Source: Octopus bimaculoides | Lineage: Eukaryota | Assembly (NCBI RefSeq): GCF_001194135.2 | Contig: NC_069003.1 | Coordinates: 370,061-434,060, forward strand | Length of the DNA stretch: 64,000 bases | Direction of reading: 5' to 3' | In this document: positions 1 to 64,000 of the stretch, piece after piece | How positions within the stretch are numbered: the first letter of the stretch is position 1 | Layout: each line of letters starts with the position of its first letter | Made by a program: the position numbers and the translations under genes | The notes under the pieces: model-generated | What the model saw: only the letters and a program-made list of their open reading frames with translations | Told to the model about the DNA's origin: nothing | Databases searched by the model: none

Positions 1-12952: not shown

Positions 12953-13569
12953 GTACCNNNNNNNNNNNNNNNNNNNNNNNNNNNNNNNNNNNNNNNNNNN
13001 NNNNNNNNNNNNNNNNNNNNNNNNNNNNNNNNNNNNNNCCACCACCATCACCACCACCACTGCCACCGACGCCGCCACCGCCGCCGCCACCGCCGCCGCC
13101 ACCTCCGCCGCCGACGACGACGACGACGCAGCAGCCAGTAATAAGGACAAGTTGAACAGCAGCAAGGAAAGAAAACAACTAAATAAAAAAAACCCCCACC
13201 ACCAATAACAATAATCACCACAAACAACAACAACAACAACCACCTTTCCACCCCCACACACTCCATACATAAATTACAGAAAGAAGAATAAAGGGAGAAT
13301 TAGATTGAATTAATGGAAGCTTAGCAGAAATCTTTCAGAAAAGAATCACTCAAGTTTAGCAATAAATAAATTACTAAATATATAGATAAAAATAGATTAA
13401 AAATGATGATGTTGGCGATGATGATGATGATGATGGTGTAGGTTATGATGATGATGATGATGGTGATGTGGATGATAAAAAAAAATATACACAATAATTG
13501 GCAAAGGAAGAAAAGGACAGGAAAACAGACATGCAAAATCAAAAAGATACCAAATATATGACAGAAATA

Positions 13570-13612
<43 letters not shown>

Positions 13613-13646
13613 GGTATATCAGTGTTTGTGTGTGTCTATATATCCC

Positions 13647-13860
13647 ATCATCATCATCATCAACATCGTTTTAGCATCTAATTTCCCAAGTTTGCTTGCA
13701 TGGGGCAGATGAGAATGATGCGTTGGAGTGGAGTTATGTCTAGCTGCATGGCCTTCTTGTCACCAATCCTCACTTGTTTCCAAGGAAAATAATAATCTTT
13801 CAGTCGAACAACAAACAAATATCAACTGGACACCTTTTATGCAAAGAACTGGAAACAAAT
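13647..13860 (-). mobile_element. Diverged (GAT)n-tailed RTE-type 3' end
   Basis: catcatcatcaacatcgttttagcatctaatttccc..gcttgcatgggg, similar to the tail region of other RTE 3' ends. Confidence 0.5.
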
Positions 13861-14432
13861 GAAACTGTATAAATGATTCTTTTGTTTACCTAGATTGTGC
13901 AACATGCCAAGACATGACAAGAAACCTAAACATGCTCTTGTGGTGGATTACAAGTAAATGACACTGTCAGGAAAGCCATTGTTTGCAACCAGTGAGCAAA
14001 CACATGGGAAGATGAGGGGAAATATGAACTCTCTCTCACACACAAACACACACAGACACGTGTACTCCTCCACTCCTGCTCTCACTTCTATCCCCAGCCC
14101 TAACCTTCTGTTAGTCTCTCTTCACGCTCTTATAACATCTCAACCCACTCCTGATCCACTGTCCACATCTTCTCTTCATCATTGATGCTTTGCTCTTTTG
14201 CTTACCTTCTTCCCAGCTACATCCACCCTGATATATAAAGCATTGGATCCACATATCTTCTCTATTGCAAAACACCTGTGCTTGTCCCTATGCCTTACTT
14301 TAACCACCTAACACCTGGCATACACCTGCTTCTCTCCTCTTGCAAATACTCCCCTCACTCACCCATTAATTCAAAACGGGATTTTTCATTTTCTTGTTCT
14401 TTTCCAGCCTTTAAAGTTATGTGATGACCTCA

Positions 14433-14636
14433 CTAGCGCTGGTGGCATATAAAAAAAATACTCCGTACACACCGTAATGTGGTTGGCATTAGAAAGGGCA
14501 TCCAGCTGCAGAGACCATGCCAAAACAGACGACTGCATTGAGCTCCAGCTCAATGCAGTCCTGCAGTTCACTGGAGGGTGTCAAACAGTCCAACCCAAGC
14601 CAGCATAGAAGAAAAAAAACGTTAAATGATGATGCT
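14433..14636 (+). mobile_element. RTE LINE 3'UTR fragment
   Basis: gctggtggcatataaaa..gtggttggcattagaaagggcatccagctgcagagaccatgccaaaacagac..cgttaaatgatgatg. Confidence 0.75.
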
Positions 14637-14849
14637 GGTGATATATAAATGGTGTATATTAGATGCATCTTGGACGCTCTACAACAAATTACAAAGAATA
14701 CAAAACAAGATGATATGCTCACATCATAACAGTTTGTATACACCTACAGACCACTTCCACAAAACAAAAAGATGTTAAATGAAAGACCCCTGCTGGAAAT
14801 ATGACAGGCACGATCTATATTTGTTAAGTGTGTGTGTGTGTGTGTGGTC

Positions 14850-14919
14850 ATGAGGGCCAGGTCATCAGCATAGAGGAGCTCCCCTGGGAGCTCCTCTATG
14901 CTGATGACCTGGCCCTCAT
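14850..14919. repeat. Perfect 34-bp inverted repeat (2-nt loop) at the 5' junction of an RTE insertion
   Basis: 14850-14883 is the exact reverse complement of 14886-14919; the right arm encodes WELLYADDLALI. Confidence 0.95.
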
Positions 14920-15830
14920 AGCAGTTTTCCCTACCAGAAGTAGAGAAGAAATTTCAGGTGTGGAAGCAAGGTTTAGAATCGAAGGGCCTTAGAGCCAATG
15001 TTGCAAAGACCACAATTCTAGTAAGTAGGAAGGCAAACACATCACACACCCCTTCAGGTAGGTGGCCCTGCTTGATCTGTAGAAAAGGTGTGGGTAGAAA
15101 CTCCATAGGATGTACTCAGTGTAAGCTATGGGCACATAAGAGGTGCAACAACATCAAAGGAAGATTAACTCGGACGATAGCTTTCATGTGTGACAGATAC
15201 ACTGCGGCAATAAACACCACAGATGCTCAGAAAACCGATTCCATCACATGCCAGGGGAAGAAACTAGAAGTAGTTGATAGCTTCCGCGACCTAGGTGACC
15301 AAGTCTGTAGTGGGGGGGGGGATGCTCAGAGAATGTTACCGCTAGAATAAGAATAGCCTGGGCAAAGTTCAGAAAGCTCCTACCCCCACTGGTAACAAAG
15401 GCCTCTCTCTCAGAGTGAAAGGTAGATTGTTTGATGCATGTGTGCGAACTGCCATACTTCACAGTAGTGAAATATGAGCTGTAACTACTGAAGACATGCG
15501 TAGGCTTGAAAGAAATGAAGCTAGCATGATCCGCTGGATGTATAATGTCAATGTGCACACATGACAGAGTGTGAGCGCCCCAAGAGAAATGTTGGACATA
15601 AGAAGCATCAGATGTGACGTGCATTGGTATGGTCATGTACTACGGATGGATGAGGAAAGCAGTGTGAAGAGGTGCCACTCCCAAACAGTGGAAGGAATCC
15701 GGGGTAGGAGGAGACCCAGGAAGATATGGGATGAGGTGGTGAAGCATGACCTTTGAACGTTGGGCCTCACAGAGGCAATGACAAAAGACCAAGACCTCTG
15801 GAGATATGCTGTGACTGAGAAGACCCAACA
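14881..15830 (+). mobile_element. 5'-truncated RTE-clade LINE ORF2 (RT from YADD, PHD-like insertion, C-terminal domain), pseudogenised
   Basis: PWELLYADDL..WKQGLESKGLRANVAKT..CLIC..CTQCKLWAHKRC..DSFRDLGDQV..ARIRIAWAKFR..HWYGHVLRMDEE..GRRRPRKIWDEVVKHDL..DLWRYAVTEK; several frameshifts and stops. Confidence 0.95.
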
Positions 15831-15847
15831 GAGAGAGAGAGGGAGAA

Positions 15848-15882
<35 letters not shown>

Positions 15883-16384
15883 GTGAGGGAGAGAGAGGTG
15901 AGTGTGTGTGTTTGTGGGGGGGGGGGGCAAAGTATGTCAATGAAAGTCATAGTAAAATGTAAAAACAGCAGAATGTAAAGTAACGAGCGATGTTCAGCAT
16001 TGGAAAATATTAATACAAATAATCCAAACAGAGAAACACAAAGAATTCACAATGAGAAAGAAGAGAGATCTAATGTTTTATGGTAGAATCCTTCATCGGA
16101 GATGAAATGCTAAATGGCTTTGCAGGATGAACATATTATGAGTAAATGCGGGTGGGAGGAAGAAGCATGGTAACTTTAATAAGAATAATAATAATAATAA
16201 TGAAGGAGAAAGGGGAGGTAACAGAGAGTAACCTGTGTTAGGAAGGGGTGACAACTATCAGAGCCAGGAGAAATAAGTAAAGCCTGCAGATTTGGAAAAA
16301 GTTGACAAGTGGCAGAGACCCGTTTTGTTAGCGATCATTTACATAGCAATCAGACGGAGCTGGACTACAATTAATATGTATATA

Positions 16385-16730
16385 TTCTTTTATTCTTTTA
16401 CGTGTTTCAGTCATCTGACTGCGGCCATGCTGGAGCACTGCCTTTAGTCGAGCAAATCGACATCAGGACTTATTCTATTGGTCTTTTTTGCCGAACCGCT
16501 AAGTTACGGGGACGCAAACACGCCAGCACCGGTTCTCAAGCAATGTTGGGGGGGAGAAACACACACACATACAATGGGCTTCTTTCAGTTTCCGTCTACC
16601 AAATCCACTCACAAGGCTTTAGTCGGCCTCAGGCTATAGTAGAAGACACTTGCCCAACGTGCCACACAGTGGGACTGAACCCAGAATCATGTGGTTGGTA
16701 AGCAAGCTACTTACCACACAGCCACTCCTG
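16385..16730 (-). mobile_element. Full-length CORE-type (octopus OR-like) tRNA SINE
   Basis: Minus strand: head gtggctgtgtggtaag..ctgggttcagtccc (A/B boxes), CORE-like gcacgttgggcaagtgtcttc, CA tract, 3' gactgaaacacgtaaaagaataaaagaata tail. Confidence 0.85.
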
Positions 16731-16799
<69 letters not shown>

Positions 16800-16802
<3 letters not shown>

Positions 16803-16920
16803 TGGTGTAGACAACAAACAGATGTATTAGTTTAACGCTTGGGAAGTGAAAGGGTCTTTAACGTTTTGAGCCTATGCTCTTCCACAGAAAGGGACACAGA
16901 AAGAAACAAAGAGAGAAAAT
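16800..16920 (-). mobile_element. TA-embedded repeat with hammerhead-like motif, second copy
   Basis: Minus strand ccctttctgtggaagagcataggctcaaaacgttaaagac; follows a long (TA)n. Confidence 0.55.
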
Positions 16921-17078
16921 GCACTAAGTATAAGGACAAGGTAAAATTGCTATTTGCTTTTAGAGCAAGTTGATGCAGGTAGTTTATCCTGTCCCTCTCT
17001 GACTTTTAGTTCATGCAGTTGATAAAACCACATTATTTATGGGATGACCCAATATATTTACACACACACACTCCTGCA

Positions 17079-17300
17079 CATCATCATCATCATCTAATGT
17101 CTAGTTTCCAGGCTTGATATGGGCTGATTGGTTTGACAAGATTTGAGGAGTTGGTGAATAATATCATATTCCAATGTTTGGCACATGGCTTGTATGGGTT
17201 TGTATGCATCGGGACCAGTGAACATTGGTTTGTAACTTGCAAAGTGGAGGGCCTAAAGTGATCCCTATAACTGAAGAAGATCGGAAGAGTGCATTGGGGA
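17079..17300 (-). mobile_element. Diverged (GAT)n-tailed RTE-type 3' end
   Basis: catcatcatcatctaatgtctagtttcc tail signature; body highly decayed. Confidence 0.4.
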
Positions 17301-17466
17301 TAATTTTAGGTGGATAGATGAGGGCTGTTGCAATAGGATGGGAGAGTAGTAGAGTTGTCATTAAGTGTATAGGGGGAGTATAGTAGGGAACAGGGGAGAG
17401 GGAAGGGATTACTGATAAGGGTTGTTTTGAAAATGATGGGAATGAAGTTGAAAGGTGATGGGTCAA

Positions 17467-17497
<31 letters not shown>

Positions 17498-17729
17498 GTG
17501 AGATCTAGTGCTACCTAATATAAATGTTGAGTAAGGATAGAAGGGAAAGGGAACAGGAAAGGACAAATAGATTATGGAGGCAAGAAATCTTGAAAGCCAT
17601 TGAAAGAAAGAGGGGTGTGGGGGGAGAAATTGTTGGGATATGCCAGAAGCACAGTGAATGAGAGCAGTGAGAAAGGGACATTGAAGGGCACCATAAGGTT
17701 AGGAGGAAGGGAAATATCAAAAAGAAATG

Positions 17730-17885
17730 CCAGTACACATTGTGAAATAGTTGATGTTAGGTAAAATATCCAGCCATAGAGACCAAATGAAAATGTAATG
17801 TGAGATGAGGTCTGGATCTGTCTTGGTGAGTAGATACGTCCTACCCACGATTGGACGGACATAAAATGATGAGGATGATGATGAT
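17730..17885 (+). mobile_element. Diverged RTE 3'UTR fragment
   Basis: cagtacacattgtgaaatagttgatgttagg..tatccagccatagagacc..ggacataaaatgatgaggatgatg. Confidence 0.55.
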
Positions 17886-19704
17886 ATATATATATACAAA
17901 TACATTGGAAAAATTATAAATATACATGTGTGCGCATGTGCACACACACACACACACACACACACAGGTAATGAAACATGTAAGTACATGCAAAGGATAT
18001 ATAATTTATGGTAACCTAATCTCATAGATGCATGTTTACAAATTCACTCTTTACATTTTGACTTTTCCACTGACAAGGGACATTACTATGCATGCTACAG
18101 TCTGCCTGGCTGACAAAAAGTTCTCTTCCTGATTTGCAACATTAACAACATTATTGTGAATTGAATGTTTACAACAACCATTAGGTGATGTACATTTTTT
18201 TTTAGCCTCAAACTGCTTGGCTCTTTATAGGCTCCACTCCAATTCCACACTGGATTATTTTGAGAGGTGGATTTACAGATATATATAGTTAATATTAAAA
18301 GACAAAAATCTTGAAGAATATGTAAACATGAAAATTTGGTTACTCTGTAGCTTTCTTTTGTCTTTGATTGCTCAAGTAACAACAACAACTGCCATCAGAA
18401 GCACATCAACAAATAATAAGCACGGATACCACCATTGCCGTTATATCAACTGCTACCACGATCACAACCATAACTACCACCACCGCAGCAACTAGCACCA
18501 GTACCACAACAATATGGACAACAGCACTAGTACCAACTACTTTGACCATCACAAGAACAACAACTGCTACAGCTACAACAACAATAGTAAACAAATAGCA
18601 ATAAAATTCCCTGCTGACGTCATCACTGGCACCATTGCTGCTACTGCAACAGCAACAACAACCGTTATTTCCTTACTACCACACCAATGATGACAAAAAT
18701 CCCCATCAGTACCATCCCAACAATCAGTACCAATTCCTATACAACAACAACAACAACAACAACAGTGACAACAACAATGATAATATAAATGTTTAGTTCA
18801 TACCTCAAATTGACCTCTGGTTGTTAAGGTACTTAACTGAAAAACGTGAAAGAAAGGAAGGGAAAACGAAAATATAATATCTGGTGGAAGACATATATGA
18901 ACAACACTCTTAAGATTTGCAATTTTTCACTAAAAAAGTATACACAGACACTAGTAATATCATCATCATCATCTCTTCAATTGTATCATTCATTCTTTTT
19001 TATTAACATGGGATGGTTAGGTTTACAATGCACTCTGTCGTCCCTCTTCTCTATACTGTAGCATATATATAGTGATATATCACATGCATTCTGAATATTG
19101 TGCCATATATATATATAGACTAACAAGGGGGTTGGATAAGTCTACAATACACCATATCATCTCTTCCTCTCAATGCTGTATTGCATATCATCTGAAGGGG
19201 ACAATATATCTCCAGACTTAATCTTCATATTTTTTCAAGCCTTCCATGATTTACTTTAGACATTGTCTCCCACTTTATACAGATCTTGTTCATTCTGCAG
19301 CAATTATAGTCATCCATACTTTCCTCTTCCCCCCACTCATAATCACCACCACCACTGCCACCAGTCACCACCACTTTACTCTCCATACATTTATGTATAA
19401 ACTAGTTATATTCTGATTCTTCACTTCCCATAATGGTAAGCAAAAGAGATTTCCTCTTGATAGGATGGAGGTCTAGATAGTTTATTTCATAGAAGATTGG
19501 TCTCTGATCTTTGTGCCCACAATTCACTCATTTTCACAGCACTGTAACTGCTTAGAGTTGTAGAGCATAATCCACCCTCATGGTACCTTATGGCTATATA
19601 TACCATTGCATCCAATAGTATCTTCTTAGAAATATCAGCCACACCATCTGGTACCCAATACTTTGTCTGGTACCCCATACTTTGAGGCAAAACCCTGTGT
19701 ATTG

Positions 19705-19866
19705 ATTGTTGCTCTTATGACCCATCAGACTATCAGTGAAAGCATTCCAGTCAGAGTAACCTCAGTTTAATTTCATGCATAATGTGTCTAGGACTATAGT
19801 ATCCAAAGTGTTCCTTTTTAAAGACAGTAAGGTGTGATTTTGAAATGTGGCTGCCATGTTTAGCAT
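19705..19866 (-). mobile_element. (AAC)n-tailed repeat family copy
   Basis: gcattccagtcagagtaacc..tttttaaagacagtaaggtgtgattttgaaatgtggctgccatgtttagca matches family motifs. Confidence 0.55.
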
Positions 19867-19889
19867 GTGAAACAACTGTATATATGCTC

Positions 19890-19942
<53 letters not shown>

Positions 19943-20623
19943 TTCATTTTTAGGTAAGGTATGAAGGCCATATATTTTAGGGGATATGGAGAACTGAGAT
20001 ATAGTCATGCTGTTTTGCCTTCCTAAACAAAGCATGAAGGCCCAGTACTTTGAGATACAGAAATATTGTCATGTGGGAGTAATTCTACATCTGTAGGGTT
20101 ACATGTTTGGTTCTAGCAACAACAGGAAAACTCAAAAATCAACATCCACAGAGAAACACCAAACAAAAACAACAAGCACACAAGAACCAGTCTTCATCAA
20201 CTTGAATGTTTTAAGTAGAAACAGGGAGTTGGTGAGGTACATAGTGTAGCATCCCCCACAAATACAAACAAAAATTAAGTTTTAAAGAGCTTCTCTCCCG
20301 AGTTTCATCTTTAGAGAGATGTTTTTAAAACCAAAGTTTCTGATAATGATGTTGTTAGATATCTATATATCCCTAAGGGCAAAATTTCTATGACACACAA
20401 GAATTTTCTCTAACAGAGAGGACAAAAGACTTTTGGAAGTGCATATCAAAGAATTCTACCTCTCTGAAAATACCAAATTGCTCATCCTTCCTCATGTCCA
20501 AAATAAGACACTTCACTTAGTTTCCTTTTTCCATCCAACATGGCACACTCAGAGGAGGATTTATAAATGTATGTGGCATGAGAGCAAAGTCACTTGCTCA
20601 GTAACCTCAGATCACTAGATAGA

Positions 20624-20800
20624 GATGTGAGCTGGCAGAAACGTTAGCATGCCGGGTGAAATGCTTAGTGATGTTTCGTCTGCCGTTATGTTCTGAGTTC
20701 AAATTCCGCCGAGGTCGACTTTGTAATCGACTTAATCCCGTTGTCTGTCCTTGTTTGTCCCCTCTATGTTTAGCCCCTTGTGGGCAATAACGAAATAAGA
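20624..20800 (+). mobile_element. Young tRNA-derived SINE (second family) with internal deletion
   Basis: gagctggcagaaacgttagcatgccggg (A box), ctgagttcaaattccgccgaggtcgacttt (B box); CpG-rich; lacks about 55 bp present in the copy at 59185-59397. Confidence 0.85.
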
Positions 20801-21399
20801 TACAGATGTGATAACCATCAGTAAAACCCAAATTTCCAGAAGGCACACATATACTCATCTTAACCCTGTCAGACCTGGGCTCCTGTACCTAACTTTACCC
20901 TCCATTTGAACTTCCGAGCAAAAAAAAAAAAAATATATGAATAGTTGCATATCCAGCTCAATAGTAATGATTGCTGGCAAACTAATGGACCGAATCACAA
21001 AAAATTCAGGAGAATAGAAAAAAATGGGCCTCTATCTCAACACTGCCATATTTGTTCACCTAAGTTGCTATTTTCTTCGTTACTTTCACCAGCTTGATTG
21101 CTTGAATCACTCTCATTGCCAGTGTAATTGTAAATTCTTCATCCAAAGAATAAATACCATCAAGAATTTCCTCAACTGCAAGAAGTCTAGGACTTGCTCA
21201 TTTACAAGATGAAATGCTGAATTCATCACACACTTGTTTCATCACAAACTCGTTTAATTTTGTTCAATTAAAAACAAAAGTAAACAACAGCCATGAGGGA
21301 CACTATTAATAACGAGTCACAAACACACTTGACTGCAAACCTGCAATGCGATAAGTTGTCTAATTTTAGTATTTTATCTTCTTTTCCTCTGTGTTGTTC

Positions 21400-23340
21400 A
21401 TCACCACTTCAGCAGGAATCCAGCAGGGATGACATTTAAGCCATTCCCACTGTAGTAAGAATATAGCTTGACATCTTTAAGTGACTACAAAGTATGCATG
21501 TCTTGTAGTCAGCCTAGATCAGACAGCATGATGGCAGTGTTGTTTTGAAAGGTTTCGATTTCAAGGTAAAAGACCAATCTACTCAGGTGGGAAGTTAGTG
21601 ATGTTGAATGTGGACAGCAGTGAAGGAAAGCTGAACATTCAAACGGGGGCCATTCATTTTCCAATTGGAGGGGAAGTGTTATGGGGAATGTCCTGCTCTT
21701 TAGAAGAATGGCATTTTAGATGGACACTGAAAGTGTGTGAGATTAGCCAGCAAGAGAGGTGAAAAGATTTTTCAAACCTGCTCAGATAGTTTTGACAGGT
21801 TTTCTGAAAAGCATTTGTAAGGACATAGAGTAACCTGTTTAGGTCATCCAGATCTTATTTAAATAAGTTATTTGTTAGGTCAGCAGACAGAGATGTTGTA
21901 GGATGTTCACATTTCTAACCAGTCAGCCACACAGACCACAAATTTGTAATTTGTATGATCAATCTAGATGCACAGACAAAGACTTAGTTTCTGGATCTTG
22001 AATGAACTTTTTTATGATATAAAATCTTTTCTGATTTGATTAATGAATTAGGTGGCAGTTTGTAACGAGCATCAACAACTGGTGATGGTGTACTCTGCAG
22101 AGAGTGATTAGAGCAGTTAAGAAATAGCTTAGAGAAGGGGCTAGTGAGGAAATTAGAAATGATATTGCAACTGATGTACTACTGGCAGTGCCACAACCAA
22201 TTTTTTAATGTGAAACACAATGACTGAACTAATGCATATGAGGAAGTGAAGGCCATTTGATGGATGAGGTGTAAGAGATGCAATATTGCAACAAATCCAT
22301 AATTCATTCTTTGATGGAATGGGATGGGCATGTGTAGTACAATTCCAAACAAACATATGCAGCTTTCAAGCAGAATTTTGCTCAACAGTTCAAGACTTAG
22401 AGATGGTAATAGATTTTAATGTCTACTTTGAGAGACTATTGTGGTTGTTGGCAAAGAATTGCAAAAAAGTGCAACAAAAATCACTGAAAAGAGCAGCTGT
22501 AATGCAGTTGGTGGTAAATGGTTGCATGAAGGCTGCCTCACCACATGGTTTGGATAGTCTTTTTTATAAGTTTTATATATACATACCAGTTGTCTTGGTA
22601 CATGACTAACAGCAGAACAGGAAATGCTCCTGTTCTGTGTCTTAGGAAGTGGTAGTGCTGCTTGGGAAGGACACAAATATTATTGCTGATGATGCATCGA
22701 CATGCATAGAAGCTGTAGCATTTGCAGAGCTTCCTTGACATTAGCAGCTGTTGTTCTTTGTCGGGTGAGTTTTTTTGTCTCTTTTACAAAGCTACAGATC
22801 TGAGCCAAACAGAGGCAAAGACTAGGTACATAGGATCTGAAATATTAATGCTTTCACCATCAACCAGTAGAGCAATGTGGCTGGTGGTACTTCCACACTA
22901 GTATTCCACAGAAGTTTATAGCAGAAAAGACAATAGTAAAGTGGCTTGTTCATTCAAGAGAGTCTTCAGTCTAGAGACTATAGATAACTTCCAGAAATTT
23001 CTGGCATGATTATGATACAAGAAACATTTTCAGTTTGAGATGAGGTTGATAGGCAGAGTAGTGTCTTAAAGTGGATGTCTGAGATGTGGATACATTTGAA
23101 AGAGTTGAAGGCAGACCTATCTCTCTGATGAAACTCACATCAGCTTCAGGTTTCGGGAGATGTTGGAGGAGAGGGAGTTATCATCTTAAATTTGATAAAA
23201 GCAGTGTAAGTTGTTAAAATGGTAAAAAGGCCTGGAGTTTGTCGATGAAAGAAGAAAAGTGCTTGAAGAGGAAGAGATATGCTTTGACGTGTACTGATCC
23301 TCTGTAGATGGCAGTTCTCTTCAACAAGTGTTTCTATTTA
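21400..23340 (-). mobile_element. Long, heavily decayed CR1/Jockey-group LINE remnant
   Basis: Minus-strand patches in expected order: RNFWKL, IKKTIQTM, LLSKILLESCI, WNCTTHAHPIPSKNE (cf. FWK..., LFxxCLxxxxFPxxWKxAxVxPIPKK); boundaries approximate. Confidence 0.5.
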
Positions 23341-23534
23341 GAGGTATTTTGTATTTCTTAGGTGTCTCATTTTGTCTTTATTAATTACCCCCCCCCCTCT
23401 ATTTACTGTATATGGGCACAAAACAAATTTGTAATCTTTGTTCTGAATTTTCATAAGATTCCTTGAGACCAGTAATTAAATCATAGTTAAGGACATTAAA
23501 AGGGTGATATATTATCAAACTAATTAGAATGAGA

Positions 23535-23722
23535 CACAAAATACCTTGTGGTATTTTTAGTTCTTTCTGCTTTGAATTTAAATCCTGCAGAGGTCAACTT
23601 TTCCTTTAATATGCCTGGGATTGATAAAATAAAGTACAAGTCAAGTACAGGGATCAATGACATAAACTAAACCCCTCTTATCAAAACGACTGTACTTGTA
23701 CTTCAGTTTGAAACAATTATTA
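23535..23722 (+). mobile_element. Diverged copy of second tRNA-SINE family
   Basis: tttgaatttaaatcctgcagaggtcaacttttcc..gattgataaaataaagtac..cagtttgaaacaattatt. Confidence 0.6.
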
Positions 23723-24511
23723 ACAAAATAAAAGGCCAAAAGTCATACGGTAACCCTAGGCCTAACGAAGGTCTCTAATTACCTTCCAATAAGGTCTGAG
23801 TCCAAAGTGCACTGTTGAGTTTGAAGTTAATATACACACATATATATATATATATATATGCATATCTTTGTCTGTCTGTCTGTCTATCTTTCTATATATA
23901 TATATATATATATATGTCTGTATAAGCAGTTATATTTACTCATATATACATACTCGTATATGCCTACTTGTACACATACAGGTTATAGATGCATAAATAC
24001 ATAAACACAAACACACATATATACACATGCATACATACTTAGAAAGTACCTACCTACAAACACACACACATTTTTTTAACATTAGCTCTTTCTTCTCTTA
24101 GAGTAATTGAATGTCATTCCTGTTAATAGAATTTTTTTTTTTATCACGGAGATGGTAGACATGAAGAAAAGGGGTGGTGGTGGTTTATTGTTGCCATCTT
24201 CACAGAGGAACAACGACGCCGCTTGGCTGCAAGTGAGCCATCATCAGTCTATGCAAGGAAACTCTGCATTCTGTATCAGTTGGCAGATGTGATTGAGTGG
24301 CTGTTGGAATTTTCTGGCAGATGTGCTGATTTACTCTACCACTGCCTCTCTTTATTCCCCCTCAGCTCTTCTTTTCAATGTGCACACACACATACATATG
24401 TAAGCACATGCTGAGGATGCTGCTTTGCACCACAAAACAAATGCATACAACACACACATACACACACACATACAAATCCCTCAGTACACAGTTACATATA
24501 GAAAATATCTA

Positions 24512-24554
<43 letters not shown>

Positions 24555-24859
24555 AACATGTTGATATAGGTGCATATATATATGTGTGTGTGTGTGTGTG
24601 TGTATCTCTCTATATATATCTATATATCTATATATGCTATATAAACTCTGCTTTGGAATAATGGATCTTGAAGCACACATAAAGCTATAAATAACGGCAT
24701 GTAAATTTGTATTGTTTTTTTGTGTGCTTCAAAAATCTACAATTCCAAACAAGCGTTGTTTTACCATATTCTCTTAAAAGTTTATGAAATTCTCATAATG
24801 TCAGCATTATATATAACGTGTTTACATATGTGTGTATATACATATTCTTTTATTTTTTT

Positions 24860-25009
24860 TATACATTTCAGTCATTTGACTGTGGCCATGTGGGAGCACC
24901 GCCTTAACAGGTTTTTTAGTTTAAGAAATTGACCCCTGGCCCTATTCTTTGTAAGCCTGGTACTTATTCTATCAGTCTCTTTTACTATCAAGCAATGGTG
25001 GGAGGACAA

Positions 25010-25070
<61 letters not shown>

Positions 25071-25242
25071 TGCATATGTAAGATGGGCTTCTTTCAGTTT
25101 CCGCCTACAAAATTCACTCACAAGGTTTGGTCTGCCAGACGCTATAGTAGGAGACAAATGCTCAAGGAGCCATACAGTGAGACTGAACCCAGAACCATGT
25201 GGTCGGGAAGCAAGGTTCTTACCACACAGCTACGCTTGTGCC
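24860..25242 (-). mobile_element. Near full-length CORE-type (OR-like) SINE
   Basis: Colinear with 16385-16730, with an expanded (CA)n centre. Confidence 0.85.
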
Positions 25243-25261
25243 TATAAATGTGTGTGTCTGG

Positions 25262-25312
<51 letters not shown>

Positions 25313-25692
25313 AATAAGGATAAGATCGATATTTAAAATATTGATCTTATCAAGTGGTCAGCATGGGAATAAAAACCATCAAAGGTAATAATTATTTAAA
25401 ATTATAATACAGGGTATCAAGAGATACCACCATGCTGAAAAAATAGCAGTCAAATCCTGACTCTAAAACCACNNNNNNNNNNNNNNNNNNNNNNNNNNNN
25501 NNNNNNNNNNNNNNNNNNNNNNNNNNNNNNNNNNNNNNNNNNNNNNNNNNNNNNNNNNNNNNNNNNNNNNNNNNNNNNNNNNNNNNNNNNNNNNNNNNNN
25601 NNNNNNNNNNNNNNNNNNNNNNNNNNNNNNNNNNNNNNNNNNNNNNNNNNNNNNNNNNNNNNNNNNNNNNNNNNNNNNNNNNNNGTGTCTGG

Positions 25693-25744
<52 letters not shown>

Positions 25745-25793
25745 GTGTGTGTGTGTATGTATATATATATATATATGTATGTGTACATATATA

Positions 25794-25845
<52 letters not shown>

Positions 25846-26298
25846 TATGTATACATATATATATTTACATACATATATACATACATATATTTATATGCAT
25901 ATATATATATATATATACCCACCCATGCTAGCATGGAAGACAGACGTTAAACGATGACGATGATGACAATGTGACATATATATGTATAAAGTTTTCAGAT
26001 TCAAGAGAATCAGGTGCTTAAATAGTGAAAACACCAACGTCAGGTTGGTGATTGTGTATAAACAGTGTATAACAACAAACACTGACTAAAGTAAATACGG
26101 CTTTGCTCTCCTGTTCTGCACACATTCACAAATAGCTGACTGAATACACAACGAGTCATCAAGGTCACACATAGATACGCTCACTACAACTATTGCACTG
26201 CCATCTATAATAGACTCTAGATCCAAACAAATTGCAGGTTCCAAGTTAGGGGAAGGATAAGCAATAACAATATATATTTACTATTTACTATTTACTGA

Positions 26299-26393
<95 letters not shown>

Positions 26394-26454
26394 GTGTGTG
26401 TGTGTATATATATATATATGTATAAAATATATGATAGATGTGCACATACAAACA

Positions 26455-26890
26455 TACATCATCATTGTTTAATATCCTTCTTCCAAGCTGCCATGGTGTG
26501 GACAGTTTGACAGGAGCTGGCCAGGCAGGAGCCAGCACAATGCTTCTGTGTCTGTTTTGGCAGGGTCTTGGCAGCTGGATGCCCTTCCTAACACCAACTG
26601 CTCTGCAGAGTGGGTTGAGTGCTTTTTACAAGGCACTCACACAGTTGAGGTCGTGATATTTACCACTGGATGCCCTTCCAAATACTTTACAGTGTGGACT
26701 GGGTGTTTTTTAAAGTGGTACCTGCACTGGCAGGGTCACCGAGTACCTTTGCATGACAAGGAATCTCTGAAGGGGGAGGGGGCATTGAAGGGGATGATCT
26801 TGTATCAGATGATGAAGGGTTAGGGTTAGGGTTAGGGTGTGACAGAAAGAAACAGATGTCTTGCTGTTGAAGAGGTACATGGTTGCCAGT
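26455..26890 (-). mobile_element. RTE-related 3' element with duplicated ggaagggcatccag module
   Basis: Colinear with 61790-62285; ends in gatgatg tail; contains (TTAGGG)3 at 26820-26837. Confidence 0.7.
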
Positions 26891-26999
26891 GTGATGAACT
26901 GGACTTCAGTAATCACATCCAGACTGAAAAACTCTGGTCTATGATTAGAATTTACCAATGTGCAAGATAATAAACCTCAGTATTAACAGTTTGCAGGGT

Positions 27000-27200
27000 A
27001 GTTGAGTGGTAGAATCATTAATTAGAATGTTGAACAAATATCTTATGGTTTTTAATTAGAATTCTTCACTTTCTGAAGTTAAATGCAAATGAATTCAGTT
27101 TTACCTCTTACCCTTTTCAGGTAAAAATAAGTACCAGTCAAATACAGGACTTGATATGAATGACAGCATCCAATCCCCTTATGCTTATATAAAAAAATCA
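27000..27200 (+). mobile_element. Old copy of second tRNA-SINE family
   Basis: gttgagtggtagaatcatt..ttctgaagttaaatgc..ggtaaaaataagtaccagtcaaatac. Confidence 0.45.
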
Positions 27201-27739
27201 CTATCATAGATCAGCAGATGTTGCTTACAGCAATGACCTCTCTTATATAATGTCGTATCAATTCCGAGCTAAGGAGACAAGGCTACCAGAGTGTAAGGGG
27301 TCTTGGTTTCAGTGACATCTACACATTATCAATTTCTCAATCTATTTTGTTAAATGTTTTTATGGTGGTATTTTTTCCGTTCTATTCTTGCAAAGAGGAG
27401 ATGGTTTTTTGAATGAATCGATTGAGGAGTCTTCTCACTACTTAACCATCCAACTGTGAAGTAGGAGGTTGTAGAATCTGTTTTATAATCTTAGGTAGGT
27501 GAAATGAAGGCAACAGCTATGTATCTAATGGCAGCAATAAGGTTCAGCTTCCTACCAAGAGGACAGAAGTGTTGTGTGTGTGTGTGAATGAATTTTCTTC
27601 AACCCGGGTTTGAAACCAGCTTGATATCTTTCCCCACTTTGCTGGCTGTTCACCACCTTTACACAACGGAGCACCTGCTTCTTGTGTCTTGTAAAATGTA
27701 AATGTCTCCCACTTGAGTTTTTAAGTATTGATACTTAGG

Positions 27740-27930
27740 TCCAGTTTCATTGTAGGAAGTGGATAAGAGACAAATTTCCACTTGGACAGGATGCCAGTCT
27801 ACAAAAGATACCGCTCTTTAGATGATGTTGTGCCAATTTCTGATAGGCAGATGATCTGAGGTATTGTAGAATACAATCTTCTGCTCAGAAACACAAAGGA
27901 AACTTGTAGTGGACTCAAACTCCATATCAA
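27740..27930 (-). mobile_element. Diverged V-domain-like SINE
   Basis: Minus strand gagtttgagtccactac..gtgtttctgagcagaa..gtagactggcatcctgtccaag..aatgaaactgg; related to 7420-7650. Confidence 0.4.
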
Positions 27931-28514
27931 CAAGTAGCTTAGTCAAATATATACATTCAGCTATCCAATATCTACATGGTGTATAGATTATTAATTAATA
28001 ATATCTTTAAATGCCATGTTTTTGTCATTTCTTTTGCTCCAACATTATTTGCTCTGTTCCTCCTTTGATCTTTTTCTCTCATGTTTATTTTATCTCTCTT
28101 TAGTTTATCTCTTCTTTTCCCTCAGTTTATTGCACTCTTTCACTTTTAACTTTGTTCCATCCTTTCAGCTTACTTAAATAATTATAAAATAACACACACA
28201 CACACACATGCTGTCTGGTCTTAGTTTAGACATGTTGAGTTTGAACATGATTAACTGAGATATATGATTTACACTCCTTGCAATAACCTCATAGTTTTTA
28301 AGTATGTTGAATCAATAAGGGTTATTGAATGGCAGAGTTCAACAGTTTATATTCTGATATCTGCACTGCGTTGCATGTCATCGTGTTTCTGGTATAGAAG
28401 CTTAAACTTCACCAGCAGAGGCCAGCTAGCTTTAAATAACTAAACAGGTATCATGTACTGACAATGTTAGCTACAATAAGCAGTAAGGAAACAATATACA
28501 TATATTACATTTAT

Positions 28515-28765
28515 TACAGTACACTCTGTTATGTGGTAGGCATTAAGAATGGCATACAACTTCAGAAACCATGTTAAAGCAGCCATGCTGGTGCCATGTA
28601 AAAAGCATCCAGTTCATTCTGTAAAGTGGTCAGTGTTAGGAAGGACATCCAGCTGCAGAAACCATGCCAAAACAGACCATTGGAGTCTGGACATCTCTCC
28701 AGCTGGCCACCTTCTATCAAACCATCCAACCTATGCCAGCACAGAGAACAGACATCAAAATCACA
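28515..28765 (+). mobile_element. RTE 3'UTR fragment with two modules
   Basis: Two cagt..ctgt..gtgg..ggcatt/gtgttaggaagg.catccagc..gaaaccatg modules followed by the ccatccaacctatgccagca end. Confidence 0.7.
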
Positions 28766-28826
28766 TATTTACATACATACATACATACATATATATATAC
28801 ATATATATATATATATACATACATAC

Positions 28827-28871
<45 letters not shown>

Positions 28872-29746
28872 CATATATATATACATATATATATATACAT
28901 ACATATATATATACATACATACATATATACATACATATATATATACATATATATATATATACATACATATATATATACATATATATATATATACATACAT
29001 ANNNNNNNNNNNNNNNNNNNNNNNNNNNNNNNNNNNNNNNNNNNNNNNNNNNNNNNNNNNNNNNNNNNNNNNNNNNNNNNNNNNNNNNNNNNNNNNNNNN
29101 NNNNNNNNNNNNNNNNNNNNNNNNNNNNNNNNNNNNNNNNNNNNNNNNNNNNNNNNNNNNNNNNNNNNNNNNNNNNNNNNNNNNNNNNNNNNNNNNNNNN
29201 NNNNNNNNNNNNNNNNNNNNNNNNNNNNNNNNNNNNNNNNNNNNNNNNNNNNNNNNNNNNNNNNNNNNNNNNNNNNNNNNNNNNNNNNNNNNNNNNNNNN
29301 NNNNNNNNNNNNNNNNNNNNNNNNNNNNNNNNNNNNNNNNNNNNNNNNNNNNNNNNNNNNNNNNNNNNNNNNNNNNNNNNNNNNNNNNNNNNNNNNNNNN
29401 NNNNNNNNNNNNNNNNNNNNNNNNNNNNNNNNNNNNNNNNNNNNNNNNNNNNNNNNNNNNNNNNNNNNNNNNNNNNNNNNNNNNNNNNNNNNNNNNNNNN
29501 NNNNNNNNNNNNNNNNNNNNNNNNNNNNNNNNNNNNNNNNNNNNNNNNNNNNNNNNNNNNNNNNNNNNNNNNNNNNNNNNNNNNNNNNNNNNNNNNNNNN
29601 NNNNNNNNNNNNNNNNNNNNNNNNNNNNNNNNNNNNNNNNNNNNNNNNNNNNNNNNNNNNNNNNNNNNNNNNNNNNNNNNNNNNNNNNNNNNNNNNNNNN
29701 NNNNNNNNNNNNNNNNNNNNNNNNNNNNNNNNNNNNTATATATATA

Positions 29747-29803
29747 CGTGTGGCTGTGTGGTAAGAAGCTTGCTTCCCAACCACATGGTTTTGGGTTCAG
29801 TCT
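29747..29803 (+). mobile_element. Isolated head of CORE-type SINE
   Basis: cgtgtggctgtgtggtaagaagcttgcttcccaaccacatggttttgggttcagtc, truncated at the B box. Confidence 0.75.
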
Positions 29804-29804
29804 C

Positions 29805-29940
29805 TGTAGCCTGTAACATATCTCATGATTGACCTTATCAAAAGCTTTTGCAGAGTCAAGATATATCATATCCCCATATCAGCAAAAGCTGTGTAAGGCA
29901 GCTTCTTCTTGGATAGAAACGATGCTGGGTCACAGGAACA
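29805..29940 (-). mobile_element. CR1/Jockey-group RT fragment
   Basis: Minus strand SCLTQLL followed (frameshift) by IYLDSAKAFDKVNHEI. Confidence 0.75.
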
Positions 29941-31105
29941 AGTAAGAGAGATTCAACAAGTTAGGTTGGAAACCTCAAAATAACAGCTTCCTGCTTTATT
30001 TACACTCAAAGTCAAGTGAGAGAAACTTCTAAGACACCATGCTGCTGCCCAAAATTTTACAATGCCACTCACTTGACACTAAAATTAATCATATTTTTGA
30101 AACTTCAATTGATTTTTTTTTAATCAAAGGCCAGCATTATAATTAATTTTTAATTTTGATGTTTGACTTTGATAGGAAAAACATGATGACTAATGCAATT
30201 CAAATTATGAAATTTGATGCCAACTATCACACAGGAAATTCTATAATGTGAATGAAAGAGTTAAGTTTTTAGAGCAGCTTATAAGTGCACAGTTAATTAC
30301 TCTCACACCAAGGCTATCAAAAACAAAAGCACAGCCTGTCAGTTATTATGTTGATATTATGCCAAGCCCCAGTCAGCTGACTAGCTCATGTTATAACACC
30401 CAACAAGCTAACAAGACTTGTCATGTGGTGTAACAGGTCTGCTATAGGCACAGATCTCATAACCGTTATGTCATCAAGCAATGGCATAACTTACACATTC
30501 TTCTGAAGAAGTGTTGTTTGTAGTTGATGCAATCAATAAATGGTGATGACACAGTCTTGTCACATAAATGCATGACCTTCATTGAAAGGTGTTCTGCGTA
30601 TTATATCTTTAGAATCCTATTGAAGACACATAAAATAAAAATCAAGTGCTGGTAAGAAAACTAGATAAGTAAAACTAGGCAGTGTCTAAGCCAATCTCCA
30701 TGTTAATCTATAGGTGCATGCTACTGCTGTCTTCCTCATTATCAACATTTAATGTCTGTCTTTAATGATTGCTTAAATTAAACTGTTTAACAGGATCCAA
30801 CATGTCAGAGGACTACATCATGCTCCGATGCCTGCTTCAGTACCATTTCCATAGATAACTTCTCTTCCTAATGCAATCACCCTATAGAATATATCAAATG
30901 TGTTCTTTGTGGCACAAGAGGCCAACTTGAAAATTGTGGGAGAAAGGGATGAAAAGCCCCTAAAGGAATTAGTGTTGGAAGTTAATAAGAAAGGAAAAGA
31001 AAAGACTAGAAGAAAAGACCAAGGGAAAGAAAAAGAGATAAGACGAGTTTCATATATAAATACATCATCTGTCTGTCTGTCTATTTAATTATCTCTCTCT
31101 CTCTC

Positions 31106-31221
<116 letters not shown>

Positions 31222-32963
31222 AGATGCAGTTGAAGTAGGTACTTAAATGGAGGCACCTTATTAGGTTGGTATAATCCAAAAACACCCAAACAATATTAAT
31301 TGAACATTGAATATCAAGACTCCATGCAGTGGTGTTTGTACCTGATATTCCTGCCGTGTGTGTAGACAATGCAACCCAACTAAGTGAAGAGTTAATATAA
31401 AAGAGTGTTCACTGATTTAAACAATGGTCTTGCTGGGGGTATTGAGTTTTTATTGTTTGCTTGTCGTCCACCGTAAAATATAGTCCAACAGCTTGGAGTA
31501 TATTTGAATGGAAGTACGTGCTGCAAGACTTGCTTAGCAAAGAGTAATCATTCTAAAATATTGTACACAATCGAAATTCTTTCTTGAATTCAAAATGCAA
31601 AATATTTGGATGCTGCCCTTGTGAATGGAAATTTGAGAGGGTGGCAACATGGTTCTCCCTATTTTCAGATGCAGGAATGATAGACATGTACATGTACAAT
31701 CACACACACACACAGCTGTCATGCTGCAGTCCTGGTTGACACAAAGGTGGGGAAAATCTTTCTCTCTTGGAAAATGTTAGAACTTTATACTTCGTTTCAC
31801 TCAGGCTCTTTTCCCCAAGACTCAGCCAACCAGAACTATGCCTACCTCCACAGCACCAAAGAGGCAATGTGTTTCCAGCCAAAATGCCTGCAGAGTCATC
31901 AATATTTCCAAGTGCAATAGTTGGCATGAAATTGTTGATAACAGACCAGTTATATACCATAACCAGTAATATACAGAATGATACTACACACACACACACA
32001 CACACACACACAGGAGCATGTATACGAGTGTGTGTGTGGGATTTTGAATATGTATGCTTATCTTTTTATGTGTGTGTCTTTAGTTATATTTAAATTGTTT
32101 AGGGTCCTCGTATTTCTTGTTTCCATAATCCTTGCTTGAAGAATTTTCCTGTGTTTGAGTGTGTGTACATACATACAAATAAAGACATGCATACACACAC
32201 ACACATACATGTGTGTGTGTGTGTGTATTACAACAACAAAAATGAACGACTCAAAGTCTTTCAATCCTCTAAAGAACAAGTTGGTCATAGGTACAAGTCC
32301 AGAAATTCTTTGCTGTCAGCAAAACAAATTGATACTACATGATGCATAACAATAGTGGAAATAATGCCATGACTCATGTATCTCAGAATTAATGTGTCCA
32401 CTTCTATTTTTCTTTACTTCCTGCAAATTATCCAACTTTCAGAAATATATAATCCAGCTGGATATATCTTGAAAACGCTGAATATGCATAGATAACTGTA
32501 TTTCCCTTCAGCGTGCAGATGGATGATCCCTACGAAATAGTTGTGAGGCTGCTTTGGCTTCGCATTTTTCACCCACTTTCTAAAACAGTATTGAAGGTGT
32601 AGCGACAGATGGAAGAAAACATATCCATACAACACCATAAAGCACAGGTTGGGGTACACATTAGCTTTGTATATCTTGTGTGGGTAGCACTGGCAAGTTG
32701 GTCAGGCATCTCTTGGGGATGATATCATTTTCCTCCATAAGTTATGTATTTCAACTGATAAATACACATCCAACAGCAATAAAATTAATGTGAGCATATA
32801 AGGAATGGGAACACACACACACACGCGTTCGTGTGTTGGCACTTATCAAAGTGGCAAGTGCCAACAAACATTAACTCTTGGTCAACTTCTGTCAATATTC
32901 ATGAAAAATGTATATATCTACTCATGTTCTGAGTTCTATTTTCCTGTTTGCATCTCCCAGCTG

Positions 32964-33008
<45 letters not shown>

Positions 33009-33625
33009 TGTATCTTGTTTCATAAGAAGGACTTTTGACAATTTCTATTATTAATACCAGCAGCCTACCCTGAGTTTTCCCTCATATCACATGCTTGATG
33101 ACAGGTCCAACACAAATTATCAGGAGTTATAATCTTTTATCATCTCATCTATATAACATAAGTAAAAAAACATAAAATGGCTTTATGGCAAGGGACACAA
33201 GGACTTTTGACATTCTATATCCAATAATTTATCTGGTTATCATATACACATTGTAGCTATCATGTAACCAGTTATCTGCATACAACTATTATCTCTCTGC
33301 AGTGAACATTGTTCAAAGCCATCTTTAGCTGCTCATAGACCTGATTCTTTATCAAAGAAGTGGGCATCCACACCATTAAAATATGATGATACTATACCAT
33401 TTATGAGCCACTTGGATCTTTATGCTACAACACCCATAACACATACCTTAAGAAAGCACTACCTCTGTGTCACTATATCTATAAAACAATGTTACTCTAT
33501 AAAACAACAATAATATATTTATAGGACAAAAAAAAACCCCAAAAGACAATTGAACTATCCAATCAAACTTTTAAAAAATCAAACAAAATATTCACCAGAA
33601 CAAAACCTTTAAAATTCAATCCTAC

Positions 33626-33698
33626 CTGTCTCCTGTTGAAATATTGCAAAATTCATTCTGAAACTTACCTGCAAGGAAAATAGAAAATATATGTTAAT
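33626..33698 (-). other. Candidate recursive splice site RS-B with 43-nt cryptic exon
   Basis: Minus strand ttaacatatattttctattttccttgcag|GTAAGTTT (junction 33669|33668); second donor ACAG|GTAGGA after 33626. Confidence 0.7.
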
Positions 33699-33854
33699 TA
33701 ATAAATTCACTTTTACACATGATTAGCATTTTGTTACATTTAACAATAAAGACATATTTTTTTTCTCATATCTTTTTTATCAACAAATATGATTCACTGA
33801 GAAATATACCTGTTTTGAATTATGAAGGTGTATTCAACTTTAGCACAGACTCAC

Positions 33855-33891
<37 letters not shown>

Positions 33892-34044
33892 AAGAAAGAA
33901 AAAAACCATACAAATATGTACTGTTGAATCATAGTTTTATTTATATATGGAGTATGGATACATAAATAATTTTATGTATGTATAATTATTTGTATACTGA
34001 TAGATATGAATAATTAGAACTGCCTGTGTGTGTGTGTGTGTGTG

Positions 34045-34163
34045 TGTGTAGGAAGGGCATCCAACTGTGGCAACTAAACCAAATCACAGTGGAGTTTGGT
34101 GCAGCTTTCCAGTTTGCCAGCCCTGGTCAAACCAAGCAGACCATGAACGACGGACATTCAATG

Positions 34164-34170
<7 letters not shown>
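34045..34170 (+). mobile_element. RTE 3' end fragment
   Basis: gtaggaagggcatccaactgtggc..acggacattcaatgatgatg. Confidence 0.7.
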
Positions 34171-34203
<33 letters not shown>

Positions 34204-34352
34204 TACAGTGGGTACTGAAAAGTTCCTGATTTTAAGGTAAAAGAAAACACAGGACGATCAGTTAATTATGATTTTATTCAACATCTTCCCCTCTCAGATT
34301 CACACACTTATTGCAGCAGTCCTTCAGTTTTTCTAAGCCCCACAAAAGAACT
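34204..34352 (-). mobile_element. Mariner (Tc1/mariner) 3' end with TIR
   Basis: TA followed by cagtgggtactgaaaagttcc TIR-like end; minus strand encodes ..GLEKLKDCCNKCVNLRGEDVE* (cf. mariner GIxKLxxRWxKCVxxxGxYVE). Confidence 0.75.
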
Positions 34353-34496
34353 TATATTTTAATGCTACATATTGATATTCATAATCTTTTTTATTCTATG
34401 TATTAAGTGATTGATAAAATACACTACTTATATGTTGTTGTGAGTTGTTATATGTGTCAACAATCCCTTGCAAAATTGGTACTGTTTAGAACAGCT

Positions 34497-34976
34497 TGTA
34501 GGGAAGTGGTTATACACCATTAAGTGTATTCCGATCCCGTACATTAAATTTCTTAAGGAAGAAAACGGAACGCAGATTCTAAACTAACAACACAACAAAT
34601 ATTTATTACAGTAGAATTCTGCTCACTCTAGGAGGGAATTCGGTAGCATGTCGCCCTTTGGTTAGATGAGACGCCGTCAATGAAGTTGCGTGGTTAGAAG
34701 TAATCTTTCTCCTCTCTGGTTATCTGTGGCTAGAGCTGCTACTGTGATGTCTAGCTTCCACGAAGGTCAGCGAGCAAAGAGCTCGAAAATGCGCGGGAAC
34801 GCTTGGATATGGATGACTACGCATGCGCATGAGACCCTTCCTGTATTCCTTCCGGAACTAGTCCCTGCGCATGCGTGGATAAACTCTCCAGAAATGGTGA
34901 TTGCTATTAGAGGCCACTACAAGCTAAATAGAGTTAGGCTGCTAAAAAGTGCCAAAATTATATTCTTGTGTTAACA
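34497..34976 (-). mobile_element. Probable solo LTR (CpG-rich island in AT-rich background)
   Basis: Minus strand TGTTAAC...CCCTACA termini, AATAAA followed by a GT-rich tract about 110 nt from the 3' end, CpG-rich U3-like part; no matching target-site duplication found. Confidence 0.45.
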
Positions 34977-35554
34977 GATAAACAGAATATCTTGTAGTGT
35001 GTTATATATGTACTAAATTTCTTTTTTTTTTTGTGTGTGTGCATCTTTTCATCCATAAATTTGATGGCATGATGGTAAGGCTGAAGCAATTGTCTCATGT
35101 GGGAAAGAATTCCTTTTACTTCACTAAGAATGGAAAGAAAAACATGCATTTTTAAACAGTCTTAGAAACGTGTGAATGTGTGTGTGTGTGTATAGTAGGT
35201 AATAAATACACATATCCCTGTGTGTATTTATGTCAGATATACATACACAGAAACATATGAATATATTCACACATATACATACACACACACACTTGAACTC
35301 CTGAGTAATTTGCGATAGACTCAGGCATTTCAAAGCAATGTTTATTTTTCCTTTGAACTAACAGCTATCTTCCCTCTTAGGATGGAGTAATGTATGTGTG
35401 ACGAGGGGTGGTACCGAAAGTAAAATACAGGTTGGGAGTTATAAGAATTGCCTTTCAGAAGGATGTAAGCTACACAACAACCTCTCCTTTCACCCTTTCC
35501 TAACAAATGAAAAATAAATGCAGTTACATTAGAGTAATTGTAATAATTGTTTCT

Positions 35555-35710
35555 AATTTAGGCACAAAACCATCAATATTTGGGAATGGCAGTTAGTTGA
35601 TGCTATCCAGCCTAGGACTGGACTGGTACTTTATTTTATCATCTCTGAAAGGTTGAAAGGCAAGATTAACCTTGGACTCAGGATGTGAAGAGCTGGAACC
35701 AATAAATCAT
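35555..35710 (-). mobile_element. Second tRNA-SINE family copy
   Basis: ggtactttattttatcatctctgaaaggttgaaaggcaagattaacc matches 59280-59330. Confidence 0.65.
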
Positions 35711-35759
35711 TGTTTTCTAATCCTCTAACTACCAATCAATTATTCTGATAATGATGATG

Positions 35760-35960
35760 GTTCCTGATTCAAGCACAAAACACCGATTATGAATGGAAGG
35801 GATTTAGTCAATACTATTGACTGAAAAGCTGATGGTACTTTATTCTATCAAACCTGAAAGAACGAAAGACAAAGTTTTCTTTGGATGAGATTTGATCTCA
35901 GAATGTAAAGACCGAAAGCAAATACTGCAAGGCAAATTTTTCTGACACTGTAACGATTTT
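35760..35960 (-). mobile_element. Second tRNA-SINE family copy, tandem to the previous one
   Basis: ggtactttattctatcaaacctgaaagaacgaaagacaaagt..gagatttgatctcagaatgtaaagac. Confidence 0.65.
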
Positions 35961-36299
35961 GCTTTCTGCACTCCCATGATAATAATAATAATCATAGCAA
36001 TAATCTCTTCTTTATAAGTCACGGGGGGGGGGGCTTAAAGAGATAATGAATACATAGCTTTCATTAGGGAAACAAAGAAAGGATAATGTGGAGTGTTAAA
36101 AATCATGTTTAAAAACGGAAAGGGAGCAGGTAAGAGATATATTCATTATATGGATGCATCAAGAATTTTAAAGGTACCCCTCCCATCAACACACACATAC
36201 ACACACACATAGTTACATGGAAATGAAAGCATAATCAAAACAAAATAGAATTTAAAGAAATAAAACATGAAAGATTTTCTGGTTAGGTTGAGTTGGATA

Positions 36300-37620
36300 C
36301 TCTATGTCTCCATTCACTTTACCATTTCTCAAATTCTGCTCAATTGTATCAGAATGCACCAGTGAACATTTTTTAAACATTTGATGTTTAGGGGGTTATT
36401 CTTTTTAAAGGTTGATATAATGCAATCATCTAACTTTTGCATGCTCTTTTATATTCTGAACCTAAATGTCTTTGTCTTTAGAACTTCAGAAATTCCACCA
36501 CAAATGCACAATTTTATCAATCAACTGCTTTTTTTCATTTTTCAAGAACTCATAGGTCATCTCCATTTTCAATTTCTTTATTTTCCTGATGAAGTATTTT
36601 ATTTTTGCTTTCATTGCTTGATATAATTCTTTGACCCTGATATTTTTTCCCCTTTCATATTGTCATCTGTAATTATTTCTTTCTCATTGCATGTTGTAGG
36701 TGTAGCACTACAGGTTGGTGCCATTAGGTGATAAAGTATTTTCTCATCTATTTGTGATATTTTCCTTGCAATCTCCAGTGTTTTTTTACTGGTGGTGCTT
36801 TGGAAACTGAGGTTTGTTTTTCTTGCTGTTCCTTGTCATTATTTTTGCTTCATTTTTATTCATTTCTTCAGGGCATTAACATTTAGCATTAACTTATGTT
36901 TTGCTCCAACAAATATAACTTGGCTTTCTATTTAGTATCCTCAATCTCATACCCTTTACTTTGATGCCATTTACCAGGCATAGTTCAGATATGCCTTTGC
37001 AGTCCTTGGAGATCAGTAGAACTTGCTAATCCATTATGATGTTCCCTGACCATAAATCCCTTTTGTTCAGCCTTCCATACTGCAACACAAGATTCCCTGT
37101 TAGTTGTCTTCTTATCATGACAATTGTGTTTCTTTCATTTGTGTACTGGAGGATGAATGTATAGTCAGAGGTGTGTCTGACAACTTCACATTGTTTTCTG
37201 GCTGCAGTTTCAGCTTTAAAGGTACTGCAAAAAGTGCCATACCTTTAGTTTTTTCCAATTATGCTAATCTCTCTGAATATATCCTGGAGGGCTTGAACTA
37301 TGGTGAGGAGTAATTTAAACCATTTCCATTATTCCATCAGCAGAGATGTATAATTTTTTTTGCTTCACCATCTCCTGTGGCAAAATAATACTAATGGGTT
37401 TTGCAAAATTCTTCCATCAATGTTTCTTATCTTGTAACTGTGACAAGGTCAAAAATTCTGTCTGTTCACTTGGTGTTGAGGGAAAATTTATTTTCACCCT
37501 GTTGCTGTTTGAACAGGTTTTAGTATTTGGAATTTTTTAAGGGTCGTTTGTATTATTGTCACTGCCCAGCCATCCCAATTACTTATTTGAATATCTAAGA
37601 TATTTTGTTTTGTGATGTCA
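36300..37620 (-). mobile_element. Very old non-LTR retrotransposon remnant, R4/Dong-like RT
   Basis: Minus-strand patches FQND, NWK, EQKGF, KDCK, LNYAW resemble the R4/Dong RT order EQKG..KDCK..NL.MAW; many stops; clade assignment tentative. Confidence 0.35.
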
Positions 37621-37794
37621 AACCTCTTGCCATACATACACATATTGCAGGCAGTCCATCCTTAAGCAATCATAGTTCTTTTTTAACAAGAACTCCAAAG
37701 AAAATTTCAGAAATTAATTTTTAAATAAAACATGTTTAGAAGAGAGACTTTGAAAGATGTCTTCAGACTATGAGAATCAACAACAGCAACGATA

Positions 37795-37927
37795 ATGGTT
37801 TCTGAGTTAGGTCCAAGGACAGTAGTTTTGGTGGGGAGTGNNNNNNNNNNCAATTCCATTGACTTGTACTTTATTTTATTAATAATGAAAGGATAAAAGC
37901 AAAACTGACCTAGGCAGAATTTGAGCG
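37795..37927 (-). mobile_element. Second tRNA-SINE family fragment (contains 10-N gap)
   Basis: gtactttattttattaataatgaaaggataaaagcaaaactgacctaggcagaatttgagc. Confidence 0.55.
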
Positions 37928-38684
37928 AAAATGGTGGTGGTGGTGATGATGATGAAGAAGAAGAGGGTAACTTATTTCACTCAATGTATCTATGATGAAG
38001 GGGACATTAGAAGGGCAGGATGTAATTTGTATGGATTTGCATAAAACAGTGAGGGAAAAAGGGGGTAGAAGGAGAAATTAGACGACATTATACATTTTAG
38101 AAAATTACTATTTTTAAATCTTTTCCCTTGTTCGAAAATATAAGGACACAGATCGTATTGTATAGCCAGCTGGAGACGATGTCTCCTGGGGCTAAATTAC
38201 AGCAACAGTAGTCCTAAACCAGGACTGCCATGTTATGTTGGCAAACAATCTTTACTACATTATACAGAATATGAGATTAGATGAATAATGCAGTCTTCTT
38301 GATACAGGAGAGCCTCCCACTAGGGCCAATCAAAGCCCCATGGATCTAGGATTACCTTGACCACCAGTGCATACTAGCATGGAAACTGGACATTAAATGA
38401 TGGAGATGATGATGATGATGACATGAGGTGTGTCTGTAAATATCCAAAGCCTTGATATGTTGGATGTACAGCCTCACTATAACTTTCAGTATGCTACCTG
38501 CATTATCATCAGTGGCCACTTGAAACCACATTCAGAACCCCCTGAGGGTTCTGAAAAATAAACAGAAAAATAGCGAACTATAACAGGAACTAACTGACTT
38601 GATCATTATTATCAGAAATATAAGCACAGGTGAATTCAAAGACATTGATATTGGAAACATGATAATGTTAGCAGTGTGTGTATT

Positions 38685-38733
<49 letters not shown>

Positions 38734-39310
38734 TGATTTCATTACTGTGATGTTTGAGCTGTTATTACTGGTGATAGTAGTATTATTGTCTTGTGATAGC
38801 CTTAAATGTTTTCCACTAATTTTGGTGCCATGTCAGAAAATGAGCTACCACCACCACCACCACCACTACTACTATGAGCAAATACAATGCATATATATAT
38901 ATATATTCCAGCACCAGTGCTGCCACCTCTGACACATCCTTCGTATGTATACTTTTATTGTCTTATCTCAGGGGAAGTCAAGTGAAAAGAAAAGTTGAAG
39001 TAGAATTGTCATTATTGTTTAGCATAATTTTGGTTTCTTATTTTTCTTCCAAGAATCTAATCAATAAAAAATAGACACACAGAAATGTGTGTCTTTCTCT
39101 GTGTGTCTGTGTGTGTGTGTATAAAGAGAAAGACACACATATACATAGACAAACAAAATTGGTGAATGTATAAAAGAAAAAAGAACATATATAAACAGAC
39201 AGACACACACACACACACGCACACAAAATGTGTATGTGTGTGTGGGGAGATGTACAAGTTGGTAGTGTCCTTGTGGAGTTAAGATGATCTCTCACAAACT
39301 AAGAATGAGT

Positions 39311-39341
<31 letters not shown>

Positions 39342-39589
39342 CTAGAGAGGGGTAAAGGAAGACTGAGAAGAAGAAGAGAAAGAGAGTGATGACCCTGGAA
39401 GGAGGAGAGAAACAGAGTGGGTGGGAAATTGCGACAAAAGTAGATAGAAATCACATGTCCGTCCCTTATTTCTTCTCATCTACTTTCTGCCATTAAACTA
39501 TGACTTGACTGATTGGTTTACTAAATCACTACATGACTATTTCGAAGTTTACACAACAGGCACACACATCTTTATATGTATGTGCTTTT

Positions 39590-39631
<42 letters not shown>

Positions 39632-40344
39632 TGTCTATGTACACACATGTACTTACACACACACACACACACACACACATATATGGTCTACTAGCAGAAT
39701 ACCTGGCAGTGCTCAGACTGTTAAGTAACTATAAATGGCTCGGAATTATTCTTAGTGGAGGCATAGTTGGTTTAGAAGAATCTCTAATGCATTCCCTTTG
39801 TAAAGTTATCTTTCAGGTAAGAGATTCATTTATTTTTCACTACTTTCACAGCAATTCAAATTCCAGTGCACTGTGCTACAGATAAGTGCTCAATATTTAT
39901 ATTATATTTTATAATTTGTGTTCATTACATATATCTTATTCAAACATATTAAATAAGATCCTATCTTATTTAATATAGGATTAATTTAACGCAAATAAAG
40001 TTTTATTTAATTTGAAGCTATAAATGAAGGCATTATGTCATCTTTTTACTCTTGAAATGATTTAATTCTAAAAATAATTTTTAAAATGTGTAGAAACTAG
40101 AGTTTAGAGTGGTTAACCAGCCACAGAAATGAAATCATTCTAAAAATATGTGAAACCAGTAACCCCAGAGGAGATTTGTAATTCTAAATATTAGAACTTC
40201 AAGACATGCACTAATAAAGAAATACTTGCAATGAGCTCCCGCTTATATGATATTAGATCAGTGGCCATCATAATCTTGGCAATTTTGAACATTGTCACAT
40301 AAGCGCCTCACATTATTCAGTGTTTTTTTTTTTTCCTGCTGGGA

Positions 40345-40790
40345 TGTAAATTGATTACGGAAGCTTTTCTAGCACTTGAGCAGGTTATAAACGACTGGTT
40401 ATTAGCAAAGAAGTACTCATCAGGATGCAGTGTAGCAATTGTCAAGCGTTTGCCTTTGGAATTCATTAAATAGCCAAGCTTAGTTAAAGTCTCTTACATG
40501 GAAAGGGCACATCAAATTAGCATGAGTGAAATTTAGGTGTAACTGCATCCTTTGCTTGGGTAGACCCAATGAGATTAGTTGTGTCAATGACTATTAGTGT
40601 TGTGCCCTTGCATATCAGCAGCTGATATAATGCTGTAGCATTACTGGGGATCATCTTTTTAACTGAAGTTTGTTCAGCAGGAGACCCTGAAGGATCCAAT
40701 GAATTTCAAAATTCTGCAGGACTGTTTACTATTTCTTTCTGATCTGCAATGGTGTCTTACTGATTTGGAGTCTTACTGATTATTTTTTCA
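40345..40790 (-). mobile_element. Decayed Helitron RepHel PIF1-family helicase C-terminal fragment
   Basis: DTIADQKEIVNSPAEF*NSLDPSGSP..ICKGTTLIV..FDVPFPCKR..NSKGKRLTIATLHPDEYFFANNQSFITCS aligns by eye to PIF1/Helitron EFLNSLxPSGxP..LCNGTRLIV..PFxFKR..NKSQGQTL..GL.L....FSHGQLYVACS. Confidence 0.75.
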
Positions 40791-41217
40791 AAAGTACCAA
40801 CAATAGCAACTACATGATACTGTAAGTAAGAAACTTATTTTTCTACACAGGCATTTGTGTGTCTTCAGTGAATCCTCCCATAAAACCTGAGAGACCTACA
40901 TGGGGTGGACCCCTGTTGTGAGTTCAGATGAACCTACCTCGCAGCAAGAAATGCAGATGAGGACAGCAACAGCAAACTCCCTCGTTTATGAAATGTCACA
41001 CGTCAGAGGTGGTTTCGTCTAGTGAAAATGGAGCAAAGCTAATGGTGGTGCCCCAGCGTGGCCAAAATTATCTACTACCTCTAATGAGCCACCAGGGTAT
41101 TTGAAAAGAACAATTTTCTGTGTCTCTAAAGTTTTTATGGATTCTGTGCACTTTTCACATATGAAAACTAGATATATAGATATATCTATATGTTTATATA
41201 TCTACATACACACATAC

Positions 41218-41259
<42 letters not shown>

Positions 41260-41267
41260 TGCTTGGT

Positions 41268-41409
41268 GCTTGGTGTTAGGAAGGGCATCCAGCTGTAAAA
41301 ACTTTGCTAAAAAAGACAGTGAAGCCTGGTGCAGTCTTCTGCCTAGCCAGATCCTGTCAAACTATCCAACCCATACCAGCATGGAAAACAGATGTATGAT
41401 GATGATGAT
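41268..41409 (+). mobile_element. RTE 3' end fragment
   Basis: ggtgttaggaagggcatccagctgtaaaa..ccaacccataccagcatggaaaacagatgtatgatgatg. Confidence 0.8.
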
Positions 41410-41889
41410 ATATAATTTGTACATAATATGTCATTATATATATTTGCTACTTATGTACATAGCATATTGTAATATATAACAGTCATGAGAAAACTAATAA
41501 CAAACACTGCCAACTTTGTACAAATAAATCCTACCACATTCTAACATTCATGGAGCAAATTCTAAACCCAAACTCTGAACTAGTATCTTCATGCAAGTAA
41601 AAAGTCTTAAAAACATTGAAACATTTCAAACCAGTAACCTTTTTCCAATGGCTAAACTTGTTGCTATCACACCAACTCCCCCCCCCCATCCATCTACACC
41701 CATAAACCATCCCCATAATATGATGTTAAACAAACACACTTCTAGCTTTACACTTTTCCACAAAACAAGTACTCTAGAAATTACCTAAAAGTGTCCCTAT
41801 CTCTGATTAAAATCCCCACAAAAGACTTTCTAATGTAAGTACTCAAACCTACATATGCACACATTATATATACATACATACATACATAC

Positions 41890-41926
<37 letters not shown>

Positions 41927-42408
41927 TGTGTCTTCTATTACAACTCAATATGCAAATCCTTTTTGAGTGACAAGAACAGAAAGAGGCCTGTTATATATGC
42001 TTATGCCTTGGTGCCTGTATGAGTGTCTGTGTCTGTGTGTTTGCATGAATGATTTCTTCTACCACTTGATCACCAGTTGCAAATGAATGGCATTGCTAAC
42101 AGTGTCATTTGCTTGCAGTTCATTATAAAAGCGTATCTGATTTCCTTGACATGCTTTGACATGTTGCACAATTTTTATAAACAAACAGTTCATTTCGGTG
42201 TCATCTCTTTCCAATTATCTACCACAGCATGTCCAAGTTGTTTGTCATTCAACAAACTAGATTATTATCTCACTTGGATACTACTGGGAGTTGATGCCAT
42301 TAAGGGATATGGCCATAGAAACTCTGCCCCTATCTGAGCCATTGTAAGAATGCAAAAGTAGATGTTAAAATGATAATGATGATAGCTCTCTCTCTCTCTT
42401 TCTCTTGC

Positions 42409-42456
<48 letters not shown>

Positions 42457-42553
42457 AAAAATATATGAACGTGTAATCCTTATTATCATCATTTAACACC
42501 CTGCTTCTATGCTGAATGAGTTGAATTATTTAATCGGATCCAATGGGTCCTCA

Positions 42554-42605
42554 GTCAAATCGTCCAACCCATGCTAGCATGGAAAGCAGACGTTAAATGA
42601 TGATG
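42554..42605 (+). mobile_element. Terminal about 50 bp of RTE element
   Basis: gtcaaatcgtccaacccatgctagcatggaaagcagacgttaaatgatgatg before an N-gap; a similar stub lies at 25918-25970. Confidence 0.75.
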
Positions 42606-43066
42606 NNNNNNNNNNNNNNNNNNNNNNNNNNNNNNNNNNNNNNNNNNNNNNNNNNNNNNNNNNNNNNNNNNNNNNNNNNNNNNNNNNNNNNNNNNNNNNN
42701 NNNNNNNNNNNNNNNNNNNNNNNNNNNNNNNNNNNNNNNNNNNNNNNNNNNNNNNNNNNNNNNNNNNNNNNNNNNNNNNNNNNNNNNNNNNNNNNNNNNN
42801 NNNNNNNNNNNNNNNNNNNNNNNNNNNNNNNNNNNNNNNNNNNNNNNNNNNNNNNNNNNNNNNNNNNNNNNNNNNNNNNNNNNNNNNNNNNNNNNNNNNN
42901 NNNNNNNNNNNNNNNNNNNAATTATTTGTTGGAGAAGTGATGAATGATGTAGAATTGGAAGATATCATTTGACTGAATGTAGGATGCACGCACGTGTGTG
43001 TGCATGTGTGCGTGTGTTTGCATGTATACATACATACATACATACATATATATATACATGTATATA

Positions 43067-43136
<70 letters not shown>

Positions 43137-44191
43137 CATACATACATACATACAGAAGCTGAGAAGTTTAGGTCAAGGTAACCCAAACTAATATATATAG
43201 TATTCTGTAACTGTTCTTCAAGAAGCATGCATGCAGATAAATAAATGCACACTCAAAAAAACGATCAGATTGGATATGATGTGAGAAATTATACAAAGAT
43301 TATTTATCACTTTTCTCAAACCTTTATCAAAGAACCATCCTCACCACCAGCATGTACAGTAACTGAATTCCCCAACCAGCCATGTTTATCATTTTCAAAA
43401 ATAACACCATTGCTGCATTCACCATTACTATTGTTACAAATACACTGAAATAGTCATTCCCCTCTTGCACTGTCATCAGAAAACTTATTCATAATCACCT
43501 GCTGAATATCACCATCAATTATTCTCACATGTTATTTGTGAACTATAAGAAAAAGATCACCATCATCATCATCACCATCATCATCCTCACAGCCACCTTC
43601 AACATTTTCATCCGAGACACTACCAAAACTATCACCATGATTATCACCCCCTCATCCCCTGTAACAACACTATAGGAAACATTATTATCAACAATGTTAT
43701 CATCACTTCCATACCAACAACAATCTCCACTTCACACTCTGTAGCACTGCTATTAACAATATTATCACCACCATAGCAACACTGCTATTAACATTATGAC
43801 AACTACCACAGTTCTAAAAAATCACCACCACTAATACACAAACAGAAGTATTAATATTATCACCACTACTACGTCACCAACAACATCTACCACAGAGCAA
43901 TAATGCTTTTAACAACACTATCACTCCTACACATCATCGACAATACCCACCACCCACTTTAACAACACTGCTACTCACAACATTTTCACCACTACCACAT
44001 CAACAATCACTGCCATAGAAACACTAAGCAATTCTACTATTAACACTATTACAACTACCATAACAACATCACCACTACCCCAACTACAACAACATACAGC
44101 CACACCTTGGCAAACCATTCACTTTCAATTTGAGGTTTCCATGACAGGCTATTATCCTTGCAAAACTGATTCTTTATAGAAAAGAGATGAT

Positions 44192-44240
<49 letters not shown>

Positions 44241-45092
44241 ACAGACACGTACAAATCTTCCCCATAAACATGCACATCAAAAACATCGACATGCATACTG
44301 AAGATGCATTCATAACACATTATAAAAAAGAACTTGCCACACACATACATGCATAAACACACGCATATATACATGAATGTACAAATACACTTGTACATAC
44401 CAAATAATATTCAAGTACAAACAGCCTCAAGACACACACACACACACACGCACGCATGCACATACACAACCATAGTGCACAACACACCCACATGACCACC
44501 GCTATCTCATTCTGTCTCTTTGCTGTGGTAGATAGCCGTGTCATGTTTGCACAGCTCAGTGGAGTGCATCCAATATCAAATCAATAATGGACACTGCCTC
44601 TGGTGGTGGCGGCGGCGGTGGTGGTGGTGGTGGAGTTAGGAATGTCATATTTCTGCAATGAGTAAGTGTGAATTGGTGCTGCACTGAAACAACAACTACA
44701 GCAGCAGATAATATAACAGCAACAACCAGCAGCACTATTACAACCACAGCAACAACTACACCATTGACTAATAAAAAGAGTAACTACAGCAGTAACTACA
44801 ATCACCACAATGGCTACAACGGTTATACCACCCACAATATGCTTGCACAAACAAAATATAGTGATAGATGTGTATGTCAAATATATGCACCTTGGCACAC
44901 CTAAATACATGCAAAATGCACGCAGATATGCACTCACACACATACACACACAATTATATATATATATATATATATATACATACAGATTTGAGTATGAGAA
45001 AAAATTCCACACAGTGACAGGAATACTTGTATGTACAAACACAGCCAAATTGGTGTGCCAAAAGTATACACACACACACACATACAAAAAGT

Positions 45093-45250
45093 TGAACCCT
45101 TTAACATTTAGACTGGTTATATCTAATGCAAATATTCTACCTGTTTTATGTTCAAACTAGCCATATCTGACTTCTCACACCTATTTTACAATGTCATTCT
45201 AAAAATAAACAATGCCATCTGAACAACAGGAGACTCTCCAATCTCTCAGT
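45093..45250. mobile_element. Left part of a TTAA-type MITE
   Basis: gaaccctttaacatttagactggttatatc..attctacctgttttatgttcaaactagccatatctgac (TIR-like start, internal partial repeat). Confidence 0.45.
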
Positions 45251-46398
45251 GGAGAGAGAAATCTTTAACAAGGTACTAGCAAAGGGAGGCTTTAACGATA
45301 CATTGGTGTATGTGGAGGATGATGTTGACTCATCTCCAAACATGAAAAGAGTTAGAAAAAGCTGTTTCCTCAAATATATATACATACATACAGACACTCA
45401 CACATTCACATATATGTCTGCATATACATATCTACACATATATAAGTACATATCTATATATATATAAATGCACATACATATATATACATATGCATTTGTA
45501 TATGTGTATATGTGTGTGTGTGTGTGTGTGTAAGTGTGCATGTGTGTAAATACACACACATATGTATATATAAAAATATAATTTACATTCAAGTGAATTA
45601 GATACCTAAATTGAGGCACTTTGTTAGAACCAAATTATTTGCACACTCAGACAATATTCTTTCACTCGATATTCATTGGGCAGTTAGTCTGAAGTAACAT
45701 GTATAATGCTACCTTTATACATGTTACTTTATATATTCTAGTTTGTAACTGTGATTCACTTAGTCATATATTTGATTTTATAAGACAAGCTTCAACAATA
45801 GGAAATTTAGATATGATGGAGACTCTGACAGAACGAGAGATCTGTATCAATCGGTTCAGCTTTTGCAGCTGTGCCATCCATCTGTGTCACTCGTGTAGTT
45901 CACCTTTTGCCCAAATTAAGGTAATGCAATTAGGAAGTGAAAACGTCGGTGGCTCTGTACAGACTTTCCTCATTTTAAACAAATTGTTGGCAACAATAAT
46001 GGTCTTTTTTGTTTCTTTTTGTTTCTGAGCACTTGTATGTCATTATCAATGGGAAAAGTCATTGTCATCAAATCTGCATTTATTGTGAAATAATATTAGT
46101 GTTAAATTAACTTTGTCTACTTTGATATCACTTAGAATGGAGTGACAAATTTTAAAATAAATTTTTATTAAATATTTAATTTTCGTTTTTCCATGATGGA
46201 TGTTAAACGAGGATGATAATTCTGTTTAATACATTTTGTAATAAAATCTCGTGAAATTATAAGTAGCAAAATAGTATTAGTAACAATGGTATGAAATGGT
46301 AAATATTTCATTGACTGAATGAATCCTTTTGTGTTTAAAACTTGTGCCCTATTTTCACTTAAAAAACTGAACTGACATTTTAGTCAACTCAATATATA

Positions 46399-46424
<26 letters not shown>

Positions 46425-46431
<7 letters not shown>

Positions 46432-46565
46432 TTCTGTTTTCTCTCTATGTTTATTTCTGTGTTCCTTTCTGTCAAAGAGCGTAGGCTCGAAACGTAAAAG
46501 ACTTTCTCACTTCCCAAGCATTAAACTAATAGACCTGTCTTCGTTTTTTGTTTTTCTGCGAATTC

Positions 46566-46570
<5 letters not shown>
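46425..46570 (+). mobile_element. TA-embedded repeat with hammerhead-like motif, best-preserved copy (partial duplicate at 46644-46708)
   Basis: CTTT CTGTCAA A GAGC-GTAG-GCTC GAAAC GTA AAAG at 46465-46500. Confidence 0.6.
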
Positions 46571-46644
<74 letters not shown>

Positions 46645-46708
46645 TCCCAAGCATCAAACTAATACACCTGCTTGTTGTTATCTGTCTTTGTCTTTTGCAA
46701 ATTTGAAC

Positions 46709-46740
<32 letters not shown>

Positions 46741-47644
46741 TGCATACATATGCTTTTATATATACATGTGTGTGTGTGTGTGTGTGTATGCAATTATATA
46801 TATACATATATTTATGCCTATATATACATGTATAAATGTGTTTATATATATATTCATTCTTTTGTTCATTCACCTGACAATCTGACAATACTATTATTAT
46901 TATTATTATTAGTCATATTGTTTCAATCTCTCCATAGGCAATCTTTCTTATTTTTCACTTTCTTTTTCCTAGCAACATTTAGCTTTTATCCCCTCCCACC
47001 CACTCAGACGAACCCCCTTCCCCTTCCACTTCAATGAAATGATTAGTTTTTTCTCTTTCTTTCTTTCATGATTTGTTGGCTTGTTTAATTTTCTCCCTCA
47101 AGACTGTCTTCTGTTCATCCTCATGAGATGTGTGGCCTGTTTCTTTGTGATGTACCCACCCTTAATCACCCCCACCCCCACCAACTATACCTGAAGTCTC
47201 TCTCTCCTTCATTTCTTGTCCTCAGTTAGTAGTGAGCTTACCCCCATCCCCTATGGTGCTGTTCAGATCTTCACCCCATATATGGGTACAACTACCCAGA
47301 CACTATGTCCCTTGTCAGTGACAGTCATAGCAAAGCATTAAGGTGTTTGAGAGCCGATTCTATCTACTCATTTTACTTCACTTCTCTTTTCTGACTTAAT
47401 TTTTTGACAAAAATTAATTTGAACGGCAGCTGATATGGCATGTGCGACAAATGTTGGGTTAAGTAAATGAATGAATGATAGCAATTCTAATGAAATGGAA
47501 AATTAATCATGCTTGTTAGTTGACTATTTACAGGTCAAGTGTGGCATAACTTCTCTTATTCCTCATAGGTAAATTGTGAACAATGAAGAACCAAGTAACC
47601 CTACAACAGAAGTTAGGTCCCCTTCTTCTGTAGATTCCAAAACA

Positions 47645-48465
47645 TTGGGATAACAACTTTAAATGTAGGCACAATGAAAAGTAGGTCTAATGAGATTGAG
47701 ATTGCAGAGATGCTGGAGCAGAGACAGGATGGAAGGGATCTGCAACAAAACTCCTCGCGAGTAGGAGACAGCAGTTCAAACTCTTCAGAGTCAGTGGTAA
47801 TGGTAATGGAGAGGTTGGGTAGATTATAAGAAAATGTAAACTTCATGTACAGTAGGTGCACTGGAACCATTCCTATGCACACACTGGAAATTGAGTCTCT
47901 TAAATGCCCAGAGAGCACACTAGCAGTAGTTGATAGCTTTTATTACCTAGGAGATGTAATTTAGCAAGGGAGGTGGTTGTCCTGGAAGTATTGTAGCCGT
48001 GAGAACTGGTTGGAGAAAGTTCAAGGGGCTACTACCACTGCTAACAACAAAGATCTTTTGTCTAAGGGTGAAGGGCAGATTCTATGGCATTTATATTAGA
48101 ACTGCTATGCTGCATGGTAATAAGACATGGGCCTTGAATGCAGAGGATATGAGGAGACTGGAAAAAAGGAAGTGAGCATGCCTTGTTGGGAGTGCAATGT
48201 TTGCATGAAAGAATTGTAACAAAAATGCTGAGTGAAAAACTGGGCATTGGAATCAGTTATTGCGTGCAAGAGAGAAGACTGCGTGGGTATATATACACAT
48301 GATGAATATGGATAAAGACAGTTGTATGAAGAAGCACTGATTGTTAAGTATGGCCAGAACTTGCAGAAGAGGGTGACCCCAAGAAGACATGGGAGGATGT
48401 GGTTAAGGCTGACCTCAGGACCCTGAGCTTGATAGGAGATGACAAAAACTGGGATCTCTGACAAT
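47645..48465 (+). mobile_element. Internally deleted RTE LINE (APE N-terminus joined to post-RT C-terminus)
   Basis: ITTLNVGTMKSRSNEI..EMLEQR and FKLFRVSGNGNGEVG (APE), then from about 47820 NFMYSRCTG..VVDSFYYLGDVI..RTGWRKF..KTWEDVVKADLR. Confidence 0.8.
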
Positions 48466-48761
48466 ATGAAAAAAAAAATTTTGTCTGACTTATGTAAGCA
48501 TGGAAAAGAGAAAGTAGATGATGATGATGATGATGTCACACACACAAACACATATATAGATATACAAGTCCACACAAAGACAGCTCCATACTTTGCATTG
48601 AAACAAAATGATTTTTTGCAATAAAACAAGTCTCTTTGACATTGACACAATAACTGTTGTGTGTATGTCACATGCTAAGCATCATATTGTGGCAATTTCA
48701 GACAGAATTGTTACAATACTGTCATTTTTTTCCCCTTTGTCTGATGAGACCAAATTCACTG

Positions 48762-48799
<38 letters not shown>

Positions 48800-49191
48800 A
48801 CATACACCACACATACACACACACACACATATATATATATATAATATATATGTGTGTGTGTGTGNNNNNNNNNNNNNNNNNNNNNNNNNNNNNNNNNNNN
48901 NNNNNNNNNNNNNNNNNNNNNNNNNNNNNNNNNNNNNNNNNNNNNNNNNNNNNNNNNNNNNNNNNNNNNNNNNNNNNNNNNNNNNNNNNNNNNNNNNNNN
49001 NNNNNNNNNATGTGTACCATTCTTGAAATTCTCAAGATGAATAACACAGTATGTGACAGGTCTGTATCTTTTTGAATTACAGCTACAATCCAACCAACAG
49101 TCTTCTATACAATTTTCATCTACAACATTCTACCCACAAAATAGAGGTTGACTTGAGGTTATACTACCTGTGTGTGTGTGTGTGTGTTTGC

Positions 49192-49232
<41 letters not shown>

Positions 49233-49504
49233 TTTGTGTGTGTAACTTTGTCTTTCCCTCATGTAATAGTTTTAAACAAACATGGCCATCATACAAACAA
49301 TGCAATTCATTTACAATCATCTTGGGAAATATCAAGAGACAAGTAAGAGTTCGCAATGGAAAGTGCATTTGGCTGTACAAAACCCACTTCAGCAGATTCC
49401 ATTTGTCCCAGGCAAAGTATTTGGAAAAGTGGATGTATGACGATGACGATGATGATGATGATATAATTTCTTTGGAATGATGAAACTTGAAGCAGATAAT
49501 AGTG

Positions 49505-49799
49505 ATTTTGAAAAGAAGGAGGCATGGCAGGGCTATTACAGAATGTGGAGAATGACTGGGAGAGGAGCTTCCTAGTGTGAACGCAATGGAGGGACAAAAC
49601 AGTCCAGTTCATAGCAGAATGAGAGAGAAAAGAATTAAGGTTTTGAGGATAGGAAAAGCTCCTGGTCCAACAGGAATTACCACTGATATGCTTAAAATAG
49701 CAGGCAAAGAAGGATAAGGCTTAATCATTTATAAATAGTTAATCAGGTTGTGCAGGAAAGTATCAGACCCAACGACTGGTGTAGCAGCATCACAATAAA

Positions 49800-49800
<1 letters not shown>
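49505..49800 (+). mobile_element. RTE LINE linker / pre-RT fragment
   Basis: KKEAWQGY..NVENDWE..RIGKAPGPTGITTDMLKIAG..VNQVVQE..PNDWCSS. Confidence 0.75.
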
Positions 49801-49836
<36 letters not shown>

Positions 49837-50522
49837 CACACAGACATACACATGTTTAGTCAATGTGACCATGTGTGACAAAGTTGGCTGTTAAGATTTC
49901 AGACCCAGCCCATCTTCCAGGCTCCCATAGTTACAGCCTACTCAGTTTCACTGATAAGTGTTGGCTGAAAATGAAGCTTTCCCATGATCTGGATGCTTCA
50001 GGATTGGCAAGTAAACTCCTTAATCACTCAGCCGTGCCTACTTTCAAATGAAGGCATCTGTGCTTATGTACCTTATATATATACATATCCATATATGCAT
50101 ATATCTAGCCTTTAGATAGGTACATTCATTTATATGGATATATCATACATGTAGATAAATATAGAGATGTGTGTGTGTATTTATGTGCATGCATGCGCGC
50201 GCGCACACACACTGACATTAATTAACCAATTTTTTCAACAGCAGTAAGTAGGATAAAGTAATATTGGATAGGATTATGTTAATAAGCTAATTACTCAGAT
50301 CCTTGGCAGAGGCTAATCTTATAATTAATATCTGGCTTACACTCAGTGATGACAGGTTTCTTCCCCCAGACACACACATACTCTCTCGCACATACATACA
50401 TACATGCAGAAAGAAATGGAGGAGATAAGATGGGATTAAGTGAATTAATGAAAAGGTTTATCTGATTTTTGAGACATTGTCAGCAAATATGAATATTTTT
50501 TTTCTCATGTTTTACTTTTAAA

Positions 50523-50572
<50 letters not shown>

Positions 50573-51236
50573 CATATACATTTTATATATGCCTGTATAT
50601 TTGCATATATTAAATACTTGTGTGTGTGTGTATTACATATATTCAAAATTTGAGCAGTAAATAATTGTTGGCATGTATGTGTGGGTGTGTGTATAATGTT
50701 CAGTACCAACACAAACACACATACACACTTAAACCAACAAACAATAAATACCAAGACCCCTAACTGATTTACAACTTTGAGAAAAAACATCACATGTCAC
50801 CTAGAAGGAGAAAATATCTAAATGATGCTCAAAGAAACACACACACACACACACACAACACACAAAGAATCTGGCATTTAACTGAAAGCATATGTGTGAA
50901 AACTGTACAATACGTGTGCATCCTGGGTACATTAGCATCAATGTTAAACACCTAGCTTCTATCCCTGACCCTAAACCTGCTTCAACATCTAACCCCAATC
51001 GTCTCACAAACCACTAGTATTTTCTATCCCCAACAATCATTCTATATTTATCTGTTCCCTAACTCTAAATGCAAAATCTAAATAGAGTTTCTCCTTTTTA
51101 TTTTAAGGGTTTTTGCTAAGTCTTCTTTATAGCTTTTGCTTATTTTTAGCGATTTTGGCCCCTGAGTATGCTTATCGGAGGATTTTGGTCTTAAATAGTA
51201 AGACACCCCAATTTTCACATATATATATATATATAT

Positions 51237-51565
51237 CATCATCATCATCGTTTAGCGTCCGCTTTCCATGCTAGCATGGCTTGGACGATTTGACTGAGGA
51301 CTGGTGAAACCAGATGGCTACACCAGGCTCCAATCTGATTTGGCAGAGTTTCTACAGCTGGATGCCTTTCCTTATGCCAACCACTCCGAGAGTGTAGTGG
51401 GTGCTTTTACGTGCCACCGGCACGAGGCCAGTCAGGCGGTACTCGCAACGGCCACGCTCAAAATGGTGTATCTTACGTGCCACCTACACAGGAGCCAGTC
51501 CAGCGGCACTGGCAACGATCTCGCTCAAATGTCTTTACACATGCCAGGCTTGCCCCAAAAGGTCT
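51237..51565 (-). mobile_element. Young 5'-truncated RTE 3' end
   Basis: Colinear with 5142-5877, CpG-rich, complete cgtccgctttccatgctagcatgg / catcatc tail. Confidence 0.85.
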
Positions 51566-51594
51566 TTGCAAGCCAAGTTTCGTGTCCAACGAAG

Positions 51595-51743
51595 GAGACA
51601 ATGGCCATGCTGGAGCACCGTCTTTAATCAAACAAATCGACCCCAAGACTTATTCTTTTTAAGGCTAGTACTTATTCTATCGCCCTCTTTTTGCCAAACC
51701 ACTAAGTTATGGGGACATAAATACACCAGCATCGGTTATCAAG
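51595..51743 (-). mobile_element. 3' part of CORE-type SINE
   Basis: ggccatgctggagcaccgtctttaatcaaacaaatcgacccc..ctaagttatggggacataaatacaccagcatcgg. Confidence 0.8.
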
Positions 51744-52230
51744 TAAGAGTCCCTTGTAGCGTGGGGAATTTATGTTTTGTAATGCCCTTAATATAATGTG
51801 TGTGTGTGTGTGTGTGCGTGTGTGGTGCAAAAAATATAGATAAGATGAAGACAAGCTAAAAAACAACAGCATATTAGATATACCCTCAGGAATTAGGAAA
51901 AATTAGAAGGAAGTGTCTCTCACACTTTGAACATATGCTTTTCTTATGAAAGAATAGACAAGGAAAAGTAAATGGTGAAACAGAAGAACACATGTGCGTC
52001 TATAAAACTGCTACAATATACTGAAGTGACTGGAAGTGATAAAGAGATCGCAAGAGAATTTTCCAACTCCAGTCAGAAGCAGAACAGTTGTAGTGTAGCC
52101 CCCATATCTTTCTATTTCTTTTAACTTTTTATAATCAGAAAAATCTGTGAAACCAGTTAAGCCTTTAAAAATAAACCATCTAAAAGATTCCCAGTGCATT
52201 TTCAACATATTTTTTCTACCCACACTCTCT

Positions 52231-52302
<72 letters not shown>

Positions 52303-52375
52303 TACATTGCTAGACCAAGTGATAAAAATTATAGAAAGGATCATAGCTCAATTAATTATAAAGTGAGTAAGCAGT

Positions 52376-53215
52376 GATGAGATGCAGTTTGGTTTTATGC
52401 CAAGAAGAATCCCTACCAATGCTATCTTACTGGTGAGGCAACTGCAAGAGAAGCACTTGGCCAAATATAAACCTCTTCAGATAGCTTTAGTTGACATGGA
52501 GAAAGCCTTTGACAAGGATTCCCCTTATCAGGTGAGCAATATGGAAGCTAAGGATAGATGGGTAATTGATGAAACCTGTAAAAACCATGTACGGGGACAC
52601 CATCAATCAGGTGAAAGTTGCTAATGAGTATAGCAAGCAATATAGTGTACAAGTAGGAATCCACCAGGTATGGAAGCAAAGATCAAAATTCTAAAAAGTA
52701 GGAAAACAGAGAAATCGCAGACCCCTTCAGGAAGATGGCCCTGCTCAGAATGTAGAAAAGATGTTGGTAGAAACTCCATACAGTATACCAAGTGTGAAGG
52801 CTATGGACACATTAAAGGTGTAGTGGTATCACTGGAAGATTAACAGAGAAAGTAGTCTTTACACGTGGCAGATGTGCAGGTATGTTAAACACCAGAATTG
52901 TACAGAAACTAGACCCCTCAAATGTCTTGTGGGGTCCTTAGAAGTAGAAGACAGTTTCTGCTACTTAGGTGACCAAATTAGCAGTGGTGGAGGTTGTTCC
53001 AAAAGCACAGTTTTTAGAATAAGAACAGGCTAGGCAAAAATCAGAGAGTTATTACCTCTGTTAGTAACAATGGGTCTTTCTCTCATAGTGACAGCCAGAT
53101 AGAAGCCATGCCAAAAGAGACATGGAGCTCAGGCAGATGTTCAGCTGACCAGCTCCTGTCAATGCATCCAACTCATGCTCACATGGAAAACAGATGTTAA
53201 ATGATGATGATGATG

Positions 53216-53216
<1 letters not shown>
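52376..53216 (+). mobile_element. RTE LINE RT fragment with internal deletions and 3' tail
   Basis: DEMQFGFMPRR..LVRQLQEKHLAK..VDMEKAFD..VGIHQ, jump over YADD to WK..CSECRKDVGRNSI..DSFCYLGDQISSGGG; tail gttaaatgatgatg at 53197-53216. Confidence 0.85.
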
Positions 53217-53272
<56 letters not shown>

Positions 53273-54216
53273 GTGCATGTGTGTGTATTTTTTGCCTCAA
53301 TAACATTGCTGTTGAAATAATCATACACATGAGAAAATTTCTGCTTTTCCAGAATAAACTCGATTGAAAGCTGGCTTTTTTTAAATATGTAAAATGAAAC
53401 AGCAAGAAATTTGTTATTTGTAATTAAAACACTTTTTTCCCACTAATCATAAATATTTCAAATTCTTTAATAGAGATAAATTAAATTCAGCTGTAGAAAA
53501 AAAAATGCCTTCTATAGAAAAAAAAGTCCTCTATAGGAAAGAAAAATCTTCAGGGGATCCATTTGTAAACACACAAAAGACCAAGTGTAATTGCAGCACT
53601 AGTTTGTGACAAAGCAAAACTTAAAGATGAATAGAGAATACATCTTTATGAAATAGAATTAACATAAAATTCTAATATTAAGTGAACATCAATTATTACC
53701 TTATAGGGAAACGAATGTGAAGGTGAGATAACTGAATGAATGAAATGTTCAAGTTAATTGCCTTTGTTTATCTTGTAGTGGGGAATAAGTACTTGACCAC
53801 ATGATGGAAACAACAGCAGCCCTTGAGAAATATATTCCATTTATTAGGCCACATTCATTAATATATATATGATATAGTCCATTGGTAAACCAGATAAGAG
53901 ATATTTTCCATTAATACACATTTGAAGATGAAACATTCAGTAGGTTTTCCAATGACTGATTGAGGGGTAGGGTTACATTTATTCCTCAAAATATTTGATT
54001 TCATCTTTGCTCTATTGCATCATTGCACACTAGGTTTTTGGTTTCTGTTGTAATATTTCTGGCAATAATATCCATTAATTCTCTTTCAAGTCTTTCCTTC
54101 AATGAATGTTAAATTCAATTCCTTTTTTTTTCCGTAGTAACATAAGGCATTGTCTGAAAGAGGTGTTAACTGCTTCAAAGGAACAGAAAAGTACATTGAA
54201 AATATAACAAATTTAC

Positions 54217-54297
54217 CTACATACTGTTTTAAATGACAGGAATATTTTCTTGTTGAGAAACTTACCTGCAAATAAAAGAAGAAGAAAAAGAACGTAA
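54217..54297 (-). other. Candidate recursive splice site RS-A with 41-nt (or 49-nt) cryptic exon
   Basis: Minus strand cttacgttctttttcttcttcttttatttgcag|GTAAGTTT (junction 54266|54265); downstream donors ACA|GTATGT after 54225 and TAG|GTAAAT after 54217. Confidence 0.7.
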
Positions 54298-54729
54298 GTA
54301 TTATTTGATATCAATGTTTTTAGATAATCAAAAAAATGATAATTTGAAAAACAGAAAAAATTTACAGTATGCATACATTCTGGAGCCAATCTCAACATCT
54401 GTAGCATTCAAGGATAGGCTCTGCTCCAGTGCGGACAAATACCATCAAAATGATCGATATACATAACCACACACACACACACACACACACACACATTAAT
54501 ATATGTGTACCAAAAACAGGTGATAATGATTGTGATGTTGCTGGTGCTGTTGTGTGTGTCTGTAATTATTAACATTATTTATTTTTTATTTTTTATATTT
54601 ATTCTAGTTCAGCCTAATTAAATCTAAAATAATCTAATATAAAAATTTAATTTGATTTTTTAGATTAAAAAAAACATATTAACATGTGTGTCAAAATGTG
54701 AAGTAGATAGAGAGAGAGAAAGGGAATGC

Positions 54730-54765
<36 letters not shown>

Positions 54766-55559
54766 ATGAAAGAATTGTACAGGACAAGTGTGAGGGACAG
54801 AAACAGCAAAAAGAGAAATGCAGAGAGAGAGAGGGGGGAGCGGAAAAAAAGAGATAAAGGTGGAGGTTGAGAAAGCAAGAAACATGTTGGGATGAGAGAA
54901 AGATGGAAAATGATGAAGAAGGAAAGAGAGAGAGAACCAGAGATGAGTTGAATTGTAATAATTATTTTTTTCCCTGTTGGTAACAATTATTGGTTGAAAA
55001 ACTTAAAAACTTCAAATACAAATGAAATAAAACTAGAATTACAATTTTACTTTTTCAGCCTACAAAGAATTTCTGCAATTTTACCTGCATATTAACTTAA
55101 TACGACAACTGCATCGTAATGTTGTTATATTCTGTATTATGCACAGGTAATATGGTGGCAGTGGTTGTTGGTGCATTTTCTTTAGAAATCTTCCAATGAT
55201 AAATGTAATTAATCGTTTGAAAAAAAAAGTTGAAATTCAATTTTTTCCTCATTGTTTGATGAAAAATGATAATAATGATATACATATATACACACACACA
55301 CACATACATTTTTTAATCAGCTGCAAAATTACAAAAAGACTCAATACCTGAGAATTTTGTGCATAGTGCTAATCAATCGATCACACACACACATACACAC
55401 AAAAGAGACCTGCTGTCCAGTCAACATCACTCGGACCAAGAACAGGAACACATCAACCAAATTTCTAATTATTTCAAAGGCATTTTAAATGACACTTCAA
55501 GTATATGTGTTTATGTATTTGCTATATGATATTTATGTACTCGTATATGTGTGAGTGTT

Positions 55560-55672
<113 letters not shown>

Positions 55673-55674
55673 CT

Positions 55675-56010
55675 TGTTGAGTGACTTGCCAGGACCAATG
55701 CAACTCTTCCACACCAGATGTGCTGACCTTTCCATAGCAGTCTTCATAGCCTCAACCTTGTTTTCTATCAAGTTGATCAATAATGCCTTGCTTGCTTTGG
55801 CAATATCTGTGTGTCCACATGTGGGTTTCCAGAGAAGGAGATCACTGAATATTTCTCCTATGCTTCTCCAGCAGAGTCCTGCATAATGTGTCCTTTCTCT
55901 GATTACTGAGGAGATGCCATACTGTTGCTATTCTGTAGAGTATTGCCACCAAGAGAGATTGAAAACTGCACATAACATTCTTGTAAGTATGGACTGGTAT
56001 GCCTAAACAC
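55675..56010 (-). mobile_element. C-terminus of a second RTE-group LINE family
   Basis: TRMLCAVFNLSWWQ..SSVIRER..GEIFSDLLLWKPTCG..TAMERS (cf. TRMLRAxLNISW..IRERRLRFAGHCWR..SDVLLWxP). Confidence 0.7.
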
Positions 56011-56344
56011 TCATTTCCAAAAGAGGAAGAGAAAACAATGGACCTTCACTTATTCAAATGGCATGAAGGCAAAGCCTGATTACATATTGGAGGGAAAACC
56101 ATATAGCTCATTTGAAGGTTTTCTATAGATCACAAAATATCAACAGCAAAAATATATTTGAACATCTCAACAAAAAAGAAAACATTGCCATTATTTCATA
56201 TGGTTTGATTTTGTGCATGCACATTGTTTGTTTTTGATTTTGTAGACTACACAGTATAGTAGGGTCAGTTGGGCACTGTCTGGGAGAAAAACAGCACCAT
56301 GACGCAATTCACTCTGCCAGAAATTTGTAAATTACATGTTGTAC

Positions 56345-56737
56345 TGCTTGGCATTTGTGCCAGAAGCTCCAGTATGATCAATCCATAATTTCAGGTTTAG
56401 TCCCTCTGTATGGGTAACTGGGCCATGTGTCTTCTGTTACAGTTCCATGCTGTCCAATGCCTTGGGAGTAAATTTAGCAGACAGAAATATTGCAAAAATC
56501 TGGGCACTCATGTGTGTGTGTGTGCGTGTGTGTGTGTTTTGAACCTGTGTTTGTCTCCCACCATTTGACAACTGGTGTTAGTTTGTTACGTCCTTGTAAT
56601 TTAGTGGCATGGCAAAAGAGACCAAGTGAATAAGTATCTGATTTAAACGATAGTACTGGGGTTCAAAGTTTTTGCGCTAAAACCCTTCTAGCAGTACTCC
56701 AGCATGGTTTCAGTTCAGTGACTGAAATGAGTAAAAA

Positions 56738-56740
<3 letters not shown>
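56345..56740 (+). mobile_element. Old full-length CORE-type SINE
   Basis: caggtttagtccc (B box), gggccatgtgtcttc (CORE), CA/GT tract, ccagcatgg..gtgactgaaatgagtaaaa end. Confidence 0.7.
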
Positions 56741-56778
<38 letters not shown>

Positions 56779-56781
56779 ACT

Positions 56782-56927
56782 GGCTTCTTTCAGTTCTCAT
56801 CCACTAATAAGGATTTGGTTGGCCCAAGACTGTAGAAGATGACACTTGCCCAAGGTGCCATGCAGTGGGACTGAACCTGAGCCATGTGGTTGGCAAGTAA
56901 ACTTCTTAGCCAAACAAGCATGCCTGC
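56782..56927 (-). mobile_element. 5' half of CORE-type SINE, inverted relative to its neighbour
   Basis: Minus strand ccaaccacatggctcaggttcagtcccactgcatggcaccttgggcaagtg..gagaactgaaagaagcc. Confidence 0.8.
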
Positions 56928-57350
56928 TCTATACATAATGCAAATATATATTCGCACAATATGCACATGTCCACTCACAAACACCCATGTGAATCAAAGG
57001 CCACACTAAACAATTCTCCATGCTTACATTACAATTGCAAGCACAGAAACAGGCAAATTTGTAAGCATACGTATATATATACTTACAGAAATATATATAT
57101 ACAACAACAATGTAGATATATATATATGAATAGAAACAACATGCACGTATCATCCGCTCACACACATGCACGAGCATTTACTCTCAAAACTTCAATAAGT
57201 TTCCATACACTTGTGAACTCAGTGATTCGCTATCACATAAACACATTTACACACTCACATACGCAACCTAACACACACACAAACGTAACTACACAACATA
57301 CCATAGCTGTGACTGTACCAAGTAACATTTGCCTTTAGCTCTACAAATAT

Positions 57351-57388
<38 letters not shown>

Positions 57389-57499
57389 AAAGAAAACAAA
57401 AACAAAACAAAACATATACACACTCATACAGACAAGCATACAGTTGCATACACTATGGAAAGATGCATAAACACATACATTGATACATAGATACAACCC

Positions 57500-57534
<35 letters not shown>

Positions 57535-57917
57535 GTCAAAAATATCATCATCATCCATGATATGTGTAGAAATAGAAAGACATATACTCAGAATGAAACA
57601 CAAACAACACAAACAACACAATAAGACACACAAGAAATCAATAATGCACACACACACACACACACACAAAGAGAATCAATATGATACACAATACACGCAC
57701 AGCCAAACTTTCTCCCTATTTCTTACATACTTACAAACACACATATATACACACAGAGAGAATCAATATCACTCAGACACATAAAATCAATAAGACACAG
57801 GCACACATACAGGATCAATATGGCAGACACACACGCACAGACAAAAATTATTACCTCTCAGAGACAAACACAATAACACTCAACTAGAGAATCAATAACA
57901 CAAACACACACATACAA

Positions 57918-57952
<35 letters not shown>

Positions 57953-58314
57953 GGCACAATCAATAACTTACATACAGCAGCCATATTCCATATTGTACCT
58001 TTGATACACACTCAAATGTATAGAAACATATACACAGACATGCACATCAAACACACACATAAAAACATAGAATTCAAAGAAAGTGAAAACTTTACTACAT
58101 ACAGACACACAAAAATGAAGAAACTATTCCATAAGAGATTCTAATCGATGACTTAACACAGCCTCACTGTTCAATCACACACACACACACACACACCTAT
58201 ATACACATATGCAGTAATATAGCAAGGGAGGGGGGTCCATTCCCCAAGAGTGTCAAACCAATCCCTCCACATACCCCACACACATACATACACACTCATG
58301 TGGAAGAAATGGAG

Positions 58315-58350
<36 letters not shown>

Positions 58351-58476
58351 NNNNNNNNNNNNNNNNNNNNNNNNNNNNNNNNNNNNNNNNNNNNNNNNNN
58401 NNNNNNNNNNNNNNNNNNNNNNNNNNNNNNNNNNNNNNNNNNNNNNNNNNNNNNNNNNNNNNNNNNNNNNNNNNNN

Positions 58477-58532
<56 letters not shown>

Positions 58533-59184
58533 CTCACTGTTATATTAAATAATGCACCATTAAATAGACACAGTCACCATACATAGCAAGATAGACACTA
58601 TGTATAGGGAGAGACAGGATATAAAGAGAGTGAGGGAGAGAGAGAATGGGAGAATGGGGAAAGAAGTGGGGGAGGCAATTTCAGAAGGGTGTCTAATGGA
58701 TGACTTCAACAGAAATGAATGTGATGCCAATATGTCTTTTAATCATCTTCAGCATTTGTCACAGTGAATGGAGAGGCTGCAGATAACTTATTACTTTTCT
58801 TTCGTTAGAGATGAAGGAAAGAAGTGAAGAGGGAAAAGAAGAAAAGAAAGAGACAGAAGAGAGAATTTGTGGAGATGGAACAGGAAAGAGAAAAGAAAGA
58901 GAAAGCAAAAAGAAAAGAAGAAAGAGAGAAGAAAGAGGAAAAATAAAGTAATGCTGAAAAGAGAAAGAAGGAGAAATGATGACATATATGGAGGATCTGA
59001 TAAAAATATTTGAAATGATTTTCTTTTCTCATGACTAGGCACAAATCCTTTGGTGCTGAGATAATGTGGTGTAGAGGCTATCATGCACTGACACATGTGT
59101 GATTATGTGTGTGTGTTTTAAGTGTAAGTTAGTCACTGATACTGAACTGAGAACATCAATTACATGATGATGATGATGATGATA

Positions 59185-59397
59185 ATAATAATAATAATAA
59201 TAATCTTTTCTGCTACTGGCACAAGGCCTCAAATTTGGGTGAAGGGATTAAGTCGATTACATCGACCACAGTGCGTAACTGGTACTTATTTAATTGACCC
59301 CGAAAGGACGAAAGGCAAAGTCGATCTCGGCGGAATTTGAACTCAGAATGTAGACACAGACAAAACATCACTCAACATTTTACCCGACATGCTAACA
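59185..59397 (-). mobile_element. Second tRNA-SINE family, near complete, (ATT)n tail
   Basis: Minus strand gttagcatgtcggg..ctgagttcaaattccgccgagatcgactttgcctttcgtcctttcggggtc..ggccttgtgcc..gattattatt. Confidence 0.85.
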
Positions 59398-59400
59398 GTG

Positions 59401-59464
<64 letters not shown>

Positions 59465-60225
59465 TTTCTTTATTGATCACAGAGTGTTTACATTAAGAAA
59501 AACCTTTTGGACGTAACGGGACAAAATAAAGAATGTGTGTATGTGATGTTGTAAGGGGTTTGCATGTAAACAGGTTTAGCATAATGGAAAAGAAAACAAT
59601 TTTAACACTGTATAAATTCACAATAGGGAGGAGACATTTGAGGGCTGCTTATTGAAAAACTCCATGACTTCTGACTTAGCTCCCTTTTCCCATTTTCTTT
59701 ACTCTGGTTGCAGGTGTATGCTCAGGGCATGCACGTTCACTTGCACCATTCTTGCCACTCACATCCACCTTTCAACAAAATGAATGGAAGGCAAAACTTC
59801 CCTCTTCAACCTTATTTTCCCCTTTAAGTGAAACCTGAAGAAGTTGACCAAAGAGAAAGGTCTTTGTCTTCAGCCCCTTTAATATCGTCCACCATACAAC
59901 CTCTTTCGCCATGGCCACCAGGCATATAAAGAGAACCTGCTCTTCCTGGTTAAAAAATGGTGAGGCAATCTTCCGACACATGGCAGCAGGTGTTTGACAT
60001 AAACCCACATGTCAACAATGCTCAGCAGGCATTGGATGAAGGCATGCAGGATGGTGTTGTCACCCTGTATGAATCTCGGGGATGACCAGGCCACCATGCA
60101 GATATAAACTGCCTGACCATCAGTGTATGTCCCTTCCAGAACAAGTGGAAGAGTATACACTCCAGTATAATCGGTTGGGGGCTGGGCCAAGGCACAACAG
60201 CCAAGCAGTAGTAGACACAATAATA
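59465..60225 (-). mobile_element. L1/Tx1-group LINE 3' end (ORF2 C-terminus with decayed zinc knuckle and 3'UTR)
   Basis: SPRFIQGDNTILHAFIQC..DMWVYVKHLL (decayed CxxC..H..C) and LVAMAKEVVWWTILKGLKT; 3'UTR runs to the (TAT)n tract at 59400-59462. Confidence 0.65.
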
Positions 60226-60359
60226 ATAATAATTATATGGTGGACATTTCAGTAATATGGAGGTGCACCTGATGTTCTGCTAAAATCACACACGTAAATG
60301 TTGACAATGTTGACTATAATAATAATGATAGTAATGATTTCTCACAGTGGCATATTGAT

Positions 60360-60515
60360 AAGCATGATATTACAATCCATGACCATCCCCTCTTTTATTC
60401 ATAGACACTACATAACCCATGTACCCTTCCCATTTTTAATACAGTAGTGTAAGAATTGATGGCGATTTGACTGTTGTTTATAGCAAATATACAACTGCAT
60501 AGAGGCTCCTGGATT
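60360..60515 (-). mobile_element. (AAC)n-tailed repeat family copy
   Basis: caatccatgaccatcccctc..tttttaatacagtagtgtaag..gatttgactgttgtttatagca..catagaggctcc. Confidence 0.5.
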
Positions 60516-61544
60516 GGCTTCTTATATTAATAATTTATGTTGGTACAAAACCTATAATTTTGTTTTGGTTTGTTTTGTTTTTTTTGTACTTGACTTGATC
60601 CCAACATTTATTCTCTGACACTCCTTCAGAGGTAATTAGGGAGCCTTTACAATATCTCCCTCAAATCACACCATGCGATTGTTTTGAAAAAGAAAGGATA
60701 TCTGGCAATGCAGTTGAAGATACAAAGAACATGGAATGGTCACAACTGAAACATTCTTGTTCTTATTACAGTTGATGAAGGTGGGGATGATGATGAGGTG
60801 TGGTGATGGTGGTGGAGGTGGTGCTGCTGCTATCTGCATTTAAGAGGCTCATTTTAGGTTTTCTTCAAGTTTACTTAGTCTCTAGATGTCTATAATTTAT
60901 TAGGCTGTCTTTTTTTACTCCCTTTAATTTTACCGTTTACCATCCCAACAAATTCCTGAAATCAAGAGACACTGTTGTGGGATTCTGTTTGTCTACATGT
61001 GTGTAAAAGTTTGCATAAAACACACATACACACACACATAATAATAGATATGTGTACATACATCCAAAGTAAGAACTGAAAAATTGCATGTCAAGTGAGT
61101 ATGAATTCATAAATATAATATGTAGAAAGAATGAGAAAATGTGCACGTGCGTGTGTATTTATATATGTGTATATATATGTGTATATATATGTATATATAT
61201 CCATACACACACACACACAAAGTTAACAGTTCCCACATAGGTACGATCAACAAAAAAAGGTACCCCATCCAGTGAAAGATAAATATTTTTTTTGCTGTGG
61301 CACTGGCACTAGTAAGATGCAAGACAAAGAAAAAGCCTCTTGACTGAGTGGTAACATATTAGAAAAGGAGAGATTAGAATATGATAGGAGAGGAACAGAT
61401 GTCTTGCTGTAGAGGGAATACATGTCTACCCAGCAATATAGAAGATGGTAATAGATGAAAAGAAGGATAAAGATGGTGGGGGCAATGTATCAGGGCATAC
61501 TCTCAAAGTATAATAAGCTGAGTATAAGAGAGAACAGGTCATAC

Positions 61545-61780
61545 ATGATCTCACAGAGGCAATGATTAGTGACCAAGACCTTTGGCGATATGCTGTGCTT
61601 GAGAAGGCCCATCAAGCCAAGTAAAATCATTGACGTGGCTGATGCTGGTGTCATGTAACTGGCACCGATGCTGGTGGCACGTAAAAATACCTTTTTGAGT
61701 ATTGGGCCTCACAGAGGTGCAGTGGCCTATGCCAGTAGCACGTGGAAAGCTCCTTTTGAGTGTTGGGCCTCACATGTACC
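61545..61780 (+). mobile_element. RTE ORF2 end and start of modular 3'UTR
   Basis: LTEAMISDQDLWRYAVLEKAHQAK* followed by repeated tgctggtggcacgtaaaa..ttttgagtrttgggcctcac modules. Confidence 0.8.
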
Positions 61781-61789
61781 TCCTCTATC

Positions 61790-62285
61790 GCAGGGCACCT
61801 ATTTCTGCCTCTCTATTTCTCTGTCGCACTCTAAACCTTCATCATCAGATACTGGGTCACCTTCTCCAATGTTCCTTCCGTTATAGCGAGACACCTATTT
61901 CTGCCTCTCTGTCCCCCTCCAACCTTTCATCCTCTCACACAAATTCTCCTCCTCTAATGTCCCTGCCTCTCTCATAATTCCTTGTCTTGTGAATTACTTG
62001 GTGACCCTGTAAAAAGCATCCAGTCGACACTGTAAAGTGGTTGGCATTTGGAGGGGCATCCAATCGTAAGAATCATGCCAAGACTAACATTGCCTGTGCT
62101 AGTGCCATGTAAAAAGCACTGGGTCCACTCTGCAGAGTGGTTGGTGTGAGGAAGGGCATCGAGCTGTAAAAAAACCTTCCAAAATAGACACAGTAGTGTA
62201 GGGTAGTTTTCTACCTGGCTGGTTCCTCTCAACCATCCTACCCATGCATGCATGGAATATGGATGGTAAACGATAATGATATATA
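61790..62285 (+). mobile_element. RTE-related 3' element with duplicated modules and gat tail
   Basis: Colinear with 26455-26890; two gtaaaaagca..ctgtaaagtgg/ctgcagagtgg..gggcatc modules; ends gatggtaaacgataatgat. Confidence 0.7.
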
Positions 62286-62744
62286 TATAGATATGGATAA
62301 ACACACATTTTTATAACATCTGTTAGCCTGGCCATCCTAGTAATATACACCAACACAGATATACAAACTCTTGCATACAACTATGAAGTTCTCTCATACA
62401 ATTACAAATATGCATGTGTGTGTGTGTGTGTGTGCGTGTGTGTGTGTGTGTGTGCATGCTGTAAGTGTTTGAGAGTATGTTAATCACATTTCCTCAATGC
62501 AGTGATGATGACAATAGCTTAAAAACATCAACACCATAATGATGACAATAACACAAAGCCCGTCTCATTGTAGGAGCAATAATAATAGATGATGACGGTG
62601 ATGAGAATGATGATGATGATGGCATAATAGTAAGGATGATGATGATCTTAACAGTTATAATGACAGCGATGATATCATTGGTGTAATCAATTCTAAGGGA
62701 AAGGAAAAAAATCTGAATCTGCAATGAATGAAATACACACACAC

Positions 62745-62815
<71 letters not shown>

Positions 62816-63691
62816 AAACATTTCTTTTAAAAAGAGAGACATCCTCTTTTTTTAAGCATAGTATTTTGTTGTTGTTGCTATTGTTGTTGATTAAGGAGTT
62901 TAATTACAAGTTTTTCTTCTTAGCTGGCAGCAACATACTCATCCCCTTCCTCTGCAGACATCATTAAACCCTATCATCACCACCCAGTACAAAGTACCCC
63001 ACCAACACATGCTACCACCATGAAAAATAACAAAACAAAAACAAAAAAAGAAAAGTAAAAGGTTCACATTCATTGTACCCCCATTTTTCTCATTTACTTT
63101 CCTTGTCTTTCCTCTTTATCATTGCACATCCCTCTTCCTAGCTTCCCTTTTAGCATTCATTGTAAAAAGAAAACTACAAACAACAACAATTACTGACAAA
63201 AAAAAAAAAAAAGAATACAGTTGGCAGGAGTAAAATGTCTTTATTTTTTAACTTTCCTTTCAAATAATACCAGGCTTCCGCCACCACCCTAGCGCTAGAT
63301 GTAACTCTCTATCCATTACTTCTTCTCTTTCACACATATCCACACACACAAGCTAAGGTAGATAGATAGATAGATAGAGAGAGAAAGAGAGAGAAAGGGG
63401 GAGGGAGAGAGAGAGAAGACTACATTTGGTGTGTTTCTTGCTTAGTTTTGTTTGATGCATTTTGCTAATACAATATTACTAATACAAGTGATGAGGGAAA
63501 AGGAAGAGGATGCTGAATGAATGACAAGACGTTTTGCTGTGCCTCAGTCTTGAAAGAAAAACTGGATAGCTGTGTGTGTGTGTGTGTGTACGCATGTGTT
63601 TCATCTTTATCCATTTATTTTTTTTCTTGAGTGCAGAGGCGTTTTTTTTTTTCATAGGAGCAAAAAGGAACTGAAAGAATACACACACATA

Positions 63692-63732
<41 letters not shown>

Positions 63733-64000
63733 CAGTAGAAATAGTAGATAACAATAGAGAGACTGACACCAAGCTAGGGGGAGGTAGAAAAGAGTCAAAG
63801 GAGGAGAGAAGATTAGAAGTAGACAAGGAAAAAAAGAGACAGAACGAATTGAATATAAAGAGATGACATATAATGAAGGGGGGGGGGGATGGGAAAGAGT
63901 TCCATGTGTGATAGAGTCTGCAACTATGCAATTAGTATTTTTATTTCATATCTTGTGCACTAATTATATACATACTTTATATATTGTTATTGAAACATAG

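What the first reader, a model, noticed from the sequence alone, without database searches (positions are those of the whole stretch)
33626..33698. Ratchet point RS-B with 43-nt cryptic exon
Seen: ttaAc at -26, tract ttttctattttcctt, GCAG|GTAAGTTT, and CAG|GTAGGA exactly 43 nt downstream. It lies in repeat-free AT-rich sequence roughly midway between the other two sites, as expected if the sites divide the intron into similar segments (inference).
Basis: partly seen in the sequence, partly recalled or inferred. Interest (0 to 1): 0.7.

Follow-up and report, generated by a model that had tools for sequence, protein, structure and literature searches.

The report
Recursive splice site in octopus intron
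The flagged motif is a real splice acceptor fused to a perfect splice donor, inside a very long intron of an octopus gene; RNA data show it being used, which makes it a likely 'recursive' splice site of the kind known from flies and vertebrates but not reported from cephalopods in the papers I could search.

Summary
It reads ttaAc (A at -26), a 15-nt pyrimidine tract, GCAG|GTAAGTTT (cut 33669|33668), then CAG|GTAGGA 43 nt downstream.

Two more sites have the same build and strand, at 54265 and 7922. They are not copies of a repeat. The composite motif occurs 3 times against about 0.003 expected.

RNA supports use of RS-B:
- A cDNA contig (run X11) joins an upstream exon that is absent from the window (...GAAGACTTCAAG) exactly to 33668. 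It then reads more than 600 nt into the downstream intron, which is a ratchet-junction intermediate.
- Two raw RNA-seq reads from another study stop at the same acceptor. One covers exactly the 43-nt exon.

RS-A shows an equivalent junction in three libraries, but to a different upstream exon. It is therefore not shown that the sites share one intron. RS-C has almost no RNA support.

Re-splicing from the regenerated GTAAGT was not observed directly. Conservation in two related species is suggestive only (P about 0.07).

Homologues of a transposon fragment in the window place it in an octopus genome. I found no paper on recursive splicing in cephalopods or molluscs.

Verdict: a probable new member of a known kind.

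The parts
33693..33697 (-). Candidate branch point ttaAc, with the A at 33694 (-26 from the cut)
   Evidence: Read directly from the sequence. It fits yUnAy. Not tested experimentally, and no lariat reads were available.
33669..33687 (-). RS-B polypyrimidine tract (33687-33673) followed by the acceptor GCAG (AG at 33670-33669)
   Evidence: pyrimidine fraction 0.8 over -23 to -4. The acceptor is used in RNA: the X11 contig and the X24 and X32 reads all end here.
33663..33668 (-). Regenerated donor GTAAGT. After ligation to the upstream exon it reads AAG|GTAAGT, a 9/9 match to consensus.
   Evidence: Its use as a donor is inferred and was not observed.
33626..33668 (-). 43-nt cryptic RS-exon. 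Its length is not a multiple of 3, and frame 1 holds TAA and TGA stop codons.
   Evidence: One search gives the length and frames. In one search, one X32 RNA read fits exactly 33626-33668 and carries over 100 further letters that do not fit the stretch. One X24 read fits 33639-33670.
33620..33625 (-). Weaker donor of the RS-exon, CAG|GTAGGA (7/9 match)
   Evidence: The X32 read ends exactly at 33626. The X11 intermediate contig reads straight through this donor unspliced.
54211..54290 (-). RS-A: pyrimidine tract, GCAG|GTAAGTTT (first intron G at 54265), a 49-nt RS-exon (54265-54217) and donor TAG|GTAAAT
   Evidence: Junction contigs in X11, X15 and X16 join ...CCCGAGGAAG(AG) to 54265. An X32 read pair ends at the same place; one of its reads runs 86 nt past the RS-exon donor.
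7875..7947 (-). RS-C: pyrimidine tract, TCCAG|GTAAGTTT (first intron G at 7922), a 42-nt RS-exon (7922-7881) and donor CAG|GTAAGG
   Evidence: RNA support is minimal: about 19 nt of a single X31 read falls in the bin 7870-7916. An X16 contig crosses the site unspliced.

Best explanation
RS-B is a recursive splice site (ratchet point) with a short cryptic RS-exon. It lies in a very long intron of a minus-strand gene in an octopus genome.

Proposed mechanism:
1. The spliceosome defines the 43-nt RS-exon (33668-33626) through its strong acceptor (branch point ttaAc, a 15-nt pyrimidine tract, CAG) and its modest donor (CAG|GTAGGA).
2. The upstream exon, which ends ...GAAGACTTCAAG and lies outside the window, is ligated to 33668. 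The upstream part of the intron is thereby removed.
3. The new junction reads AAG|GTAAGT, a perfect U1 site. It outcompetes the weaker donor 43 nt downstream.
4. A second splicing reaction from 33668 removes the RS-exon together with the next intron segment, leaving no trace in the mRNA.
5. Occasional use of the weaker donor includes the frame-shifting 43-nt exon.

Shown here: the motif and its rarity, use of the acceptor, the intermediate with the downstream intron still attached, and rare inclusion of the 43-nt exon.

Inferred: re-splicing at the regenerated donor, donor competition, and the role in orderly removal of a long intron.
For: Motif and statistics.

The three sites share only the tract and CAGGTAAGTTT, so they are not repeat copies.

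All three have a donor 42-49 nt downstream. The chance of that at one random position is 0.056, or 1.8e-4 for three. In each case that donor is weaker (7-8/9) than the regenerated one (9/9).

RNA at RS-B:
- A 711-nt X11 contig runs continuously from 33012 to 33670, then carries 26 letters of an exon that is absent from the window.
- An X24 read stops at 33670 and an X32 read covers exactly 33626-33668.

RNA at RS-A: the same kind of junction appears in X11, X15 and X16, and in an X32 read pair.

The P4 libraries are cDNA, because SMART-type adaptor letters flank one contig.

Intron RNA is present 25 kb further downstream (8040-8780). There is no AATAAA or ATTAAA within 1.5 kb downstream of RS-B, where 2.2 would be expected.

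In two related species the core 33573-33702 is identical, while the flanks carry 10 changes in 227 nt.

The architecture matches published descriptions: an RS-exon of about 50 nt, out of frame, with the ratchet-point donor stronger than the RS-exon donor (PMC8605326). Ratchet junction reads are treated there as direct evidence (PMC6110457).
Against: - The second step was never observed. There are no lariat reads, no product joining RS-B to a downstream exon, and no reliable saw-tooth profile. The cDNA libraries are peaky amplified molecules, so depth does not measure abundance.
- The RS-B junction contig is in one library only. X15, X16 and X13 show only unspliced RNA across the site.
- Each raw-read observation is a single read.
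- RS-A and RS-B are joined to different upstream exons. The simple chain exon -> RS-A -> RS-B is therefore not demonstrated.
- Conservation is not significant: P is about 0.07 for the core defined in advance and 0.12 after correcting for scanning.
- The host gene and its annotated exons are unknown.
Confidence: 0.72

Rival explanations
1. It is an ordinary alternative cassette or 'poison' micro-exon of 43 nt. The GTAAGT at its start is incidental, and the exon is either included or skipped in one step without re-splicing.
For: The 43-nt exon is seen in polyA-type RNA-seq: one read fits exactly 33626-33668. Intermediates in which the upstream intron is removed first also occur for normal exons.
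Against: Three independent sites on one strand all begin with a perfect GTAAGTTT directly after a strong acceptor, against about 0.003 expected. Lengths of 43 and 49 nt break the reading frame. Inclusion looks rare, at 1-2 reads per roughly 12 million reads sampled per run. At RS-A no inclusion branch breaks the contigs.
Confidence: 0.17
2. The acceptor at 33669 opens an alternative or cryptic last exon. The X11 contig would then be a terminal exon rather than an intermediate.
For: The X11 contig continues for more than 650 nt past the acceptor without splicing. Cryptic last exons in long introns are described in the literature (PMC7997972, listed).
Against: There is no AATAAA or ATTAAA within 1.5 kb downstream, where 2.2 would be expected. 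A read ends exactly at the 43-nt exon's donor. The same libraries hold RNA up to 25 kb further downstream. The contig stops at a microsatellite, not at a poly(A) tail.
Confidence: 0.05
3. It is a chance motif or a technical artefact, such as reverse-transcriptase template switching or a chimeric assembly.
For: Only single reads and single contigs support the RS-B junction. Three libraries show only unspliced RNA.
Against: The junction falls exactly at AG|GT in three runs from two studies and by two methods, raw reads and contigs. RS-A shows the same behaviour in four runs. The motif statistics argue against chance.
Confidence: 0.04

Closest known systems
Drosophila intronic ratchet points with cryptic RS-exons (Burnette 2005; Duff 2015; Joseph 2018; Joseph et al. 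2021, PMC8605326; Pai et al. 2018, PMC6110457)
   Same: Long pyrimidine tract, then CAG|GTAAGT. A cryptic out-of-frame RS-exon of about 50 nt (here 42-49 nt) with a weaker downstream donor. Several sites tens of kb apart on one strand. Junction reads from an upstream exon to the site.
   Different: A different phylum (a mollusc, Lophotrochozoa). The cryptic exon is detectably included at a low level, whereas fly intronic RS-exons are described as almost never seen in mRNA. Saw-tooth, lariat and mutational evidence are lacking here. All three sites carry an extra TTT after GTAAGT.
Vertebrate RS-sites and RS-exons in long neuronal genes, e.g. zebrafish cadm2a and human CADM1/2, ROBO2 (Sibley et al. 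2015, as summarised in PMC5126111; Blazquez et al. 2018, PMC6224609)
   Same: The RS-exon definition model. There is competition between the regenerated donor and the RS-exon donor. Low-level inclusion gives a frame-disrupting exon. The choice of upstream exon may matter.
   Different: This is not a vertebrate locus. My initial zebrafish cadm2a hypothesis found no support. The motif here is a full consensus CAG|GTAAGT; vertebrate sites are described as not carrying the Drosophila consensus (PMC5126111).
Ubx m1/m2 expressed recursive micro-exons (Hatton et al. 1998, as described in PMC8605326)
   Same: A short exon that starts with a donor and can be either included or removed by re-splicing.
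   Different: The Ubx micro-exons are 51 nt, frame-preserving and functionally expressed. The 43-nt exon here breaks the frame and is rare.

Membership tests
Recursive splice site / ratchet point with RS-exon | A splice acceptor directly abutting a splice donor: (Y)n N YAG|GTRAGT | tested here: met
   ttttctattttccttgcag|gtaagt at 33687-33663. It is a perfect 9/9 donor once joined to an exon ending in AG.
Recursive splice site / ratchet point with RS-exon | Ratchet junction reads: an upstream exon joined to the intronic site | tested here: met
   The X11 contig joins an exon tag absent from the window to 33668. The X24 and X32 reads stop at the same acceptor.
Recursive splice site / ratchet point with RS-exon | A short cryptic RS-exon bounded by a downstream donor that is weaker than the regenerated one | tested here: met
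   The exon is 43 nt. CAG|GTAGGA scores 7/9 against 9/9 for the regenerated donor. The exon boundaries are seen in an X32 read. Donor strength was judged by consensus match, not by MaxEnt.
Recursive splice site / ratchet point with RS-exon | Lies inside a long intron of a transcribed gene | tested here: inconclusive
   The partner exon is absent from the assembled window; if it lies upstream, as assumed, it is more than 30 kb from RS-B. It could instead sit in an assembly gap. Unspliced RNA covers both flanks and distant parts of the window. The gene model and the intron ends were not found.
Recursive splice site / ratchet point with RS-exon | Re-splicing from the regenerated donor (lariat with its 5' end at the site, or a scar-free product) | not tested
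Recursive splice site / ratchet point with RS-exon | Saw-tooth intron coverage in total or nascent RNA | tested here: inconclusive
   In X11, depth is 46.7 just downstream of RS-B and 0 just upstream. X15 and X16 show high-depth unspliced molecules across the site. Adaptor-flanked contigs show that depth reflects amplification.
Recursive splice site / ratchet point with RS-exon | Conservation of the acceptor|donor core above the flanking intron | tested here: inconclusive
   33573-33702 is identical in organism B, and 33607-33702 in organism C; the flanks carry 10 changes in 227 nt. P is about 0.07, or 0.12 after scan correction. Word-level checks for RS-A and RS-C were uninformative.
Conventional cassette micro-exon | Frame-preserving length and appreciable inclusion in mRNA | tested here: not met
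   43 nt is not a multiple of 3. Only 1-2 reads appear in three runs of about 12 million sampled reads each.
Alternative / cryptic last exon | A poly(A) signal and a cleavage site downstream of the acceptor | tested here: not met
   No AATAAA or ATTAAA within 1.5 kb. RNA continues 25 kb downstream. No 3'-end data were available.

The most novel reading that the evidence does not exclude
These would be the first documented recursive splice sites in a lophotrochozoan. On this reading, octopus long introns use a fly-like ratchet-point grammar (strong tract, CAG|GTAAGTTT, and an RS-exon of about 45 nt). RS-exon-based recursion would then be either ancestral to bilaterians or repeatedly recruited wherever introns grow long. 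Different upstream exons may also feed different sites (E_a to RS-A, E_b to RS-B).
Probability: 0.45. Interest if true: 0.7.

Novelty: new member of a known kind. Interest (0 to 1): 0.58.

Why it matters
Recursive splicing has been established mainly in Drosophila and vertebrates. How general it is among animals with long introns is an open question. Cephalopods have large genomes with very long introns. A site with RNA support there extends the mechanism to a third major animal lineage. It also gives a concrete locus of three sites in 46 kb for testing whether recursion aids long-intron removal or acts as a quality-control switch. In addition, it shows that a strict sequence grammar alone can find such sites in an unannotated genome.

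Tried and rejected
1. Zebrafish cadm2a, the known vertebrate RS gene. I recalled it from the literature (PMC5126111). A search with a DANA repeat sequence written from memory found nothing. Homologues of a transposon ORF are all from Octopus bimaculoides.
2. Repeat origin of the three sites. An alignment shows only the tract and CAGGTAAGTTT in common.
3. Known RNA families. There are no Rfam matches in the window.
4. Finding the upstream exons in the window. There is no match of 11 nt or more to either exon tag. The flanks of the assembly gaps look like microsatellites and tell nothing.
5. Identifying the host gene from open reading frames on the minus strand. I saw nothing exon-like by eye. 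An exact-protein look-up found nothing.
6. Saw-tooth from contig depth. Abandoned once adaptor-flanked, peaky contigs showed that depth reflects amplification.
7. Conservation of RS-A and RS-C from shared 31-letter words. There are too few words to be informative.
9. Sibley 2015 and Duff 2015 are not held in the paper library.

Full report
**Observation**

The feature lies on the minus strand. Read 5' to 3', it is ...ttaattaacatatattttctattttccttgcag|gtaagtttcagaatgaattttgcaatatttcaacaggagacag|gtaggattg.
- The cut falls between 33669 and 33668.
- The A of ttaAc is at -26 (33694).
- The pyrimidine tract spans -19 to -5.
- Exactly 43 nt (33668-33626) precede a second donor, GTAGGA.

**Is it more than chance?**

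CAGGTAAGT occurs three times in the 64-kb window, all on the minus strand, against 0.45 expected. I scored all 372 AG|GT positions on both strands. Only three combine a pyrimidine tract of at least 0.8, a Y at -3 and a perfect AG|GTAAGT. Their first intron G is at 54265 (RS-A), 33668 (RS-B) and 7922 (RS-C). Relaxed thresholds add no further minus-strand site.

Each site has a donor-like sequence 49, 43 or 42 nt downstream: TAG|GTAAAT, CAG|GTAGGA and CAG|GTAAGG. A random position has such a donor at +35 to +60 with probability 0.056, so three out of three gives about 1.8e-4. In first-order Markov simulations the full composite motif appears 0.003 times per window, against 3 observed.

The three sites are not copies of a repeat. 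Their alignment shares only the T-rich tract and CAGGTAAGTTT.

**Where the window comes from**

The window is a gapped draft assembly, very rich in microsatellites, with about 35% GC. My first guess was zebrafish cadm2a, the vertebrate gene in which recursive sites were blocked in vivo (PMC5126111). That guess found no support. A zebrafish repeat sequence written from memory matched nothing. All named homologues of a retrotransposon ORF at 14958-15350 are Octopus bimaculoides proteins at 64-81% identity.

The window is therefore from an octopus, probably that species. This is an inference, because run and organism names are coded.

**RNA evidence at RS-B**

In three deep raw-read RNA runs, each about 6% sampled, two reads touch the region, and both lie only on the 43-nt exon.
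- One read (X32) fits exactly 33626-33668.
- The other (X24) fits 33639-33670.
- Both carry 20 or more further letters that do not fit the stretch, so they are spliced reads.

A 711-nt contig from run X11 fits 33012-33670 without interruption. It then carries 26 letters (plus strand: TGAAGTCTTCAAAGTCCATCCAGTAT) that occur nowhere in the window. In transcript orientation this is ATACTGGATGGACTTTGAAGACTTCA(AG)|GTAAGTTTCAG... The contig is thus an upstream exon ligated exactly at the predicted acceptor. The RNA continues through the 43-nt exon's own donor and more than 600 nt into the downstream intron. That is the expected recursive intermediate. It is also the kind of 'ratchet junction' that the field treats as direct evidence (PMC6110457).

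The study this run belongs to is cDNA, because one of its contigs is flanked by SMART-type adaptor letters (recognising the adaptor rests on my own knowledge).

**Limits of that evidence**

Three other libraries (X15, X16, X13) show only unspliced RNA across RS-B. The adaptor-flanked, very uneven contigs mean that depth reflects amplification, not abundance. An apparent step in X11, from depth 0 upstream to 46.7 downstream, therefore cannot be read as a saw-tooth. Each raw-read observation is a single read.

**The sister sites**

At RS-A, three libraries each hold a 58-nt junction contig. It joins GACTCGGTTAATACAACACCCGAGGAAG(AG) to 54265, at higher depth than the unspliced branch. A read pair from the other study ends at the same point; one of its reads runs 86 nt past the 49-nt exon's donor. 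RS-A is therefore used in the same way.

The exon tag at RS-A differs from the one at RS-B, and neither is in the window. There are two possible explanations:
- They are alternative upstream exons.
- The RS-B partner exon lies in an assembly gap between the two sites. The gap flanks look like microsatellites and do not decide this.

RS-C has almost no RNA support. About 19 nt of one read fall in the bin 7870-7916, and one contig crosses the site unspliced.

**Conservation**

A contig from a related species (organism B) spans 33448-33804 with 10 substitutions or indels. None falls in 33573-33702. An RNA contig from a third species (organism C) is likewise identical over 33607-33702.

This fits selective constraint on the core, but at about 4% divergence it is weak. 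P is about 0.07 for the core defined in advance, and 0.12 after allowing for scanning.

**Rival explanations**

- An ordinary poison micro-exon would explain the inclusion read. It would not explain three perfect GTAAGTTT donors placed directly after strong acceptors.
- An alternative last exon is unlikely. There is no AATAAA or ATTAAA within 1.5 kb downstream. A read ends exactly at the 43-nt exon's donor. RNA from the same libraries is found 25 kb further downstream.
- An artefact is unlikely, because the junction falls exactly at AG|GT in two studies and two data types.

**Mechanism and comparison with known systems**

The architecture matches the published RS-exon model:
- an acceptor-donor pair;
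- a cryptic exon of about 50 nt, usually out of frame;
- a regenerated donor stronger than the exon's own donor, so the exon is normally removed by a second splicing reaction (PMC8605326; PMC6224609 abstract).

Here the regenerated site is AAG|GTAAGT (9/9) against CAG|GTAGGA (7/9). The exon is 43 nt, and one of its three frames (frame 1) carries stop codons.

The second reaction itself was not observed. It remains the key inference.

**Novelty**

Full-text searches of the held library found no paper that combines recursive splicing with octopus. The only hits for cephalopod or mollusc were incidental; the cephalopod one sits in a reference list. I therefore rate this a new member of a known kind. 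It is a likely recursive splice site in a cephalopod, with a fly-like consensus.

Noticed in passing
window 54211-54290 (minus strand): RS-A has the same build as RS-B. Junction contigs in three cDNA libraries and one raw read pair support it. Its upstream exon tag (...CCCGAGGAAGAG) differs from the one joined to RS-B (...GAAGACTTCAAG).
   Followed up: yes
window 7875-7947 (minus strand): RS-C has the best pyrimidine tract (1.0) and the strongest downstream donor (GTAAGG, 8/9), but almost no RNA support. The run index says X11 holds 7 of 7 sampled words of 7860-7970, yet no X11 contig was laid there. This is unexplained.
   Followed up: partly
window 14958-15350 (+), also about 29800-29869 (-): Fragments of a non-LTR retrotransposon. 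The first is a PHD-finger and reverse-transcriptase tail whose named homologues are all from Octopus bimaculoides. The second is an RT-like 'YLDSAKAFDKVNHE' fragment.
   Followed up: partly
window 5600-5960, 51400-51800, 61970-62310, 41200-41360: A dispersed SINE-like repeat. Its spurious ORFs share strings such as 'LQLDALPNANHS' and 'ALATISL'. It occurs in several copies and orientations.
   Followed up: no
window 33856-33905: A run of about 50 A on the plus strand, which is a T50 run on the transcript. It lies 190-240 nt upstream of the RS-B acceptor.
   Followed up: no
window 7541-7728: Short stretches carry very high RNA depth (up to about 630 in X19). Every read fits only partly and has varied loose ends, and T>C at 7564 is seen in all 35 reads that cover it. 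This looks like an expressed repeat or microsatellite flank from elsewhere in the genome, not an exon of this locus.
   Followed up: partly
whole window: There are nine runs of N totalling 2,542 nt, and 111 tandem-repeat rows, mostly TA, CA and GA dinucleotides. T exceeds A on the minus strand by about 5%, which is consistent with minus being the transcribed sense strand.
   Followed up: partly

What the first reader, a model, noticed from the sequence alone, without database searches (positions are those of the whole stretch)
54217..54297. Ratchet point RS-A (first in transcription order) with twin downstream donors
Seen: cttAc at -30, a 26-nt almost pure pyrimidine tract, GCAG|GTAAGTTT, then two overlapping donors 41 nt (ACA|GTATGT) and 49 nt (TAG|GTAAAT) downstream. 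Both lengths shift frame, so inclusion would act as a poison exon if the intron is in coding sequence (inference).
Basis: partly seen in the sequence, partly recalled or inferred. Interest (0 to 1): 0.7.

Follow-up and report, generated by a model that had tools for sequence, protein, structure and literature searches.

The report
Recursive splice site in octopus intron
Deep inside a very long intron of an octopus gene sits a combined "end-of-intron / start-of-intron" signal that RNA data show is really spliced to an upstream exon, the hallmark of stepwise (recursive) intron removal known from flies and vertebrates but, as far as I could find, not yet described in cephalopods.

Summary
On the minus strand there is CTTAC (branch A at 54295), a 22/23 pyrimidine tract, and CAG|GTAAGTTT (AG 54267-54266, GT 54265-54264). 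Donors follow at +41 (ACA|GTATGT) and +49 (TAG|GTAAAT).

It is not chance. AGGTAAGT occurs three times in 64 kb, all on the minus strand (54267, 33670, 7924). Each has a pyrimidine tract and a donor 41-49 nt downstream. The flanks are not homologous.

RNA shows the acceptor is used. cDNA contigs from three runs, and one raw read pair from another study, join a sequence absent from the window (...CCCGAGGAAGAG) to 54265. They then read on unspliced through both donors. DNA runs show only the contiguous genome. An RNA contig from a related species stops matching exactly at 54267.

Best reading: a recursive splice site with a cryptic recursive-splicing exon (RS-exon), as in Drosophila and vertebrates, here in an octopus (transposon proteins match Octopus bimaculoides).

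Not shown: re-splicing from the regenerated GT, inclusion of the 41/49-nt exon, the poison-exon effect, and the host gene. The exon joined at the second site differs from the one joined here, so "successive steps in one intron" is unproven. This is a new member of a known kind, of moderate interest.

The parts
54294..54298 (-). Branch-point-like CTTAC (A at 54295, 29 nt upstream of the 3' splice site)
   Evidence: Sequence. It fits YTNAY. Its function as a branch point is inferred, not tested.
54268..54292 (-). Polypyrimidine tract TTCTTTTTCTTCTTCTTTTATTTGC. It lies in an AG-free zone that extends 112 nt upstream.
   Evidence: The tract is 22/23 pyrimidines at -25..-3. Organism B has a 3-nt deletion inside the tract at 54276 but keeps the tract.
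54266..54267 (-). Recursive 3' splice site (AG) of the first site, RS-A
   Evidence: Junction contigs in X13, X14 and X16 join an exon absent from the window (...GACTCGGTTAATACAACACCCGAGGAAGAG) to 54265. Both reads of one X28 pair end at 54267 with non-matching parts. DNA contigs of X1 and X2 are contiguous across the site, with no joined form.
54258..54265 (-). Regenerated 5' splice site GTAAGTTT, the ratchet donor
   Evidence: After joining to either observed upstream exon end (GAG| or AAG|) it matches CAG|GTAAGT at 8/9. It is unchanged in organisms B and C. Its use in a second splicing step is inferred, not observed.
54217..54265 (-). Cryptic RS-exon, 41 nt (54265-54225) or 49 nt (54265-54217)
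   Evidence: Its length is like the other two sites (43 and 42 nt) and like the roughly 50-nt Drosophila cryptic RS-exons (PMC8605326). No inclusion was seen.
54219..54224 (-). Downstream donor 1, ACA|GTATGT (+41), 5/9 match to the consensus
   Evidence: Contigs and reads run through it unspliced.
54211..54216 (-). Downstream donor 2, TAG|GTAAAT (+49), 7/9 match. Probably the exon-defining donor.
   Evidence: No change in organisms B or C between 54199 and 54229.
33625..33700 (-). Second site of the same architecture, RS-B: TTAAC/TTAAT branch candidates, pyrimidine tract, CAG|GTAAGTTT (AG 33670-33669), a 43-nt cryptic exon, and donor CAG|GTAGGA (GT 33625-33624)
   Evidence: An X13 contig of 711 nt joins a different exon end (...ATACTGGATGGACTTTGAAGACTTCAAG) to 33668. 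It then runs on unspliced through the +43 donor.
7879..7950 (-). Third site, RS-C: pyrimidine tract 21/23, CAG|GTAAGTTT (AG 7924-7923), a 42-nt in-frame cryptic exon, and a strong donor CAG|GTAAGG (GT 7880-7879, 8/9)
   Evidence: Only an unspliced contig was seen here (X14), so there is no RNA support for its use.
54123..54131 (-). A9 run in the transcript, 135 nt downstream of RS-A. A likely internal oligo-dT priming site that lets cDNA libraries capture the splicing intermediate.
   Evidence: The X28 junction read starts at 54131. This is an inference.
53978..53983 (-). AATAAA hexamer. The basis of the rival reading, an alternative last exon ending near 53941.
   Evidence: Contigs end at 53941, 53939 and 53944 in X13, X14 and X20. 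X19 and the DNA contigs run across that point.

Best explanation
This is a recursive splice site (ratchet point) with a cryptic RS-exon. It lies in a long intron (at least 64 kb within the window) of a minus-strand gene of an octopus.

Proposed mechanism:
1. As the intron is transcribed, the strong 3' splice site (CTTAC branch point, 22/23 pyrimidine tract, CAG) is recognised together with a 5' splice site 41-49 nt downstream. This is exon definition of a cryptic RS-exon.
2. The upstream exon is spliced to the AG at 54267-54266. This step is shown by RNA.
3. That join puts the exon end (..GAG) in front of GTAAGTTT and so recreates a near-perfect 5' splice site (8/9 match to CAG|GTAAGT).
4. The recreated site out-competes the weaker downstream donors (5/9 to 7/9). 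In the next step the 41/49-nt piece and the following intron segment are removed together, so the piece never reaches the mRNA. This step is inferred.
5. If the downstream donor were used instead, a 41- or 49-nt frame-shifting exon would be included. This is inferred and was not observed.
For: - Anatomy is complete and at the stated coordinates.
- The motif occurs three times on one strand only. Each copy has a 41-49 nt cryptic exon and a donor. This is far beyond chance. It is not carried by a repeat, because flank similarity is at null level.
- First step shown: a 58-nt junction contig in X13, X14 and X16 joins a non-window exon to 54265. Its word depths are 95.6, 35.5 and 36.5, against 38.5, 15.6 and 16.3 for the unspliced upstream path.
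- These runs are cDNA: a template-switch-oligo tail (TATCAACGCAGAGT) appears as a loose end.
- An independent raw read pair (X28, another study) ends at 54267 and reads through both donors down to 54131. Its first mate lies on +, which fits a minus-strand RNA if the library is of the usual stranded kind.
- The joined form is absent from the DNA runs X1 and X2.
- Molecules joined at the site continue unspliced past the donors (to 54131 in the read pair; to about 53940 in the adjoining downstream contig). That is what a recursive intermediate waiting for the next 20.6 kb to be transcribed should look like.
- RS-B shows the same kind of intermediate: exon + 33668 + at least 685 nt of unspliced intron.
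- An organism C RNA contig matches 53984-54267 and then diverges exactly at the AG.
- The core and donors are unchanged in organisms B and C.
- The architecture matches the published definition: tandem acceptor|donor, a cryptic exon of about 50 nt that is usually out of frame, a downstream donor, and donor competition (PMC8605326; PMC6224609).
Against: - No read or contig shows the second step, meaning the upstream exon joined directly to RS-B or to the next real exon.
- The exon joined at RS-B differs from the exon joined at RS-A. That is not what a simple single-intron ratchet predicts.
- RS-C has no RNA support.
- Contig depth is a poor quantitative measure.
- A possible antisense transcript overlaps the site and may contribute to the 'unspliced' signal.
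- An AATAAA 282 nt downstream, with contig ends near 53941, allows an alternative-last-exon reading.
- The related species are only about 4-5% diverged here, so conservation of a 10-nt core is weak evidence on its own.
Confidence: 0.72

Rival explanations
1. Cryptic or alternative last exon. The acceptor at 54267-54266 starts a terminal exon of about 325 nt. It ends by cleavage and polyadenylation near 53941, downstream of AATAAA (53983-53978). This would give a truncated transcript, and the GTAAGT would play no role.
For: - AATAAA lies at 53983-53978, with a GU-rich stretch after 53940.
- Contigs of three runs end at 53941, 53939 and 53944.
- The junction word depth exceeds the mean depth of the downstream contig. 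That would fit 3'-biased libraries primed at a nearby 3' end.
Against: - No poly(A) tail was seen at 53941. In X13 the contig continues there into window sequence from 36724.
- The X19 RNA contig 53726-54027 crosses the point.
- The X28 fragment ends at the A9 run (54131), not at 53941.
- This reading does not explain why all three sites carry an identical AG|GTAAGTTT plus a donor at +41..+49.
- Typical RS-exons lack polyadenylation signals, and cryptic last exons are a separate class (PMC7997972).
Confidence: 0.1
2. An ordinary alternative cassette or poison micro-exon of 41 or 49 nt that merely happens to begin with GTAAGT. It would be spliced in using the +41/+49 donor, and the transcripts would then be degraded by nonsense-mediated decay.
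For: - The acceptor is used.
- Donors exist at +41 and +49, and both lengths shift the reading frame.
- Decay would hide the included form from RNA-seq.
Against: - No contig or read uses either donor. All read through.
- The downstream donors are weaker (5/9 to 7/9) than the regenerated one (8/9).
- Three independent exons all starting with GTAAGTTT is not expected by chance.
Confidence: 0.1
3. Splicing noise at a chance motif. The site would be a fortuitous strong acceptor used at low level, with no role in removing the intron.
For: Long AT-rich introns contain many pseudo-sites, and only a handful of datasets were examined.
Against: - The junction path is 2.2-2.5 times deeper than the unspliced path in three runs.
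- The motif is strand-specific and recurs three times with the same architecture.
- The same break point appears in an RNA contig of another species.
Confidence: 0.04

Closest known systems
Drosophila intronic ratchet points with cryptic RS-exons (Ubx, kuz, Bx; Duff 2015; Joseph 2018 and 2021, PMC8605326; Pai 2018, PMC6110457)
   Same: - Juxtaposed (Y)nCAG|GTAAGT deep in a long intron.
- Several sites per intron region (three in 64 kb).
- A short cryptic exon of about 40-50 nt with its own downstream donor, mostly out of frame.
- The regenerated donor is stronger than the downstream donor.
- An intermediate is detectable in which the upstream exon is joined to the site and followed by unspliced intron.
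   Different: - The organism is a lophotrochozoan (octopus), not an insect.
- The second step, the sawtooth profile and lariats are not demonstrated here.
- Two different upstream exons are seen at two of the sites.
- At the third site the downstream donor is as strong as the regenerated one and the exon is in frame (42 nt).
Vertebrate recursive splicing via RS-exons (Sibley 2015 as summarised in PMC5126111; Blazquez 2018, PMC6224609)
   Same: [quoted passage not shown]
- Competition between that site and the RS-exon's donor decides skipping or inclusion.
- Inclusion is predicted to introduce a frame shift or premature stop.
- The setting is a long intron.
   Different: - Only about nine fully suppressed deep-intronic sites are recorded for vertebrates, and motif enrichment there is weak (PMC2773006). 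Here the density is 3 per 64 kb on the sense strand and 0 on the antisense strand, which is more fly-like.
- The role of the exon junction complex was not examined.
Computationally enriched ratchet-point motifs in large introns of non-Drosophila invertebrates: sea urchin, mosquito, bee, beetle (Shepard 2009, PMC2773006)
   Same: Sense-strand excess of combined acceptor/donor motifs in introns longer than 50 kb in an invertebrate.
   Different: That work was motif counting only and included no mollusc. Here there is direct RNA evidence for the first splicing step.
SFPQ-repressed cryptic last exons in long neuronal introns (PMC7997972)
   Same: A cryptic acceptor deep in a long intron, with a polyadenylation hexamer a few hundred nt downstream.
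   Different: No poly(A) evidence was found here. Cryptic last exons do not carry a juxtaposed GTAAGT or a donor at +40-50.

Membership tests
Recursive splice site / ratchet point with cryptic RS-exon | [quoted passage not shown] | tested here: met
   TTCTTTTTCTTCTTCTTTTATTTGCAG|GTAAGTTT at 54292-54258 on the minus strand. It has 22/23 pyrimidines and a 9/9 donor match in the unspliced context.
Recursive splice site / ratchet point with cryptic RS-exon | Located deep inside a long intron, on the transcribed strand | tested here: inconclusive
   No exon-like ORF was found, and neither joined exon end is in the 64-kb window. Only transposon fragments were recognised. The joined exon lies more than 9.7 kb upstream of the site. 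The junction orientation and the X28 mate orientation indicate minus-strand transcription. The intron ends and the host gene were not identified.
Recursive splice site / ratchet point with cryptic RS-exon | Upstream exon is spliced to the site's AG, giving the first-step intermediate (exon + GT... + unspliced downstream intron) | tested here: met
   Junction contigs appear in X13, X14 and X16. One X28 read pair reads across the junction and through both donors unspliced; the adjoining downstream contigs are likewise unbroken at the donors. The joined form is absent from the DNA runs.
Recursive splice site / ratchet point with cryptic RS-exon | Short cryptic RS-exon bounded by a downstream 5' splice site (about 50 nt) | tested here: met
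   Donors lie at +41, +45 and +49 here, and at +43 and +42 at the other two sites. The background chance of such a donor is 0.014 per site.
Recursive splice site / ratchet point with cryptic RS-exon | Regenerated 5' splice site is re-used, so the cryptic exon is absent from mRNA (second step) | not tested
   This needs the junction of the upstream exon to the next site or next exon, or lariat reads with 54265 as their 5' end. Donor strengths (8/9 against 5/9 to 7/9) predict skipping.
Recursive splice site / ratchet point with cryptic RS-exon | Sawtooth intronic read density in total or nascent RNA, with depth rising at the site | not tested
   Only contig mean depths were available: 38.5 upstream against a mean of 27.1 downstream in X13. 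These are not informative, and the raw runs had about 0-2x depth.
Recursive splice site / ratchet point with cryptic RS-exon | Conservation of the acceptor|donor core in related species | tested here: inconclusive
   AGGTAAGTTT and both donors are unchanged in organism B (DNA) and organism C (RNA). Overall divergence is only about 4-5%, so about 64% of 10-mers would be unchanged anyway.
Poison (decay-triggering) cassette exon | Exon is included in some mature transcripts and introduces a premature stop in the coding frame | tested here: not met
   No contig or read uses the +41 or +49 donor. The coding frame is unknown. The data are shallow, and contigs drop rare variants, so rare inclusion is not excluded.
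Cryptic / alternative last exon | Poly(A) site within the exon and polyadenylated 3' ends | tested here: inconclusive
   AATAAA is present at 53983-53978, and contig ends cluster at 53939-53944. No poly(A) tail was seen, and one RNA contig crosses the point.

The most novel reading that the evidence does not exclude
Recursive splicing through cryptic RS-exons operates in cephalopods. That would place the RS-exon mechanism in all three bilaterian super-clades and point to an ancestral way of handling giant introns. In addition, the choice of ratchet point may here be coupled to the choice of upstream exon: one exon end is seen only at the first site and a different one only at the second. Alternative 5' exons or promoters would then follow different recursive paths through the same intron.
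Probability: 0.15. Interest if true: 0.7.

Novelty: new member of a known kind. Interest (0 to 1): 0.5.

Why it matters
Recursive splicing has been demonstrated experimentally mainly in Drosophila and in a few vertebrate genes. Outside these there is only motif-count evidence, from insects and sea urchin (PMC2773006). No paper in the searched library mentions it together with octopus.

Cephalopod genomes are large, repeat-rich and full of very long introns in neuronal genes. A site with the full architecture and direct RNA evidence for the first splicing step has two implications:
- The RS-exon mechanism is probably used in lophotrochozoans as well.
- Sites of this kind give annotators a simple signature for finding more: sense-strand (Y)nCAG|GTAAGT plus a donor at about +40-50.

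Such sites also matter in practice. They create junction reads and "exons" that gene predictors may wrongly annotate.

Tried and rejected
- **Raw RNA runs X24, X27, X28 over 53450-55500.** The output was swamped by microsatellite reads. Real depth at the site was about 0-2x. A narrower repeat gave one informative pair only.
- **Read laying on 52000-57000 and 32400-34000.** One of the two counted against the cap.
- **Looking for the joined exon ends in the window.** I tried whole sequences with up to 2 mismatches, and every 11-mer. There were no matches, so both exons lie outside the window or in gaps. The gaps are flanked by microsatellites or SINE-like sequence, which makes a hidden exon unlikely.
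- **Identifying the host gene.** A protein search with the four open translations of the two exon ends found nothing at E<=10; peptides this short cannot reach significance. Three exact-protein look-ups meant to extend the window beyond 64000 also found nothing.
- **Rfam scan of the window.** No hit.
- **Repeat-borne motif hypothesis.** Rejected. With the core removed, the flanks of the three sites align no better than shuffled sequence.
- **Genomic rearrangement or retrocopy as the source of the junction.** Rejected. DNA contigs are contiguous and identical across the site.
- **Plus-strand reading of the 54267 junction.** Rejected. It would need a poor GC donor (CCT|GCAAAT), whereas the minus-strand reading is a textbook acceptor.
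- **Sibley 2015 (PMC4471124).** Not held in the library. I used summaries in PMC5126111 and PMC6224609 instead.

Full report
**What is there**

The feature lies on the minus strand. Reading 5' to 3' it runs:

...aatacTTACgttctttttcttcttcttttatttgcAG|GTAAGTTTCTCAACAAGAAAATATTCCTGTCATTTAAAACA|GTATGTAG|GTAAAT...

Exact coordinates:
- CTTAC at 54298-54294. The branch-candidate A is at 54295, 29 nt before the 3' splice site.
- A pyrimidine tract with 22/23 pyrimidines at -25..-3. No AG occurs for 112 nt upstream.
- Acceptor AG at 54267-54266, immediately followed by GTAAGTTT at 54265-54258.
- Donors at +41 (ACA|GTATGT, GT 54224-54223), +45 (TAT|GTAGGT) and +49 (TAG|GTAAAT, GT 54216-54215).

**Is it more than chance?**

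Yes.
- The octamer AGGTAAGT occurs exactly three times in the 64 kb, all on the minus strand, with the A of AG at 54267, 33670 and 7924. Every copy is preceded by a pyrimidine tract and followed by GTAAGTTT.
- In 300 first-order Markov simulations of the window, no strand ever carried two such sites.
- Each site also has a 5' splice-site-like sequence a similar distance downstream: +41/+49, +43 (CAG|GTAGGA) and +42 (CAG|GTAAGG). A random minus-strand position has a donor of that quality (at least 7/9) at +35..+55 with probability 0.014.
- Only four positions on the minus strand match CAG|GTAAGT at 8/9 or better. They are the three sites and the downstream donor of the third.
- With the core removed, the flanks of the three sites are no more alike than shuffled sequence. 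The motif is therefore not carried by a repeat family.
- The sites are 20.6 and 25.7 kb apart. The first lies 9.7 kb from the window's transcriptional upstream end.

**Where the window comes from**

- The sequence is 35% G+C, dense in microsatellites and interrupted by N gaps.
- It contains no Rfam family and no convincing coding exon.
- It holds SINE-like copies and LINE fragments.
- A LINE-derived ORF (14922-15347, +) matches proteins whose only source names are Octopus bimaculoides, at 52-79% identity.
- DNA runs of "organism A" hold 99% of the words of the region. Their contig totals of 2.1-2.4 Gb fit a genome of that size.
- I therefore treat the window as an octopus intron, most likely from O. 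bimaculoides. The exact species is inferred, not proven.

**RNA evidence at the first site (RS-A)**

- Logan contigs of three runs from one study (X13 and X14 from one sample, X16 from another) contain the same 58-nt contig. It consists of 54238-54267 plus 28 nt that are not in the window.
- On the minus strand that contig reads GACTCGGTTAATACAACACCCGAGGAAG-AG|GTAAGTTTCTC.... An exon ending in ...GAG has been joined precisely at the predicted AG|GT.
- These runs are cDNA. A template-switch-oligo tail (TATCAACGCAGAGT) appears as a loose end in X14.
- The junction path has word depth 95.6, 35.5 and 36.5. The unspliced upstream path has 38.5, 15.6 and 16.3. That is a consistent ratio of 2.2-2.5, although contig depth is only a rough measure.
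- Downstream of the junction the contigs continue, without any branch at the +41 or +49 donors, to about 53940.
- A raw read pair from a different study (X28) also ends at 54267 with non-matching sequence on both reads. One read runs unspliced through both donors to 54131, the first base of an A9 run. This suggests capture by internal oligo-dT priming.
- DNA contigs of two runs are identical to the window and contiguous across the site. The joined form therefore exists only as RNA.

**Related species**

- A DNA contig of organism B aligns over 53945-54460 with 22 substitutions and 19 gap letters.
- In that contig AGGTAAGTTT and both donors are unchanged. The differences near the site are a 3-nt deletion in the pyrimidine tract and substitutions at 54257 and 54230.
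- At this low divergence (about 4-5%), conservation of the core is expected about two times in three by chance. It is compatible with selection but not discriminating.
- More telling is an RNA contig of organism C. It matches 53984-54267, has only one difference in 54176-54267, and then stops matching exactly at the acceptor AG with five further letters. That is what a spliced junction would give.

**The other two sites**

- At 33670 an X13 contig of 711 nt joins ATACTGGATGGACTTTGAAGACTTCA-AG to GTAAGTTTCAG... It continues unspliced through the +43 donor for at least 685 nt. This is again the form expected of a recursive intermediate.
- X14 and X16 carry the unspliced form at that site.
- At 7924 only an unspliced contig was seen.

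**The puzzle of two upstream exons**

The exon end joined at the second site differs from the one joined at the first. Neither is in the window. The gaps between the two sites are flanked by microsatellite or SINE-like sequence, which makes a hidden exon unlikely.

Three explanations remain open:
- Alternative 5' exons of one gene.
- An exon missing from this draft assembly.
- A scaffolding error.

I could not decide among them. So the claim that the three sites are consecutive ratchets of one intron remains unproven.

**Mechanism**

The anatomy and the intermediates match the published model.
- In Drosophila, a ratchet point is a tandem acceptor|donor. It is recognised together with a downstream donor as a short (about 50 nt), usually out-of-frame cryptic RS-exon.
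- After the first splice, the regenerated donor normally out-competes the RS-exon donor, so the exon is removed with the next intron segment. Weakening the regenerated donor causes inclusion (PMC8605326).
- The same logic is described for vertebrates (PMC6224609; PMC5126111).

Donor strengths here:

| Site | Regenerated donor | Downstream donor(s) | Cryptic exon |
|---|---|---|---|
| First (54267) | 8/9 (GAG or AAG + GTAAGT) | 5/9, 6/9, 7/9 | 41 or 49 nt, frame-shifting |
| Second (33670) | 8/9 | 7/9 | 43 nt |
| Third (7924) | 8/9 | 8/9 | 42 nt, in frame, open in two phases |

Skipping is therefore predicted at the first two sites. At the third, the two donors tie and the exon keeps the frame, so some inclusion there would be tolerable.

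Status of each step:
- First step: shown.
- Exon definition: inferred.
- Donor competition: inferred.
- Second step: inferred.

**Rivals**

- *Alternative last exon.* An AATAAA lies at 53983-53978, and contig ends cluster at 53939-53944 in three runs. This allows a reading in which the acceptor starts a terminal exon of about 325 nt. Against it: no poly(A) tail was seen, one RNA contig crosses the point, and the recurring AG|GTAAGTTT-plus-donor design is left unexplained (PMC7997972).
- *Plain poison cassette exon.* This is not supported by any use of the +41 or +49 donors. Rare inclusion hidden by decay cannot be excluded with these data.
- *Splicing noise.* This is unlikely given the depth ratio, the strand-specific triplet of sites and the break point in another species.

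**A side observation**

The X13 contig end at 53941 continues into window sequence from 36724. Allowing for the 5-nt overlap (ACCTA), the junction can be placed at 36727|53944. The skipped 17.2 kb is then a canonical GT...AG intron on the plus strand (TAG|GTGATA ... ATTCAG|TAGG).

This may be an antisense spliced transcript overlapping the site, or it may be a template-switching artefact. If it is real, some of the "unspliced" signal across the site may be antisense RNA. That would affect the depth ratio but not the junction evidence.

**Comparison and novelty**

- Recursive splicing through ratchet points and RS-exons is well known in Drosophila and vertebrates.
- Motif enrichment has been reported for sea urchin and several insects (PMC2773006).
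- No paper in the searchable library combines recursive splicing with octopus. The single paper matching "cephalopod" does so only in its reference list.
- The site is therefore a new member of a known kind in a clade where it has not been documented. It is interesting to splicing and cephalopod-genome specialists, but not mechanistically new.

**Limits**

No sawtooth, lariat or second-step evidence could be collected.
- The host gene was not identified.

Noticed in passing
window 33625-33700 (-) and 7879-7950 (-): Two further sites share the same architecture: pyrimidine tract, CAG|GTAAGTTT, then a donor at +43 or +42. The one at 33670 is joined in RNA to an exon end (...GGACTTTGAAGACTTCAAG) that differs from the one joined at 54267. 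The one at 7924 has no RNA support. Its 42-nt exon is in frame, and its donor is as strong as the regenerated one.
   Followed up: partly
window 36700-36727 and 53944-54267 (+ strand reading): An X13 cDNA contig joins 53941 to 36724 with a 5-nt overlap. Placed at 36727|53944, the skipped 17,216 nt form a canonical GT-AG intron on the plus strand. This may be an antisense spliced transcript overlapping the recursive site, or an RT template-switch artefact. Contigs of X14 and X20 also end at 53939 and 53944.
   Followed up: partly
window 53978-53983 (-) and 54123-54131 (-): An AATAAA hexamer lies 282 nt downstream of the recursive site, and an A9 run lies 135 nt downstream. The A9 run coincides with the start of the only raw junction read. 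Internal oligo-dT priming probably explains why cDNA libraries capture this intermediate.
   Followed up: partly
window 14922-15347 (+); also 52367-52621 (+) and 47960-48172 (+): Fragments of non-LTR retrotransposon ORFs (reverse transcriptase and a PHD-type zinc finger). The first matches proteins named from Octopus bimaculoides at 52-79% identity, which identifies the genome as an octopus.
   Followed up: partly
window about 5593-5958, 16375-16698, 24955-25314, 26473-26820, 51298-51659, 61975-62310: Multiple copies, in both orientations, of a short interspersed repeat. They are recognisable from recurring translated strings such as ...SGTGNDLA... and ...HTVGLNPE(S/P)CG.... They are probably SINEs, and one copy abuts the assembly gap at 42606.
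   Followed up: no
window 54468-54496, 54731-54762, 55278-55308, 55572-55671 and many others: Very dense (GT)n, (GA)n and (TA)n microsatellites. They attract thousands of unrelated RNA reads and produce spurious 'joints' in read laying. Coverage near them should be ignored.
   Followed up: yes
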